Notes: generated by a model not told the origin, from the sequence alone. A stretch of 63,302 bases of DNA, filler included, from 7 parts of 7 records of this genome joined end to end with filler, not necessarily neighbours in it, one strand, 5' to 3'. Numbered from the whole stretch's first letter, positions 1 through 63,302 are shown. Made by a program: numbers and translations.

Positions 1-2
1 TG

Positions 3-503
3 GAAGAGTACGAACTGGCCAGAAAACGCGGCGCCAACATCCTGGGAGAGGTCATCGGGTTCTGGTGCGGTAATACCGGAGGAGATTTGATCCTGCCCAA
101 CATGGACGGTATAAGAGAGACCATCATACGGGGTTTACAGAATGCCGGCTTGGAACCAAAGGATGTTGATTTCGTGAGCGCCCACGCCACAGCCACAAAA
201 ATGGGAGACGTGGCCGAAGCCATGGCCCTTTCCAAAGTCTATGGAAAGGGACCCTACGTCACGGGCCTCAAAAGTTACATGGGCCACACCATGGGATCCT
301 GCGGCGTCATCGAAACCATCATCACCCTTTATATGATGGAGAAGGGATTTATGGCGCCCACCCTGAACCTGGAGGAAGTTGATCCCAGATGCGACACCAT
401 CCGGCATACGGGCAAATTGCGCGAAACCCCCATCAAAATCGCATCCATTCAGAACTTTGCCTTCGGCGGGGTGAATACCAGTCTGTTTTTGAAAAAAGTG
501 TGA
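3..503 (+). CDS. Beta-ketoacyl-ACP synthase (FabB/FabF family), 3' part; 5' end lies outside the window
   Basis: Frame is open from base 3 (EEYELARKRGANILGEVIG...). KS motifs SAHATATKMGD, KSYMGHTMGSCG and NFAFGG are present. Confidence 0.9.
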   Translation, partial: EEYELARKRGANILGEVIGFWCGNTGGDLILPNMDGIRETIIRGLQNAGLEPKDVDFVSAHATATKMGDVAEAMALSKVYGKGPYVTGLKSYMGHTMGSCGVIETIITLYMMEKGFMAPTLNLEEVDPRCDTIRHTGKLRETPIKIASIQNFAFGGVNTSLFLKKV

Positions 504-776
504 CAGTTATCCAGCGATCCCCCATGTCCTAAGGAACAACATTCTTGAAGCATTTTCTTGTCGCTAATGGTTGACATCCCCCTCCCGGTCTGTTCTAAAT
601 TATTTTATTCCATTCGATTATTTAATAACAACGTTGAACACCTTTGAATTGGTCCTGCATGAGGCTGAGACGGCGCGTGACATGATAGTGATGGGTCCTT
701 TTGTGCCCCTCGCAGTGTTATTTCATATTGCAAGCCGGTCATTCGGGAAGAGCACCCCCGCAGAAAGGTATAAACA

Positions 777-977
777 ATGGCAGTTTCAGCGGATGAATAC
801 TTTAAAGCATTAAGGGAAATCAATCTTGCTTTGATTTCCGGGCTTCACTCAGCGATTGTGCTGCTTGAAAACTTTGAGAAATTGCCTGAAGAACAGCGCA
901 AAACCATGATCATTCAATTGAAACAATTGGTCGAAACAAGTCAAAGGGCCTATGGCCCTGAACCTACGAAACATTGA
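777..977 (+). CDS. Small hypothetical protein (66 aa)
   Basis: ATG preceded by a purine-rich AGAAAGG; helical-looking sequence; tightly packed with the next two ORFs. Confidence 0.55.
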   Translation: MAVSADEYFKALREINLALISGLHSAIVLLENFEKLPEEQRKTMIIQLKQLVETSQRAYGPEPTKH

Positions 978-1248
978 TTTGGAAAAAACAGAAAAAATCA
1001 CCTTGCTGGCGAAAGAAATATTCAGGATCTTCCCGGAAAGCGTCAGCGGATTAGTATTTAATTTTCTGGATTGTGGCTGCGTTTATTATCAAAGGAAATT
1101 TATAGACGGAGACATTGACCGGAAATTTGGAATTTACCGAAATATACGGAAAGGACCATGTGAAGTCTGTATGACCATGGATGAGAAATGGAAAGAACGG
1201 GTGGTCTATGAAACGGTTGTTTATAATAGCAAGATTGAGATGGGGTAA
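952..1248 (+). CDS. Hypothetical protein with CxC and CxxC motifs (start may be TTG at 979)
   Basis: LDCGCVY...GPCEVC in the translation; 9 nt gap to the next ORF. Confidence 0.6.
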   Translation: MALNLRNIDLEKTEKITLLAKEIFRIFPESVSGLVFNFLDCGCVYYQRKFIDGDIDRKFGIYRNIRKGPCEVCMTMDEKWKERVVYETVVYNSKIEMG

Positions 1249-1257
1249 AAGGCTGGC

Positions 1258-1557
1258 ATGAAACCCGGAAGTAAAGATATCAAAACCAATATCTTGATTT
1301 CAGGTCAAGAACTCACCGAGCTGAAGCGCCATACATGGCTGATGGAGGAGGCATTCGGGCTCGATTCTCGAATTGAAAAATACAAGGGAACCAGACCCAT
1401 CGGCCTTTACAGATGGGATTTAGAGTGCCTGGTTGATGCCGCAGATTATGCATTGAATGATCCAAAAGAGTACTCGGACAAAAATGATTCAGGGTATCGT
1501 TCACTTTTGAAACTCCATAATCGCTTGAAAGAAATTTATCGAAAAACGTATGATTAA
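1258..1557 (+). CDS. Hypothetical protein (99 aa)
   Basis: Clean ORF with normal composition, co-oriented with its neighbours. Confidence 0.65.
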   Translation: MKPGSKDIKTNILISGQELTELKRHTWLMEEAFGLDSRIEKYKGTRPIGLYRWDLECLVDAADYALNDPKEYSDKNDSGYRSLLKLHNRLKEIYRKTYD

Positions 1558-1625
1558 ATATCTCTCAGTCAAGAGTACACTTTACCGTATTATCATCAGC
1601 GGACTCACCATTTAAGGAGGAAAAC

Positions 1626-2102
1626 ATGAGGACGTTCTACGCCATTAGTGTCTTGTGGATTCTTTGTTCAATCGTATCCGCCCAGGCGGCCGACAACATG
1701 AAGGCTTTCCCGCCACCCGAAGAGGGAATGGTTCGACACGTCCTGCAGGTTCCAAAACAGGACGACGAGTCCGCGTTCAAGGTGGAACTGGTCGTAGGTA
1801 AGACAGTCAAAGTTGACAAAGGGAATAGATACTTCTTTGGCGGCAAGATCGAGGTGGAAACGATCAAAGGCTGGGGATTTCCACGGTACAACGTCAGCAA
1901 GCTGGGTCCCATGGGAGGCACCATGATGGCGATTGATCCGAACGCGCCGAAGGTGAACCTGTTCATCACGCTTGGTGGCCAACCGTACCTGATCCGGTAT
2001 AATAGTCGTTTGCCTATCGTGGTGTATGCACCCGCAGGGGTTGAGGTGCGTTACCGAATATGGAGCGCGGGCCGCGAAATAAAAATGATGGAAGAGGGGT
2101 AA
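1626..2102 (+). CDS. eco: Ecotin-family serine protease inhibitor
   Basis: AAGGAGG SD, signal peptide, motifs KVELVVGK, GWGF, TMMA reactive loop and RYNSRLPIVVY. Confidence 0.92.
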   Translation: MRTFYAISVLWILCSIVSAQAADNMKAFPPPEEGMVRHVLQVPKQDDESAFKVELVVGKTVKVDKGNRYFFGGKIEVETIKGWGFPRYNVSKLGPMGGTMMAIDPNAPKVNLFITLGGQPYLIRYNSRLPIVVYAPAGVEVRYRIWSAGREIKMMEEG

Positions 2103-2411
2103 ACCGGGGGACTGCCCGGAATAACAACGGGATGGTGTTCACTGCACCCCGATGTTGCACATGCCGTGGATAGGCGCACAATCTGAAAATGCGGGGATAT
2201 TCCGGTTGTGAACCATATCTTATGCCCGTTCTGTGCGTTTCATGGCATTGAGGCCGAACCGGGTAAGACATATTGCCCAAAAGCCGATGCTGTATTGGGT
2301 AGTCTTTGGCGCTCTTTTGACTTTGGATGGGGGCCTTAAGCAATCATTCTAATCATTTGACAGTCCACCAGAATCCATCCTCACCCACACCATTATCAGG
2401 GGGTTGATTCC

Positions 2412-4448
2412 ATGAGTGCGGAAAAATACACACGGAGGTTGACGGCTATCTTCAGTGCGGATGTGGCTGGTTACAGCCGTCTGATGGGCCAGGATGAAGC
2501 CGCCACGGTCAATACGATCACCCACTACCGAGAAATCATGGCGGACCTGATCAAGCAGCACCGGGGTCGGGTCGTGGATTCACCCGGGGACAATGTCCTG
2601 GCCGAATACGCCAGTGTGGTCGATGCGGCCCAGTGTGCGGTGGCGGTACAGAAGGAGATCCAGTCAAGGAACATGGAACTTCCGGAGGACCGGAAGATGC
2701 AGTTTCGCATCGGGATCAACCTCGGGGACATTATCGAGGAAGGGGAGCGGATCTACGGCGATGGTGTAAACATCGCGGCAAGGCTCGAATCCCTGGCCGA
2801 TCCGGGCGGGATATGTATCTCCAAGACCGCATTCGACCATATCGAAACCAAGTTGCCCCTGGGATATGAATACATCGGAGAGCAGTCAGTCAAGAACATT
2901 TCCAAACCGGTAAGCGCCTACAAGGTGGTCATGGACCCGCGGGTGACGCGATCCGGCGATTTGTCAAAAAAGGTTGCATTGCCGCCCTGGGCTAAGGGGG
3001 TGGCCATCATCGCGGGGATCGTTATTGCTACCGTTGCCTTGGCCTTCGGAGTCTGGACCCATTACCTCACCGGCCGTTTGACCGACCCCGCCACCAGCGG
3101 GAAGGCCTCGATCGTCGTATTGCCCTTTACCAATATGAGTGGCGATGCCGAGCTTGAGCATTTCAGTGACGGAATTACCGAAGAACTGATCGGGAGGCTG
3201 GCCCATGTGAGCGGGCTGAAGGTCATCTCCAAGACATCGGCCTTTTTTTACAAGGAAAAGGTTGTGAACCTCCAGACAATCGGCAAAGAACTCAAGGTCG
3301 GGAATGTACTCGAGGGGAGCGTCCGAAAGTCCGGGAACAAAATCCGGATCTCGGCCCAGTTGATCAATGTGGTGGATGATACCCACATATGGTCGGAAAC
3401 CTACGAACGGGGGATGAAAGACACATTCGCGATCCAGGATGAGATTTCCAAGGCCGTCGCCCAGAGCCTGAAGATGGAACTTCTGGGCGTTGAAGACGAA
3501 CCTCTGGCCGAAGACTATGTCCGCCGTTTAAGTGTCGATACCATCGTCAAGAAAGGCGAGACCATTGATGAGGGCCTCTCCGCCTTCGGCGCCAATATCG
3601 AGATCGCCGGGACCGTGAACGGGGGATTGGAGGCTTTTGCCGCGAACATCGATATTTCGGGAGAGAACCGGGGTGATCTGCGCTTCGTGGGTGCCAATGT
3701 CACCCTCTCGGGAAAATTCCTCAGGATGGTGAAGGGTGCGGGTGCAAACATCACCATTTCAGGTGTTTTTGAAGATGATCTCAACGTGAGCGCGGCCAGA
3801 ATCACGATCACTCCCACAGCCGTGATCAAGGGGGATCTCATTTATTCCACCGCATTGTTTGTGCGGAAAGAGGGGTCCCAAATCCTGGGAAAGGTGATCC
3901 GACTTGGGTCCGAGGAGGGGAAGGCCTGGATCAAGAGCCATTTCCCCCATCCAAAAGGCCCCGATTATGTGGGGATATGCATATTTTGGCTCATCGCCAG
4001 CATCGCCTTTATCGTGGTCGGATATCTGGTCAATATCTTCCTCCCCGGGCAGACGGAAAGAATTGTTTCCCTTCTTAGAGGTTCCCCCTGGAAAAGCCTC
4101 TGGGTCGGCTTGGCCTTTATCGTCCTGTCGCCCGTCTGCATCGCCCTGTGTCTGGGCACCGTGATCGGCATACCGGCCGGAATCATGGCGACCCTTATTT
4201 TTATCATGATGCTTTATATCAGCCGGGTCTATGTGGCGCTCTGGATCGGCAGGCTACTCTTAGGGAGATGGAAGGAATCCTTTGCCTCCTGCTTTTTCTG
4301 GCCTTTTGTAACGGGAACCGCCCTTATGGGCCTCCTGTTGCTGATTCCGTGGATCGATTGGCCTCTCCGAACCCTTATCCTCTGCATGGGCATGGGGGCC
4401 ATGTGGCAGGTCTTCTGGGGTTCGGTCCGGCCATCCAAAAAGGCCTGA
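2412..4448 (+). CDS. Class III adenylate/guanylate cyclase fused to a TM helix, TolB-N-like domain, bactofilin-like beta-helix and polytopic membrane domain
   Basis: ADVAGYS, PGDNVL, FRIGINLGD and YGDGVNIAARLE cyclase motifs; SIVVLPFTN...LEGSVRKSG TolB-like module; GANIEIAGTVNG-type repeats; hydrophobic C-terminus. Confidence 0.85.
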   Translation: MSAEKYTRRLTAIFSADVAGYSRLMGQDEAATVNTITHYREIMADLIKQHRGRVVDSPGDNVLAEYASVVDAAQCAVAVQKEIQSRNMELPEDRKMQFRIGINLGDIIEEGERIYGDGVNIAARLESLADPGGICISKTAFDHIETKLPLGYEYIGEQSVKNISKPVSAYKVVMDPRVTRSGDLSKKVALPPWAKGVAIIAGIVIATVALAFGVWTHYLTGRLTDPATSGKASIVVLPFTNMSGDAELEHFSDGITEELIGRLAHVSGLKVISKTSAFFYKEKVVNLQTIGKELKVGNVLEGSVRKSGNKIRISAQLINVVDDTHIWSETYERGMKDTFAIQDEISKAVAQSLKMELLGVEDEPLAEDYVRRLSVDTIVKKGETIDEGLSAFGANIEIAGTVNGGLEAFAANIDISGENRGDLRFVGANVTLSGKFLRMVKGAGANITISGVFEDDLNVSAARITITPTAVIKGDLIYSTALFVRKEGSQILGKVIRLGSEEGKAWIKSHFPHPKGPDYVGICIFWLIASIAFIVVGYLVNIFLPGQTERIVSLLRGSPWKSLWVGLAFIVLSPVCIALCLGTVIGIPAGIMATLIFIMMLYISRVYVALWIGRLLLGRWKESFASCFFWPFVTGTALMGLLLLIPWIDWPLRTLILCMGMGAMWQVFWGSVRPSKKA

Positions 4449-4655
4449 GGGCACTTTACCGGATTCAAGAAACTCAAGAGTCGCACGGGCACCATCCGTT
4501 CGCCTTGGCTTTCTCGCCCCGGGACGCTCGCCGGAATGTGGCACTTCCGTCAGGAAAACGGAAAAGGGTAACCCGGAATGGATTCTTGAGACATCTTGCC
4601 GCACATTTCGAGGACGCTCTTCCGAAACCGGCTGCATGGTGCAGTGACGGACAGC

Positions 4656-5771
4656 TTACCTGACGATCGGATGCCGGCCAAGATACGAGATCACATGATC
4701 AATAATAAACGCGGGCTGCTCCGCCAGCATGGCGTGTCCGGCATCGGGCACCACGGCCATGGTAACCCTGTCCGGGTATGTTTCCTTCATGTAGGTGCCA
4801 TTCTCTACAGGCGCTGCCACGTCATATTCGCCCTGAAGAATCAACATGGGCGCGCTGCCGCCGCTCACCCAATCCGCTGATGGTGATGAGTGTTTTTGAT
4901 CCATCCGCTCCTGCATCCAGCCCGTGTCCCGATACCATCCCGTAATCCAGTAATAGGGAACCTGCGACATGGGGGCGAAGAAAGCATGTTTGACATAGGA
5001 CTCTCGGTCGGATGGCGGAAGCCAGTAAGCAAAGGCAGCAATCATACCGGATAGAGTGACATCCCGAGGATCCGTTTCCTTCGTCTTCGCGGCGAGATCG
5101 CGGAAGAAGCGATCTATCTTCTCTGTTACAGCCGAGGGGGTGGCCGCGGGAGCCTTGGCGCTCGATGCCTTTTTTGTTGAGGTGCCAGGGCTTTGAGACT
5201 TCGGTGCGCCAGGACCGCTCTGAGTGGTCTTGGAAACTTTTGTGTGGGACTGCGAAGGAGAGACTTTTTGTCCCCCGCAGGCGAGGAGAACGAGCGATCG
5301 AACGCGTTCCGGATATCTTACCGCAAACATCCTGGCGACACGATTCCCAAATTCATAACCGATCACGTGTGCTCTTCCTCCAGGAATCCCCCCGGGCATA
5401 TCGCCCATGACGAGTGCCACATCGTCTGCAAATTGATCATATGTGGGATCCGTGAGGATTGGGCCGCTTCTGCCGATGCCTCGCGGCTGTATCGCAACGG
5501 TGCGATACCCGACGTTATTCAGGGCGGCAGCGAGTTCACGGAAATCGTCCGCCCCGCGCCCCATGCCCGGGAGTAGAACAACCGTCTCTCCCTGCGCAGG
5601 TCCCTGCAGGAAATAGGTCAGGCTTACGTCCGGGCCGATAGCTTCTCCAATGTAGGTCAGATTCAAATCCGCCACGTTACTGTAGGTGGCACAGGCTGAT
5701 ACGGCAAACAAAACCAGGATCGAAAGAACCATACAAGGAGTGCCTGCCCTTCCTCGAATTTGCGTTTTCAT
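4656..5771 (-). CDS. Alpha/beta-hydrolase-fold lipoprotein (start reassigned to ATG 5771)
   Basis: GAGGT SD before MKTQIRG; lipobox VSAC; hydrolase-fold segments VLLPGMGRG, QPRGIGRS, GYEFG, QGEYD, AGHA. Confidence 0.8.
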   Translation of the reverse strand: MKTQIRGRAGTPCMVLSILVLFAVSACATYSNVADLNLTYIGEAIGPDVSLTYFLQGPAQGETVVLLPGMGRGADDFRELAAALNNVGYRTVAIQPRGIGRSGPILTDPTYDQFADDVALVMGDMPGGIPGGRAHVIGYEFGNRVARMFAVRYPERVRSLVLLACGGQKVSPSQSHTKVSKTTQSGPGAPKSQSPGTSTKKASSAKAPAATPSAVTEKIDRFFRDLAAKTKETDPRDVTLSGMIAAFAYWLPPSDRESYVKHAFFAPMSQVPYYWITGWYRDTGWMQERMDQKHSSPSADWVSGGSAPMLILQGEYDVAAPVENGTYMKETYPDRVTMAVVPDAGHAMLAEQPAFIIDHVISYLGRHPIVR

Positions 5772-6083
5772 GTGGACCTCGGTGATAAGAACTTGCTTTT
5801 TCAACGAAAAACTATACCTAAATGGCGCTTGTATGTCAAAAAAAAAGGATGGCCACAACATATAGACGTGAGGCAGGATTGTGTTTGAGACGTTTTGCAA
5901 ATGACCTGTTTCACGCAGGCCAGCTTACGCCTGTCTGACACAAGGCCCATACTAATCATTTCCTCTTGACCCACAAGTTGATTTTCTCTACGCTCATAGC
6001 TGGAGCAAGCAATTTGTTATCGCTGGAGGAGGTCTCCCCGGAGAAAGGCAATGCATGATCACTGGCACAAGGAGGAAGATGAG

Positions 6084-6692
6084 ATGATTGCAGGCAAGAA
6101 GACATTAATCTGGACGTGGACCTGTCTAGCGGCAGCAATTCTCCTGTTGTTCGCGGTATCTTGCGACGGGGGCGATGATTCGGCAATTTCCGTAATTTCC
6201 GTGGGTGGCGGCACACTTTGTGTTGACACACCACGATTTGCCTTGTGCACCAGCGCCCCCTGCGAAATCGACACATCGGATTCAAAATACGCGATCTGTC
6301 ACTGTGACGTCGAGTCAGGGGCGAACTGGGGCAGGACTACCTGTGAAGAGAGAATACCTCAGGGCACTGAGCTCCGCTCGAATTTTTCACCGATCCAGGC
6401 TGGACCGCCTCTGTATCTCAAAGCATTGGTCTGCTGCAACAAAAGGTGGGCATCCTGCCTTGATGCCCCTTGTACCATAATAGACCCCAGCGACCCGACG
6501 AAGGCAAAGTGCAGATGCACCGTTGCAGCCACCAGACCGTGGGAGACGCTTGGCGGCGGGTGCGATCCGGCTGCATGTGATCAGCTCTGGTCCGCCGGGT
6601 TCATCGTAGACAAGGAGTTTCGAGAGGTCCTTGACGCCTTTGGCCGCCTTGGGGTGCCGGGGGCGGACTATCCGTATTGCAGTGGTGAGTAG
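6084..6692 (+). CDS. Cysteine-rich predicted lipoprotein with an internal duplication
   Basis: AGGAGG SD before ATG 6084; lipobox AVSC; about 15 further Cys; two related C-x4-C...CxC units. Confidence 0.75.
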   Translation: MIAGKKTLIWTWTCLAAAILLLFAVSCDGGDDSAISVISVGGGTLCVDTPRFALCTSAPCEIDTSDSKYAICHCDVESGANWGRTTCEERIPQGTELRSNFSPIQAGPPLYLKALVCCNKRWASCLDAPCTIIDPSDPTKAKCRCTVAATRPWETLGGGCDPAACDQLWSAGFIVDKEFREVLDAFGRLGVPGADYPYCSGE

Positions 6693-6722
6693 CCCGGCGC
6701 CCCTCCTCGTCGTCCCCGCGCT

Positions 6723-8483
6723 TCACCTCGGCGACGGGGTCGGGGTCCCGTCGCAGCACACCCGACCCTTGGGGCGCACCGCCGGCGGGAGGAACCTGCC
6801 GTCGTTCACCCCAACCTCGCGGGCCATGAGTTCGTTGAGCAGGGCGTTCATCCGCAGGATGAGCGCCCCGTTCCGCTTAGGTTCCAGCGCCAGGTTGTTC
6901 CGCTCCTCGGGGTCGGCCTCTAGGTCGAAGAGCTCCAGGTCGTTCCAGGCCAGGATCTCCTCCAGGGTCCGCGGCGTGTTGAACTGACTCGGCGCGTAGT
7001 AGCGCGCGAACTTGTACCTTCCATCGAAGGTCATGGCGACGAAGCCCCGCTTGGCGAGGTCGGGGTGGTTCCCGGCCAGCTCCGCGGGCCTCATGGCGAA
7101 GGCCCCCTCCTTCCCGAACCCTGCCTCGAAGAGGCTCGTGAAGAAGCGCGCGTCCACGGTGGAGAGCCCCACGTAGTTGAAGAGGACGCCGGGGCGCACC
7201 GCGTCGGGCCGGGCCCTCGACGGGCCGGCCAGGACGGTGGAGAAGTCCCGACCCGGGAGCCCCTTGGTGATGTGGGCCGCGGCCTCCCGCGGGGCGCCGG
7301 TCAGTGCCACAAGCGTGGGGAGCAGGTCGATGTGGCTCGTCAGGGCCCGGGTGGTTTGCCCCCCCTTCACGTCCGGATGGACCACGATCATGGGCACGTG
7401 GACGTTCTGCTCGTAGGAGACCGGCCCCTTGTTCCGGAGCCCGCCGTGCGCGCCGCCGAGCTCCCCGTGGTCGGAGGTGAAGACCACCACGGTGTCCTTC
7501 CACAGGTCGAGGTCGTCGAGCGCCTCCAGCACCTGTCCCATGCACCGGTCGTTTTCGCGGAGGAGATTCAGGTAGAAATTATCGTAGGCGCGCCACATGT
7601 CCCGCCGCTCGGTGGGGATCTCCCCCATGACGTTGGCGGTCCCCCGGTAGAACTCCCAGTGGGCGCCCGGCCGCCCTGGCGCCCGGAGCGGCTCGTCGAG
7701 GGTGCTCCACATGGGGAAGTCCCACTGCTTGCGGTTCCGGGTGTCGGCGGGGATCGCCGCGATCTCCCCCGGCTTCAAGCCCTTCTGCACGGACGTGCCT
7801 GGAGGGTTCACGTCGGCGAAGAAGATGTCGTGCGGGTTGATGAAGGAGAGGACGAGGAACCACGGCTCACCCGCCTTTCGCAGGCGCTCGGCGTTTGTGC
7901 GCAGCCAGCGGATCCCCTCCGCGCCGATGACGCCGTCCACCTGGTATCCCTGGTTCTGCGCCCCTGTCACCTCGCCGTAGGGCTGCCAGACGTCGAACCC
8001 GTACTTCTTGAGCGCGCCTGTGTAGTTCACCCCCGGTTTCGGGAACACGATGTCCCGGTCGAGTTCGAACTTGCCGAAGTACGCCGTCGCGTAGCCGAGC
8101 CGCTTCATGGCGGTCCCCATGGAGACGGCGTTCGTGGGGAGGCTCGGGGTCCAGCCGAACATCATCTCCTCCTGGATCCCCGTCACCTGCGGGGCGAGGC
8201 CGCTGTAGATCACGCCGCGCGACGGCGTGCAGACCGCCGACGAAATGTAGTGGTTCGTGAAGGTGACCCCACGGGCCGCAAGCCGGTCGAGGGCCGGCTG
8301 GCGGAACCCCTTGGCCCGGACCGTCTGGAACATCCGCTGATCGCAGGTGATGAAGAGGACGTTGCGCCTTCCCTTGTCCGACGCGTCTCCGTGGACCGGA
8401 CTCGCCGGCGCCGGCAAGCCGCCGAGAATAGCAATCACCATAAGTGCACAGCCGAATGAATTCAGCACGAAGCGTGCTTTCAT
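6723..8483 (-). CDS. Cys-type (formylglycine) sulfatase with N-terminal signal peptide
   Basis: NVLFITCDQ, CTPSR signature, FGKF, NPHD, TSDHG and ELFDLEADPEE motifs. Confidence 0.92.
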   Translation of the reverse strand: MKARFVLNSFGCALMVIAILGGLPAPASPVHGDASDKGRRNVLFITCDQRMFQTVRAKGFRQPALDRLAARGVTFTNHYISSAVCTPSRGVIYSGLAPQVTGIQEEMMFGWTPSLPTNAVSMGTAMKRLGYATAYFGKFELDRDIVFPKPGVNYTGALKKYGFDVWQPYGEVTGAQNQGYQVDGVIGAEGIRWLRTNAERLRKAGEPWFLVLSFINPHDIFFADVNPPGTSVQKGLKPGEIAAIPADTRNRKQWDFPMWSTLDEPLRAPGRPGAHWEFYRGTANVMGEIPTERRDMWRAYDNFYLNLLRENDRCMGQVLEALDDLDLWKDTVVVFTSDHGELGGAHGGLRNKGPVSYEQNVHVPMIVVHPDVKGGQTTRALTSHIDLLPTLVALTGAPREAAAHITKGLPGRDFSTVLAGPSRARPDAVRPGVLFNYVGLSTVDARFFTSLFEAGFGKEGAFAMRPAELAGNHPDLAKRGFVAMTFDGRYKFARYYAPSQFNTPRTLEEILAWNDLELFDLEADPEERNNLALEPKRNGALILRMNALLNELMAREVGVNDGRFLPPAVRPKGRVCCDGTPTPSPR

Positions 8484-8904
8484 TGTCGTAGTCCTTTCTT
8501 TTCATCGATCATCAAAAACAGCTATTGGAATATGTGGAAAAAATCCCGACATTGACCATATAGAATGGAAAGAATTCCACCTAATTTCATATTATAGGCT
8601 AAGATATGGAACAATAGCGATCGGTTTTTCCATAAATTCCATACTGCGCAATGATAACACGGAAAACTCAAAATAATCCAAAGTATCAGCAGCACCCGAA
8701 ACCTGTGATTGGCCTTAGGGGGGGTGTGGAGATTCAAATGTCCGGGCGGTTTCAGATTTTTTGAGATTCGTGTTCTCGTGTATTTTCTCAATGATGCGGT
8801 TTTTGGTTAGGGTCATGGAAAATCCTTGATTTTGTAAGAGTTTTCAATCTGTTCAGCATGGAAGCTGCTTCTATTTTACGAGTTTTTCAAAAGGATATGT
8901 AAGT

Positions 8905-9909
8905 TCAGCTTTCCTCATAAAAACCATGCGGTTGAAATTCTTTGGCCTTAACGCCTTTCCACATGACCAGATAGCGCCTGATTTCAAAGCAGAGGTGGCA
9001 TTTTGATATGTACCCTTTTGCGGGCGCAAAACCATACTCATCTGAAACAAACTTGAGCAGGCGAGCAACACCTCCCCTCAACAGGATGTGGAGGAATGGA
9101 TATTTTTCCGGAGTTATCGCACCCCCTAAATCGGTGTAATGAAGAGCTAGCCCCGAACAAAGTCCTGGAATATAGTGCCCGAACAGGTCCAAATGAAAAT
9201 GACTGATGTCCATCAGTTCTCTGCACCCTCCCTGGTTGGATGACAGAATTTCTTCATAAGGGGTCAGCCTGGAAATACGGGAATAGGTTTTCAAGGCCCT
9301 TCCACCCGGATGTATCCAATACCGGGACGGAAGCTTTATTAGATAGTCTGGACCATACTTGTCCTCATACTCAGCCAAGGAATGGTTTTTCCTGTCTTCA
9401 AAGGAATCTATTTCAGAATAGAAATCGGATATCCATGGAAAGACGCTTATACCAACTGCATTACATGCTTCGATCACTCCTTTGACTTTAAAAAAAGGGA
9501 TATGTTCATTATGGAACGGGCTCATGGAAACCAGAAGGGCTGAAAGGCCTCGCTCTTTCAGCGATGATAGGATCTCACAAGCTGAGTTCATGCCATTGTA
9601 CCAGGAAGAATTGGTCTCAACATATTCAATCCCCATATTTGTGGACTTACATGTTTCAACTACCATCTTCAATCCGCTCAGATCAAGAAACGGTTCTCCA
9701 CCTCCGATGTGAATCGAGCAGCATCCAAGGCTCCTGATTTTCTCTATGATCTGCACCAACATCCCTTTTTCAATATATTCTTTCTTCCATTTCGGACTGC
9801 AGAAATAGAGGCAGTGCCCACACGATGACGTACAGAAGTAATTCGTGATGACACCGCCGGAATGGAGGCGCTTTATCACAAAACCTTTTTGATGCACTCT
9901 GTTTTTCAT
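8905..9909 (-). CDS. Radical SAM protein with C-terminal Cys-containing extension
   Basis: CTSSCGHC (CxxxCxxC), GGGEP, ETN; C-terminal C...C...CHLC. Confidence 0.88.
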   Translation of the reverse strand: MKNRVHQKGFVIKRLHSGGVITNYFCTSSCGHCLYFCSPKWKKEYIEKGMLVQIIEKIRSLGCCSIHIGGGEPFLDLSGLKMVVETCKSTNMGIEYVETNSSWYNGMNSACEILSSLKERGLSALLVSMSPFHNEHIPFFKVKGVIEACNAVGISVFPWISDFYSEIDSFEDRKNHSLAEYEDKYGPDYLIKLPSRYWIHPGGRALKTYSRISRLTPYEEILSSNQGGCRELMDISHFHLDLFGHYIPGLCSGLALHYTDLGGAITPEKYPFLHILLRGGVARLLKFVSDEYGFAPAKGYISKCHLCFEIRRYLVMWKGVKAKEFQPHGFYEES

Positions 9910-10073
9910 GTGAAACCTTGTAATATTTTGATTCTTGAATCTACCGATGAAGATATCGATTTCCTGATTAACCTTTATTCCAGCTTTTATTCTTTGTCTG
10001 CCTTCCTCAAACGCACCAACAGTCGTCTATGTACTTATAAATGATCAAAAGCGCCGCAATGGATTTCGAGCTT

Positions 10074-10631
10074 CTAAAAGGGAATATCATCGTCGGGAAG
10101 TGTAACATTCGTTTCTTCCTCTTCCGGCTCCACTGCAAAATCAGGCGGTTCATCAAAAACAAACGGCGCGTCCACCACCGGCCTTTTTCTGAAAATCATC
10201 ACGTCTCCATTTCCTTTTCGGTCTAAAGCCGTGGTCACCACATAACCGGAAACCATGAGCCTGTCCTCAAACCCTTCAAGTTCAAGCCACGAGAGCAGCT
10301 CCACCAGCGCACCGTCCTTCAACCGCACCGGTGCGCCCTCCCGAATGAGAAAATCCGACCGGCTTGCCCTTTTAAGAGATTCCGCAAGCGGGGAGTCAGC
10401 CAGCCATGCGACAATTTCCTCCTGTCGTTTTGTTGCATTAATCATCATAACGTCATATTCATCATCCGCAAAATCATATGGTTCCATTTCGTCCTCCGGA
10501 GTTCCCATTTGTTTTCCTTTCGGTGGCAAATAATCGTCATCTTCATTTTCCGGCGGTTCATAGCCCGGGTCAACCTCACTGCCGATTATTTCAAACTCTA
10601 AAGTGGACCCCATGTTCAGACCGATTTTCAC
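10074..10631 (-). CDS. Acidic hypothetical protein ending in the SSB-like tail DDDIPF
   Basis: 185-aa ORF rich in D/E/P; GGAG SD upstream of the GTG start. Confidence 0.7.
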   Translation of the reverse strand: MKIGLNMGSTLEFEIIGSEVDPGYEPPENEDDDYLPPKGKQMGTPEDEMEPYDFADDEYDVMMINATKRQEEIVAWLADSPLAESLKRASRSDFLIREGAPVRLKDGALVELLSWLELEGFEDRLMVSGYVVTTALDRKGNGDVMIFRKRPVVDAPFVFDEPPDFAVEPEEEETNVTLPDDDIPF

Positions 10632-10695
10632 GAAATTTAAGCTACCAAAATACTCCTAATATCTCCATTTGATCTGCTCGAATTTTGAGTTTCGA

Positions 10696-10795
10696 NNNNN
10701 NNNNNNNNNNNNNNNNNNNNNNNNNNNNNNNNNNNNNNNTTAATTAATTAANNNNNNNNNNNNNNNNNNNNNNNNNNNNNNNNNNNNNNNNNNNN
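10696..10795. other. Artificial contig spacer
   Basis: 44 N + TTAATTAATTAA (stops in all six frames) + 44 N. Confidence 0.99.
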
Positions 10796-10825
10796 AAATC
10801 ATCGCAAAAGATAAACAGGCTCTAA

Positions 10826-12250
10826 TTAACGACTGAGCTCGACCACTTGTCGGTAAAAATCTTTTTCAAAACTCACTAGAGGGCTTTCAACCGGTACTGA
10901 ACTTTCGGTTTCGGGAGGAAAGTAGTCAGTCACAAATTGAATAAACACCGAGCTAGGTTTGCCATTGTCATCTAAGCCATACCCCACCATGTTATGAGTG
11001 GCATACAGCGACCCGCTCTTGGCTTTTATCTTTCCGCTCAGCGTCTTATCTCGCATGCTTCGTCGGTATTTCAATGTGCCTGATTCACCAGAAGAGGGAA
11101 GAATGTCGATGAGTTTTAACTTGCTATCGTTTTGCCAGATATAGTGAAGAACTTTGAGCATACTGGCCACGCGGATTCGGTTGTTGCGTGATAACCCAGA
11201 ACCGTCAACAAACTGATCGTCTTTAAGTGAGATGCCCGTTTTCTGTTCAATGACCGCTTTAATGGCCTCAGTTCCGTTGTTATAACTACCTGATTGCTGA
11301 TAAAAGTGGTGGCCGATAGTTTTGGTTACTGTGTCGGCAATTAAGTTGTTTGAGTCTTGGAGCATCGTCTCCAATAGCACTGAAAGAGGTTCAGAACTGT
11401 GGCTTGCAATGACCTCGCCGGGTTGTGGCATCTTGCCTATCTTGATATCACCTTTTAGCTCAATTCCAAGTTGATTTAGCAGTTTATAAAGGCTTCTTTG
11501 CGCGTATAAATCGGTGTTTTGCACTGCAAACTTCAGCGGTAAAGGCTTAGATCGTTCAACCAAGCAGCCGGATAACTGATAGTGATTTTCCTGAGTTGAA
11601 AGAAGCTCCAAATCACAATGCATATCTTGCTGTTGCTGTTTAGAGACAGTTGTAGCATCGGTCATGACATAAACAGGGTATTGCTCTGGGACATACACTC
11701 GCGTTTGGCCATTTTTTTCGGTGTAAATCGATGACTGAATACAATTGCCGTCAATATTGATCGAACTTGCCGGTGCGCTATAACAAACACCTACAATATC
11801 CCATGGCCATCCTACCGCCTTCTCATAACCACTAAATACTGTGTTATCGAGCCAGATATCGCCGGTTATTACTTTTGAGTTACCGGATTTAACCTGACTC
11901 AATAGATTTTTAAGCTGATCGCTAGTCAAAGTAGGATCACCCGAGAACACGATTGAGTAATTGTTTTTGTTTTTGGTCAGCTGCGTTTGGAAACGAAACT
12001 CATCCCCTAATTCCATTTTCGCTGCTAACGCGGTAATCACTTTTAGTGTGCTCGCCGGAGGAAAATATTGATTGGCGGATTGAGGCGTCAGTTCAATATT
12101 GTCACTCAATTTCTGAGCGATAAGTGCGTATCGCGTAGCGGGAGGGAACGATTCGGAAACTGGATTCGCTTCAACTTGGTGAGGTGTCAGAGTGAAACTC
12201 ACTGCAACCAGAAAAGTAAAAGCGATTTTAGTAAATAGTACGCGCTGCAT
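10826..12250 (-). CDS. dacB: D-alanyl-D-alanine carboxypeptidase/endopeptidase PBP4
   Basis: PASTLK (SxxK), SNN and KSG motifs; DGSGLSRNN. Confidence 0.95.
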   Translation of the reverse strand: MQRVLFTKIAFTFLVAVSFTLTPHQVEANPVSESFPPATRYALIAQKLSDNIELTPQSANQYFPPASTLKVITALAAKMELGDEFRFQTQLTKNKNNYSIVFSGDPTLTSDQLKNLLSQVKSGNSKVITGDIWLDNTVFSGYEKAVGWPWDIVGVCYSAPASSINIDGNCIQSSIYTEKNGQTRVYVPEQYPVYVMTDATTVSKQQQQDMHCDLELLSTQENHYQLSGCLVERSKPLPLKFAVQNTDLYAQRSLYKLLNQLGIELKGDIKIGKMPQPGEVIASHSSEPLSVLLETMLQDSNNLIADTVTKTIGHHFYQQSGSYNNGTEAIKAVIEQKTGISLKDDQFVDGSGLSRNNRIRVASMLKVLHYIWQNDSKLKLIDILPSSGESGTLKYRRSMRDKTLSGKIKAKSGSLYATHNMVGYGLDDNGKPSSVFIQFVTDYFPPETESSVPVESPLVSFEKDFYRQVVELSR

Positions 12251-12425
12251 AATGCCTGAATGATTTCTGAAATATGTTGTTCAGTATAAAGGTTTACGCA
12301 CTGGGTTTCATTGTTGTGTGTAATCAAATGCTAGCTTTACATGTCGGATAACGCTTATCTTAAACGCGCTTGTAGCCATACAAATCGTGATGATCGATCA
12401 ACTTATGGCCTTGCTTTGCCTTGAT

Positions 12426-12447
12426 TTTGGTGATTTAGTTCACATTT
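12426..12447. promoter_or_regulatory. Candidate CRP-binding site in the dacB/porin divergent region
   Basis: TTTGGTGATTTAGTTCACATTT versus consensus AAATGTGATCTAGATCACATTT; 9 of 10 core positions match. Confidence 0.6.
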
Positions 12448-12769
12448 TTATGTGAATAAATATAAAGCTCCGCAGGGAAAAAAGCGACATTCTGTGATTT
12501 TTTGTTTAATTGTTCAGATTCTTACTTTTAATAAAATTATTTAATATCAATGATTTGATGTTTTTTTATTAATTAAAAAACAAAAGTTCCCGCCATTTAG
12601 TTCTTTTTACTAGTCTATGCTGAAGTCGCAGAGTTAAATAATTCAAGTGTATTAATCATCACAGTTACTGTGTTGGTATCAATCATTCTTCACGATTTTT
12701 GTGTTGATGTGACTTAAACAAAATACTTAACGCGTTCGGCTAAGTAATAAAGGAATAGGGATTAATCTA

Positions 12770-13744
12770 ATGAACAAGAAATTTTTAGCGCTAGCAGTGG
12801 CGGCTTTAGTTTCAGGTGCTGCAAATGCGGCTAACATCTACGAAGATGATGCAACAACGTTTGGTGTGTCTGGTGAGATCGATACGTTCTTAAGCCAGTT
12901 CGAGGCAGATGGTACAACGGCTGGCCGTGATCTGGATGCAGACCTTTGGGCAAAAATCCAAATTGATGCTACTCATAAACTGAATGATACCGTTACTGTA
13001 TTCGGCTCATTTGAGATGGAAAACGGCGAAGGCTACGGCGAAAATGGTGAAAAAGACCTGAAAACTGATGACCTATACTTCGGTGCTATGTTTGGTGAAA
13101 GCTTTGGTATTGCTGCAGGTGAAGTAGGTGACTTCGGTGACTCTTTCAACGCAATTACTATCGATAACACTAACGAAGGTTATGGCTTCATGGATGACTT
13201 CGTGACTGATTTTGAGTCAGACGGTCATACAATTGCAGCGAAATATGAAGCAAACGGTCTAGTTCTTGTTGCTGATACTTACCTAGACGAAGATGAAGGC
13301 CAAGATGCCGCTTACGGTGTTTCGGCTTCTTACACAATTTCAGGCTTTAACGTAGGTGCTTCTTACCAAGATCACGGTAACCGTGATGGTGTTGATAGCA
13401 CTAACAACGGTGACAACGACGTATACGGTGTTAAAGTTGGCTACGCTGCAGACGCATTCTCTATCGCTGCTCACTACGTAGTAGAACAGCAAGACAGTGT
13501 AGATACTGATGTTATCGGCCTTGCGGCTGACTACAAATTTGATGCTGCTCGTCTATACGTATCAGGTTTTGTAGCGGATCAAGATGGTGCTGAAGAAGAC
13601 TTGACAGCATATACAGTAGGTGCTGACTACTCATTCTCTAACAACCTGTTAGGTTTTGTTGAATACTCAGCTCAAGACAATTCTGAGTACGAAAGCAACA
13701 CAGATAACTCTCTATACCTAGTTGGTATGTACTACATGTTCTAA
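12770..13744 (+). CDS. Outer membrane porin (second, non-OmpU porin)
   Basis: Signal peptide ending ANA, amphipathic beta-strands, C-terminal YMF; highly expressed-type codon usage. Confidence 0.9.
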   Translation: MNKKFLALAVAALVSGAANAANIYEDDATTFGVSGEIDTFLSQFEADGTTAGRDLDADLWAKIQIDATHKLNDTVTVFGSFEMENGEGYGENGEKDLKTDDLYFGAMFGESFGIAAGEVGDFGDSFNAITIDNTNEGYGFMDDFVTDFESDGHTIAAKYEANGLVLVADTYLDEDEGQDAAYGVSASYTISGFNVGASYQDHGNRDGVDSTNNGDNDVYGVKVGYAADAFSIAAHYVVEQQDSVDTDVIGLAADYKFDAARLYVSGFVADQDGAEEDLTAYTVGADYSFSNNLLGFVEYSAQDNSEYESNTDNSLYLVGMYYMF

Positions 13745-13766
13745 GCCCGCTTAGTGATTGTTAGTG

Positions 13767-13795
13767 AAAACGCCTGCATTTCAGCAGGCGTTTTT
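13767..13795. terminator. Bidirectional intrinsic terminator between the convergent porins
   Basis: AAAACGCCTGC-ATTTCA-GCAGGCGTTTTT. Confidence 0.85.
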
Positions 13796-13813
13796 GTATC
13801 TGGCGTTAGACAA

Positions 13814-14818
13814 TTAGAAGTCGTAGCGCAGACCTAGTGCAATTTCATCTTCAGCATCGGCTTTTGATGCAACACCTTGACTATACGTACCAGCTTGTGA
13901 ACTTGTAAATGCATCACCTTGGTCGATCAGGTTGAAGTTGTAAGATACATAAGCACGGAAGTTTGGCTTGAAGTAGTAAGTCGCATCGACAGCAACATTG
14001 TTCGCTGACGTGTTATCCCAGCTTTCAGCTTTGTTATAGGTTGATGTAAGTACCGTTTTACCTAATGTGTAACTCGCTGCAAATTCATAACCGGTGTAAT
14101 CAAACGTGGTGTCGTTGGCTTTGCTGATTTGCTTTTCACCATCAGTGAAAACACCAGCAAAATAGAAATCAGCAATTGAGTATGATGCAGCAAGCATGTA
14201 TTCATTAGCTTCATCTTGTTCTGCGTAGCCACCACCTAATGCCAAGCCTGTTTGGCCGACATTGTAGATTGCCGATAATGAGTAACCATTTTGCTCGTTA
14301 TCGCCCTCTAAATCTGAATCTCTATCAGCAAAGCGGTAGCTTGCTTTAAAGTTAAAGTCTGAGAAAGCACCTTTGTAGGTCACCATGTTGTCCGTGCGGT
14401 CAGCGACAGCAAGTTTGTCTGCAGCCGAGTTACCATGGTAAGCCATGATATCGGTAAAATCAGTGATGACGCCTAGAGCACCATCGTTTTTACCATAAGT
14501 GATTTCACCAAAGTTGCCGCCAATACCTGCATAAGTATAACGGTTGTCTAAATCAGAACCGCCGTCATTGTCTTCAGTAGTAAACTCACCTTCATAGAAG
14601 CCGACACCGTACAGGCTGTCGTTGATCATGGTTTTACCAAGAAAGTTAAGACGGACACGAGATTCGTCGTAAGCTTTACCATCTTGGATCGACATACGAG
14701 CTTCTGCGCGGCCACCCATATTGAGAGATGTGCCGTCTTGATTATAAAGTTCGTTAGCGTTTGCACCAGTTACCGCTGCTGTACTTGTTACTGCTAAAGC
14801 AATCAGAGTTTTTTTCAT
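13814..14818 (-). CDS. ompU: Outer membrane porin OmpU
   Basis: MGGRAEAR, SRVRLNFLG, GVITDFTDIMAYHG, YYFKPNFRAY and GLRYDF; located between dacB and greA as in Vibrio. Confidence 0.92.
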   Translation of the reverse strand: MKKTLIALAVTSTAAVTGANANELYNQDGTSLNMGGRAEARMSIQDGKAYDESRVRLNFLGKTMINDSLYGVGFYEGEFTTEDNDGGSDLDNRYTYAGIGGNFGEITYGKNDGALGVITDFTDIMAYHGNSAADKLAVADRTDNMVTYKGAFSDFNFKASYRFADRDSDLEGDNEQNGYSLSAIYNVGQTGLALGGGYAEQDEANEYMLAASYSIADFYFAGVFTDGEKQISKANDTTFDYTGYEFAASYTLGKTVLTSTYNKAESWDNTSANNVAVDATYYFKPNFRAYVSYNFNLIDQGDAFTSSQAGTYSQGVASKADAEDEIALGLRYDF

Positions 14819-15310
14819 TTTTGGGTCCTAATTAGCTGTCTATTTTTTTAGGGTTTATTTACTACAGTGGCCATATCTTTTTACTGAAATCTTTATTAAT
14901 CAGGTTTCATTGTTTAAATATGCGTGTGGTTTCAAATATACACATCTATTCATTGTGCAACTAGATATGCCGCAGAGACATTTAAACCGCAAATGCTGGT
15001 CACTAGTGAGTGAAATGATATAAAAGTTTATTGAACAGTGTTCAATTTAGAGCTTTTAGGTTTAAGTTATTGATAAGTAATATTTTAAAATATAAAAATA
15101 CATCATTGGAGTGAATGTGAATGAAATATCAATGGAATCTAAATGGGTCCACGGATGAAAGGCCAAGTGAAACAGCTCTCAGTTAGACGATAATTAGGAC
15201 GGACAATTTGAAAGGTTTGTGCGCTGTCAGTAAATTCTTGTATCTAATTTTGAATTTGGATGATTTCGTCACTAACTTTGTTTACACTTATTGAAAATAC
15301 ATTCATTCAT

Positions 15311-15349
15311 ACAGCCTATCTCTTCTAGGAGACTAGGCTGTTTCGTTTT
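15311..15349 (+). terminator. Terminator-like hairpin in the greA leader
   Basis: ACAGCCTA-TCTC...GAGA-C-TAGGCTGT followed by TTCGTTTT, about 32 nt before the greA ATG. Confidence 0.6.
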
Positions 15350-15381
15350 GTCCAAAGGTAGCTTTGGCGTAGAGGTATAAA

Positions 15382-15855
15382 ATGGAAAAAGTTCCAATGA
15401 CAGTACGTGGCGAAAAGTTGCTACGTGATGAACTTGAAAGATTGTTGAAGTTACGTCCACAAATTTCTACCGCGATTGCAGAGGCTCGCGAACTGGGCGA
15501 TTTAAAAGAGAATGCCGAGTATCATGCTGCGCGTGAAGAGCAGGGCATCTGTGAAGCGCAAATCCGCGATATTGAGTACAAGTTGTCTGTCGCTCAAGTG
15601 ATCGACGTAACTAAAATGGATAAAACTGGCAAAGTTATCTTCGGTTCGACAGTCTCTTTGATTGACGTTGATACCGATGAAGAGAAAACCTACCAAATTG
15701 TGGGTGATGATGAAGCGGATATTAAAGCTGGACGCATCTCAGTGAGCTCTCCAATTGCTCGTGGTCTTATTGCGAAAAGCGAAGGTGATGAAGTCACTAT
15801 TGTCACTCCAGGTGGTGAGAAAGTTTTCGAAATTGACCGAGTAGACTATATCTAA
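15382..15855 (+). CDS. greA: Transcription elongation factor GreA
   Basis: [12 protein letters not shown] and SPIARGL motifs. Confidence 0.98.
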
Positions 15856-15939
15856 TTGCCTACTGGGGTATTCGATGCTGAGTGATCAAGTTTTCACTTT
15901 ATAGCTTACATATGGTGTGAAAGCTTTAGCACTAAAAAA

Positions 15940-15970
15940 ACAAAAAGGTCGCAAACCGCGACCTTTTTGT
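15940..15970. terminator. Bidirectional terminator between greA and yhbY
   Basis: ACAAAAAGGTCGC-AAACC-GCGACCTTTTTGT. Confidence 0.88.
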
Positions 15971-16048
15971 AATCTTAAGTAACACTTTTTAATAATATCA
16001 ATGCCAGTCGTTAATGATCATATCATTGCTGGAATTGGTATCAGTTAA

Positions 16049-16345
16049 TTACTTACGTGGTAATTCAATCTTACGTTGCTCTGACGGACGGTACAGAACA
16101 AGTACTTTACCAATTACTTGTACTTTTTCTGCTTCTGTCTCTCGAACGATCGCGTCAACAATCAGTTGTTTTGTCTCACGATCTTCAGACACCACTTTCA
16201 CTTTAATTAGCTCGTGGTGGTCAAGCGCAATTTCGATTTCTGCTAAAACAGCTTCCGTTAGTCCGTTCGCGCCCATGAGAACTACTGGTTTCAAATGGTG
16301 TGCCAGACCTTTTAGGTGCTGTTTTTGTTTGTTGCTTAGGTTCAT
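16049..16345 (-). CDS. yhbY: Ribosome assembly RNA-binding protein YhbY (CRM domain)
   Basis: [29 protein letters not shown]. Confidence 0.96.
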
Positions 16346-16464
16346 TACGCGCCCAAATTTCTATATTATCAGGGTTGAAAAACGCTATTTTAACGCCATC
16401 TATCATTGAAGACTATATTTTCTACCATACTTTCTCAGATAGATGCTGTTTGATTAGGATTAGA

Positions 16465-17094
16465 ATGAGTAAACAGAAACATTCAGCGAGCTCTGGCCGC
16501 TGGTTGAAAGAACACTTTGATGACAAGTATGTGAATGAAGCAAAAAAGAAAGGTTATCGTTCACGTGCTATCTTTAAAATTGAAGAAATTCAAGAAAAAG
16601 ACAAACTATTAAAGTCAGGAATGACCGTTGTCGATCTCGGTGCTGCGCCGGGGGGATGGTCGCAGTATGCTGCCGGTATTGTCGGTGATTCAGGGCAAGT
16701 GATTGCTTGTGATATTTTGCCGATGGATTCCATTGCGGGTGTCGCCTTTTTACAAGGTGATTTTCGTGAGGAGTCAGTGCTTGATGCATTATTAGAAAGA
16801 ATACAACCGGATATGGTGGATGTTGTGATGTCTGATATGGCGCCCAACATGGCGGGAAATCTTTCTGTTGACCAACCAAGAGCAATGTACTTGGTGGAAT
16901 TAGCATTAGATATGTGTCGACAAGTTCTGGCGCCTAATGGTAGTTTTGTTGTAAAAGTGTTTCAGGGCGAAGGATTTGACCAGTACGTTAAAGATGTCAG
17001 AGACATGTTTAAGGTGGTAAAAATTCGCAAACCAGATTCTTCAAGAGCGCGTTCTCGAGAAGTTTATATCGTCGCCACTGGTTACAAAGGTTAA
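16465..17094 (+). CDS. rlmE: 23S rRNA Um2552 methyltransferase (start reassigned to ATG 16465)
   Basis: [34 protein letters not shown]. Confidence 0.97.
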
Positions 17095-17193
17095 CTATTT
17101 CACCCTTAGTGAGAATGGTTAACACTATGGCTACAGCCTAGAAACTGTAGTACCCTACCTTTAATTACAATTAGTTATCGAGAGGCTTACACC

Positions 17194-19152
17194 TTGAGTG
17201 ACATGGCAAAAAATTTAATTCTGTGGCTTGTGATAGCTGTCGTGTTGATGTCTGTATTCCAAAGCTTTGGTCCTGGAGACAACAACGGTAGAACTATCGA
17301 TTACACCACATTTGTGCAAGAAGTTGGCCAAGGCCAGATTCAAGAAGCTCAATTTAATAATAGTGAGATAAGCTTTACTCGTAGAGGTAGCAGTGCACGT
17401 TACGTCACTTATATGCCTGTTTATGACGAAAAATTGCTTGATGATTTAATTAACCAAAATGTAAAAGTTCAAGGTACTGCTCCTGAAGAGCAAAGCCTGT
17501 TAGGAACTATCTTTATTTCTTGGTTCCCAATGATTCTGCTTGTGGGTGTGTGGATTTTCTTCATGCGTCAAATGCAAGGCGGTGGCGGCAAAGGCGCAAT
17601 GTCCTTTGGTAAAAGCAAAGCCCGCATGATGAGCGAAGAGCAGATCAAAACCACATTCGGCGATGTCGCTGGCTGTGATGAAGCAAAAGAAGATGTAAAA
17701 GAACTGGTTGATTACCTGCGTGATCCAAGCCGATTCCAGAAACTCGGTGGTAAAATCCCAACGGGCGTACTGATGGTTGGTCCTCCTGGTACAGGTAAAA
17801 CGTTGCTGGCGAAAGCGATTGCTGGTGAAGCAAAAGTACCGTTCTTTACTATTTCAGGTTCTGACTTCGTAGAAATGTTTGTTGGTGTCGGTGCATCTCG
17901 TGTACGTGACATGTTCGAACAAGCGAAGAAAGCGGCACCTTGTATCATCTTTATCGATGAAATCGATGCGGTAGGTCGTCAGCGTGGCGCTGGTGTTGGT
18001 GGTGGTCACGATGAACGTGAACAAACACTGAACCAAATGCTGGTTGAAATGGATGGTTTCGAAGGTAACGAAGGTATCATCGTTATCGCAGCGACTAACC
18101 GTCCTGACGTACTTGACCCAGCACTTCTTCGTCCTGGTCGTTTTGACCGTCAGGTTGTGGTTGGTTTACCAGATGTACGCGGTCGTGAGCAGATTCTTAA
18201 AGTTCACATGCGTAAAGTGCCTCTGGCTGGCGATGTTGAACCATCACTGATTGCTCGTGGTACACCAGGTTTCTCTGGCGCAGATTTAGCTAACCTTGTT
18301 AACGAAGCGGCACTATTTGCTGCTCGCGGCAACAAGCGTAATGTTTCTATGGTTGAGTTTGAGCTGGCTAAAGACAAAATCATGATGGGTGCAGAGCGCC
18401 GTTCAATGGTGATGTCTGAAGAAGTTAAAGAATCGACGGCATACCACGAAGCCGGTCACGCGATCATTGGTCGTCTGGTTCCTGAACATGACCCAGTTTA
18501 CAAAGTATCTATCATTCCACGTGGTCGAGCGTTAGGTGTCACTATGTACTTACCGGAGCAAGACCGTGTAAGTATGTCTAAGCAACATCTTGAGTCGATG
18601 ATTTCCAGCCTTTATGGTGGGCGTCTAGCGGAAGAGCTGATTTATGGTAAGGATAAGGTCTCGACGGGTGCATCGAATGATATTGAACGAGCGACTGATA
18701 TTGCTCGTAAGATGGTCACTCAATGGGGCTTCTCTGAGAAGTTGGGGCCTATGCTTTATGCTGAAGATGAAGGGGAAGTATTCCTTGGTCGTAGCGTGAC
18801 ACAAACTAAGCATATGTCTGATGATACCGCTAAGCTGATCGATGATGAAATCCGTATTCTTATCGACCGTAACTATGATCGTGCTCGTAAGTTGTTGGAA
18901 GACAACATGGATATCATGCATTCAATGAAAGATGCTTTGATGAAGTACGAAACCATTGATGCTGGTCAGATTGACGATCTCATGGAACGCAAAGAAGAAA
19001 TACGTGAACCAGCTGGTTGGGCTGACCAAGCCAAAGCTCAAGACGAGAAAAAAGCAGCAGCTAAGGCTGAAGCGCCAAAATCTGAAGAGAAAGCTGAAGA
19101 ACCGAAAGAAGAAACAACTACAGAATCAACAGATAACAAAGATTCTGAATAG
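17194..19152 (+). CDS. ftsH: ATP-dependent zinc metalloprotease FtsH
   Basis: Two TM helices, [20 protein letters not shown]. Confidence 0.98.
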
Positions 19153-19167
19153 TCTTCAATTTATGAC

Positions 19168-19192
19168 AAAACCCCGACTCGTTCGGGGTTTT
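19168..19192 (+). terminator. Intrinsic terminator after ftsH
   Basis: AAAACCCCGA-CTCGT-TCGGGGTTTT. Confidence 0.8.
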
Positions 19193-19224
19193 CTGTTTCA
19201 GGGTTATGGAAACACGCACAATTT

Positions 19225-20058
19225 ATGAAAATTCAAACCTCCTCTAAGCAACTTATTTTAGACCGTCCCCATGTCATGGGAATCTTAAACACGACTCCGG
19301 ATTCATTCTCTGATGGTGGTAGTTACACCACATTGGAAAATATCGTCACTCGAGCTAAGCAAATGATCGAAGCCGGAGTCAGCATTATTGATATCGGTGG
19401 AGAGTCCACACGACCAGGCGCGCCGGAAGTCTCACTAGAAGAAGAGCTGCAACGAGTCATCCCTGCCATAAAAGCGATTCGAGAGTTTAATCAGGATGTT
19501 TGGATTTCTGTTGACACGAGCAAAGCCGAAGTTATGCGAAAATCCGTCGCAGCGGGTGCCGATTTGATTAATGATGTGCGTTCTTTAACAGAGCCTGGTG
19601 CATTAGAAGTCGCGGCTCAAGCCAATGTGCCTGTTTGTATTATGCATATGAAAGGGCAGCCAAAAACGATGCAAAACAATCCTGAATACGATGACGTTCA
19701 GGGCGAAGTTGAAGCATTTCTGCTGGAAAAGCTCGAAGCTTGTGAAAGCGCGGGTATTCGTCGTGAGAATGTTATCCTCGATCCCGGTTTTGGTTTTGGT
19801 AAATCCATCGAACATAACTATCATTTACTCGCCAACTTAGACAAGCTTCATCGCTTTGGTTTACCTATATTGGCTGGAATGTCGCGTAAGTCGATGATAT
19901 TTAAACTGCTTGATAAAAAACCAGCCGATTGTATGGTTGCCAGTGTGACTTGTGCGACGATTGCTGCCATGAAGGGGGCGCAAATTATTCGTGTTCATGA
20001 TGTTGAAGAGACACTAGAAGCAATGAAAATCATTGATACAATGAGCGCCAATTTTTAG
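19225..20058 (+). CDS. folP: Dihydropteroate synthase
   Basis: GILNTTPDSFSDGG, GGESTRPG, DPGFGF, SRKS, RVHDV. Confidence 0.97.
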   Translation: MKIQTSSKQLILDRPHVMGILNTTPDSFSDGGSYTTLENIVTRAKQMIEAGVSIIDIGGESTRPGAPEVSLEEELQRVIPAIKAIREFNQDVWISVDTSKAEVMRKSVAAGADLINDVRSLTEPGALEVAAQANVPVCIMHMKGQPKTMQNNPEYDDVQGEVEAFLLEKLEACESAGIRRENVILDPGFGFGKSIEHNYHLLANLDKLHRFGLPILAGMSRKSMIFKLLDKKPADCMVASVTCATIAAMKGAQIIRVHDVEETLEAMKIIDTMSANF

Positions 20059-20116
20059 AACTGTTGACGATGAACGATAACAGCGACAAACAATAAGAAT
20101 AATTTAAGGAAATATT

Positions 20117-21457
20117 ATGTCTGATGAAAGACGTTATTTTGGTACAGACGGCGTACGTGGCAAGGTAGGTCAATATCCTATTACTCCAGATTTTGTACTT
20201 AAGCTAGGTTGGGCTGCTGGTCGTGTTCTGGCTAAACAGGGCACAAAACAGGTTATCATTGGTAAAGATACTCGTATCTCTGGTTACATGCTGGAGTCTG
20301 CTCTTGAAGCGGGTTTGGCGGCCGCTGGCTTAAAAGCTGTATTAACCGGCCCTATGCCAACACCTGCTGTGGCTTACTTAACCCAAACATTTCGTGCTGA
20401 AGCGGGTATTGTTATTTCTGCGTCTCATAACCCATATTATGACAATGGCATTAAGTTCTTTTCTTCAGAAGGGACAAAACTTCCTGATGAGGTAGAACTG
20501 GCTATTGAAGCTGAACTTGATAAAGAGATCTCCTGCGTAGAATCGGCACTGCTTGGTAAAGCTTCACGTTTAGTGGACGCAGCTGGCCGTTACATTGAAT
20601 TTTGTAAAAGTACCTTCCCAACTAAATTAAGCCTTGAAGGGCTAAAAATTGTTGTTGATTGTGCTCACGGCGCAACGTATCACATTGCCCCTAACGTATT
20701 TAAAGAGTTAGGCGCAGAAGTGATTGCAATGGGGATTGAACCAAACGGTACCAACATCAACGATAAAGTCGGTGCAACCGATGTTGCTGCACTTCAGCAA
20801 CGCGTGGTGGAAGAGCAAGCACACCTAGGCCTTGCCTTTGATGGTGATGGCGACCGTTTAATCATGGTTGATGAATTGGGTAATAAGGTTGATGGTGACC
20901 AAATCGCTTACATCATCGCTCGTGATGCGCTGCGCCGTGGCGAGTTGAAAGGTGGGGTAGTTGGCACATTGATGACTAACCTTGGTATGGAAAATGGCTT
21001 GAAACAGCTAGGTATTCCTTTTGTTCGTGCCGCTGTTGGTGACCGTTATGTGATGGAACAGTTGCTAGAAAAAGGTTGGAAAATCGGCGCTGAGAACTCT
21101 GGCCATATTATCTTGCTGGATAAAGTCACCACCGGTGATGCGATTGTAGCAGCACTACAAGTACTGGCATCAGTTGTTGGCAGTGGTATGACGTTGGGTG
21201 AACTATCACAAGGTATGACTCTCTACCCGCAAGTGCTAGAGAATGTCCGTTTTAGTGGCGATTCAAACCCGTTAGAAGCCGATGCTGTGATTGCTAGTGT
21301 TAAAGACGTAGAAAGCAAGCTTGGTGAAAAAGGGCGTGTGTTGCTACGTAAATCGGGTACTGAGCCTTTACTGCGCGTGATGGTCGAAGGTGAGGACGCG
21401 GAGCTGGTGAAATCATCGGCTTTGAAAATAGCAGAAGCGGTTAAAGCAAGCTGCTAA
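20117..21457 (+). CDS. glmM: Phosphoglucosamine mutase
   Basis: FGTDG, SASHNP, DGDGDR, RKSGTEP. Confidence 0.98.
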
Positions 21458-21728
21458 GTGTGTTTTTATCTGGCTCTGTTTATTTTAGATTGTTGAAAAT
21501 ACAGAGCCAAGATTAAACAAATATCACTTTGAGCCTTTTTTGCCTGTTTAATGTGCAAACGGGATGTTTTTAATAAATATCCCTTGTCAGTAATACTCGC
21601 ATCCGATAGTATTGCCTCCGCCTTCTGTTAGGAGGTCGCTAGCCTTGTTCTTGTCACCTTGTTTTTTCAAACAACGCAAATGATTTGAACGGCGCTGGCT
21701 CAACAATTTGGAACATAGGTGGAAAGCA

Positions 21729-22067
21729 ATGTTTACAGTTCTACTTGTGATTTACCTGTTGGCAGCGGTTGGTATCATTGGCCTAGTGTTGATCCAGCAA
21801 GGTAAAGGCGCAGATATGGGAGCCTCATTCGGTGCTGGTGCTTCAAACACAGTGTTTGGCGCGAGCGGCTCAGGAAACGTCCTAACTCGAATGACTGCAA
21901 TTTTTGCAACGATATTCTTTATTTTCAGTCTTGTGCTAGGCAACATGTCTACACACAAAACAGAATCTCAATGGGTTGACCCATCAAAAGGTCAAGTAGT
22001 TGAGCAAACGACTGAAAGTACATTGAGCGAAGCTCCAGCCTCAACAGGCGACGAAATTCCTCAATAA
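21729..22067 (+). CDS. secG: Preprotein translocase subunit SecG (start at ATG 21729)
   Basis: LIQQGKGADMGASFGAGAS motif; two TM helices. Confidence 0.96.
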   Translation: MFTVLLVIYLLAAVGIIGLVLIQQGKGADMGASFGAGASNTVFGASGSGNVLTRMTAIFATIFFIFSLVLGNMSTHKTESQWVDPSKGQVVEQTTESTLSEAPASTGDEIPQ

Positions 22068-22093
22068 TCTTACTGAAAAGTAAGAAAGGTTAT

Positions 22094-22176
22094 GCCGAGA
22101 TGGTGAAATTGGTAGACACACTAGCATGAGGTGCTAGCGCTTCGGTGTGAGGGTTCGAGTCCCTCTCTCGGCACCA
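22094..22176 (+). tRNA. tRNA-Leu (GAG)
   Basis: GCCGAGA/TCTCGGC acceptor stem, anticodon arm CTAGC-ATGAGGT-GCTAG, long variable arm, GGTTCGAGTCC, encoded CCA. Confidence 0.95.
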
Positions 22177-22187
22177 TGTTTACAAAC

Positions 22188-22215
22188 TTGTAAAACACCT
22201 TGTAGAGCGTATAAT
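22188..22215 (+). promoter_or_regulatory. Sigma70 promoter for the following tRNA
   Basis: TTGTAA-16 nt-TATAAT, 15 nt before the tRNA start. Confidence 0.7.
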
Positions 22216-22230
22216 TGCTCACAAGTCGGA

Positions 22231-22256
22231 CGCGGGGTGGAGCAGCTTGGTAGCTC
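22231..22256 (+). tRNA. Initiator tRNA-Met, 5' fragment cut by the contig end
   Basis: CGCGGGGTGGAGCAGCTTGGTAGCTC matches the 5' end of tRNA-fMet; the anticodon is not in view. Confidence 0.85.
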
Positions 22257-22356
22257 NNNNNNNNNNNNNNNNNNNNNNNNNNNNNNNNNNNNNNNNNNNN
22301 TTAATTAATTAANNNNNNNNNNNNNNNNNNNNNNNNNNNNNNNNNNNNNNNNNNNN
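22257..22356. other. Artificial contig spacer
   Basis: N-run with TTAATTAATTAA. Confidence 0.99.
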
Positions 22357-22513
22357 AAAATACTTGTGCGGCAAAAAGGGTATAAGAGTTTAGAAGAAGC
22401 GGAAAATAAACAAACCAGGCTTCACTGATCGGATCTTCAACGCTCGCCCTGTCCGGTCATGGGAACCATAAAGGAAAACTGTTGCGGATACTCCTTTGTC
22501 ACTGGGCTCGGTC

Positions 22514-23413
22514 TCAGATTTCATCATCTTCCGGGGTGTTGTTGGATTTGATGTAATTCAGGGCGGCGACGCTCCCCATGATAAGAAGGCTTCCTGCCCA
22601 GAAGCGCCAGGACACGGGATCGCAGAAAAAGAGGATGCCGATGACGGCGGCGAACACCACCTCGCTGGACATGAACACGGCCCCCTCAAACCCCTTGCAG
22701 TAGAAAAAACCCTGGTTCATCATTATCTGACCGATCACCGATGAGAGCACGATCCCGACGGTAATGGCCCATTCGGCGGCCGTTGCCGGCACAATGGGGT
22801 CCATGATGAATTTCGGTGTTGTTGCCAGGCCGCCCATGAGGCAGAAGTAGAGATAAATGACCTCGGGGCCGTTATTTTGCCGGAGAGACCGCACCAGGGT
22901 GACGGTGAGTCCGGCAAAGGCGCCGGCCACAACGGCCAAAACCTGGCCCGCCAGTCCCCCGGCCAGGTGGAAGTCAAACAGAACGGACACACCGATGATG
23001 ACAAGGCCGATGCAGCCCGCCTCAAACAGCCCGATGCGCTCCTTGTAGATCAAAAAGGCAAAAATGGCCGCAAAGGCGGGAAAGGCGTAGAAGATCACGA
23101 TGGCGGTGGAAAGGGGCAGCTGGCGCATGGCCATGATCCAGGCAAAATAGGCGATGGAGCCGGTGCAGCCCCGGACCATGAGCAGGGGAATCCGGTCTCC
23201 CTTGAACGGATTCCCCCTTGGCGCCAGCATGGACACCAGGACGATCATGCCCCCGGCGCACCGGATAAAGGTGATGTGCCACACGGTGTAATCGGGCGGC
23301 AACAGCTTCACCAGGACGTTCATGAGGGTGAAAAGCAGGGCCGCCGACAGCATGAAAACCGGACCAGCCGTGGCCGGATTAAAGGTACGCACCTCCCTGA
23401 TTTTCAACGCCAT
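22514..23413 (-). CDS. DMT/EamA-family transporter
   Basis: About 10 hydrophobic segments in two EamA-like halves. Confidence 0.88.
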   Translation of the reverse strand: MALKIREVRTFNPATAGPVFMLSAALLFTLMNVLVKLLPPDYTVWHITFIRCAGGMIVLVSMLAPRGNPFKGDRIPLLMVRGCTGSIAYFAWIMAMRQLPLSTAIVIFYAFPAFAAIFAFLIYKERIGLFEAGCIGLVIIGVSVLFDFHLAGGLAGQVLAVVAGAFAGLTVTLVRSLRQNNGPEVIYLYFCLMGGLATTPKFIMDPIVPATAAEWAITVGIVLSSVIGQIMMNQGFFYCKGFEGAVFMSSEVVFAAVIGILFFCDPVSWRFWAGSLLIMGSVAALNYIKSNNTPEDDEI

Positions 23414-23419
23414 TGTTTA

Positions 23420-26253
<2,834 letters not shown>

Positions 26254-26485
26254 CTATGATATCGTAGATCCACATGACATCCTCGATGCTGAGCCGGCCT
26301 GCCTTGGAGGGCGCCCGATCCGTACCGTCCTTTTTCTTGAGGACCCTGGGACCTATCTGGAGCTTTGGCTCTCCGTCACCGTACTGGTGAATGGATATAA
26401 TAAGTCCGGTCTCTTCACACTTCCACTCGTTTAGTTTTTTATCCTTCTCAGGATCGTAACCAGCCATGATACCTCCTTTACGTGT

Positions 26486-28561
26486 CTAAATCTGGGAAAA
26501 ATCCGCTATGTTTCTAAAAAGAGCTGCAACGGACGACAGCAGGGCAATCCGGTTGGTCCGGAGACCAAGATCATCCACCATTACCATTACATCGTCAAAA
26601 AATGTGTCCACATGGGGACGAAGGGTTGAGATCTCCTTCAGGGCGGCGCCATAGTCGCCGTCAGCGATGCAGGCGTCCACGCGGGTTGTCACTTCCTGGA
26701 CGGCAAGATGCAAGGCCTTTTCCGCGTCTGAGTTGAAGAGATTCTCGTTGACCCGGGTTTTCTCGTCCGCCTTGGCCTTCTTGAGTATGTTCACCACCCG
26801 CTTAAAGGCGGTTGACAGGGGCTCGAAATCAGGCGCCTGTCTCAGGGCGTCAAGGGCCTTGATCCGCAGCAGGGCGTCGGGCACGTTATAAAAGGATACG
26901 GAGAGGGCCGAATTGACCGCTTCCCTGGAATACCCCTGCTCCACCAGCATGTTGGTCATGCGGCTCTTGAGGAACTCGAGGATCTTGGTCGAGATCTCAT
27001 GCTTCTTGTCGGGATCCGGCTGGTACTTGGAGACCCCTTTGCGAACGAGGGCCCGCAGGGAGAAGCCAAGGTTGCCGTCCAGGATAATCTGGATGATGCC
27101 GATGGCCTGGCGGCGCAGGGCATAAGGATCGGAAGCGCCGGTGGGGATCAGGTCGGCGGAAAAGCATCCGCAGATGGTATCGATCTTGTCGGCAATAGCA
27201 AGAATGCGTCCCGTGGCGGTTTCGGGCAGCTCACCACCGGAATGAACCGGACGGTAGTGCTCCTCGATGGCCGTGGCCACTTCGTTATCTTCACCGCCCT
27301 TGCCCGCATAGACCCGGCCGATGATTCCCTGGAGTTTGGTGAACTCGATCACCACCTGGCTCACAAGGTCCGCCTTGGAGATCCGTGCGGCCCGTGTGAC
27401 CTTTTTCCTCAAGTCGTCATCGCCCTCCACGAGCTCGGTGAGAAGGTCGGCCAGGAACTCGAGGCGTTCGGTCTTTTCGTACATGGAACCGAGGCTTGCC
27501 TGGAAGGTGACCTTTTTCAGTTTTTCAACAAAATCGTCAAGGCTTGACTCAAGGTCCACATGGTAGAAGAACTGGGCATCGGCGAGCCGGGCCCGGATCA
27601 CCTTGCCATGGCCCTTGGCCACAACTTCCATGTCCTTTGCCTTGGTGTTGTTCACGGCGATGAAACAGGGTTTGAGATTACCGTCGGCATCGGTGAGAGC
27701 AAAATATTTCTGGTGCTCCCGCATGGCGGTGATGAGCACCTGATCCGGCAGTTCCAGGAACTCCTCGTCAAACTTGCCCACAACCGGATAGGGATATTCA
27801 ACCAGATTGTTCACGATATCCACGAGCTCCTCATCCTCGAGGATCACCGCTCCGGCCTCGTCTGCCGCAGCCTGGATCGTCTCCCGAAGCAGGGCCTTTC
27901 GCTCGTCCATGTCAACGATGACGCCCACGGACCGCAAGGTCTCCACGTAGTCTTCCGGGCATTTCAGGTCAACCTTGCCGGGGGCCATGAAGGAATGGCC
28001 GTACACCTGGGAACCGGAACGGATATCGCCCACGGTGAAATCAAGCACGGTCTCGCCCAGGAGGCCCACAAGTGAAAAGATGGGCCGGGCAAAGCTGATG
28101 GAGAGATCTCCCCAGTGCATGCTCTTGGGAAAGGGGATGTGCAGGATCAGGCCCGGCAGCACCCTTTCCAGGATGGTTGCCGAAGGCTCGCAGGTCTCCT
28201 CGACCACGGCGGTGAGGTACCGGCCCTTGTCGGTATCGACAACGGTGATCTCCTCCAGGGAGACCCCTGCCTTTTCGGCGAACTTCTGTGCCGGAACCGT
28301 GGGGTTGCCGTCCTTGTCAAAGGCGATGCGCTCGGGGGGGCCCGTGAGGGTAGTCTTCTGGGCGGCCTGCATCTCCGGGATATCCTCCACCATCAGGGCA
28401 AGGCGCCGGGGAGTGCCGTAAATGGTTGTCTTTCCATGGGCAATCCTGGCTCCCGTGAGAGCCGCTGCCAGTTCGTCCCTGAAAGCCGTCAATGCCGGGA
28501 CAATATATCCTGCGGGAATCTCTTCCGCGCCGATCTCGATCAGTAGATTATTCATTTTCAC
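26486..28561 (-). CDS. glyS: Glycine-tRNA ligase beta subunit
   Basis: LLIEIGAEEIP, TPRRL, HQKYF, SDPYALRR. Confidence 0.97.
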   Translation of the reverse strand: MKMNNLLIEIGAEEIPAGYIVPALTAFRDELAAALTGARIAHGKTTIYGTPRRLALMVEDIPEMQAAQKTTLTGPPERIAFDKDGNPTVPAQKFAEKAGVSLEEITVVDTDKGRYLTAVVEETCEPSATILERVLPGLILHIPFPKSMHWGDLSISFARPIFSLVGLLGETVLDFTVGDIRSGSQVYGHSFMAPGKVDLKCPEDYVETLRSVGVIVDMDERKALLRETIQAAADEAGAVILEDEELVDIVNNLVEYPYPVVGKFDEEFLELPDQVLITAMREHQKYFALTDADGNLKPCFIAVNNTKAKDMEVVAKGHGKVIRARLADAQFFYHVDLESSLDDFVEKLKKVTFQASLGSMYEKTERLEFLADLLTELVEGDDDLRKKVTRAARISKADLVSQVVIEFTKLQGIIGRVYAGKGGEDNEVATAIEEHYRPVHSGGELPETATGRILAIADKIDTICGCFSADLIPTGASDPYALRRQAIGIIQIILDGNLGFSLRALVRKGVSKYQPDPDKKHEISTKILEFLKSRMTNMLVEQGYSREAVNSALSVSFYNVPDALLRIKALDALRQAPDFEPLSTAFKRVVNILKKAKADEKTRVNENLFNSDAEKALHLAVQEVTTRVDACIADGDYGAALKEISTLRPHVDTFFDDVMVMVDDLGLRTNRIALLSSVAALFRNIADFSQI

Positions 28562-28568
28562 ACCTTTC

Positions 28569-29438
28569 TTATTTTTTTAACAGGGGATGGCCCAATTCTT
28601 CCCGCTGTGCCACATAGGCCTTGGAGCAGGCCCGGGCGATCTTTCTTATTCTTCCGATGTATCCGGTACGTTCCGTAACGCTGATGGCGCCCCTTGCATC
28701 CAGCAGGTTGAAGGTGTGGGAACATTTGAGGCCGAACTCATAGGCCGGAAGAACAAGGCCCTTTTCGATGATCCGGAGGGCTTCGGACTCGTATTTATTG
28801 AAAAAGTCGAAGAGCATGTCCGTGTCCGCGACCTCAAAGTTGTAGGTGGACTGCTCCACCTCCTGCTGATGGTAGACGTCGCCGTAGGTGATCTCGTCGT
28901 TCCATTTGAGGTCATAGACACTGTCCACACCCTGGAGATACATGCAAAGACGCTCGAGACCGTAGGTGATTTCCACGGAAACGGGCTTGAGCTCGATGCT
29001 GCCCGCCATCTGGAAATAGGTGAACTGGGTCACCTCCATGCCGTCCAGCCACACCTCCCAGCCAAGGCCGGATGCGCCAAGGGTGGGGGACTCCCAGTCA
29101 TCTTCCACAAAGCGGATGTCGTGCTCCAGGGGATCGATGCCAAGCTTTTTCAAGCTCTCGATATAGAGGTCCTGAACATTGGAAGGAGAGGGTTTCAGGA
29201 TCACCTGGTACTGGTAGTAGTGCTGGAGCCGGTTGGGGTTCTCACCGTAGCGACCGTCGGTGGGCCGCCTGGAGGGCTGGGCATAGGCCACCTTCCAGGG
29301 CTCCGGTCCCAGGGCCTTTAACAGGGTGGTGGGATGAAAGGTTCCGGCACCGACCTCGGTATCGTAGGATTGGATGAGAACGCATCCCTTTTCCGCCCAG
29401 AAGTTCTGCAAAGTCAAAATAACGTCTTGAAAGTTCAT
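28569..29438 (-). CDS. glyQ: Glycine-tRNA ligase alpha subunit
   Basis: [35 protein letters not shown]. Confidence 0.98.
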
Positions 29439-29452
29439 GTTTTTCTCTCGCT

Positions 29453-30205
29453 TTATTTTATTATAATCCCGTTGGGATCAATCCTTGTTTTCAAAAGGTC
29501 TGCCTGGGGATCCCGGCCGACAATGGCAAGCCAGTCAGCCTCGAGCCCTGCCAGGACTTCGGCCCCGCCCACGGCCCAGATGCATCCGCCACCCCCGGCC
29601 CCGGTGAATCTTGCTCCGCATCCCCGGGCTTCGGCCCGCTCAAACAACTTTAAACCGGTTTTGTCCAGCACGTCCGGGGTCATGGCCAGCCGAAGCCGGG
29701 TTTCCCGGTTCATCAGCTCCCCGGCAAGGGTAAAATCCCTTGCCACAAGGGCTGCTGCAAACTGCTCGGTCAACGAGGCGATCTCAAGCCAGGTGGCCCG
29801 GTTGCTCCCGGACAGGAACTGATCCACCCACCGCTGGTTGATATCCTTTGACTCGTGGGGATTGCCGCAATAGGCCACCAGCAGGTGGCGGTCCAGCTCC
29901 CGGATTCCCTCGCCGTTATCGGCCAGGGGCTTTTTGACAAAGGAAGGGCCGGTGTCCGTCAGCTTCCAGTACCACTGGTTCACCCCGCCGTAGGCTGCGG
30001 CCAGCTGGTCCTGGAGACCGCAGGGAACGCCCGCCACACTGGATTCCAGGAAATGGGCGGCCATGGCGACGGCCCCCGGTTCAATGGGTTTGCCAAGGGC
30101 TGCGTGGAAGGCCGCGATAATGGCCACGGCAGCGGCGGAAGAACCGCCCAGGGCACTCCTCGGGGGTGAGGTGGACTCAATTTCAATGTGAACGCCATGG
30201 GCATT
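29453..30205 (-). CDS. GHMP-family kinase (HddA/galactokinase-like), 5'-truncated by the contig end
   Basis: Frame extends upstream of the listed ORF through [14 protein letters not shown]; also CGLQDQ and GAGGGG. Confidence 0.85.
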
Positions 30206-30305
30206 NNNNNNNNNNNNNNNNNNNNNNNNNNNNNNNNNNNNNNNNNNNNTTAATTAATTAANNNNNNNNNNNNNNNNNNNNNNNNNNNNNNNNNNNNNNN
30301 NNNNN
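30206..30305. other. Artificial contig spacer
   Basis: N-run with TTAATTAATTAA. Confidence 0.99.
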
Positions 30306-30815
30306 GTAGCGGGCGAACTTGTGCCAGCAGATCTGTACCGGACCGCATATCAAATTGGGTTTGTCCGTTGCCTTGTTCCGGGCATCCATCTTTTTCCGCC
30401 ACCGCCATTTCATGGCCATGCCACCCAACATGGCCGCTTCGCTGGAACCGGTGGTGGAACACCCCATGGTATTGGCGGCATCGGGCGAATTCCATAAATC
30501 CGCCAACATATGCACGCAGCGCGCTTCGATCTCGGCGGTCTGGGGATATTCGTCTTTATCGATCATGTTCTTGTCGATACATTCGTCCATGAGTTGATAG
30601 ACCTCCGGCTCTATCCAGGTAGAACAGAAGGTCGCCAGGTTCTGACGGGAATTGCCATCCAGCATCAACTCATCATGCACCACCTGATAGACATGGCGAG
30701 GGTTGCGCTCGTCTTCGGGGAATCTGTATTTCGGCATTCTCACCGAAAGATCCGTCGATGCATATACATCGTCCAGCACATTCGCTCTTACCGTATCTTT
30801 TTCATGTAGCGTCAT
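30306..30815 (-). CDS. gadB: Glutamate decarboxylase, 5' part (3' cut by the contig end)
   Basis: [39 protein letters not shown]. Confidence 0.93.
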
Positions 30816-31621
30816 CAGTTTTTCTCCTTACCGATACAATGAAGCACATGGGCATAGTGGTTGGTGGGGCCGTACCCTGCCCCAAAGTCCAGCGCCAGGG
30901 CGATGGCCCTGTTAATGAACTGCTTCGCCTTTCCCACCGCCTCGGGCACCGTGCATCCCTGGGCCAACAGAGTGGCCAGGGCAGCCGAGAAGGTGCACCC
31001 GGTTCCGTGGGTATTCCGGTTGCCGAGGCGGGGGGACGTGAAGGTCTGAAATCCTTCTCCGTCAAAGAGCAGATCCACGGCATCCCCCTTCAGGTGTCCT
31101 CCTTTGACCAGCACGTAGGGCGTGCCGAGCCGGTGGATCTCCCTGGCGGCCGCCTCCATGGCCGCCAGATTTTCCACGGGAAATCCGCACAGATCCGAAG
31201 CCTCAGGGAGATTGGGGGTGACCACATGGGCCAAAGGCAAAAGCACCTCTTTTACAGTGGCCCTTGCCTCCCGGGACAAGAGAACATCCCCCCCTTTGGC
31301 CACCATGACCGGATCCACCACCAAACCCTTCACCTTGTACTTTTTCAACTGTTCGGCCACCCCCATCACGATCTCCGTAGTGGCAAGCATCCCCGTCTTG
31401 GCCCCGTCGGCCCCGTAGTCCGACAACACCGACGCCATCTGCTCCCGGATGAAATCCACGGGCACCGGATGCACCCCCTGAACCCCGAGGGTGTTCTGGG
31501 CCGTCAGGGCCGTGATAGCACTCATGCCGTAGCCCCCCAGGACGGTGATGGTCTTCAAATCGGCCTGTATCCCCGCCCCGCCCCCGGAATCGGAACCGGC
31601 GATGGTCAAGATCCGCTTCAT
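30815..31621 (-). CDS. thiD: Hydroxymethylpyrimidine/phosphomethylpyrimidine kinase
   Basis: [34 protein letters not shown]. Confidence 0.96.
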
Positions 31622-31692
31622 TCCCTACCTCCATGCTCATCTCTGCAAATTCCAATATCATTGGTCAGCCTTAAACTTTGAACCCCACAAGG

Positions 31693-32400
31693 CTACCGCC
31701 ATAATTCCCTTCCCCATACCCCATATACCACAAGGAGCCCCAAAGCAACCCCCATTCCCCCGTATTCCAACAAAGAGATCCGATACCCCTTGCGAAGGGT
31801 CCGTTCCCTTCGCGCAAATCCCCTGGATTCCATGGCCATGGCCAACTGCTCCGCCAGGACGAATGACTGCACCAGAAGCGGCATGAGCAGGGCCACGAAA
31901 TGGGGCACATTTCGAAGCCTGGGTCGAAGATCGATCCCCCTGGAACGCTGTGCATCCACAATACGGCGGATCCTTGTCCCCATGAAGGGAACGTACCGAA
32001 GCGAGGTGGTGAGAATAAAGCAGAATTCATAGGGAACGCCCATCTGTCTCATGCTCTGGCCCAGGTCCTCGGGATCCATGCCGTGAAAGAAGAGAAAGGA
32101 GAGGGTGAGGAGATTAAGCAACCGCAGGGAAAGCATGATGGCCGTATCCGCATCAAAGGAGATGATGGAAATGACGAAAACCAGGCCCACCAGGGGCAGC
32201 AGCATTTTGAGGGCACGAATCCACGGACCCGCAATTCGGAACACAAGGAGGCCCGCGCACAGGAATCCCAGGGCCGCGGCAAGGGGCAAGGTCCGGCCGG
32301 TCATGAGAATGGCGGCAATCCCCATGGCCCCCAGGGCCAGTTTTGTCCTTGGATCCAGCTTTTTTCCGGACGTCCTGGAATGCGGCTGATTAATGCTCAC
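31693..32400 (-). CDS. ecfT: ECF transporter T component (start probably GTG 32400)
   Basis: LDPRTKL, AQRSRG and AMESRGF motifs. Confidence 0.88.
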   Translation of the reverse strand: MSINQPHSRTSGKKLDPRTKLALGAMGIAAILMTGRTLPLAAALGFLCAGLLVFRIAGPWIRALKMLLPLVGLVFVISIISFDADTAIMLSLRLLNLLTLSFLFFHGMDPEDLGQSMRQMGVPYEFCFILTTSLRYVPFMGTRIRRIVDAQRSRGIDLRPRLRNVPHFVALLMPLLVQSFVLAEQLAMAMESRGFARRERTLRKGYRISLLEYGGMGVALGLLVVYGVWGRELWR

Positions 32401-33943
32401 GGTCCCCGGAACCTCCCGTACCGATCCACCCTGCCATCGTTCCAACGGAACCAAGGGGGCCAATGGGATGGAGGGCCCCCATGCGGATGAGGGATTCATC
32501 TTGCGCCAGTTCCCGGGGCATACCCATGCCCACCACCCGACCCCCATGCACCACCACCCATCGGTCGGCCGTGGCATGGGCGAATTCCAGATCGTGGGTC
32601 ACCACCACAATGGTCACCCCTTTTTCCCTGAGGGAGAGGAGGAGTTCGGAGAGGGCCTCCAGAAACCGGCCGTCCTGCCCCACCGTGGGTTCATCCAAAA
32701 CCAGCAGCCTGGGACCCATGGCCAGGATGGAGGCCACGGAGACCCGTTTCTTCTGCCCCTCACTGAGACGGTAGGGGGACCGGTCCAGTAGTTCGTGAAG
32801 GTGAAAAAGGGTACACAGTTCCCCGAACCGCTCCTCGCAACCCTCCGGGGACAACTTCAAACCGACCCTTATTTCATCCGCCACCTTTGTTTTAAAAAAT
32901 TGATCGTTGGGATTCTGAAAGGATATGCCGATCCGGCCGGCCATGCCCGACGGCCCGGCCCTTCGGGTTTTTTTCCCCATAAAGACCACATCTCCGCCCC
33001 GGGGTCGAAGGAGGCCGTTGAAATGCCGGATCAGGGTGGTCTTCCCCGATCCGTTGGGCCCCACCACCGCAAGGATCTCGCCGACCCTCACCTGAAGGGA
33101 CACATCATGAAGAATGGATTGCTGGTTTATTTCATAATGGATGTTTCGCAGCCGGAGCAAGGGTTCCGCTTCCGGGTCCGCCGGTTTGCGTGCCGGTTCG
33201 GGCGCGGGCCTGGCGGGATAACGGGGCAACAGATGCCGGTCCCGGAGCACGGGGGCCGCGGCCCTTGGGGAGCCGTCAAACAGAATCCTGCCCTGATCCA
33301 TGACCACACAACGGGTGGCATCGGTACGCACGGCCTCCACCCGCTGCTCAATGACCAGTACGGTGGTGCCCTGCCGGTGAAGACGGCGAAGAATCCGCCG
33401 GACCCGCTCGGCCCCTTGCCAGTCCAGGTGGGCCAGGGGTTCGTCCAGGACCAGGACCGGGGGCGCCAGACAGAGGACCGATGCAATGGCCACCAGCCGT
33501 TTCTCCCCTCCTGAAAGGGCCTCGGGAGAACGATCCAGCAGGTGCCCGATCCCCACAGCCGCCGCGGTTCGCCGGATCTCGCGTTCGATCTCCGATGCCT
33601 TCCGTCCCAGGCTTTCAAGACCAAAGGCGATCTCGTTTTTCACGGTGCTGTTGAATAGCTGAGCGTCGGTGTTCTGAAACACCAGGCCCACCGTTGAAAA
33701 CAGGTCCTCCACGGTGAGATTCACCGTGTCCCGTCCCAGGATGGTGACCGGACCCTCCAGTATCCCGCCGAAAAAATGGGGGATGAGGCCGTTTAGGAGG
33801 TATCCCAGGGTCGATTTTCCGGACCCGCTCCCGCCACAGAGAAGCAGGTACTCCCCTTTGGCCACGGTGAGATCAATCCCCTGAAGCACCTTGACCCCGT
33901 TTCTGTCCGGATATTGGTAGCGGATGTTGGAGAGGCGGATCAC
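32390..33943 (-). CDS. ECF transporter duplicated ATPase (start reassigned to GTG 33943)
   Basis: Two ABC domains (GGSGSGKS/LSGGE/LDEP and GPNGSGKT/LSEGQ/LDEP); GTGA overlap with the thiW stop. Confidence 0.9.
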   Translation of the reverse strand: MIRLSNIRYQYPDRNGVKVLQGIDLTVAKGEYLLLCGGSGSGKSTLGYLLNGLIPHFFGGILEGPVTILGRDTVNLTVEDLFSTVGLVFQNTDAQLFNSTVKNEIAFGLESLGRKASEIEREIRRTAAAVGIGHLLDRSPEALSGGEKRLVAIASVLCLAPPVLVLDEPLAHLDWQGAERVRRILRRLHRQGTTVLVIEQRVEAVRTDATRCVVMDQGRILFDGSPRAAAPVLRDRHLLPRYPARPAPEPARKPADPEAEPLLRLRNIHYEINQQSILHDVSLQVRVGEILAVVGPNGSGKTTLIRHFNGLLRPRGGDVVFMGKKTRRAGPSGMAGRIGISFQNPNDQFFKTKVADEIRVGLKLSPEGCEERFGELCTLFHLHELLDRSPYRLSEGQKKRVSVASILAMGPRLLVLDEPTVGQDGRFLEALSELLLSLREKGVTIVVVTHDLEFAHATADRWVVVHGGRVVGMGMPRELAQDESLIRMGALHPIGPLGSVGTMAGWIGTGGSGDREH

Positions 33944-34422
33944 GGTTTCCAGAATCCGGCCTTTCTGAGCAGATGAAGTGCCATGATACCGAAGATCGTG
34001 CCGCCCAGGGTACTGACGCTGAAGGCGATGATCAGGGTGGCCATGGCCATGGACTTGCCCATAAACAGAGGGGCCACGATCCAGGCGCTCGCCAGGGCCC
34101 CCAGGAGCCCGGTTCCCACCACCTCTCCGACCCCGGCCCAGTAGATGTTCCTGAAGGCCTTGTAGGCCAGTCCCGCAAGGAGCGCCCCGATCATTCCTCC
34201 GGGGAAAGCCAGGAGGGTTCCCAGACCCAGAATATTGCGAAGGATGGCCGCCACCATGGCGATGATCACCGCGTACAGGGGTCCCAGCATCACAGCGGCC
34301 AGGACATTCACCATGTGCTGCGCCGGAAAACATTTGGCGATTCCCACGGGGATGAAGATGGGGGAAAGGGCCACTGAAACCGCCGTCAGGACCACGGCAA
34401 GGGCCACCTTTTTCGTTTTCAT
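33940..34422 (-). CDS. thiW: ECF S component ThiW (thiazole)
   Basis: FPAQHMVNV, GTLLAFPGGMIG, GEVVGTG. Confidence 0.92.
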   Translation of the reverse strand: MKTKKVALAVVLTAVSVALSPIFIPVGIAKCFPAQHMVNVLAAVMLGPLYAVIIAMVAAILRNILGLGTLLAFPGGMIGALLAGLAYKAFRNIYWAGVGEVVGTGLLGALASAWIVAPLFMGKSMAMATLIIAFSVSTLGGTIFGIMALHLLRKAGFWKP

Positions 34423-35723
34423 GAGATATCTCCTTTTTCATTGTCGGAAACTTGTAACCGCCCATGGAAAAGACCCATGAGGATCAGATAGAGGACACCG
34501 GTGGCCAGAAGGCTGGGGATTGAGGAACCCCAGGCAGTTTGGCGCTGAAGGAAATGATAGAATCCGAATCCCGCGGCCCAGGCCGCGAAAGCCCATGGAT
34601 TGAATCCTCCCGAATACCAGTAAGTTTTTACGGACTCCATCCCGGTCTCAAAGTACATTCCCCGTCTCAGGAAAAAATAGTCTGCCAGAACCACCCCGAA
34701 AAGGGGGCAGAAGACCGAACCGATAAAGAGCAGAAAGCCCTCGTAGGCCGTTGCCGGGAACATGAGCGCCAGCACCGTGCCCAGGACCCCGCACGCCAGG
34801 CTCCCTCGCCTTTCGCCCAATCGGGGCCATATGTTGAGGGCAGAGACCGCCGTGGAATAGATATCCAGAAATGTGGTGGTGAAGGTGGAAAAAAGGACGA
34901 TGATCATGGCGGGCACGGCAAGGCCGAATCCCACCATCAGTTCCAGCACCATACTCTCCGGTGTGGGGGATTGGGTGGCCAGGGCCGCCGCCAGACCGAT
35001 GGCGTACATCCAGGAGCTGAAGATGAAATAGCCCACCCATGTCCCCCAGAAGGCGGGTTGGGTGCCTTTCCCGTACCGGGAGTAGTCACACACCAGGGGA
35101 AGCCAGGAAATGGGCATGGCAATGACCAGGTCCAGGCCCACCATGAAGGGCATCCCCCCCTTGGAAGGGGTTTCCATGAGACGATCAAGACCATATTCCT
35201 GGAGCACCACATATGTCATGATGCAGCAGAGGGCCATGAGTGCGGTCACGGCGATCCGCTGAAGCCATTTCCAGTACCGGTGGCCCACAAGTGCCCAGAG
35301 GGTGGTGGCGATTCCCGCCACCAGGACCCAGCCCCGGAACCCCAGGGAAGGCATGGGCCATACGGCCTGGGCCGCCTGCCCCCCGATCCACAGCATGACC
35401 CCGGTCCACCCCACCAGCTGAACCAGGTTGAGGAGTGTGGCAAAGTAGGAACCCCGGACCCCGAAAGAGGGCCTCACCGCAACCATGGTGGGAAGGCCGG
35501 TTTTGCTCCCGATGACGCCGCCAAAGGCCATGGGTATGTTCCCGATGAAATGCCCCAGAAGAATGACCAGGAAACCCGTGGCAAAGCCCAGCGGAATGAG
35601 AAGCCCCCCGGCCCAGATCTCCGCCAGAGAAACGGCGGCACCGGCCCAGAGAAGCAGGAAATCCATCCCTCCCAGATTTCGATCCTGTTGTCCGATCGGT
35701 TCTATTCCGTCATGGCCGGTCAT
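34419..35723 (-). CDS. cytX: Putative hydroxymethylpyrimidine transporter CytX, NCS1 family (start reassigned to ATG 35723)
   Basis: LWAGAAVSLAEI, NLVQLVGWT, AMPISWLPLVCDYSR, STFTTTFLDIYS; first gene after the TPP riboswitch. Confidence 0.9.
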   Translation of the reverse strand: MTGHDGIEPIGQQDRNLGGMDFLLLWAGAAVSLAEIWAGGLLIPLGFATGFLVILLGHFIGNIPMAFGGVIGSKTGLPTMVAVRPSFGVRGSYFATLLNLVQLVGWTGVMLWIGGQAAQAVWPMPSLGFRGWVLVAGIATTLWALVGHRYWKWLQRIAVTALMALCCIMTYVVLQEYGLDRLMETPSKGGMPFMVGLDLVIAMPISWLPLVCDYSRYGKGTQPAFWGTWVGYFIFSSWMYAIGLAAALATQSPTPESMVLELMVGFGLAVPAMIIVLFSTFTTTFLDIYSTAVSALNIWPRLGERRGSLACGVLGTVLALMFPATAYEGFLLFIGSVFCPLFGVVLADYFFLRRGMYFETGMESVKTYWYSGGFNPWAFAAWAAGFGFYHFLQRQTAWGSSIPSLLATGVLYLILMGLFHGRLQVSDNEKGDIS

Positions 35724-35770
35724 GGGAATTCTCTCTTTCCGGGGTCTATTCCGAATGTTAAGGTTACCAC

Positions 35771-35808
35771 AAAAAAAGCCGTTTCCTTCCAAAGAAGAAA
35801 AGCGGCTC
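35771..35808 (-). terminator. Intrinsic terminator in the TPP riboswitch expression platform
   Basis: Minus strand GAGCCGCTTTTCTTC-TTTG-GAAGGAAACGGC-TTTTTTT. Confidence 0.85.
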
Positions 35809-35852
35809 AATAAAGACCACCCAACACGAATCGCAGGACCACAAACGACCGT

Positions 35853-35948
35853 GCCGCTTCCCTTCGCTGGCATTATCCAGTTCAGGTTCTAAGGGTTGCA
35901 GGATGTTCAAATTCGATCCAGCTCTCAGCAATACCACCCCTAGCGACA
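35853..35948 (-). ncRNA. TPP riboswitch
   Basis: Minus strand GTCGCTAGGGGTG...GCTGAGA...ACCCTTAGAACCTGAACTGGATAATGCCAGCGAAGGGAAGCGGC matches the THI-box consensus; lies upstream of thiamine-salvage genes. Confidence 0.95.
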
Positions 35949-36281
35949 GTGCGAAGCATACCGTCCTCGGCAAAACATGTCAAGAAATTAGCAGAGAATT
36001 TTGCCTTGATACGGGCTGTTACAAGATCATCGGACTTTCCACACCCTGTCTTGACAAACGAAATCCAACAAAATATCTCTTTCGCCACGGCTATTGACAA
36101 AGATCGACCCATAAAGATATCATTGAAAACACAATGGCTTCCCATGCAACCGTTACGGAATTTCAATATCCCCGGTCAGGCTTTCGGAGAAAAAATCAGG
36201 CATTTTTTTCGTTTTTATGGTATACGTTATGGGAGAATTGAACCATTTCTTTTGGATGTGCTAAGGAAAAAGGAGGGAAGG

Positions 36282-36776
36282 ATGAAAAACAATAACCATC
36301 AGACTTTAGGGGTTTTTTCCTTGGCATTGTTTTTCTTCTGCTGTTTTGCTTTTAACACAGACACGGCAGACGCTACCTCGGAAAGGATCTTGAGCAAAGG
36401 GCAGACGGTTTATGTACCCGTTTATTCCCATATCTACAGCGGAGACAGGGAACATCCCTTTTATTTGACCGCCACACTCAGTGTTCGAAACACGGATCCG
36501 AAACATGCCATTAACATTCTCTCCGTGGATTACTATGATTCAAAGGGAAAATTGCTGAGACCATACCTTGAAAACCCGGTCATTCTCAAACCCCTTGCCA
36601 CAACACGCTACATCATCAAGGAATCGGATAAAAGCGGTGGATCGGGCGCCAATTTTATTGTGAAATGGAAATCCGATATCAAAATCAATGCGCCCATTAT
36701 TGAAAGCATTATGATCGGAACCAAAACCCAACAGGGCATTTCGTTCATTTCCCGTGGCCGGGTCATTCAGGAATGA
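36282..36776 (+). CDS. DUF3124-family exported protein (start reassigned to ATG 36282)
   Basis: AGGAGG SD; GQTVYVPVYSHIY, TLSVRNTD, GGSGANFIV. Confidence 0.85.
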   Translation: MKNNNHQTLGVFSLALFFFCCFAFNTDTADATSERILSKGQTVYVPVYSHIYSGDREHPFYLTATLSVRNTDPKHAINILSVDYYDSKGKLLRPYLENPVILKPLATTRYIIKESDKSGGSGANFIVKWKSDIKINAPIIESIMIGTKTQQGISFISRGRVIQE

Positions 36777-36836
36777 ATTTAATTGGATCCAAATGGTCAT
36801 CCATAATAATAAACAGATATATATAGGAGAAATACC

Positions 36837-37932
36837 ATGTTTGATGTAATTACGGAAAAAATTGAAACGGTGATGGATCAGCTCGATGGGTTAAGAGGTC
36901 ATCTTTGACTTAGATAACCAGAAACTCAAACTGGATGAGCTGGAAAACCTTATGAGCAAGGCCACTTTCTGGCAAAGAGATCAGGAAGAGATATCCCGTT
37001 TAAACCAGGAGCGCTCAATTCTTCAAGAGCAGATTGATACATGGCAGTCCCTTTTCAGCAAAACCGAAGATGCCGCGCTCATGGCGGAAATGGCCATTGA
37101 AGAGAAGGATACGGAAACCCTGAAAGAGGTTGTTCGGGATGTGGAAAGCCTGGAAGAGAACATCAGGGATCTGGAACTCAGGTCTCTTTTGGGCAAGCCG
37201 GATGACCGGCGAAATGCCATTGTTGCCATCAATGCGGGGGCCGGCGGAACCGAAGCCCAGGACTGGGTTGAGATGCTCTTCAGGATGTATGTGCGATGGG
37301 CCGAGAACAAGGGGATGAAGGTCCAGGTCATCGATTTTTTGGCAGGTGATGAAGCGGGCATCAAAAATGTGGATTTTACCGTCACGGGAGCCCATGCTTA
37401 CGGATACATGAAATCCGAACACGGCATACACCGCATGGTCCGGATTTCGCCCTTTGACGCAACCGGTCGAAGGCATACCTCTTTCGCTTCCGTCTCAGTA
37501 CTTCCGGAGGTGGATCTGGACATCAACATCGAAGTGGATGACAGCGATCTGCGGATTGACACCTACCGGGCAAGCGGGCCCGGGGGCCAACATGTCAACA
37601 AGACCAGTTCAGCCATCAGAATCACCCATCTGCCCACCAAGATCGTGGTTCAGTGCCAGAATGAAAAGTCCCAGCATCGCAACAAAGAGATGGCCATGAA
37701 GGTGCTGAAGTCAAAGCTCTATGATCTGGAAAAAAATAAGCTGGAACAGAAAAAACAGGAAATGCATGACACCCAGAAAGATATTGCATGGGGAAGCCAG
37801 ATCCGTTCCTACGTTTTTAATCCATACAGAATGGTGAAAGATCACCGGACCAATGTTGACAATGGAAATGTGGAAAAGGTGATGGATGGGAATATCGATG
37901 GTTTCATTGACGCCTATCTGCGGATGAAGTAG
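36837..37932 (+). CDS. prfB: Peptide chain release factor 2 with programmed +1 frameshift (364 aa)
   Basis: ATG 36837 gives 23 codons ending CTT-TGA-C (36903-36909), with AGAGGT internal SD; the +1 frame continues into the ORF carrying SPF and GGQ. Confidence 0.97.
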
Positions 37933-38414
37933 GTGCTCATCCTTCCTGATAACGGTTAAGGGCTTGCCGCTGAGAGACAAATTTAGTGAAAATCCCGGCC
38001 GGTCGTGCCATTGTAAAGCCATGAAAAAAGGTTGTCTCAGCCAAACAAATCCTTACCTGCGCAACAACACCAGACAACTGGCCGGCCTTATCGAGGCGTA
38101 CTTGATAAAAAAATCAACCAACCTACGCCTCATAAGTCTGCAATGAACGATTAACCACATCTGAGAAGACCTTCACTGAAGCCGAATCGCGCATGGAAAG
38201 GTCACAATACTGAAACTCGGAAACCGGAACCTGTGAACGGTTATGGATATAGAACCAGACTGGATTTTGACCCATGGAATCCAGGATGATAATTTGTCCC
38301 TGGAAAGACCTCCGTCACATGCCGAACCGTTCAAAACCCAGCAGGCTCGAATGCCAAGAGGTGATGACAAAGATTTAACGACTCGACCACTCGAGTATTT
38401 ATTGAGGCCTTGAA

Positions 38415-39859
38415 ATGGATGCTTCATCAGAATCGCTTCGCCCCCTGAAGACACTTTTGACCGGCCATGACGATTGGCTGATGAACAGGTTGTATCATTA
38501 TGCCAGGAAACACAACTATCTGCCAGTCGCCGCCTCAGTTGAGGATGCCTGGCGAAGATGCGTCAAGGGGCTTACCAGCGCCATCCTTCAGGCCCTGGAC
38601 ACCCGATACCCGGATTTGGAATTCGGCCCGGACGACGATTTCAAAAACGATCCGGTCTGCACATTCATTATGGATGTGGCCATTCGGCACAGAGAAAGGG
38701 GCGTGAGCCTGGAAATGTTTCAGGGGCTCATGTTCTATTACAAGCAAGCCTGGCTGGATCTCGTAAAATATGGCGGATTTGAACAAGACCAGGCGCGTCT
38801 GTACCTGAACATTGTCGGCCGGGTATTTGACCGTATGATCATCGGGGTTTGCGCAAAATGGACCGAGTCCGATCAAAGCGGGTTGATTGCCGAACTGCAG
38901 GCCCGCAATCAGGCCATGTCCCGGGAAAAGGACGGGTATTTGACGATTTTTGAAGGGGTTCCCAACCCTGTTTTGATCGTGGATGATCAAAAAAGAATCG
39001 TTGATCTGAACCTGGCGGCCTCGGTCATGTTGGATGCATCAACAGTTCATGGCTCGCAATACTACCTCAAAACCCTGGGACAGGCTGTGGAAACGCCGCC
39101 GGATAAGATGATTGCACAAAAAAAATCCGATTCCGTGCTGGGAACATCATTCGCCGCCCTTTTTCCTTGGCTGACCAATGACCTGAATCATTTCACGGCA
39201 GGCAATGATGCTGCGGCGAGTATCGAAAAAAAAGCGGAATCCGTGAATGAAGTCCGGCATTTCAGCGTCAAATTCTCACGGATAATGGATATGCGAGGAA
39301 TCTCCCGTCGCACAATCGTTATCCTTGAAGATATTACAAAGGAAAAGCAGCTCCAGGAAGATTTGCGCCTCACAAAAGATGCCGCGGAAGCCGCCAGCCG
39401 GGCCAAAAGTGAATTTCTTGCCAACATGTCCCATGAAATTCGCACCCCCCTGCATGCCATCCTCGGTTTTACGGAAGTTTTAAAGGACAAGGTGGCGGAT
39501 TCAAAGTCATTGCAGCACCTTCGTCTGATTGATTCCAGCGGCAAATCCCTGTTGCGGCTCATCAATGATATCCTAGATCTGTCAAGAGTGGAATCGGGCA
39601 AATTGAAACTGGAATACGGGGTCGCGTCCCCGGGTTCTCTTTTAAATGAAATGCACCCTCTTTTCCATTCGACCGCCCGGGAAAAGGGGCTGGATTTAAT
39701 CATGGACATCAGCCCCGATCTCCCGGGCACACTGATTCTGGATGAAGTCCGCTTGCGGCAGATTCTGGTTAACCTGATGGAAAATGCCGTGAAGTTCACC
39801 GAATCGGGGCACATCAGGCTATCGGCAAAACACCGCTACCCGGATAAAAAACACCGAAG
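38415..39859 (+). CDS. Sensor histidine kinase (helical N-terminal sensor, PAS, HisKA, HATPase), 3'-truncated
   Basis: AKSEFLANMSHEIRTPL, LRQILVNLMENAVKFT. Confidence 0.9.
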
Positions 39860-39959
39860 NNNNNNNNNNNNNNNNNNNNNNNNNNNNNNNNNNNNNNNNN
39901 NNNTTAATTAATTAANNNNNNNNNNNNNNNNNNNNNNNNNNNNNNNNNNNNNNNNNNNN
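39860..39959. other. Artificial contig spacer
   Basis: N-run with TTAATTAATTAA. Confidence 0.99.
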
Positions 39960-40905
39960 AATGATCGGTGGAAATAACCTGCAGATCGTCGGAGGCAAGT
40001 CCGGACCAGAGTTCTTCCCAGTTGGAATCATCCCTGAGCGGTGGCGACATTACGTACTTGGCGCCCTTGAAACCGGGTTCCAGGTAGTTTTTAAAACTCT
40101 TTAAGAGATACTGTGGGCATGTTTCCGCATATACGGGATAGCCTGCGTCCCTGGCGTCCTTGACTTTGTCCAGAGCTTCCTTGCAGGACAGGTGAACAAT
40201 GTAAAGGGGCGCGCCGGCCATTTGGGCGATGGCTATGCCGCGTCCGGTTGCCTCGCCCTCGGCTTCGGGAGGACGGCTTAAGGCATGATATTTGGGAGCG
40301 GTCTTGCCCTGGGCCAAAAAGTCGTTGATCAGAATGTCGATTACATCGCCGTTTTCCGCATGAATCATGACCAGGGCGCCTGCTTTTTGGGCGCTCTGGA
40401 GCACCCGGTAAAAAGCTCCGTCGTCAATCATCAACGCGCCTTTGTAAGCCAGAAAACATTTAAAGCTGGTGACGCCCATTTTCACCATTTCGGGCAGCTC
40501 GGCCAGGACCTTTTTATTCAGATCCGTGACCGCCACGTGGAATCCATAGTCGATCACAGCCTTGCCCTTGGCTTTTTTCTGCCAGGCGCCAACGGCGTTT
40601 TTCAGGGTCTTGCCCTTGCTTTGGATGGCAAAGTCGATAATTGTCGTTGTGCCGCCAAAAGCCGCGGCAATTGTTCCGGTTTCAAAATCGTCCGCCGAAA
40701 CCGTGCCGCCAAACGGCATTTCCAGGTGAGTGTGCATGTCAATGCCGCCCGGCATGACATACAGCCCCTTGGCATCAAGGGTTTGTTCGGCGTCCTCCTT
40801 GATTTTTTTGGCAATTTGAACAATTTTGCCGCCGCTGACTCCCAGGTCGGCCTTGTAAGCGTCCGCGGCTGTAATTACTGTTCCATTGACGATTTTCAGA
40901 TCCAC
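39960..40905 (-). CDS. hydA: Dihydropyrimidinase, 3'-truncated (start probably GTG 40905)
   Basis: AAGGAGG SD; PGGIDMHTH, GGTTT, SFK, HAENG, MSPPLR, STDH. Confidence 0.93.
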
Positions 40906-41001
40906 CGTGCGCCCTCCTTTCCCGGCCAAACCTTTTGGCCGGCAGCGGGCGAGGCCTTTAAAATGAAGACCCCGCCGATTAAAACACTTGATGACTGGTC
41001 G

Positions 41002-42228
41002 TTAACGCGGAGCCATGGTTATGCAGTCCCAAACAGGGCACACATGCAGGCAAAGCGAACATCCCGTGCACTTGTCCCTGTCCACATCGGGCGTTCTATC
41101 CTCTTTCAGGGATATGGCCTGGTACCCCGCGTCACGGCAAGCGACATAGCACAAGTCGCACTTTACGCAGGTTTCAAGGTTAATGGTTGAAGACAGTGGG
41201 TTTTCCCGGCTCAGGTCGGTTTGGCCGATCAACTTGTCCAGGGACAGCCCAACCATGTCGTCTATTGATTCAAAATCCTTGTCTTCCATGTAATTCTGCA
41301 GGCCGTCTATCATGTCTTCTATAATGCCGTACCCGGAAGCCATGACGGCGCTGCAAACCTGCAGCGTGCTTGCTCCCAAAAGAAGAAATTCCGCGGCGTC
41401 CTTCCAGGTCGATATTCCGCCGATGCCCGAAATCGGAGCGTCCACGGCCTTGGCGATAGTTGCGACCGCTTTCAGGGCTATAGGCTTGACGGCCATGCCT
41501 GAAAGACCGCCGTGGGCGGAATACCCGGCCACGCCGGGCATGGGAACCAGGGTGTCCAGGTCGACGCCCATAATTGAAGCCACGGTGTTAATGGCCGATA
41601 TGGCATGGACGCCGGCATCGGTGCAGACCTTGGCCACAATACCAACGTCCGTAACATTGGGCGTCATTTTCGCGATTACGGGAATGTTACAGGCTTCAAC
41701 CGTCCATTTCGACACCTGGGAGGCCAGGGCCGGATTTTGTCCGATGGCAGCGCCCATGCCCATTTCCGGCATTCCATGAGGGCAGGACATGTTGATTTCT
41801 ATCATCTGGGCGCCCGCTTCTTCGCATTTCCGGGCCATGTAGGCCCATCCGTCAGGCTTGCTCGCATCATCCATGATACTGGCGATAACAACATGGTCCG
41901 GGTATTTTTTCCTTAATTCTTCAATCTCTTTCAACCACAAATCCAAAGGCCGGTCCGTAACCAGTTCTATATTCTCAAAAGCATATATCTTCTTTGGTTC
42001 GTTCGCCGAACCCGGGAAACTGAGACTGGCGAGCCTGGGAGTTACGTTTACTATGCTGTCCGTATCCGTGACCAGGGTTTTTGTGACCGCTCCAGCCCAC
42101 CCTGCTTCAAAAGCACGGCCCATCATCTCGCCCGTGGTGGTCGGCGGCGCCGATGACAGAATAAAGGGGTTTAGGAAGCGGATTCCGCAAAAATCCACGC
42201 TTAGATCAATGTCTCCCCCGATTTTCAT
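41002..42228 (-). CDS. preA: NAD-dependent dihydropyrimidine dehydrogenase subunit PreA
   Basis: NPFILSSAPP, ENIELVTDR, NMSCPHGM, KMTPN; C-terminal 2x[4Fe-4S] motifs. Confidence 0.93.
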   Translation of the reverse strand: MKIGGDIDLSVDFCGIRFLNPFILSSAPPTTTGEMMGRAFEAGWAGAVTKTLVTDTDSIVNVTPRLASLSFPGSANEPKKIYAFENIELVTDRPLDLWLKEIEELRKKYPDHVVIASIMDDASKPDGWAYMARKCEEAGAQMIEINMSCPHGMPEMGMGAAIGQNPALASQVSKWTVEACNIPVIAKMTPNVTDVGIVAKVCTDAGVHAISAINTVASIMGVDLDTLVPMPGVAGYSAHGGLSGMAVKPIALKAVATIAKAVDAPISGIGGISTWKDAAEFLLLGASTLQVCSAVMASGYGIIEDMIDGLQNYMEDKDFESIDDMVGLSLDKLIGQTDLSRENPLSSTINLETCVKCDLCYVACRDAGYQAISLKEDRTPDVDRDKCTGCSLCLHVCPVWDCITMAPR

Positions 42229-42249
42229 AAAATACCTCCGTCTATAAGA

Positions 42250-43578
42250 TTAACTCTTCGACTTGAGCCAGGCATCCATGGCAAATGCGGCTTTCTTGCC
42301 GTCAGCAACCGCTGTCACGGCCATGTCCCCGCCCCTGATCAGGTCTCCGCCGGCCCATATACCCGGAATGGACGCAGCCAGCGTTTCCGGATTAACCTTG
42401 ACCAGCCCGACAGAATCGCATTCCAAACCTTCAACGGCGATGGACGGTCTCTGGCTGACAGCCGCAATGGCTGTATCGCAAGATATGACAAATTCAGAGC
42501 CTTGTATGGGAATCGGCCGTTTGCGGCCGCTTTCATCCACGTCGCCCAGGCTCATTTGGATGCAATTGACCCCTGTCAGGCGTCCGCCGGCTCCAATGAA
42601 ATGGAGCGGCCCGGTCAGCGTTCTGATTTTCACGCCCTGGTCCAGAGCAAAGATTTTTTCTTCGTCCCAGGCCGGCATCTCTTCTTCCGAACGACGGTAA
42701 AGAATTGTTACGTCGCCGGCGCCGAGTTTTTTTGCCGTAACCGCCGCGTCCACCGCCGAGTTGCCGCCGCCTATAACCACAACATTGTTACCGACGCCGA
42801 GGCGCAGTTCCCTTTTTTCCAAAATAGCCGCATTGACTTCATGGAGAAGATCCAGGGCCTGAATTACGCCGTCAAGCTCTTCGCCTTTGACGCCCAGGCT
42901 ATAGGGAAGGCTTGCCCCCGTGCTTAAAAACACGGCCTTATATTTTTCCAGAAGCGTAAGCGGATTTTCGATTGAACAATTATAGAGAAATTTAACTCCC
43001 AAGGATTCTATATACGCCGCTTCTGTCAGGCAGACGTCCTTGGGAAGTCGATATGGAGGAATTCCATAGGTCATCAAACCACCGGGAAAAGCTTCGGTTT
43101 CGTAAACATCCACTTCATAGCCGAGTCTTTTCAGATAAACGGCCGCTGACAACCCGGCCGGGCCGGAGCCCACAACCGCGGTCCTGATGCTGTTGGGCTT
43201 GAGCGATTTTAACGGGCGGGCGCCCTGTTTCAACTCCTCGTCGGCTGAAAAACGCTGCAACAAACCTATTTTAATGGATTCGGCCAGGTCCGATGAACTG
43301 CAACTGCCTTCGCACAACATGCTTTGCGGGCATATGCGGGCGCACGTCCCGGCCAGGATGTTATCCTCTTTAATAACCTTGATGGCGCCTCTGAAATTTC
43401 CAGATGAGATTTGTCGTATGAACTTGGCCACGTCTATGCCGGCCGGGCAAGCCTTGGAGCAGGGGGCGTCTTCGCATTTAATGCACCGGGAGGCTTCAGT
43501 TACGGCTTCCTGGGCGGAATAACCCTTTGTTGTTTCGGCAAAGGCCGAAATAAGATCGGAATAAGATAACAGGTTCAT
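42250..43578 (-). CDS. preT: Dihydropyrimidine dehydrogenase subunit PreT (GltD-like)
   Basis: CIKCEDAPCSKACP, GSGPAG, GGGNSA; adjacent to preA and hydA. Confidence 0.85.
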   Translation of the reverse strand: MNLLSYSDLISAFAETTKGYSAQEAVTEASRCIKCEDAPCSKACPAGIDVAKFIRQISSGNFRGAIKVIKEDNILAGTCARICPQSMLCEGSCSSSDLAESIKIGLLQRFSADEELKQGARPLKSLKPNSIRTAVVGSGPAGLSAAVYLKRLGYEVDVYETEAFPGGLMTYGIPPYRLPKDVCLTEAAYIESLGVKFLYNCSIENPLTLLEKYKAVFLSTGASLPYSLGVKGEELDGVIQALDLLHEVNAAILEKRELRLGVGNNVVVIGGGNSAVDAAVTAKKLGAGDVTILYRRSEEEMPAWDEEKIFALDQGVKIRTLTGPLHFIGAGGRLTGVNCIQMSLGDVDESGRKRPIPIQGSEFVISCDTAIAAVSQRPSIAVEGLECDSVGLVKVNPETLAASIPGIWAGGDLIRGGDMAVTAVADGKKAAFAMDAWLKSKS

Positions 43579-44114
43579 TTAAGCAAAATATCTCCCATGA
43601 GGCGGTCTAACCTTGTTTCGAATGAGTTGATTGTGCGGCGAAAAACATATGGGATTTCACGGTCGCAAGGTATCTAAAAGGTGATGATATGGTGTATGGG
43701 CGGATTGTGGAGACTGGCGTATGGTTTTTTTTGCCTGTTGATTTGTTTATTCTGCACGAACATGGTTTTAGGCCGGTGAACATGATGACCATTTCCGCCT
43801 GTAAAGTAACTTGACCCGGCGCCCGCTGCTGTATACGCGATCGGCGACGGATAAGGTCAAATAAAAGTAATCGCCAAGCCGGATGTTTTAAATCGACTGG
43901 CCGCTTCCTGATTATATATTATTTGCTGAGCGAGTTGGTATTTGTATCATTTTAGGCTTTAAAAGGCAAGGTTATTGTGGCGTGACCGTTCATTGCCGAA
44001 TCCGATGAACTTGATGAACATGTTTTAAAAAAAGGCGACCAGGCTTCTATTTAGACTGGTATTATGGAACAGGGATGGATAATTGTTTTAGTAGAAGATT
44101 TGAAGTCAGCAAAG

Positions 44115-45552
44115 TCAGCTTGTTCCTTTTTTAAACGAAGCCATAAAAGTGGTCCCCCGACCGCTTTCAATTTTAAGGATTCCGCCCAACTGGTGTTCCA
44201 CGAGGCCGTGAACCAGTGACAGGCCGAGAGTGTCTGCTTCCCGAGGCTTTACATTGTCGGGTATGCCTATTCCATTGTCGCTGATCATTAAGGCGACATC
44301 GCCCGATCCCTCAAGATGGGCGGATATTGAAATTAGCCCGCAATCGCATCCGGTGAAGGCGTGACGAAAAGCGTTGGTGACGATTTCATTGATAATGAGT
44401 CCGCACGGTACTGCCTGATCTATTTCAAGTTTTATATTGACCACGTCAATGGTTATTTCTATTGTCTTGCCTTCGTTTCCATATGCCCGCTGCAAATCAT
44501 GGGCTAGTTCCGTGACATATTGTTGTAAATCAACCTGGGCCAGGTTGTCGGACTGGTAAAGCACCTGGTGAATCAGCGACATCGCACGTATCCTGTTTTG
44601 ACTTTCCATAAAAGCTTCCTTGACCGGCGTGCTTCTGATTTTTCGCGACTGCAGGTTTAACAGGCTCATAACTATCTGCATGTTGTTTTTCACGCGATGG
44701 TGTATTTCCTTGAGCAGGAAGTCCTTTTCAAGCAACGCGGCCTTCAGCCTTTTTTCACTGTTTTTTCTTTCGGTAATGTCGGTAATTATCGATATCAGGC
44801 AAGGGTTGTCCTCCAGGAAAATTATCCTGCTGGATAATTGGCCGTCTCTCTTTTCCCCCGAACGGCAATTATATTCCACTTCAATCTCATGGACCGGGCT
44901 CTTCATCCCAATGGGGCGGTATTCGCCGCCGGCTAGGGACGCTCCAAAAACTATGGCCATTTCATTTACCTTGCGTCCGATAACCTGTTCACGGGGATAC
45001 CCGGTCAAGCGTTCAAAAGCATGGTTGACTTCCAGGTATTTTCCGTCTTCGATTTCAGTAATGATCATAATCTGGGGTGTTGTTTGAAAAGCCTTGTGAA
45101 ATTTGTCTTCGCTGGCAATAAGGGCATCTTCGGCTTTTTTTCTGCGGGAAATGTCTTCCAGGATGGTTATGGCGCCAATGGGGTCGCCCTGTGCATTGAA
45201 TTGGGGTGCGAATCTTGCCCGGATAAAAGTTTTTTTACCCCAAAAGGACATGTATTCAAAGTCCATTTCCTGGGAACCGCCCTTTTGAAGCAGTTTCTTG
45301 ATTTTTTCAACATACCCGCTTTTAACAAGATTGGGAATTTTAAAAATGTTCAGGTCCAGAGTAAAATTAAGACCGGGAGAACCCAAAATTTGCAGACATT
45401 TCTGGTTGGCGTCGGTGACATTGCCTTCCCTGTCAATGGTAAAGATTCCCACAGGCGCCTGGTCCATAATCATATTGATCTGGTTTTGGGATTCTCTCAG
45501 CAGCAGGCCCGCTTTTTTATTTCCTGTAATGTCTATAATAAAACCGTCGTAA
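44115..45552 (-). CDS. PAS-domain histidine kinase (HisKA_2 type), 5'-truncated
   Basis: Two PAS domains; LLKEIHHRVKNNMQ, NEIVTNAFRHA, DNGIG. Confidence 0.9.
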
Positions 45553-45652
45553 NNNNNNNNNNNNNNNNNNNNNNNNNNNNNNNNNNNNNNNNNNNNTTAA
45601 TTAATTAANNNNNNNNNNNNNNNNNNNNNNNNNNNNNNNNNNNNNNNNNNNN
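45553..45652. other. Artificial contig spacer
   Basis: N-run with TTAATTAATTAA. Confidence 0.99.
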
Positions 45653-45779
45653 GGGCAAATTGGCCATTTGTGGATGGGCACTGATAAGTATGCCCCGGTT
45701 TTGCAATTCATTCCAACTGCAAAACCGGGGCATATGAAAATGGGTAGGATTTTCCGGTGAAACTGTCAAAGAAGACCTT

Positions 45780-47267
45780 CTACTGCTGATTCTGGATCCA
45801 GTCACACAGCAGGCGGACGCCGAACCCGGTACCTCCGGCCCCGCAGTAATCTGAAGCTTTTGATGCCCAGGCCGGACCGGCAATGTCAATGTGGGCCCAT
45901 TTGGTTTCACCGACGAATTCAGCAAGGAACAGTGCCGCAGTAATGGCCCCTCCCCAACGTCCACTGCTGATATTGTTTAAATCGGCAAAATCATTTTTCA
46001 GCAGTTCTTTGTAATCGTCAGGCAAGGGCATCGACCAGCACCGTTCATGGGTGTTGGCCCCTGCTTCGACAATGGAATCGGCCAATTGCGAATCGTTTGA
46101 AAACACCCCTGCGATTTTTTCACCCAGGGCAACAACGCAGGCGCCGGTCAGGGTGGCCAGATCGACCATGGTATCCGGTTTGTACTGCTTTACGGCCCAA
46201 GCCATCGCATCGATGAGGATCAGGCGGCCTTCTGCATCGGTATTTCCTATCTCAACGGTTTTTCCTGCGTAGGACCGGATAATATCTCCCGGGCGGATGG
46301 CCGTTCCGGAGAGCATGTTTTCCACCAACGGCATGACACCGACCACCTTAACGGCCGGTTTAATCCGGGCTATGGCCATCATTGTTCCGGCCACGGCGGC
46401 GGCGCCGGACATATCCATTTTCATGGTTTCGATGCTACCGGTTGGTTTAAGATTGAGGCCGCCGGAATCGAATGTAACGCCCTTGCCCACAAGAACCAGC
46501 GTTTTTTTGGCATTTTTGGGTGTGTATTCCATGGTCACCAATCTGGGTTTGGCGGTGCTCCCCTGCCCCACGGCCAGCATGGCTCCGAACTTCTCCTTTT
46601 CCAGCCAGGTATGGGTTTTCACACCGACCTTCAACCCCTTAGCCCTGGCGGCTTTTTGCAACAGGGTGGCAAAAACCTCCGGACGTTTTTCGTTGGAAGG
46701 GGTTGTCACCCACTCCCTGGCCATAATGCTGGCATCGCAAACGGCCGTTACGGATTCGAGAAGACCGCCGTATGCTTTTTTCTGTGCGGCCGTAGCGGTA
46801 AGCGTCGTCTTTTTGACCGGAGTCTTCTCCTTTTCCTGTTTGTACCGATCGAAAATTTGATTGGCAAGGCTGGCGCCTTCCGCCAACGCACTGAAGATCG
46901 TTGCCGGTGGCATCTCCGTCAACGAGGCGGAAGGGGTGGCGATGGTTACTGCGGAAAATCCCGCGTCAATGCAAAGCCGGATGGCTTTACCGGCCATGCA
47001 TCGAAAAGATTCTGCATCCAGTTTGCCGGCCTTTCCCAGCCCCATGAAAACGACACGGGTTATCCGGGTCCCTTCCGGTTTGAACAAGGTGATGCAATCC
47101 CCGCCTTTACCAGTAAATTCTGGGTAAGATGCTGCCAATTTTACCAGAGAAGCCACGGTTTTGTTGGTGTGAATTTCATGGTCCTCACAGACGGGCACGA
47201 CGAGAACCCCTACTTGGGCACTGTTCAGATTTACGGGTTTAAGTTCAACCATTGCGTCACCTTTCAT
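45780..47267 (-). CDS. pepA: Leucyl aminopeptidase (M17)
   Basis: GKGVTFDSGG, MKMDMSG, NTDAEGRL, ATLTG. Confidence 0.95.
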   Translation of the reverse strand: MKGDAMVELKPVNLNSAQVGVLVVPVCEDHEIHTNKTVASLVKLAASYPEFTGKGGDCITLFKPEGTRITRVVFMGLGKAGKLDAESFRCMAGKAIRLCIDAGFSAVTIATPSASLTEMPPATIFSALAEGASLANQIFDRYKQEKEKTPVKKTTLTATAAQKKAYGGLLESVTAVCDASIMAREWVTTPSNEKRPEVFATLLQKAARAKGLKVGVKTHTWLEKEKFGAMLAVGQGSTAKPRLVTMEYTPKNAKKTLVLVGKGVTFDSGGLNLKPTGSIETMKMDMSGAAAVAGTMMAIARIKPAVKVVGVMPLVENMLSGTAIRPGDIIRSYAGKTVEIGNTDAEGRLILIDAMAWAVKQYKPDTMVDLATLTGACVVALGEKIAGVFSNDSQLADSIVEAGANTHERCWSMPLPDDYKELLKNDFADLNNISSGRWGGAITAALFLAEFVGETKWAHIDIAGPAWASKASDYCGAGGTGFGVRLLCDWIQNQQ

Positions 47268-47423
47268 TCGTATCAGAGAGCTTGTTTTAATCTGTATGAT
47301 CGGTCATCGAGGGTTCACAGACAGTTACCTCCCGCATGGCGTTAAAACAAGTTCTCTGATTCGAGGATCTTCATTCTAAAAAAGTGGGGAAGCACTTCCT
47401 TCATGGTCATGGGAAAAAAACGG

Positions 47424-47948
47424 TTAGCGGCGAATCGTCACTTTTTCCATGATCACGGGCTCTTTCGGCTTGTCCATCGGACCGGTGGCAACAGTGCCGA
47501 TTTTCAAAACGACATCCATCCCTTCCGTCACTTTTCCGAAAACAGAGTGGCGATCATCCAAATGAGGCGTTGGTGCCAGGGTTACGAAAAACTGGCTTCC
47601 GTTGGTTCCGGGACCGGCATTGGCCATGGACAGAACGCCGGGTCCTTCATGCCGAAGCGATGCGTCGAATTCGTCTTTAAATTGATAACCGGGACCGCCC
47701 GTGCCATTTCCAAAGGGGCACCCGCCCTGAATGACAAAGTCCTTGATGACCCGATGAAAGCCCAACCCGTCAAAATAGTTTCCGCCACGAGCGGTCTCCT
47801 GACGACCCTCTGCCAGATTGATGAAATTCCAGACGGTCTCCGGGCACTCTTTGGCATATAGTTCGGCCTCAAATGTTCCCATATTGGTTTCGAAAACGAC
47901 GGTGGCGCGATCAATTTCTTCTTTGTAGCTGTCCTTTTGATTCGACAT
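47424..47948 (-). CDS. Cyclophilin-type peptidyl-prolyl isomerase (start probably ATG 47948)
   Basis: FHRVIKDFVIQGG, LSMANAGPGTNGSQFF, HSVFG. Confidence 0.94.
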   Translation of the reverse strand: MSNQKDSYKEEIDRATVVFETNMGTFEAELYAKECPETVWNFINLAEGRQETARGGNYFDGLGFHRVIKDFVIQGGCPFGNGTGGPGYQFKDEFDASLRHEGPGVLSMANAGPGTNGSQFFVTLAPTPHLDDRHSVFGKVTEGMDVVLKIGTVATGPMDKPKEPVIMEKVTIRR

Positions 47949-48070
47949 CGATCTCTCCTTGTGATTGGTAATAAATACCACGTCTTGGCAGAACGCGGAT
48001 GACGGTTGAAAAAACCTTCTAAATATAGGTCCCGAATTTTCAGTGTCAATAAAAGGGGTAGAATAAGGAG

Positions 48071-49168
48071 TCAGGAAGACCCCATATCGGCAAGCATGTC
48101 CAATTCGCGGTCATACTGATCGATCACGCAGGGCCATGCGTGGCGCGCCACCATTTGGGACAGTACCGCCCTGGTTCCCTCCCAATGGTTTGGATCACGC
48201 AAGATCCCGGCGAGCCTGTTAATGAGATCGTCTTCATTTTTGTATAAAAAGTCCCTGTGAAACTCCTTGGGTAGAATTTCAGGATAGGAGAGCCGATCGG
48301 GTAAAATTGGCAGACATCCATGGCGCATGGCTTCTATCACCGAGATACCAAAGTTTTCCTGTTCGGCGGTACTGACAATAACGGTTCCTTTCGACAACCA
48401 TCTGCGATACTTCTCTTTCGATTCCACATATCCAAATTGGACAATCTGTTTTTTAAAACGAGATTTCGCAGCGATAAAGGCCTTGGGCTGCACCTGATAA
48501 TTCTCTCCTAAAAGGGCCAGCTGAAACCGGATGCCCCTGTTGTCCAAACGGTCGAGGGCCCTGAAAAAGAGATCCGGGTTTTTGTCGAATTCCCACCGAT
48601 GGTTCCAGATAACCAGGGGAGGACCAGCCGCCAAAGGTTTCAATTTCTTACCAATGGGTTCGAAATTGCAGCCTGGATGCAAAACGTCGGCTTTTTTCAG
48701 TATTTCGTCGACCACCCACATGGGTTTAAATTCCGGCATCCTTCCGATAAAATCGGGCAGATTCGCGAAAAATTGGCCGTAATGGAAACGGGAATTAAAC
48801 AGGATTCGATCTGCACTCAGAGCAGATGTAATATCGGTAAAACCGAACTGGAGATCCATTTTTTCCCCAGGCGCCAGCGGATAGGTCAACTGGTTCTCGT
48901 GGAAATAGACCAGAACCGGCGGACGGCGCCCCCGCATGAGAGAAGTAAAATCGGAGAGGCTCATCAGATCGCTGACGATGATTCCGTCATAGGAAGCGAT
49001 ATCGTCGATCTGCCGAAAAAAATGCAGGGCTGCACCACGCATTCTCCACTTCCAGAATCGTGACGGAAGCGTCTTCAGGGAGATATCGTGACGGGAATGC
49101 GCAATCCATCCATCGGCAAAATCACGATGGGAACCGCCATAAAAAGGTTCTATGAACAAAAAGCGCAT
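48071..49168 (-). CDS. DUF3524 / GT-B glycosyltransferase (GTDC1/QTMAN-like)
   Basis: EPFYGGSH, WKWRMRG, YFHENQLTYP, FNSRFH, WNHRWEFDKNP, ENFGISVIEA. Confidence 0.88.
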   Translation of the reverse strand: MRFLFIEPFYGGSHRDFADGWIAHSRHDISLKTLPSRFWKWRMRGAALHFFRQIDDIASYDGIIVSDLMSLSDFTSLMRGRRPPVLVYFHENQLTYPLAPGEKMDLQFGFTDITSALSADRILFNSRFHYGQFFANLPDFIGRMPEFKPMWVVDEILKKADVLHPGCNFEPIGKKLKPLAAGPPLVIWNHRWEFDKNPDLFFRALDRLDNRGIRFQLALLGENYQVQPKAFIAAKSRFKKQIVQFGYVESKEKYRRWLSKGTVIVSTAEQENFGISVIEAMRHGCLPILPDRLSYPEILPKEFHRDFLYKNEDDLINRLAGILRDPNHWEGTRAVLSQMVARHAWPCVIDQYDRELDMLADMGSS

Positions 49169-49173
49169 CGAAC

Positions 49174-50199
49174 TTACAAAGTCCTCGCCAGTCGGCCGAG
49201 TTCATCGAAGGAAAGCTCCTCCACCACGGCCTTGCCCAGGCTGTTTAAAAAAACAAAATGGATCTTTTCACCTTCCCGTTTTTTATCTTTTCTCATGGCT
49301 TCAAGCATACAAGCGGCATCCATCGGCGCTTTCACAGGCAGTCCATAATCGGAAATCATCTGTTCAAGACGCTTTGCTTCTGTCGCGGAAAGGAGGCCTT
49401 TCTCAACGGAGAGTCTGGCCGCAAGGACCATTCCCATACCGACGGCTTCGCCATGGGGGACTCCCGTCATTTTTTCAATGGCATGCCCGAACGTATGGCC
49501 AAAATTCAGTTTCCTCCGCTCCCCGTGTTCGCGCTCATCTCTGGAAACCACCCCTGCCTTGATCTCCACGGACCGGACCACCAGATGGCCAATGGCAGCG
49601 GCCTCCAGTTTCAAAGCGGCATCCCGATGATTTTCTATAAAATCGAGCATCTCTCCGTCGGCAATGGCCCCATGCTTGATTATTTCAGCAAACCCGCACA
49701 AGACCTCCCTCTTCGGTAATGATTTCAGCAGTTCGAGATCACACAGAACAAACTCGGGCTGATTAAAAACCCCCACCATGTTTTTATAGCCGCCAAAATT
49801 TACTCCGTTTTTACCCCCTACACTGGCGTCCACCTGAGAAAGCAAGGTCGTTGAAACAAAACCGAATCGTGTTCCCCTCATGTACGTGGACGCTATAAAC
49901 CCTGCTATATCACATACAATCCCGCCTCCAATACCCAGAATAAAAGTGGATCGATCGGCTTCCAACGCGACCAGCCGTTCAAAAATCCATTTTACCGTGT
50001 CCAGCGTCTTGTTCTTTTCTCCAAGGCCGATTTGGACAATCGGGCTATCCGGGAACTTTTCCCCATAGAGTTTTTCCACAGTCGTATCGGTCAGGATGAT
50101 TGTTCTCCCGGGGTCGATGTGAGTCCCAAGCCGATCCATGGATTCACCCACGAAAATCGTTGAGGTTTTCCCTGCGCCTTTTACCTGTAGTTCTCTCAT
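49174..50199 (-). CDS. aroB: 3-dehydroquinate synthase
   Basis: GGGIVCD, TTLLSQVDASVGGKNG, LNFGHTFGHAIE, HGEAV. Confidence 0.96.
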   Translation of the reverse strand: MRELQVKGAGKTSTIFVGESMDRLGTHIDPGRTIILTDTTVEKLYGEKFPDSPIVQIGLGEKNKTLDTVKWIFERLVALEADRSTFILGIGGGIVCDIAGFIASTYMRGTRFGFVSTTLLSQVDASVGGKNGVNFGGYKNMVGVFNQPEFVLCDLELLKSLPKREVLCGFAEIIKHGAIADGEMLDFIENHRDAALKLEAAAIGHLVVRSVEIKAGVVSRDEREHGERRKLNFGHTFGHAIEKMTGVPHGEAVGMGMVLAARLSVEKGLLSATEAKRLEQMISDYGLPVKAPMDAACMLEAMRKDKKREGEKIHFVFLNSLGKAVVEELSFDELGRLARTL

Positions 50200-50366
50200 T
50201 TTTACACCTTGCTCTGCTATGTTGAAATACCGGTCCCATTCTTATCACAGGCGGCACCGATGGGAAAGAAATAGTCCGGATTGCATAGCATCGATTTCGT
50301 GGTTGTAATTCAAGGCCGCTTGTTCGATAGTTGAGATCGGTCCCAACCAACGAAAGGAGCATTGCA

Positions 50367-51941
50367 ATGCACATGACTTTTTACGGAGCGGTAAGGGAAG
50401 TCACCGGTTCCATGCACGTATTGACCACGTCACAGGACCGTATTTTACTCGACTGTGGCATGTACCAGGGTCGAAGAAAATCGGCCGCCGAAAAAAATCG
50501 AGTTCTGCCTTTCGATCCGGCCATGCTCACCAACATGGTTCTTTCTCACGCCCACATCGACCACTCGGGACGCATCCCGCTGATTGTAAAAAATGGTTTC
50601 AGCGGACGCATTTACTGCACACGCGCGACGGTTGATGCCTGTGGGTATCTGCTCCCCGATTCCGCACATATTCAGGAAAGCGATGCCGACTATTTGAATT
50701 ACAAAACCGTTCGCGGAGCCTTGTCCCGCATGAGGCCCGGAAAAAAGGGGAAAACATCCAAAAAAGACCTGAAAGAAATTAAGCTGTTGTTAAAAAAGGG
50801 TCGTCACGGTCTCAACTCGGAGGTTATCGACAAATATATCAAACGCTTTCACTTACAGGGAGTAGAGCCGCTATACACGATGCCGGATGCGGAACAGGCA
50901 CTGAAATCTTTTGCAGGGATCCCCTACCGTCACCCCGTGACCATCGGAAGAGAGTTGACCTGTACCCTTTTCGAGGCAGGTCACATTTTGGGATCGGCGG
51001 TAGCCCTGATCCAATACGGGAAGGGAGAAAATGCTAAAACGGTCTGCTTTTCCGGCGATATCGGCCGATACGACAAGCCGATCTTAAAGGATCCCTCCAG
51101 CCGTTTGAACGCCTACGCAGATAAAATTGATCTGATGATCATGGAGAGTACCTACGGCAATCGAGATCACGAACCGGTTATCGATTTGAAACCGCGGCTA
51201 AAAAATGTATTGAAAGAAACGTTCGACCGGGGGGGAGCCATCTTGATCCCCTCTTTTGCCTACGGTCGAACGCAAGAACTGCTCTATGTCATTCATGAAC
51301 TGTTCGATACGGGGGAAGTGCCGTCCATGCCCGTTTATGTGGACAGCCCCTTGGCCACAAATATCACAAAAGTTTTCGGCGAACACCCGGAAGTTTATGA
51401 CATGGAAACCCACGAAACATTTCTCACACAGGGAAAAAATCCATTCCTGTTCCCACAGGTGCAATTTGTCGAAAGCGTGGAAGCATCCATGTCCCTCATG
51501 CGGGAAGAAAAACCCCATATCGTTATCTCCGCATCTGGCATGTGCGAGGCAGGGCGCATTCTCCATCATCTTCGCTACAAGATTCACAACCCGAACAACA
51601 CCATCCTTATCGTCGGCTATATGGCCAACCATACACTGGGACGGCGAATCCTCGAACAAGGCACGGCTTATGCCGAGGCCGACCGCAGAGGCGATCCGCC
51701 CATTGTCAAAATTCTCAACAAGGAGTATCCGCTGGAAGCCAAGGTCGTCAAAATCGGAGGATTTTCCGCCCATGGAGATCGCAATGAAATGCTCCGGTTT
51801 CTAAAAGAATCCGGATTGGATATCCAGCGGATTGCCGTGGTTCACGGAGAAGAGGATCAGAGTCTGGCCTTTGCCGATTTCCTGAACGATGCCGGATATA
51901 AAGCAATGGTTCCGAGGGTGGGAGAGACAATTTCAGTCTAA
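50367..51941 (+). CDS. MBL-fold beta-CASP RNA-metabolising nuclease (start ATG 50367)
   Basis: GAVREVTGS, SHAHIDHSG, AGHILGS, SGDIG, ESTYG, FSAHGD, VHGE. Confidence 0.92.
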   Translation: MHMTFYGAVREVTGSMHVLTTSQDRILLDCGMYQGRRKSAAEKNRVLPFDPAMLTNMVLSHAHIDHSGRIPLIVKNGFSGRIYCTRATVDACGYLLPDSAHIQESDADYLNYKTVRGALSRMRPGKKGKTSKKDLKEIKLLLKKGRHGLNSEVIDKYIKRFHLQGVEPLYTMPDAEQALKSFAGIPYRHPVTIGRELTCTLFEAGHILGSAVALIQYGKGENAKTVCFSGDIGRYDKPILKDPSSRLNAYADKIDLMIMESTYGNRDHEPVIDLKPRLKNVLKETFDRGGAILIPSFAYGRTQELLYVIHELFDTGEVPSMPVYVDSPLATNITKVFGEHPEVYDMETHETFLTQGKNPFLFPQVQFVESVEASMSLMREEKPHIVISASGMCEAGRILHHLRYKIHNPNNTILIVGYMANHTLGRRILEQGTAYAEADRRGDPPIVKILNKEYPLEAKVVKIGGFSAHGDRNEMLRFLKESGLDIQRIAVVHGEEDQSLAFADFLNDAGYKAMVPRVGETISV

Positions 51942-51942
51942 T

Positions 51943-52863
51943 TCACGGCACGACGCCACGAATCAAATAATAATTACAAAGCGTTACCAGGCACCAAATC
52001 GCCGGAGAGGAGAGTATCTTTTCGATGGACCGGTCAAACAAAATGGATAGACGTGGAGAAAATTCATCATTCCCCAGCCAGAGAAGATAAAAAACGGGTA
52101 TCCTGGGGAAAGGTAGAAGCCGGAATGCAACATCGCCCAAATCTTCGGGTTGCCCTCCCATCAGCCCCCCCGCATGGGCGAACCCATTGGGATCCTCTCC
52201 GAAACGTTCCAGAACCGATGACTTTCTCAATCGGCTGCGTCCGGTGAAATAGTGCGCTTCAAACAGGTCTTCCACGCCGACCATTTCGTTTTGCAGGGGA
52301 CACAGGGCATCCACCCGCGTAAAGTAGTCGAGGACGATGATTTCCAGCAAAGGCAGTTGGATGGGGGCGTTCTCTCTTTTCTCACTGAACCGGAGACAGC
52401 GAGAAGTGGTGTCCACAAGAAGGGTTGTGTTGAGGAAAGAAAGGGATAGAAGTCCTGATTCTTCATCGATATCCGTCAAGGTATAATTTGCGATTTTTCC
52501 AGCTTCTTTCCCGGCAAGCTCATCCCACAAAGAGGGATCGATCTCGACGGGATGGCCGGACGGATCAACAGCAGGAGGGCCCTGCCGGCGACGACGATGC
52601 TGCATGTCCAAAAACGGTTTTCCGTAAGGATAGTTTGATTCGGTGAAGTTTCCGCATGGGAAGGAGGCACAATCCCTCGAACAGTAGTCGATGTGATTGA
52701 GCCGGGCACATTCCAGAATGGCACAAGGATGTCCCAGGATTCTCTTTTGTGCAGCGCTTTTTTGGGCAGCCAGGTCGCTTCGACCGGGTCCGCAGGACGA
52801 ACAATGCCCTAAGAGGTTGAGTTGGCAGACATCGCAGTTGATACCGCAGGCACCTGTTGCCAT
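51943..52863 (-). CDS. Cys-rich (DUF3795-like) domain fused to DUF3786 domain
   Basis: ACGINCDVC...CSSC...C...C...C..FPC N-terminus; LPFPRIP...DEFSPRLSILFD C-terminus. Confidence 0.78.
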   Translation of the reverse strand: MATGACGINCDVCQLNLLGHCSSCGPGRSDLAAQKSAAQKRILGHPCAILECARLNHIDYCSRDCASFPCGNFTESNYPYGKPFLDMQHRRRRQGPPAVDPSGHPVEIDPSLWDELAGKEAGKIANYTLTDIDEESGLLSLSFLNTTLLVDTTSRCLRFSEKRENAPIQLPLLEIIVLDYFTRVDALCPLQNEMVGVEDLFEAHYFTGRSRLRKSSVLERFGEDPNGFAHAGGLMGGQPEDLGDVAFRLLPFPRIPVFYLLWLGNDEFSPRLSILFDRSIEKILSSPAIWCLVTLCNYYLIRGVVP

Positions 52864-52912
52864 GAGGTTCTCCTTATTGAGAAGGGGAAATCATCTCCCT
52901 CAGGTCATATCT

Positions 52913-53012
52913 NNNNNNNNNNNNNNNNNNNNNNNNNNNNNNNNNNNNNNNNNNNNTTAATTAATTAANNNNNNNNNNNNNNNNNNNNNNNNNNNNNNNN
53001 NNNNNNNNNNNN
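52913..53012. other. Artificial contig spacer
   Basis: N-run with TTAATTAATTAA. Confidence 0.99.
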
Positions 53013-53693
53013 CTGCATGGCAGCGTTGTCCACATACATATGGGACAGCTCGATATCCGGGTAATTCTTATGCTCATCAATAACGATTTCGCGCCAAACG
53101 CGTGAAACATCCAACACGTTGGCCTTGTCCACGGAACAAACGCGGCTTGAACGCTTACGGGCGGCTTCAAAAGCCACACGGGCAATGCGACGAATTTCAT
53201 GCTCATAATATGTCATGGTGTTATAGCCAAAACGCTCACCATCTTTTTCGCCATCAAAACGCGGTTCGCCAAAATAAATGCCACCAGTCAACTCACGCAC
53301 AACCATGACGTCCAATCCTTTGGCCACGATATCCGGACGCAAATAACAAGCGTCAGCCAACTGCTTAAACAAATTGGCGGGACGTACGTTGGCGAACAAG
53401 CCCAATTCTTTACGAATGCCGAGCAACCCTTTCTCAGGGCGAATGGACGGATCAATGGTATCCCATTTAGGACCACCCACCGCGCCAAGCAATACGGCAT
53501 CAGCGTCCTTGCATTTGGCAATTGTTTCGTCTGGCAGGGGAACGCCATCAGCGTCAATCGCGCATCCACCAATCAGGGCCTCAGTGGTCTCAAAGGTCTG
53601 CCCGTATTTCTCTCCGACCTTATCCAAAACACGCAAGGCTTGAGTAACTATTTCCTGCCCTATGCCGTCACCCGGCAAAACACATATTTTCAT
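53013..53693 (-). CDS. leuB: 3-isopropylmalate dehydrogenase, 3'-truncated
   Basis: [31 protein letters not shown]. Confidence 0.95.
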
Positions 53694-53714
53694 CGATCTC
53701 TCCGATACTTATCG

Positions 53715-54206
53715 TTAGGCCAATTTCTTCTTGACGTATTCCACGAGTCCACCGACATCCAGAATTTCTTGCATAAACGGCGGAACAGCGGCGGCCTGTA
53801 CGGTTTCGCCTGTGGTGATATTTCTGATTACACCAGTGGTGGTATCAACTTCAATTTCATCGGTATCATTAAATTTCTCAATATCATCGCCGATCTCAAG
53901 CAACACCAGGCCCATATTGAAACCGTTACGGTAGAAAATCCGGGCAAAACTATGAGCAACAACCACAGGAATTCCTGCGCCCAAAATGGAAATAGGGGCA
54001 TGCTCACGAGAGGAGCCACAACCGAAGTTCACGCCTCCGACCATAACGTCGTTTTCTTTAACACGTTTGACCCAACCGGCCTCCAGACCTTCCATACAGT
54101 TCTCACCGAGCACCTTGGAATCGGTGGTCACTAAGAAGCGAGCGGGAATGATGGCATCTGTATCTATATGGTCGCCCACTTTATGAGCAGTTCCGGTAAC
54201 TTTCAT
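53715..54206 (-). CDS. leuD: 3-isopropylmalate dehydratase small subunit (start ATG 54206)
   Basis: [29 protein letters not shown]. Confidence 0.95.
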
Positions 54207-54219
54207 TTTATTCCCCCTC

Positions 54220-55479
54220 CTACAACTTTCCGGGGTTGGTGATCTCACCCACAATGGCACTTGCAGCGGCCACAGCGGGATTGGACAAGAAGACTTCCGC
54301 TTCGAGAGACCCCATACGTCCCTTGAAGTTGCGATTGGTAGTCGCGATACACCGTTCGCCGCCAGCCAAAATACCCATATGGCCGCCCAGACAGGGACCA
54401 CAGGTCGGAGGACCTACAATACAGCCTGAATCCATAAAGACTTCCATCAAACCTTCACGCATACACGCTTTCCAAATGGCAGGAGTGGCAGGCAAAATAA
54501 TGCAACGCACCTTGGGATCAACTTTGCGACCTTTCAAAATGGCTGCAGCCACACGCATATCTTCGATACGACCATTGGTACAGGAACCGATGACCGCCTG
54601 ATGAATCTGCAAACCACTGGTCTCATCAACGGATTTCACATTGTCCGGCAAATGTGGGCAAGCAACCTGCGGTGCCATATCTGTGACGTCAATATTCAGC
54701 ACGCGTTCATATTCAGCATCAGCATCCGGTGCCATCAATTCTCCGCCAGAAAATCCAGCTGTCTTGGCGTATTCCATTGTTTTCTCGTCCACTGGGAACA
54801 ATCCAACCTTGCCGCCGGCCTCAATGGCCATGTTGGCAATCGTCATACGCCCTTCGATGGACATGTTGTCCACAACTTCACCGGAGTATTCAAGCGCCTT
54901 GTAAAGTGCACCGGCAACCCCAAGCTGCCCAATTTGATTCAGAACGAAATCCTTGGCACTGACATGTTCACTGGGTGTACCGGTAATATTCACCTTGATA
55001 GTCGGTGGCACTTTGAACCATGTTTCCCCCAGAGCCATTGCCGCACCGATGTCCGTCGATCCCATGCCGGTGGCAAATGCGCCAAGTCCACCATAAGTGC
55101 ATGTGTGGGAATCTGCCCCCACCACCACATTACCAGGACCGACAATGCCCTTCTCAGGCAACAACGCATGTTCTACTCCGACTTCACCACATTCATAGTA
55201 ATGGGTCACACCCAATTCTTCAGCAAACTCACGAACCACCTTCACCTGTTCAGCAGAATCAATATCCTTATTTGGAGTGAAATGATCACAAACCAACGAG
55301 ATTTTGTCCTGATCAAACACTTTTTTTGCACCCATAGCCTTGAAAGACTTGATGGCCAATGGCGCAGTGATGTCGTTGGCCAGAACCATATCGACCGCAC
55401 ACTGGACAATCTGTCCTGCACCGGCAATCTCTTGGTCTGTGTGTTTCTGTAATATTTTTTCAGCTAAAGTCTGACCCAT
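54220..55479 (-). CDS. leuC: 3-isopropylmalate dehydratase large subunit
   Basis: [26 protein letters not shown]. Confidence 0.95.
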
Positions 55480-55482
55480 GGT

Positions 55483-57015
55483 CTATCTCTCCTCTTTGGC
55501 TTTTTCCATACGATTCAATGCGTTGATCATAGCGAGAGCACTCGCCTTGACCACATCGGCGTCATTGGCGCGCCCAACGGACCGAGTCCCATCGTGCGCG
55601 ATACGAACCGCCACGCTTGCCAAGGCGTCGGACCCTTCGGTTACGGCATTTACTGTGTATACTTCGAGTTTAGGAGCCACACCTACCATTGAGTAGATGG
55701 ACTGGAACACCGCGTCAATGGAACCTTCACCAAAACTGCTGTTTCGTTTGACTTCGGCCTCACCTTTGGCGCCGAATTCCATAACTGCGGCAGCATGCGG
55801 CGGGACGTCACCCGTACCGGAAAACACTGACATATCAATCAAACGGAAACGATCTTTACGACGATATACGGATTCCAGAATTAAAGCTTCCACGTCTTCA
55901 TCAAAAACCTGCTCCTTTTTATCGGCCAAATCCTTAACCGCCTTGAAAAGCACTTGGATCTGCTCCTCATCCAAAGTGTACCCCAGCTCCTCGGCTTTCT
56001 TTTTAACCGCATGAGAACCAGAATGTTTGCCGATAACAATATCATTACTTGTCCGGCCAATGGAATCCGGGGTCATAATCTCATACGTCAAACGATTCTT
56101 GATGACACCATCCTGATGAATACCGGATTCATGAGCAAAAGCGTTGGCACCCACAATTGCCTTGTTGGGCGGAATGGGCATGCCTATAATCTGCGACAAA
56201 CGACGGCAGGAAGGATACAATTGCTCGGTTTTAATATTGGTCTCGACATTGTACAACTCCTTACGGGTGTTGATCGCCATGACCAAATCTTCCAAGGCAG
56301 CATTCCCCGCCCGTTCACCAATCCCAAGCACTGTGCACTCAACCTGACGAGCACCCGCTTTGACCGCAGCCAAAGTGTTCGCCACAGCAGAACCAAGATC
56401 GTTGTGGCAATGAACAGACAAAATCGCGTTGTCCACGTTCTTTACGTTATCCTTCAAATATTTAATCAAATCATAATATTCAAAAGGCTGGGTGTACCCC
56501 ACTGTATCTGGGATATTAACGACCGTCGCACCGGCCTCAATGGCAACCTCAGTTACCTTGACCAAAAAATCCCAGTCCGAACGAGATGCGTCCTCAGCGG
56601 AGAACTCCACATTATCCGTATACTGCTTGGCGTGCCTGACGGCTTTGTCGATCATGACGATCACTTCATCAGCAGTCTTACCCAATTTGTGTGTCATGTG
56701 AATTTCACTGGTAGCGAGAAATGTGTGAATTCGCGGATTTTTCGCATCTTTCACAGCTTCCCAGCAACGGTCAATATCTCCAACAACGGCCCGGCACAGT
56801 CCAGCAACCTGCACAGTGTCCACAGCTCGAGCAATGGCTTGGACCGCCTCAAAATCGCCTTGACTGGCAATAGGAAATCCTGCTTCGATGACATCAACAC
56901 CCAATGTTTCAAGCTGTTGGGCCATGCGGATTTTCTCATCCTGATTCATGGTTGCGCCAGGGGACTGCTCGCCGTCACGCAAGGTGGTATCAAAAACGTA
57001 CACTCTGTCTGCCAT
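55483..57015 (-). CDS. leuA: 2-isopropylmalate synthase (start reassigned to ATG 57015)
   Basis: GGAGG SD; FDTTLRDGEQ, HCHNDLG, HESGIHQDG; C-terminal regulatory domain. Confidence 0.96.
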   Translation of the reverse strand: MADRVYVFDTTLRDGEQSPGATMNQDEKIRMAQQLETLGVDVIEAGFPIASQGDFEAVQAIARAVDTVQVAGLCRAVVGDIDRCWEAVKDAKNPRIHTFLATSEIHMTHKLGKTADEVIVMIDKAVRHAKQYTDNVEFSAEDASRSDWDFLVKVTEVAIEAGATVVNIPDTVGYTQPFEYYDLIKYLKDNVKNVDNAILSVHCHNDLGSAVANTLAAVKAGARQVECTVLGIGERAGNAALEDLVMAINTRKELYNVETNIKTEQLYPSCRRLSQIIGMPIPPNKAIVGANAFAHESGIHQDGVIKNRLTYEIMTPDSIGRTSNDIVIGKHSGSHAVKKKAEELGYTLDEEQIQVLFKAVKDLADKKEQVFDEDVEALILESVYRRKDRFRLIDMSVFSGTGDVPPHAAAVMEFGAKGEAEVKRNSSFGEGSIDAVFQSIYSMVGVAPKLEVYTVNAVTEGSDALASVAVRIAHDGTRSVGRANDADVVKASALAMINALNRMEKAKEER

Positions 57016-57065
57016 GATGTCCTCCGATTCTTCCCCTTTTATAGGGGGATTCAGTCTATGATTGC

Positions 57066-57213
57066 AAATATAGAAAATCGCCAAACGCACCGAATGCGTG
57101 ACGATAAGGGTCAGTACGACGTACCAATATGGGAGTGAGGGGATGAGCTAGTTGAGCTCTTCTTCCTTTGAACTATCCCTATGTAGTCGTTTGTTTCTGC
57201 GGGATAGTAGGAA
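57066..57213 (-). promoter_or_regulatory. Putative leucine-responsive attenuator overlapping the pssA 3' end
   Basis: Cluster of three CTA codons, alternative stems and a terminator-like hairpin directly before leuA (see findings). Confidence 0.5.
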
Positions 57214-57921
57214 AATAGTGTAGAGAGGGCCGGAAATAATATAGCCCAAGAAAATAACGAAGCCGAGAACCTTGGGGCGCGATGCGACCAAAGAAAAAAT
57301 CAAAATAGCCGTGACCATCCAGCTAAAAGGATGGGCCTTAAAAGAACTGAGTTCCTTGAAGGAATAGAAACGAACTGTGCTAACCATAAAGAAGGACAGC
57401 ACATACACTAATACCAATGCACCGGTGGGCATAACCGAATGAATATACTCTGCGGGGACATATTCGGAAAAAAGCACCAAAGTGGCAAGGGTGCAGGCTG
57501 CCGCAGGAATGGGCAGACCTACAAAGTGCTTCTTGGATGTAGTGGCGGCCTGAACATTAAAACGGGCCAACCGAAGGGCTCCACACGCCATGAACAGGAA
57601 AGCGGCCATAAGACCGAGTCTGCCATAGTCATTCAGTACCCAAAGATATGTCATGACTGCCGGGACCACACCAAAGGCCACCAAGTCAGCCAAGGAATCC
57701 AACTGGACTCCAAACTCACTGGTGGTATGGGTGATACGCGCGACCTTCCCGTCCAATCCATCGAACACACAGCTTGCCAGAATGCACAGGGCACAGGAGG
57801 CAAAATCCCCCTGAATAGCCCATGTCAATCCCAGAAAACCAATAAACAAACTGGCCGTAGTCAGCAGGTTCGGCAGGAGGTAGACGCTCTTGTGGCGCGG
57901 CAATTTTCTTTCTTTAACCAT
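57148..57921 (-). CDS. pssA: CDP-diacylglycerol--serine O-phosphatidyltransferase
   Basis: LPNLLT, DGLDGKVAR...FGVQLDSLADLVAFGVVP, RLARFN. Confidence 0.96.
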   Translation of the reverse strand: MVKERKLPRHKSVYLLPNLLTTASLFIGFLGLTWAIQGDFASCALCILASCVFDGLDGKVARITHTTSEFGVQLDSLADLVAFGVVPAVMTYLWVLNDYGRLGLMAAFLFMACGALRLARFNVQAATTSKKHFVGLPIPAAACTLATLVLFSEYVPAEYIHSVMPTGALVLVYVLSFFMVSTVRFYSFKELSSFKAHPFSWMVTAILIFSLVASRPKVLGFVIFLGYIISGPLYTIFLLSRRNKRLHRDSSKEEELN

Positions 57922-57953
57922 GACAATCTTCTGTTCTGTTTTCTGGAGTAAGC

Positions 57954-58595
57954 CTAACGCTTTTCAGCCAGAGGAGTTTCGCCTGCGACGACCTTCTGAC
58001 CGACGCTGACAGTTGGTACATAGCCATCAGGCATGTAAAGGTCAACTCTTGATCCAAACTTGATCAAACCATACCGTTCACCGCGTTTGAGCTTATCGCC
58101 GGGTTCAGCCCAGCAGACGATACGTCGAGCAATGAGGCCGGCAATCTGAACCATGGTAAACCGCTGATTGCCCTTGCCGGTGATAACCACAACGTTACGT
58201 TCGTTGTCTTTGCTTGCTTTGTCAAAGGAAGCATTAAAAAACTTGCCGGGAATGTAACGGATGACTTCAACCTTGCCGCTGACCGGCATACGGTTCACAT
58301 GCACATTGAACACATTCATAAAGATGGCGACAACTTGACGTTCTTCGCCGGAAATCGGATCGGTTTCACGTGTGACCTTGATCACTTTGCCGTCTGCAGG
58401 AGAACACACTGCCTCGGCATTCTCTGGACCAACCCGTTCGGGATCGCGAAAAAAATGACCAATAAAACACGTCAGGCCAAGCCCGATAATAGCCATAGGC
58501 CAGCAATCTATCAAAGCAAAGATCAAAGTGGTAAACGCAGAAATGATAATATAAGGCAGCCCTTCGAGAGCAACACCGACAGAAGGTTTCAACAT
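57954..58595 (-). CDS. psd: Phosphatidylserine decarboxylase proenzyme
   Basis: FFRDPER, SPADG, NVHVNR, FGSRVD self-cleavage motif. Confidence 0.95.
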   Translation of the reverse strand: MLKPSVGVALEGLPYIIISAFTTLIFALIDCWPMAIIGLGLTCFIGHFFRDPERVGPENAEAVCSPADGKVIKVTRETDPISGEERQVVAIFMNVFNVHVNRMPVSGKVEVIRYIPGKFFNASFDKASKDNERNVVVITGKGNQRFTMVQIAGLIARRIVCWAEPGDKLKRGERYGLIKFGSRVDLYMPDGYVPTVSVGQKVVAGETPLAEKR

Positions 58596-58740
58596 GATTT
58601 GTCATGCTCCTTTGCGTATTTTTTCAAATTCTTATCTGCCACACAGTCAAACTGCAAGGTTTGTTTTACAATATTCCAACCAAAACGTATATAATCTACA
58701 TGATATATCAAATTACTATAAGCCTGCAACTGGCCTCTCC

Positions 58741-59607
58741 ATGACGTGGTTCCTGCTTTCTATATCCGCCGCTTTTCTGATGGCCTCAAACTCGGCCTAT
58801 ATGAAAAAATTCTTCTCCGACGTTTCTCCGTGGGAGATGAGTATCATCCCTTTTTTCTATATTGTCCCCTTATGTGCCGTGGGCCTGCTCTTCATCGAAA
58901 TACCAGATATCGGCCCAGAATTTCTTCCCGCCTTGGCCTGGGTCCTCCCTATACTTATGGTCGCCATCATCCTGCATTTCCGGGCCATTCACATGTCGCC
59001 ACTTTCTCTTACCCTGCCCTTCCTGAGCTTCACACCGGTCTTCGTCTTATTTACCGGCGACATAATACTGGATGAAAAACTCAGCACACTCGGTGTAGTC
59101 GGAATGCTGCTCGTCGTCGCTGGTGGTTATATTCTGAATCTCGACAGCGCAAAGAACGATCTATTCGGCCCCGTGAAAGCCATCTTCAAAGAGCGTGGCT
59201 CAGCGATTATGCTCGTTGTGGCAGCCCTGTACGGATTGAGTTCCGTCGGTGGTAAAGTTTTGATTCTCAATTCCTCCCCCATGTTCACGGGCATGGTCCT
59301 GTTCGGACTATACGGGGTTCTACTTACCACCCTACTCGTGGCTATGGGCAAAGCATCATTTAAAGTGCTCCTCCGCAAACCGCTTTTGGGGATGGGAACT
59401 GGAATGATCGTTTTTGCAGAAATACTTTGTCATAACCTCGCCATGTCCATGGTAGCCGCAGCCTACATGATCACCATCAAACGTATGGCCGGAATATTCT
59501 CAGTTTTCTATGGGTGGATATTATTTAAAGAACACGGCATCCGTTACCGATTTGCCGGCACAGCAATAATGACCGCCGGAGCAGCCGTTATTGCGTTATA
59601 TGGATAA
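58741..59607 (+). CDS. EamA/DMT-family transporter (start ATG 58741)
   Basis: About 10 TM segments; SPLSLTLPFLSFTP. Confidence 0.85.
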   Translation: MTWFLLSISAAFLMASNSAYMKKFFSDVSPWEMSIIPFFYIVPLCAVGLLFIEIPDIGPEFLPALAWVLPILMVAIILHFRAIHMSPLSLTLPFLSFTPVFVLFTGDIILDEKLSTLGVVGMLLVVAGGYILNLDSAKNDLFGPVKAIFKERGSAIMLVVAALYGLSSVGGKVLILNSSPMFTGMVLFGLYGVLLTTLLVAMGKASFKVLLRKPLLGMGTGMIVFAEILCHNLAMSMVAAAYMITIKRMAGIFSVFYGWILFKEHGIRYRFAGTAIMTAGAAVIALYG

Positions 59608-59693
59608 AAGACATCAACCCCATCACTTAATCAGACAAAGAATAAGGCCGCCAGGATAATCCAGACGGCCTAATTTTATTCTTAATCTTATTG

Positions 59694-61667
59694 TTAAAAC
59701 TTTTCAAAACCTTCGTCATCGTTATCCATGGATATGACGACCCCCGAGGATGTCGCGGGAGCATCAACCCGAGAAGACCTAGAAGCCTGAGGTAAGGATT
59801 GACGAGGAGCGACATTCGCTACGACATACTGTTGCCCCATATTGCCTGCGTTGAAAAAGCTCATAGCATCCTGCAGTTGGACACTATGACCGTTAAGCTG
59901 CTCACTCGTAGAGGAAAGCTCCTCGGCAGCTGCTGCTGTCTGCTGAATGTTTGAATCCAGCATCGATACAGCTTCGTTAATCTGGGTAGCGTTTTCGTTT
60001 TGATCAATACTGGCAGAAGCTATTTCTTGCACCAATTCGGCTGTTTTCTGAATATCCGGGACAAGCCTTTTCAACATTTCACCAGCTTTATCTGCCACGG
60101 AAACACTTGATGTAGAAAGTTCACTGATCTCAGCTGCGGCCTGTCCACTTCTCTCAGCTAGCTTTCGTACTTCTGCGGCCACGACAGCGAACCCCTTTCC
60201 ATGTTCACCAGCTCGTGCGGCCTCAATCGCAGCATTCAATGCCAACAAATTTGTCTGTCGCGCAATTTCTTCGATGATAGAAATCTTTTCAGCAATATTC
60301 GTCATCGCAACCATTGCCTCGGAAACAGCATCACCACTTACTTGAGCATCAGAAGAAGCTTGGCGGGCAATATCCTCAGTTCGTTGAGCATTGTTGGTAT
60401 TTTGAGATATATTATTGGCCATCTCTTCCATTGACGATGAAATCTCTTCTATTCCAGCGGCCTGATCATTGGCATTATCAGACAGGCTCCCCGCTGCAGA
60501 AGATAGCTCATGACTCCCGGTAGCCACTTGCACCGATCCTTCTTGTACATCAGAAAAGACCTCACGAAGCTTATCACCCATAGATTTCATTGAACTACAA
60601 AGTTGACCAATCTCATCTTTTTGATCAACGTTGATTGAAACCGTCAAATCACCTGATTCAATCGCTCTGCTTAATTGAAGGGCCTTTCCCAAAGGACCTG
60701 TAATACCACGGGCAATAAGCCATGCGGCAGCCATACCAATAAGGATAGCTATACCAACAACAATGATGATCAAAGTTACAGCTTGTTCATTTGAGGCTTG
60801 AACTTTGGGACCAAGTTTATCCTGATCTTTTTTAACCGATAATTTAACTTTTTCGATATTCTGGGCGATAATGGGCCCAAGACGATCAAGAGTACCAGCT
60901 ATTACCTGATTATTACGGTCAAAAATAATTTCGACGACTCGCTCAAATGTAGAAAAATAGAGAGCCTTGGATTTCGCAACCTGCTGAAGTGATTCGTTGA
61001 GTGTTGAATTCTGTAATTCCTTATTCAAAAGCCCAATATATTCATCCATTTTGCCCCCTTCACTGCGAACACGATCAAGATGAACCTTCTCGTTAGAGGC
61101 AAGAAATTTGGCCTGATAAAGACGAGCCAACATAAGATGTTTGGTACAAACCGCCGCATTAAAGGCTGCTAGCGTATTGTTATCGCGACTGGCGGCATTC
61201 AAAATACTTGTCAACGTCTTTTCCATAAAAGGCCCTTGAACGTCCAAAGTATTCGTTACCAAATCATTCCGCTCAGCCTGCATTCTGGCCAACTGAGTAA
61301 AGCCCGCATTGTAATCAGCAACATCTCTATCAATCTTTGCAACAAATTCAGCTCGCTCTGGTTGCTGAATTTCATTTTTTATCTCCCGCATGAATTCCTG
61401 AACGACCTGCCAATACTTCTCATATTGCTGTTTGTCGTTGTCACTATTTGTAATAATAAAATCTTTAACATTCATGCGTACCATCAACATATTTGCCTGT
61501 ACTTGCCCGGATAAATTCGTATCACGAGCCAAACCTCGATACGTTGTGAAACCGTCTAATCCGCTAGACATAGCGAAATAACCGATGCCGCCAACCAGCA
61601 GCATTAAGGTCAAGACCCCACCAAACCCCAACGCAAGTTTCAAATTCACAGATATATTTTTTAACAC
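59694..61667 (-). CDS. Methyl-accepting chemotaxis protein with a large periplasmic helical sensor domain
   Basis: Two TM helices, [35 protein letters not shown]-terminal GFEKF. Confidence 0.95.
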
Positions 61668-62065
61668 CCCGACTCCTTAAGACCTTTTTTTGCCCAGAAC
61701 ATTGCTATAATCTTACCCACTTGTCAGATTTCAACACAGAAATAGCAATAGTGACTATTGTTAGAAGGTGAAAGACTTATAAAAGGGGATTAAGGGTGTC
61801 AAGATATATAACAACTTAATATCACAAGTTTTAGCTAAATTTCCCATAAAAAAAGAGAAAGAAGATCTCTCCCAAAAAGGAAGAGAATTCATTCTCATTA
61901 TTTCAACAACAAAATTTCAGATTGAAGGCCAATATTTTAAACCATGACTGACCAACTCTACGAAGATAGACTTTGTCCACAGTCAATTCATTTGATCAGA
62001 TTCATCAAAAAGGAACCAATATCTCAACTTTAAGACTTATTATGATGGACAAATACGGATTACAA

Positions 62066-63076
62066 TCAGGTCAGGAATTCATAAAACTCCTGCCCCAATT
62101 TATGCATAGGAAGCAACTTCCCCTCAAGAATCAACCCTTGAGGAATAAACTTCTCATTAATAAATTCCTGCGGTGGCTGAAATCTATTTTCTTTAGCAAG
62201 AATCACTGAAGCATGAGCTATGGCGCTATGAGCGATCAGCCCCTCTGGAAAGAATGCCGCCGAGTCGAGATTGGCTCCCACTGCATTAAAAAAAGCCTGA
62301 TATTTTCGAAAGCAATTTTCAGCAGACAAAGATTGCTGAACACCTGCCAGCACCTCGTTGGCGACAAAACTAATATTTCGTCCTTGCACGACGCCGTAAG
62401 CACCCTCTCGAGTCGGATCTGCCAACATAACACTCCCCGCGCCCAAAGAATGAATAAGGTCATGTGTCCGTTCACCAGAGATAGGATCAGTCTGGTAGCC
62501 CAAAGTTTGAATATCAGTAAAACCATTACGCCGCGCCTGAATCTGCAAGGCAAGCAACATGATACCGGTTCCAGCACCCAAATCGACACCGACAAAAGGG
62601 CCACCACAACACTGAGGCGCTTCAGTCTGTGTAATCACTCCACGCATCACATGAGCGGCACGCGGGGCATCCGCCAACACACGTAAAACGGATGACCACA
62701 TACGTAATCGATTCATTGTTTCGATGTCATCCGAAGGCTCATTCATGGACTGATGTCGCGAAAACTGTTCATACAGCCCGGCCACATCTCCATATGACAC
62801 AGGCTCATCATACGCATCATGCACATAAGAAAAGAAATATTTCACCGCGACATTGAGAAGACGGGCATCCGTAACAGCCTCAGAAGGATCACACAGTAGC
62901 TCTACATCCTGCGCCAAACTCTCCGCTGAATAAAACCCCGGAGCAATGCCGGTTCCAGGCTCGTTAATAGCTGCCGTAAAATTTCTGGCCTGGATTCCTG
63001 CTGATGCCAAGGGGGAACCGATCAACCCCATACAATCGTCATGCCTGCGCTCGTATATATCTTTTATCTTATTCAT
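62066..63076 (-). CDS. Hypothetical protein with a SAM-binding-like motif (start probably ATG 63076)
   Basis: GVDLGAGTG motif I; the listed N-terminal extension runs through a terminator. Confidence 0.7.
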   Translation of the reverse strand: MNKIKDIYERRHDDCMGLIGSPLASAGIQARNFTAAINEPGTGIAPGFYSAESLAQDVELLCDPSEAVTDARLLNVAVKYFFSYVHDAYDEPVSYGDVAGLYEQFSRHQSMNEPSDDIETMNRLRMWSSVLRVLADAPRAAHVMRGVITQTEAPQCCGGPFVGVDLGAGTGIMLLALQIQARRNGFTDIQTLGYQTDPISGERTHDLIHSLGAGSVMLADPTREGAYGVVQGRNISFVANEVLAGVQQSLSAENCFRKYQAFFNAVGANLDSAAFFPEGLIAHSAIAHASVILAKENRFQPPQEFINEKFIPQGLILEGKLLPMHKLGQEFYEFLT

Positions 63077-63242
63077 AATAATCAGGACGGTGTTCTCGGT
63101 TGGGAAATTGTTGCCACCGCGATCATAAATGCACGGACCATACCGAGAGCTAGTAAAAACGATCAAAAAAAATAAGATTTTTAAAAAGACGAATGAAAGG
63201 GAACTCAAACAAGCGGATAAAACACACAAACGGCCCAAAACG

Positions 63243-63270
63243 AAAAAAGCCGACCTCATTGAGGTCGGCT
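63243..63270 (-). terminator. Terminator downstream of the tRNA
   Basis: Minus strand AGCCGACCTC-AAT-GAGGTCGGCT-TTTTT. Confidence 0.85.
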
Positions 63271-63278
63271 GGATTCTC

Positions 63279-63302
63279 TGGAGCGGGAAACGAGATTTGA
63301 AC
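63279..63302 (-). tRNA. tRNA 3' fragment, probably tRNA-Gly
   Basis: Minus strand GTTCAAATCTCGTTTCCCGCTCCA gives T-arm, acceptor strand, U discriminator and CCA; the anticodon is outside the window. Confidence 0.8.

Follow-up and report, generated by a model that had tools for sequence, protein, structure and literature searches.

A probable leucine gauge in the tail of pssA upstream of leuA in Desulfovibrionales

The stretch of DNA analysed here (63,302 nt with filler; the window) is made up of several contigs with runs of N between them. Its last piece holds psd-pssA-leuA-leuC-leuD-leuB on the minus strand, where all features described below lie. The first gene of the presumed transcript, psd (57954..58595), encodes phosphatidylserine decarboxylase and was identified from its open reading frame and a match to NCBIfam NF003678 above the cut-off. 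It is followed by pssA (57148..57921), which encodes a phosphatidylserine synthase of 257 aa (TIGR00473, 131.5 bits with a cut-off of 107) and is proposed here to have a double role as a leader. A spacer of 132 nt separates pssA from leuA (55483..57015), the gene for 2-isopropylmalate synthase (NF002086 and TIGR00973, both above cut-off), which is preceded by the Shine-Dalgarno sequence GGAGGA (57020..57025). Next are leuC (54220..55479; TIGR02083 above cut-off) and leuD (53715..54206), for which TIGR02087 was above its cut-off and TIGR02084 gave the top score yet remained below its own. The final gene, leuB (53013..53693), is cut short where the contig ends in an N-run, and the 227-aa piece scored 343.7 bits with TIGR00169. 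The nearest named relatives are Pseudodesulfovibrio, with PssA identities of 83–89%. Codon and tRNA statistics were obtained from a proxy genome, G215, whose PssA is 100% identical to that encoded in the window.

There are 38 Leu codons in the window's pssA. The sequence-only reading had reported that CTA is absent from the first 34 and then occurs three times near the end, and the codon list agrees exactly: CTA accounts for three of the last four Leu codons, the very last being CTC. Codons 238-239 form a CTA-CTA pair (57205..57210), the first pair of putative control codons, which is the same in all 11 aligned rows. The third CTA, codon 246 (57184..57186), is part of a second Leu pair. All three come after the last hydrophobic stretch of PssA. 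The binomial probability of finding at least three CTA among four Leu codons is 1e-4 to 4e-4 when the CTA share is set at 3–4.8%, for a region that was selected post hoc. No Leu codon of G215 is used less often than CTA (2.7% of 4042 in 102 sampled genes), and none of these 102 genes other than pssA has at least two CTA within the last 20 codons. Approximately 140 Leu codons in psd, the body of pssA and leuACDB of G215 include no CTA, and an Rfam search of this genome found a single tRNA-Leu(TAG) among seven tRNA-Leu (12 long tRNAs of 64 typed).

When 301 genomes of the order were searched, 297 contained pssA, and 276 of them were analysed, the other 21 being near-redundant or already in the set. 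pssA was linked to leuA in 242 of the 276 and unlinked in 30, with four undetermined. With the tail defined as the last 30 codons, CTA was found in the tails of 208/242 linked pssA versus 4/30 that are unlinked, and the four exceptions are AT-rich genes that have CTA in the body too. CTA makes up 39% of the tail Leu codons in linked pssA (506/1312) versus 5/102 in unlinked pssA, and only 0.8% of the Leu codons in the bodies of linked pssA (62/7864). Tail CTA peaks 9–10 codons before the stop codon, and this main sensor position falls within the second Leu pair of the window, where the column itself reads CAT. In a set of 80 named loci, 44 of the 48 linked pssA have tail CTA versus one of 29 complete unlinked pssA; two further loci are truncated, and in L019 leuA is damaged and followed by leuC. 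Named cultured strains with the arrangement include L002, L003, L007, L013 and L020. The tie between CTA and pssA-leuA linkage that the sequence-only reading proposed checking is therefore seen in the raw counts, and the strictest tree-based comparison, described next, is underpowered. Neither tail CTA nor any detected leader is present in 25 linked genomes.

Tests that take the tree into account were weaker than the raw counts. A paired test that used gene order only and was restricted to supported branches yielded six pairs, with 4.0 in the same direction, 0.1 opposite and 1.9 tied (p 0.125). With all branches admitted there were 12 same, two opposite and four tied, with sisters shared between pairs. 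Counting nine loci with stand-alone leaders as unlinked gave p 0.008, a figure that is partly circular. At five outgroup leuA loci (three of the five genomes behind L048-L059), the preceding gene is a different isopropylmalate-synthase-like gene, by eye cimA, and no CTA leader was seen at these five loci.

The signal in the tail has the properties of a codon. Tail CTA occurs 504 times in frame versus 28 and 207 times in the other two frames, and the fraction of CTN codons that end in A is 0.010 in the body and 0.462 in the tail. Other A-ending codon families barely shift, with the exception of CGA, which is often the codon next after CTA. At the main column, 183 of 233 linked loci have CTA and 20 have CTG. 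We considered whether CTA could instead be retained because the RNA pairs there or because it forms a DNA site, such as a TACTAT -10 box. Tail CTA does pair with bases near the stop codon in 129 of 208 loci, pssA tails are more structured than controls, and the following codon is mostly CGN. However, the frame bias is strong, and G-U would retain the pairs. The third base of 507 tail CTA pairs with U in 220 and is unpaired in 287, and the structure would accommodate CTG equally well. The loci have between one and five CTA at varying positions, all in frame, and CTA is in frame again in stand-alone ORFs, while the TACTAT of the window has no -35 sequence upstream. Retention of CTA as anything other than a codon is thus very improbable.

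Base composition was also examined. In three AT-rich genomes with the sensor, CTA makes up 5.6–10.5% of Leu codons, yet is found in 0/31, 0/34 and 0/31 Leu codons of the pssA body; two sensor-less genomes have 6/30 and 3/27 CTA there. Avoidance of CTA that is specific to pssA was rejected, because psd and leuA avoid it too. Frameshifting at CTA was likewise set aside; by eye, the shifted frames end at non-conserved places. These comparisons give good support for selection of in-frame, rare Leu codons in the pssA tail and for their tie to leuA.

Nine of the 34 linked loci without tail CTA have a long spacer in which a short ORF ends in CTA. The named locus L018 has the same arrangement, and in seven of these ten a TTGACA-like site is found upstream of the short ORF. 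leuA was located in 23 of the 30 unlinked genomes. A short ORF that starts with ATG and has CTA in its last 12 codons accompanies 15 of these 23 relocated leuA versus 22 of 219 control genes taken from other genomes of the same set, and three more relocated leuA have Leu-rich leaders without CTA. The stand-alone leaders are 15–50 codons long. At the DNA level, L279, L282, L285, L287 and L369 align with the pssA tail or spacer of sister taxa, from CTA onward in the case of L285, L287 and L369; L370 aligns with L338 and L371 with L187. L386 passed only narrowly for homology to the pssA tail, and no DNA homology to pssA tails could be detected for 19 of the 27 regions with stand-alone leaders or relocated leuA. 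In a PssA tree built with the tail excluded, the fused state is found all over the tree, with stand-alone forms placed inside it at several points; we infer the direction of change from a root placed on the most distant row only. On this sequence evidence, the CTA module goes with leuA and not with pssA. In four of five genomes, a second ilvB has a leader of the classical type, with CTA and GTA codons, and a hairpin resembling a terminator, indicating that the order uses such codons as gauges elsewhere.

These distributions also bear on the idea that ribosomes are slowed at the rare codons to allow membrane insertion or folding of PssA, which their location after the last hydrophobic stretch would suit. 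The last 25 codons are free of CTA in 27 of 30 pssA that are not followed by leuA, and tail CTA has been lost where a separate leader took over. A requirement of the enzyme itself is hence the least credible explanation for the codons, and we regard it as extremely improbable.

If the tail codons are read as a gauge, the ribosomes could come from translation of the whole of pssA or from a shorter leader nested within it, with a promoter and an in-frame start inside the last 50–60 codons, that would share the frame of pssA and not the enzyme's ribosomes. Met202, which occurs in the window as well as in 118 of the 208 sensor loci, could serve as such a start, His197 favours CAT (150 versus 50), and leaders of comparable length exist in stand-alone form. 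However, Met202 is as common in non-sensor loci (40/60), and starts with a Shine-Dalgarno sequence in the last 90 codons are found in 27/208 sensor and 9/60 non-sensor loci. Promoter-like sites in the last 130 codons (94/208 versus 34/60) are at scattered positions. The largest synonymous anomalies, N-terminal codons aside, are the tail Leu columns, and the body of pssA avoids CTA. No conserved internal promoter or start was found within pssA when the 208 sensor loci were compared with 60 non-sensor loci. A nested leader is therefore quite unlikely, and as there is neither a conserved internal promoter or start nor a link to Met202, translation of full-length pssA is the likelier source of ribosomes. 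The observation in the sequence-only reading that the window has no separate Leu-rich leader also holds, as there is none in the 132-nt spacer and no conserved nested start.

Promoters in the spacer raise a further alternative, namely that leuA is mainly driven from there and the CTA hairpin has only a modulating effect, on read-through or occlusion or on the 3' end or stability of the psd-pssA message. Sites of the TTG-C-17-TA type, a pattern chosen after seeing the data, are present in 43 of 200 spacers versus 5.1 ± 2.2 in shuffled sequence, and a spacing of 17 occurs in 26 loci versus five or fewer for any other spacing. Eleven loci of the Pseudodesulfovibrio clade have the site, and the relocated L376 retains one with no leader. 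An independent promoter in the spacer, which the sequence-only reading had named as evidence against itself, is thus represented by promoter-like sites in relatives, but is absent from the window, as it is from 157 of the 200 spacers. In L282 and L369, a leader with a promoter-like site upstream is accompanied by another site downstream, which fits a basal promoter combined with regulated read-through, and the association of the CTA module with leuA rather than pssA also counts against this alternative. A spacer promoter as the main driver is rather improbable, and the promoter-like sites may give basal expression.

All of the stems described in the sequence-only reading, namely an 8-bp stem, its extension across a 4-nt bulge, a hairpin at 57105-57077 with a tail to 57066, and a TCCCC/GGGGA hairpin just before the ribosome-binding site of leuA (57032..57049), are in the minimum-energy fold of the window. 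The region is not unusually stable overall (z −1.76; 12 of 200 shuffles as good) and had no Rfam match at E ≤ 10. Arm 1 (57201..57215), which includes the CTA-CTA pair, is predicted to pair with arm 2 (57172..57190) when no ribosome is present. The perfect 8-bp stem between them is specific to the window: only its TCCC:GGGA core is shared unchanged by 31 of 31 relatives, and compensatory changes are absent. The alternative partner proposed for the GGGAT arm, the first ATCCC at the stop codon, gives way to another, as folding and the alignment of relatives indicate that arm 2 pairs with arm 3 (57116..57136), comprising the second C-run (57136-57131) and 57130-57116. In this 14-pair stem 93.5% of cells are paired and two pairs have changed on both sides across 11 rows. 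A 6-bp hairpin (57112..57126), all six pairs of which are kept in 31 of 31 relatives, is mutually exclusive with the 2:3 stem, and folding also predicts a small hairpin across the stop codon of pssA (57145..57159). Just after the stop is a C-rich, G-free tract (57131..57147), a candidate Rho loading site that at 17 nt is shorter than typical Rho sites.

In the model without a ribosome, arms 1 and 2 are paired, the 6-bp hairpin is formed and the C-rich tract is open, with an unpaired probability of 0.92. Placing a ribosome on codons 238-239, to represent a stall at CTA-CTA, flips the fold: arm 2 forms the 14-pair stem with 57136-57116, and the unpaired probability of the tract falls to 0.33. 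Among 33 loci of the genus, a few of them duplicates, the 1:2 stem wins in 22 when free of ribosomes and the 2:3 stem in all 33 when stalled, though the 2:3 stem is already formed without a stall in 11. Modelling thus indicates that mutually exclusive stems overlap the control codons, with limited covariation and no compensatory change in the 1:2 stem.

How such a switch would act on leuA is the weakest step. The sequence-only reading had proposed a switched intrinsic terminator, the GC hairpin with a T-rich tail at 57066..57105. Under equilibrium folding this hairpin forms in all modelled ribosome states, a terminator scanner called no terminator there, and while the stem is conserved in relatives, the T-run is not. 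Canonical terminators were found in 12 of 200 spacers, one of them switched. Opening the leuA Shine-Dalgarno sequence of the window costs 5.8, 5.5 and 6.3 kcal/mol in the free, stalled and at-stop states, respectively, which is no switch. A general Shine-Dalgarno switch was rejected, as the sequence opens on stalling in 74 of 186 loci but also in 12 of 17 controls without CTA. The 30 nt after the stop codon are C-rich in 95 of 207 CTA loci versus 5/28 and 4/30 in two control sets (9/58 pooled). Burial of this tract across the order was also rejected, its exposure falling in 24 and rising in 32 of 207 loci; it is in the window's genus, and not across the order, that the C-rich, G-poor tract is predicted to toggle between open and paired.

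Other clades differ. In the L143-L179 group there are two mutually exclusive helices, one of which spans 12 bp and shows three both-side changes, together with an anti-Shine-Dalgarno helix. The 12-bp helix is formed in 23 of 34 loci when free and 34 of 34 when stalled, while Shine-Dalgarno pairing drops on stalling in only 12 of 33. In the L332-L213 clade, the stalled fold pairs the post-stop tract with the Shine-Dalgarno sequence in L349 and L366, which is the wrong direction. As Rho sites are described as C-rich, G-poor and unstructured (PMC8346122), and a C-rich stretch follows the stop codon in sensor loci, we prefer Rho-type termination as the output in the window's genus. It is a best guess that we put forward tentatively. 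A factor-assisted hairpin terminator, control of translation, and RNA cleavage or some other process each seem unlikely as the output.

Taken together, these data suggest that ribosomes translating full-length pssA would act as a leucine gauge for leuA-leuC-leuD-leuB. CUA, the rarest Leu codon, would be decoded by a single-copy tRNA-Leu(UAG), as seen in G215. By analogy with the classical leu attenuator, ribosomes short of leucine would stall on the tail CUA codons and cover the arm in which these codons lie. When leucine is plentiful, the ribosomes would finish and be released, leaving the arm to pair. In the window's genus, folding and partial covariation suggest that a stall would free arm 2 to pair with arm 3, burying the C-rich tract. 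An open tract could load Rho and end transcription before leuA, and a buried one would permit read-through. In other clades the same sensor may be joined to other outputs, such as the anti-Shine-Dalgarno helix.

We conclude that the CTA-bearing tail of pssA is a real and strongly conserved feature, that it is probably a leucine gauge, and that it probably works by ribosome-mediated attenuation. The leader-peptide attenuator of the sequence-only reading is accordingly supported as far as the tail codons are its sensor and unsupported in respect of the switched intrinsic terminator. We also lean towards the view that a gauge in a lipid enzyme is ancestral to the order, has acquired clade-specific outputs (Rho-type or intrinsic termination, or Shine-Dalgarno occlusion) and has repeatedly become detached to form stand-alone leaders. 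If so, these would be leader peptides with a traceable origin from the tail of an ordinary gene, and the completion of PssA would itself be delayed under leucine shortage. The fused and stand-alone forms found in one order would offer a natural series for the origin of leader peptides. As attenuator searches target short leader ORFs, they miss any gauge encoded at the end of a full-length gene, and hidden full-gene leaders may be common. The presence of the arrangement in named cultured strains makes it directly testable, and leucine synthesis could be affected by codon optimisation or C-terminal tagging of pssA.

In the enterobacterial leuL-leuABCD attenuator, tandem rare CUA codons serve as the sensor and mutually exclusive stems as the switch. 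The locus described here resembles it in having rare CUA control codons in a translated ORF just upstream of leuA and predicted exclusive stems that overlap them. It differs in that the leader is the gene for a 257-aa membrane enzyme, with no switched intrinsic terminator and no Rfam match. A dedicated short leader ORF, absent from the window, is present in the relatives with stand-alone leaders. Because the window has neither the short leader nor the switched terminator that define the leuL type, we do not assign it there.

No description of a leucine gauge in the pssA tail was found in the full-text literature, subscription papers and supplements being outside the scope of the search, and the literature searched did not cover control of leucine synthesis in Desulfovibrionales. 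The main text of a comparative study of regulation in delta-proteobacteria has no occurrence of leuA or leader (PMC545781). The actinobacterial LEU element also has an ORF with Leu codons upstream of leuA and no classical terminator, and it consists of a dedicated short leader and a pseudoknot in which the Leu codons pair directly with the Shine-Dalgarno sequence (PMC1262725). The Shine-Dalgarno pairing in the L143-L179 clade is similar to what is described there, whereas pseudoknot-free folding of loci from the window's genus revealed neither a conserved helix between Leu codons and the Shine-Dalgarno sequence nor a Shine-Dalgarno switch. In Salmonella mgtL-mgtA, refolding influenced by the ribosome hides or exposes a Rho site, with a dedicated leader and a Mg or proline signal (PMC8346122); going by that account, this is like the model favoured for the window's genus, where Rho would have the corresponding role. 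In the Chlamydia ytgCR triple-Trp motif, sensing codons in a full-length gene control a biosynthetic operon but, unlike the arrangement proposed here, are reported to act in trans via the level of the YtgR repressor, with starvation promoting termination (PMC7755916).

A whole gene acting as leader has a precedent in E. coli rph-pyrE. There, the full-length upstream gene supplies the ribosome, the position of its stop codon matters, and the pyrimidine level is sensed via coupling of transcription and translation at the terminator loop (PMC2784333, PMC4166923). As described there, rph-pyrE senses no amino acid. The window resembles rph-pyrE in that an intact, functional, full-length gene would serve as the leader, but it differs in having cognate Leu codons in place of a nucleotide signal at a U-rich terminator.

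In L371, a locus of genome G285 in which leuA is no longer behind pssA, the region 260–380 nt upstream of the relocated leuA aligns with the pssA tail (the last 30 codons) and the pssA-leuA spacer of the L187 clade. The pssA of G285 itself groups away from the L187 clade, unlike the region upstream of its leuA. From these alignments and groupings, it is possible that the leu operon was transferred horizontally together with a remnant of a pssA tail.

In the spacers of L187, L188, L189, L217 and L219, the CTA codons of the pssA tail are followed by a strong terminator and then by a second short ORF, which contains 3–4 CTA codons and ends approximately 66 nt upstream of leuA. A two-tier arrangement is possible in these loci. 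In L183, L214, L328, L330 and L341, the spacer between the CTA-rich pssA tail and leuA contains a short, conserved ORF that has a single CTA codon. In a further set of loci (L332, L340, L364, L366, L346, L359 and L213), comparison by eye revealed that the C/U tract following the pssA stop codon matches the leuA Shine-Dalgarno run in length, locus by locus, and a TTGTCA-17-TA site is found between the two.

Only a C-terminal piece of leuA remains ahead of leuC in L019, 290–420 nt past the pssA stop codon. This reduction is the product of a deletion or a misassembly, and pssA retains its CTA tail despite it. The window itself includes six paired N-runs (positions 10696–53012) between pieces that differ in codon usage, and looks like contigs from several organisms.

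Stand-alone leaders, separate short ORFs upstream of leuA, were also seen. Those in L384, L385, L388, L389 and L390 are 40–50 codons long. Their N-terminus is basic, a hydrophobic stretch precedes the CTA, and their predicted products resemble a mini membrane protein. Those in L374, L377 and L378 are Leu-rich but lack CTA, and have terminator-like hairpins 3′ of them. In L465, L466, L467 and L468, the second ilvB is preceded, at a distance of approximately 400 nt, by leader peptides of the classical stand-alone Val/Ile/Leu type, which use CTA and GTA codons and have a TTGAC-like site on the 5′ side and a GC hairpin and T-rich run on the 3′ side.
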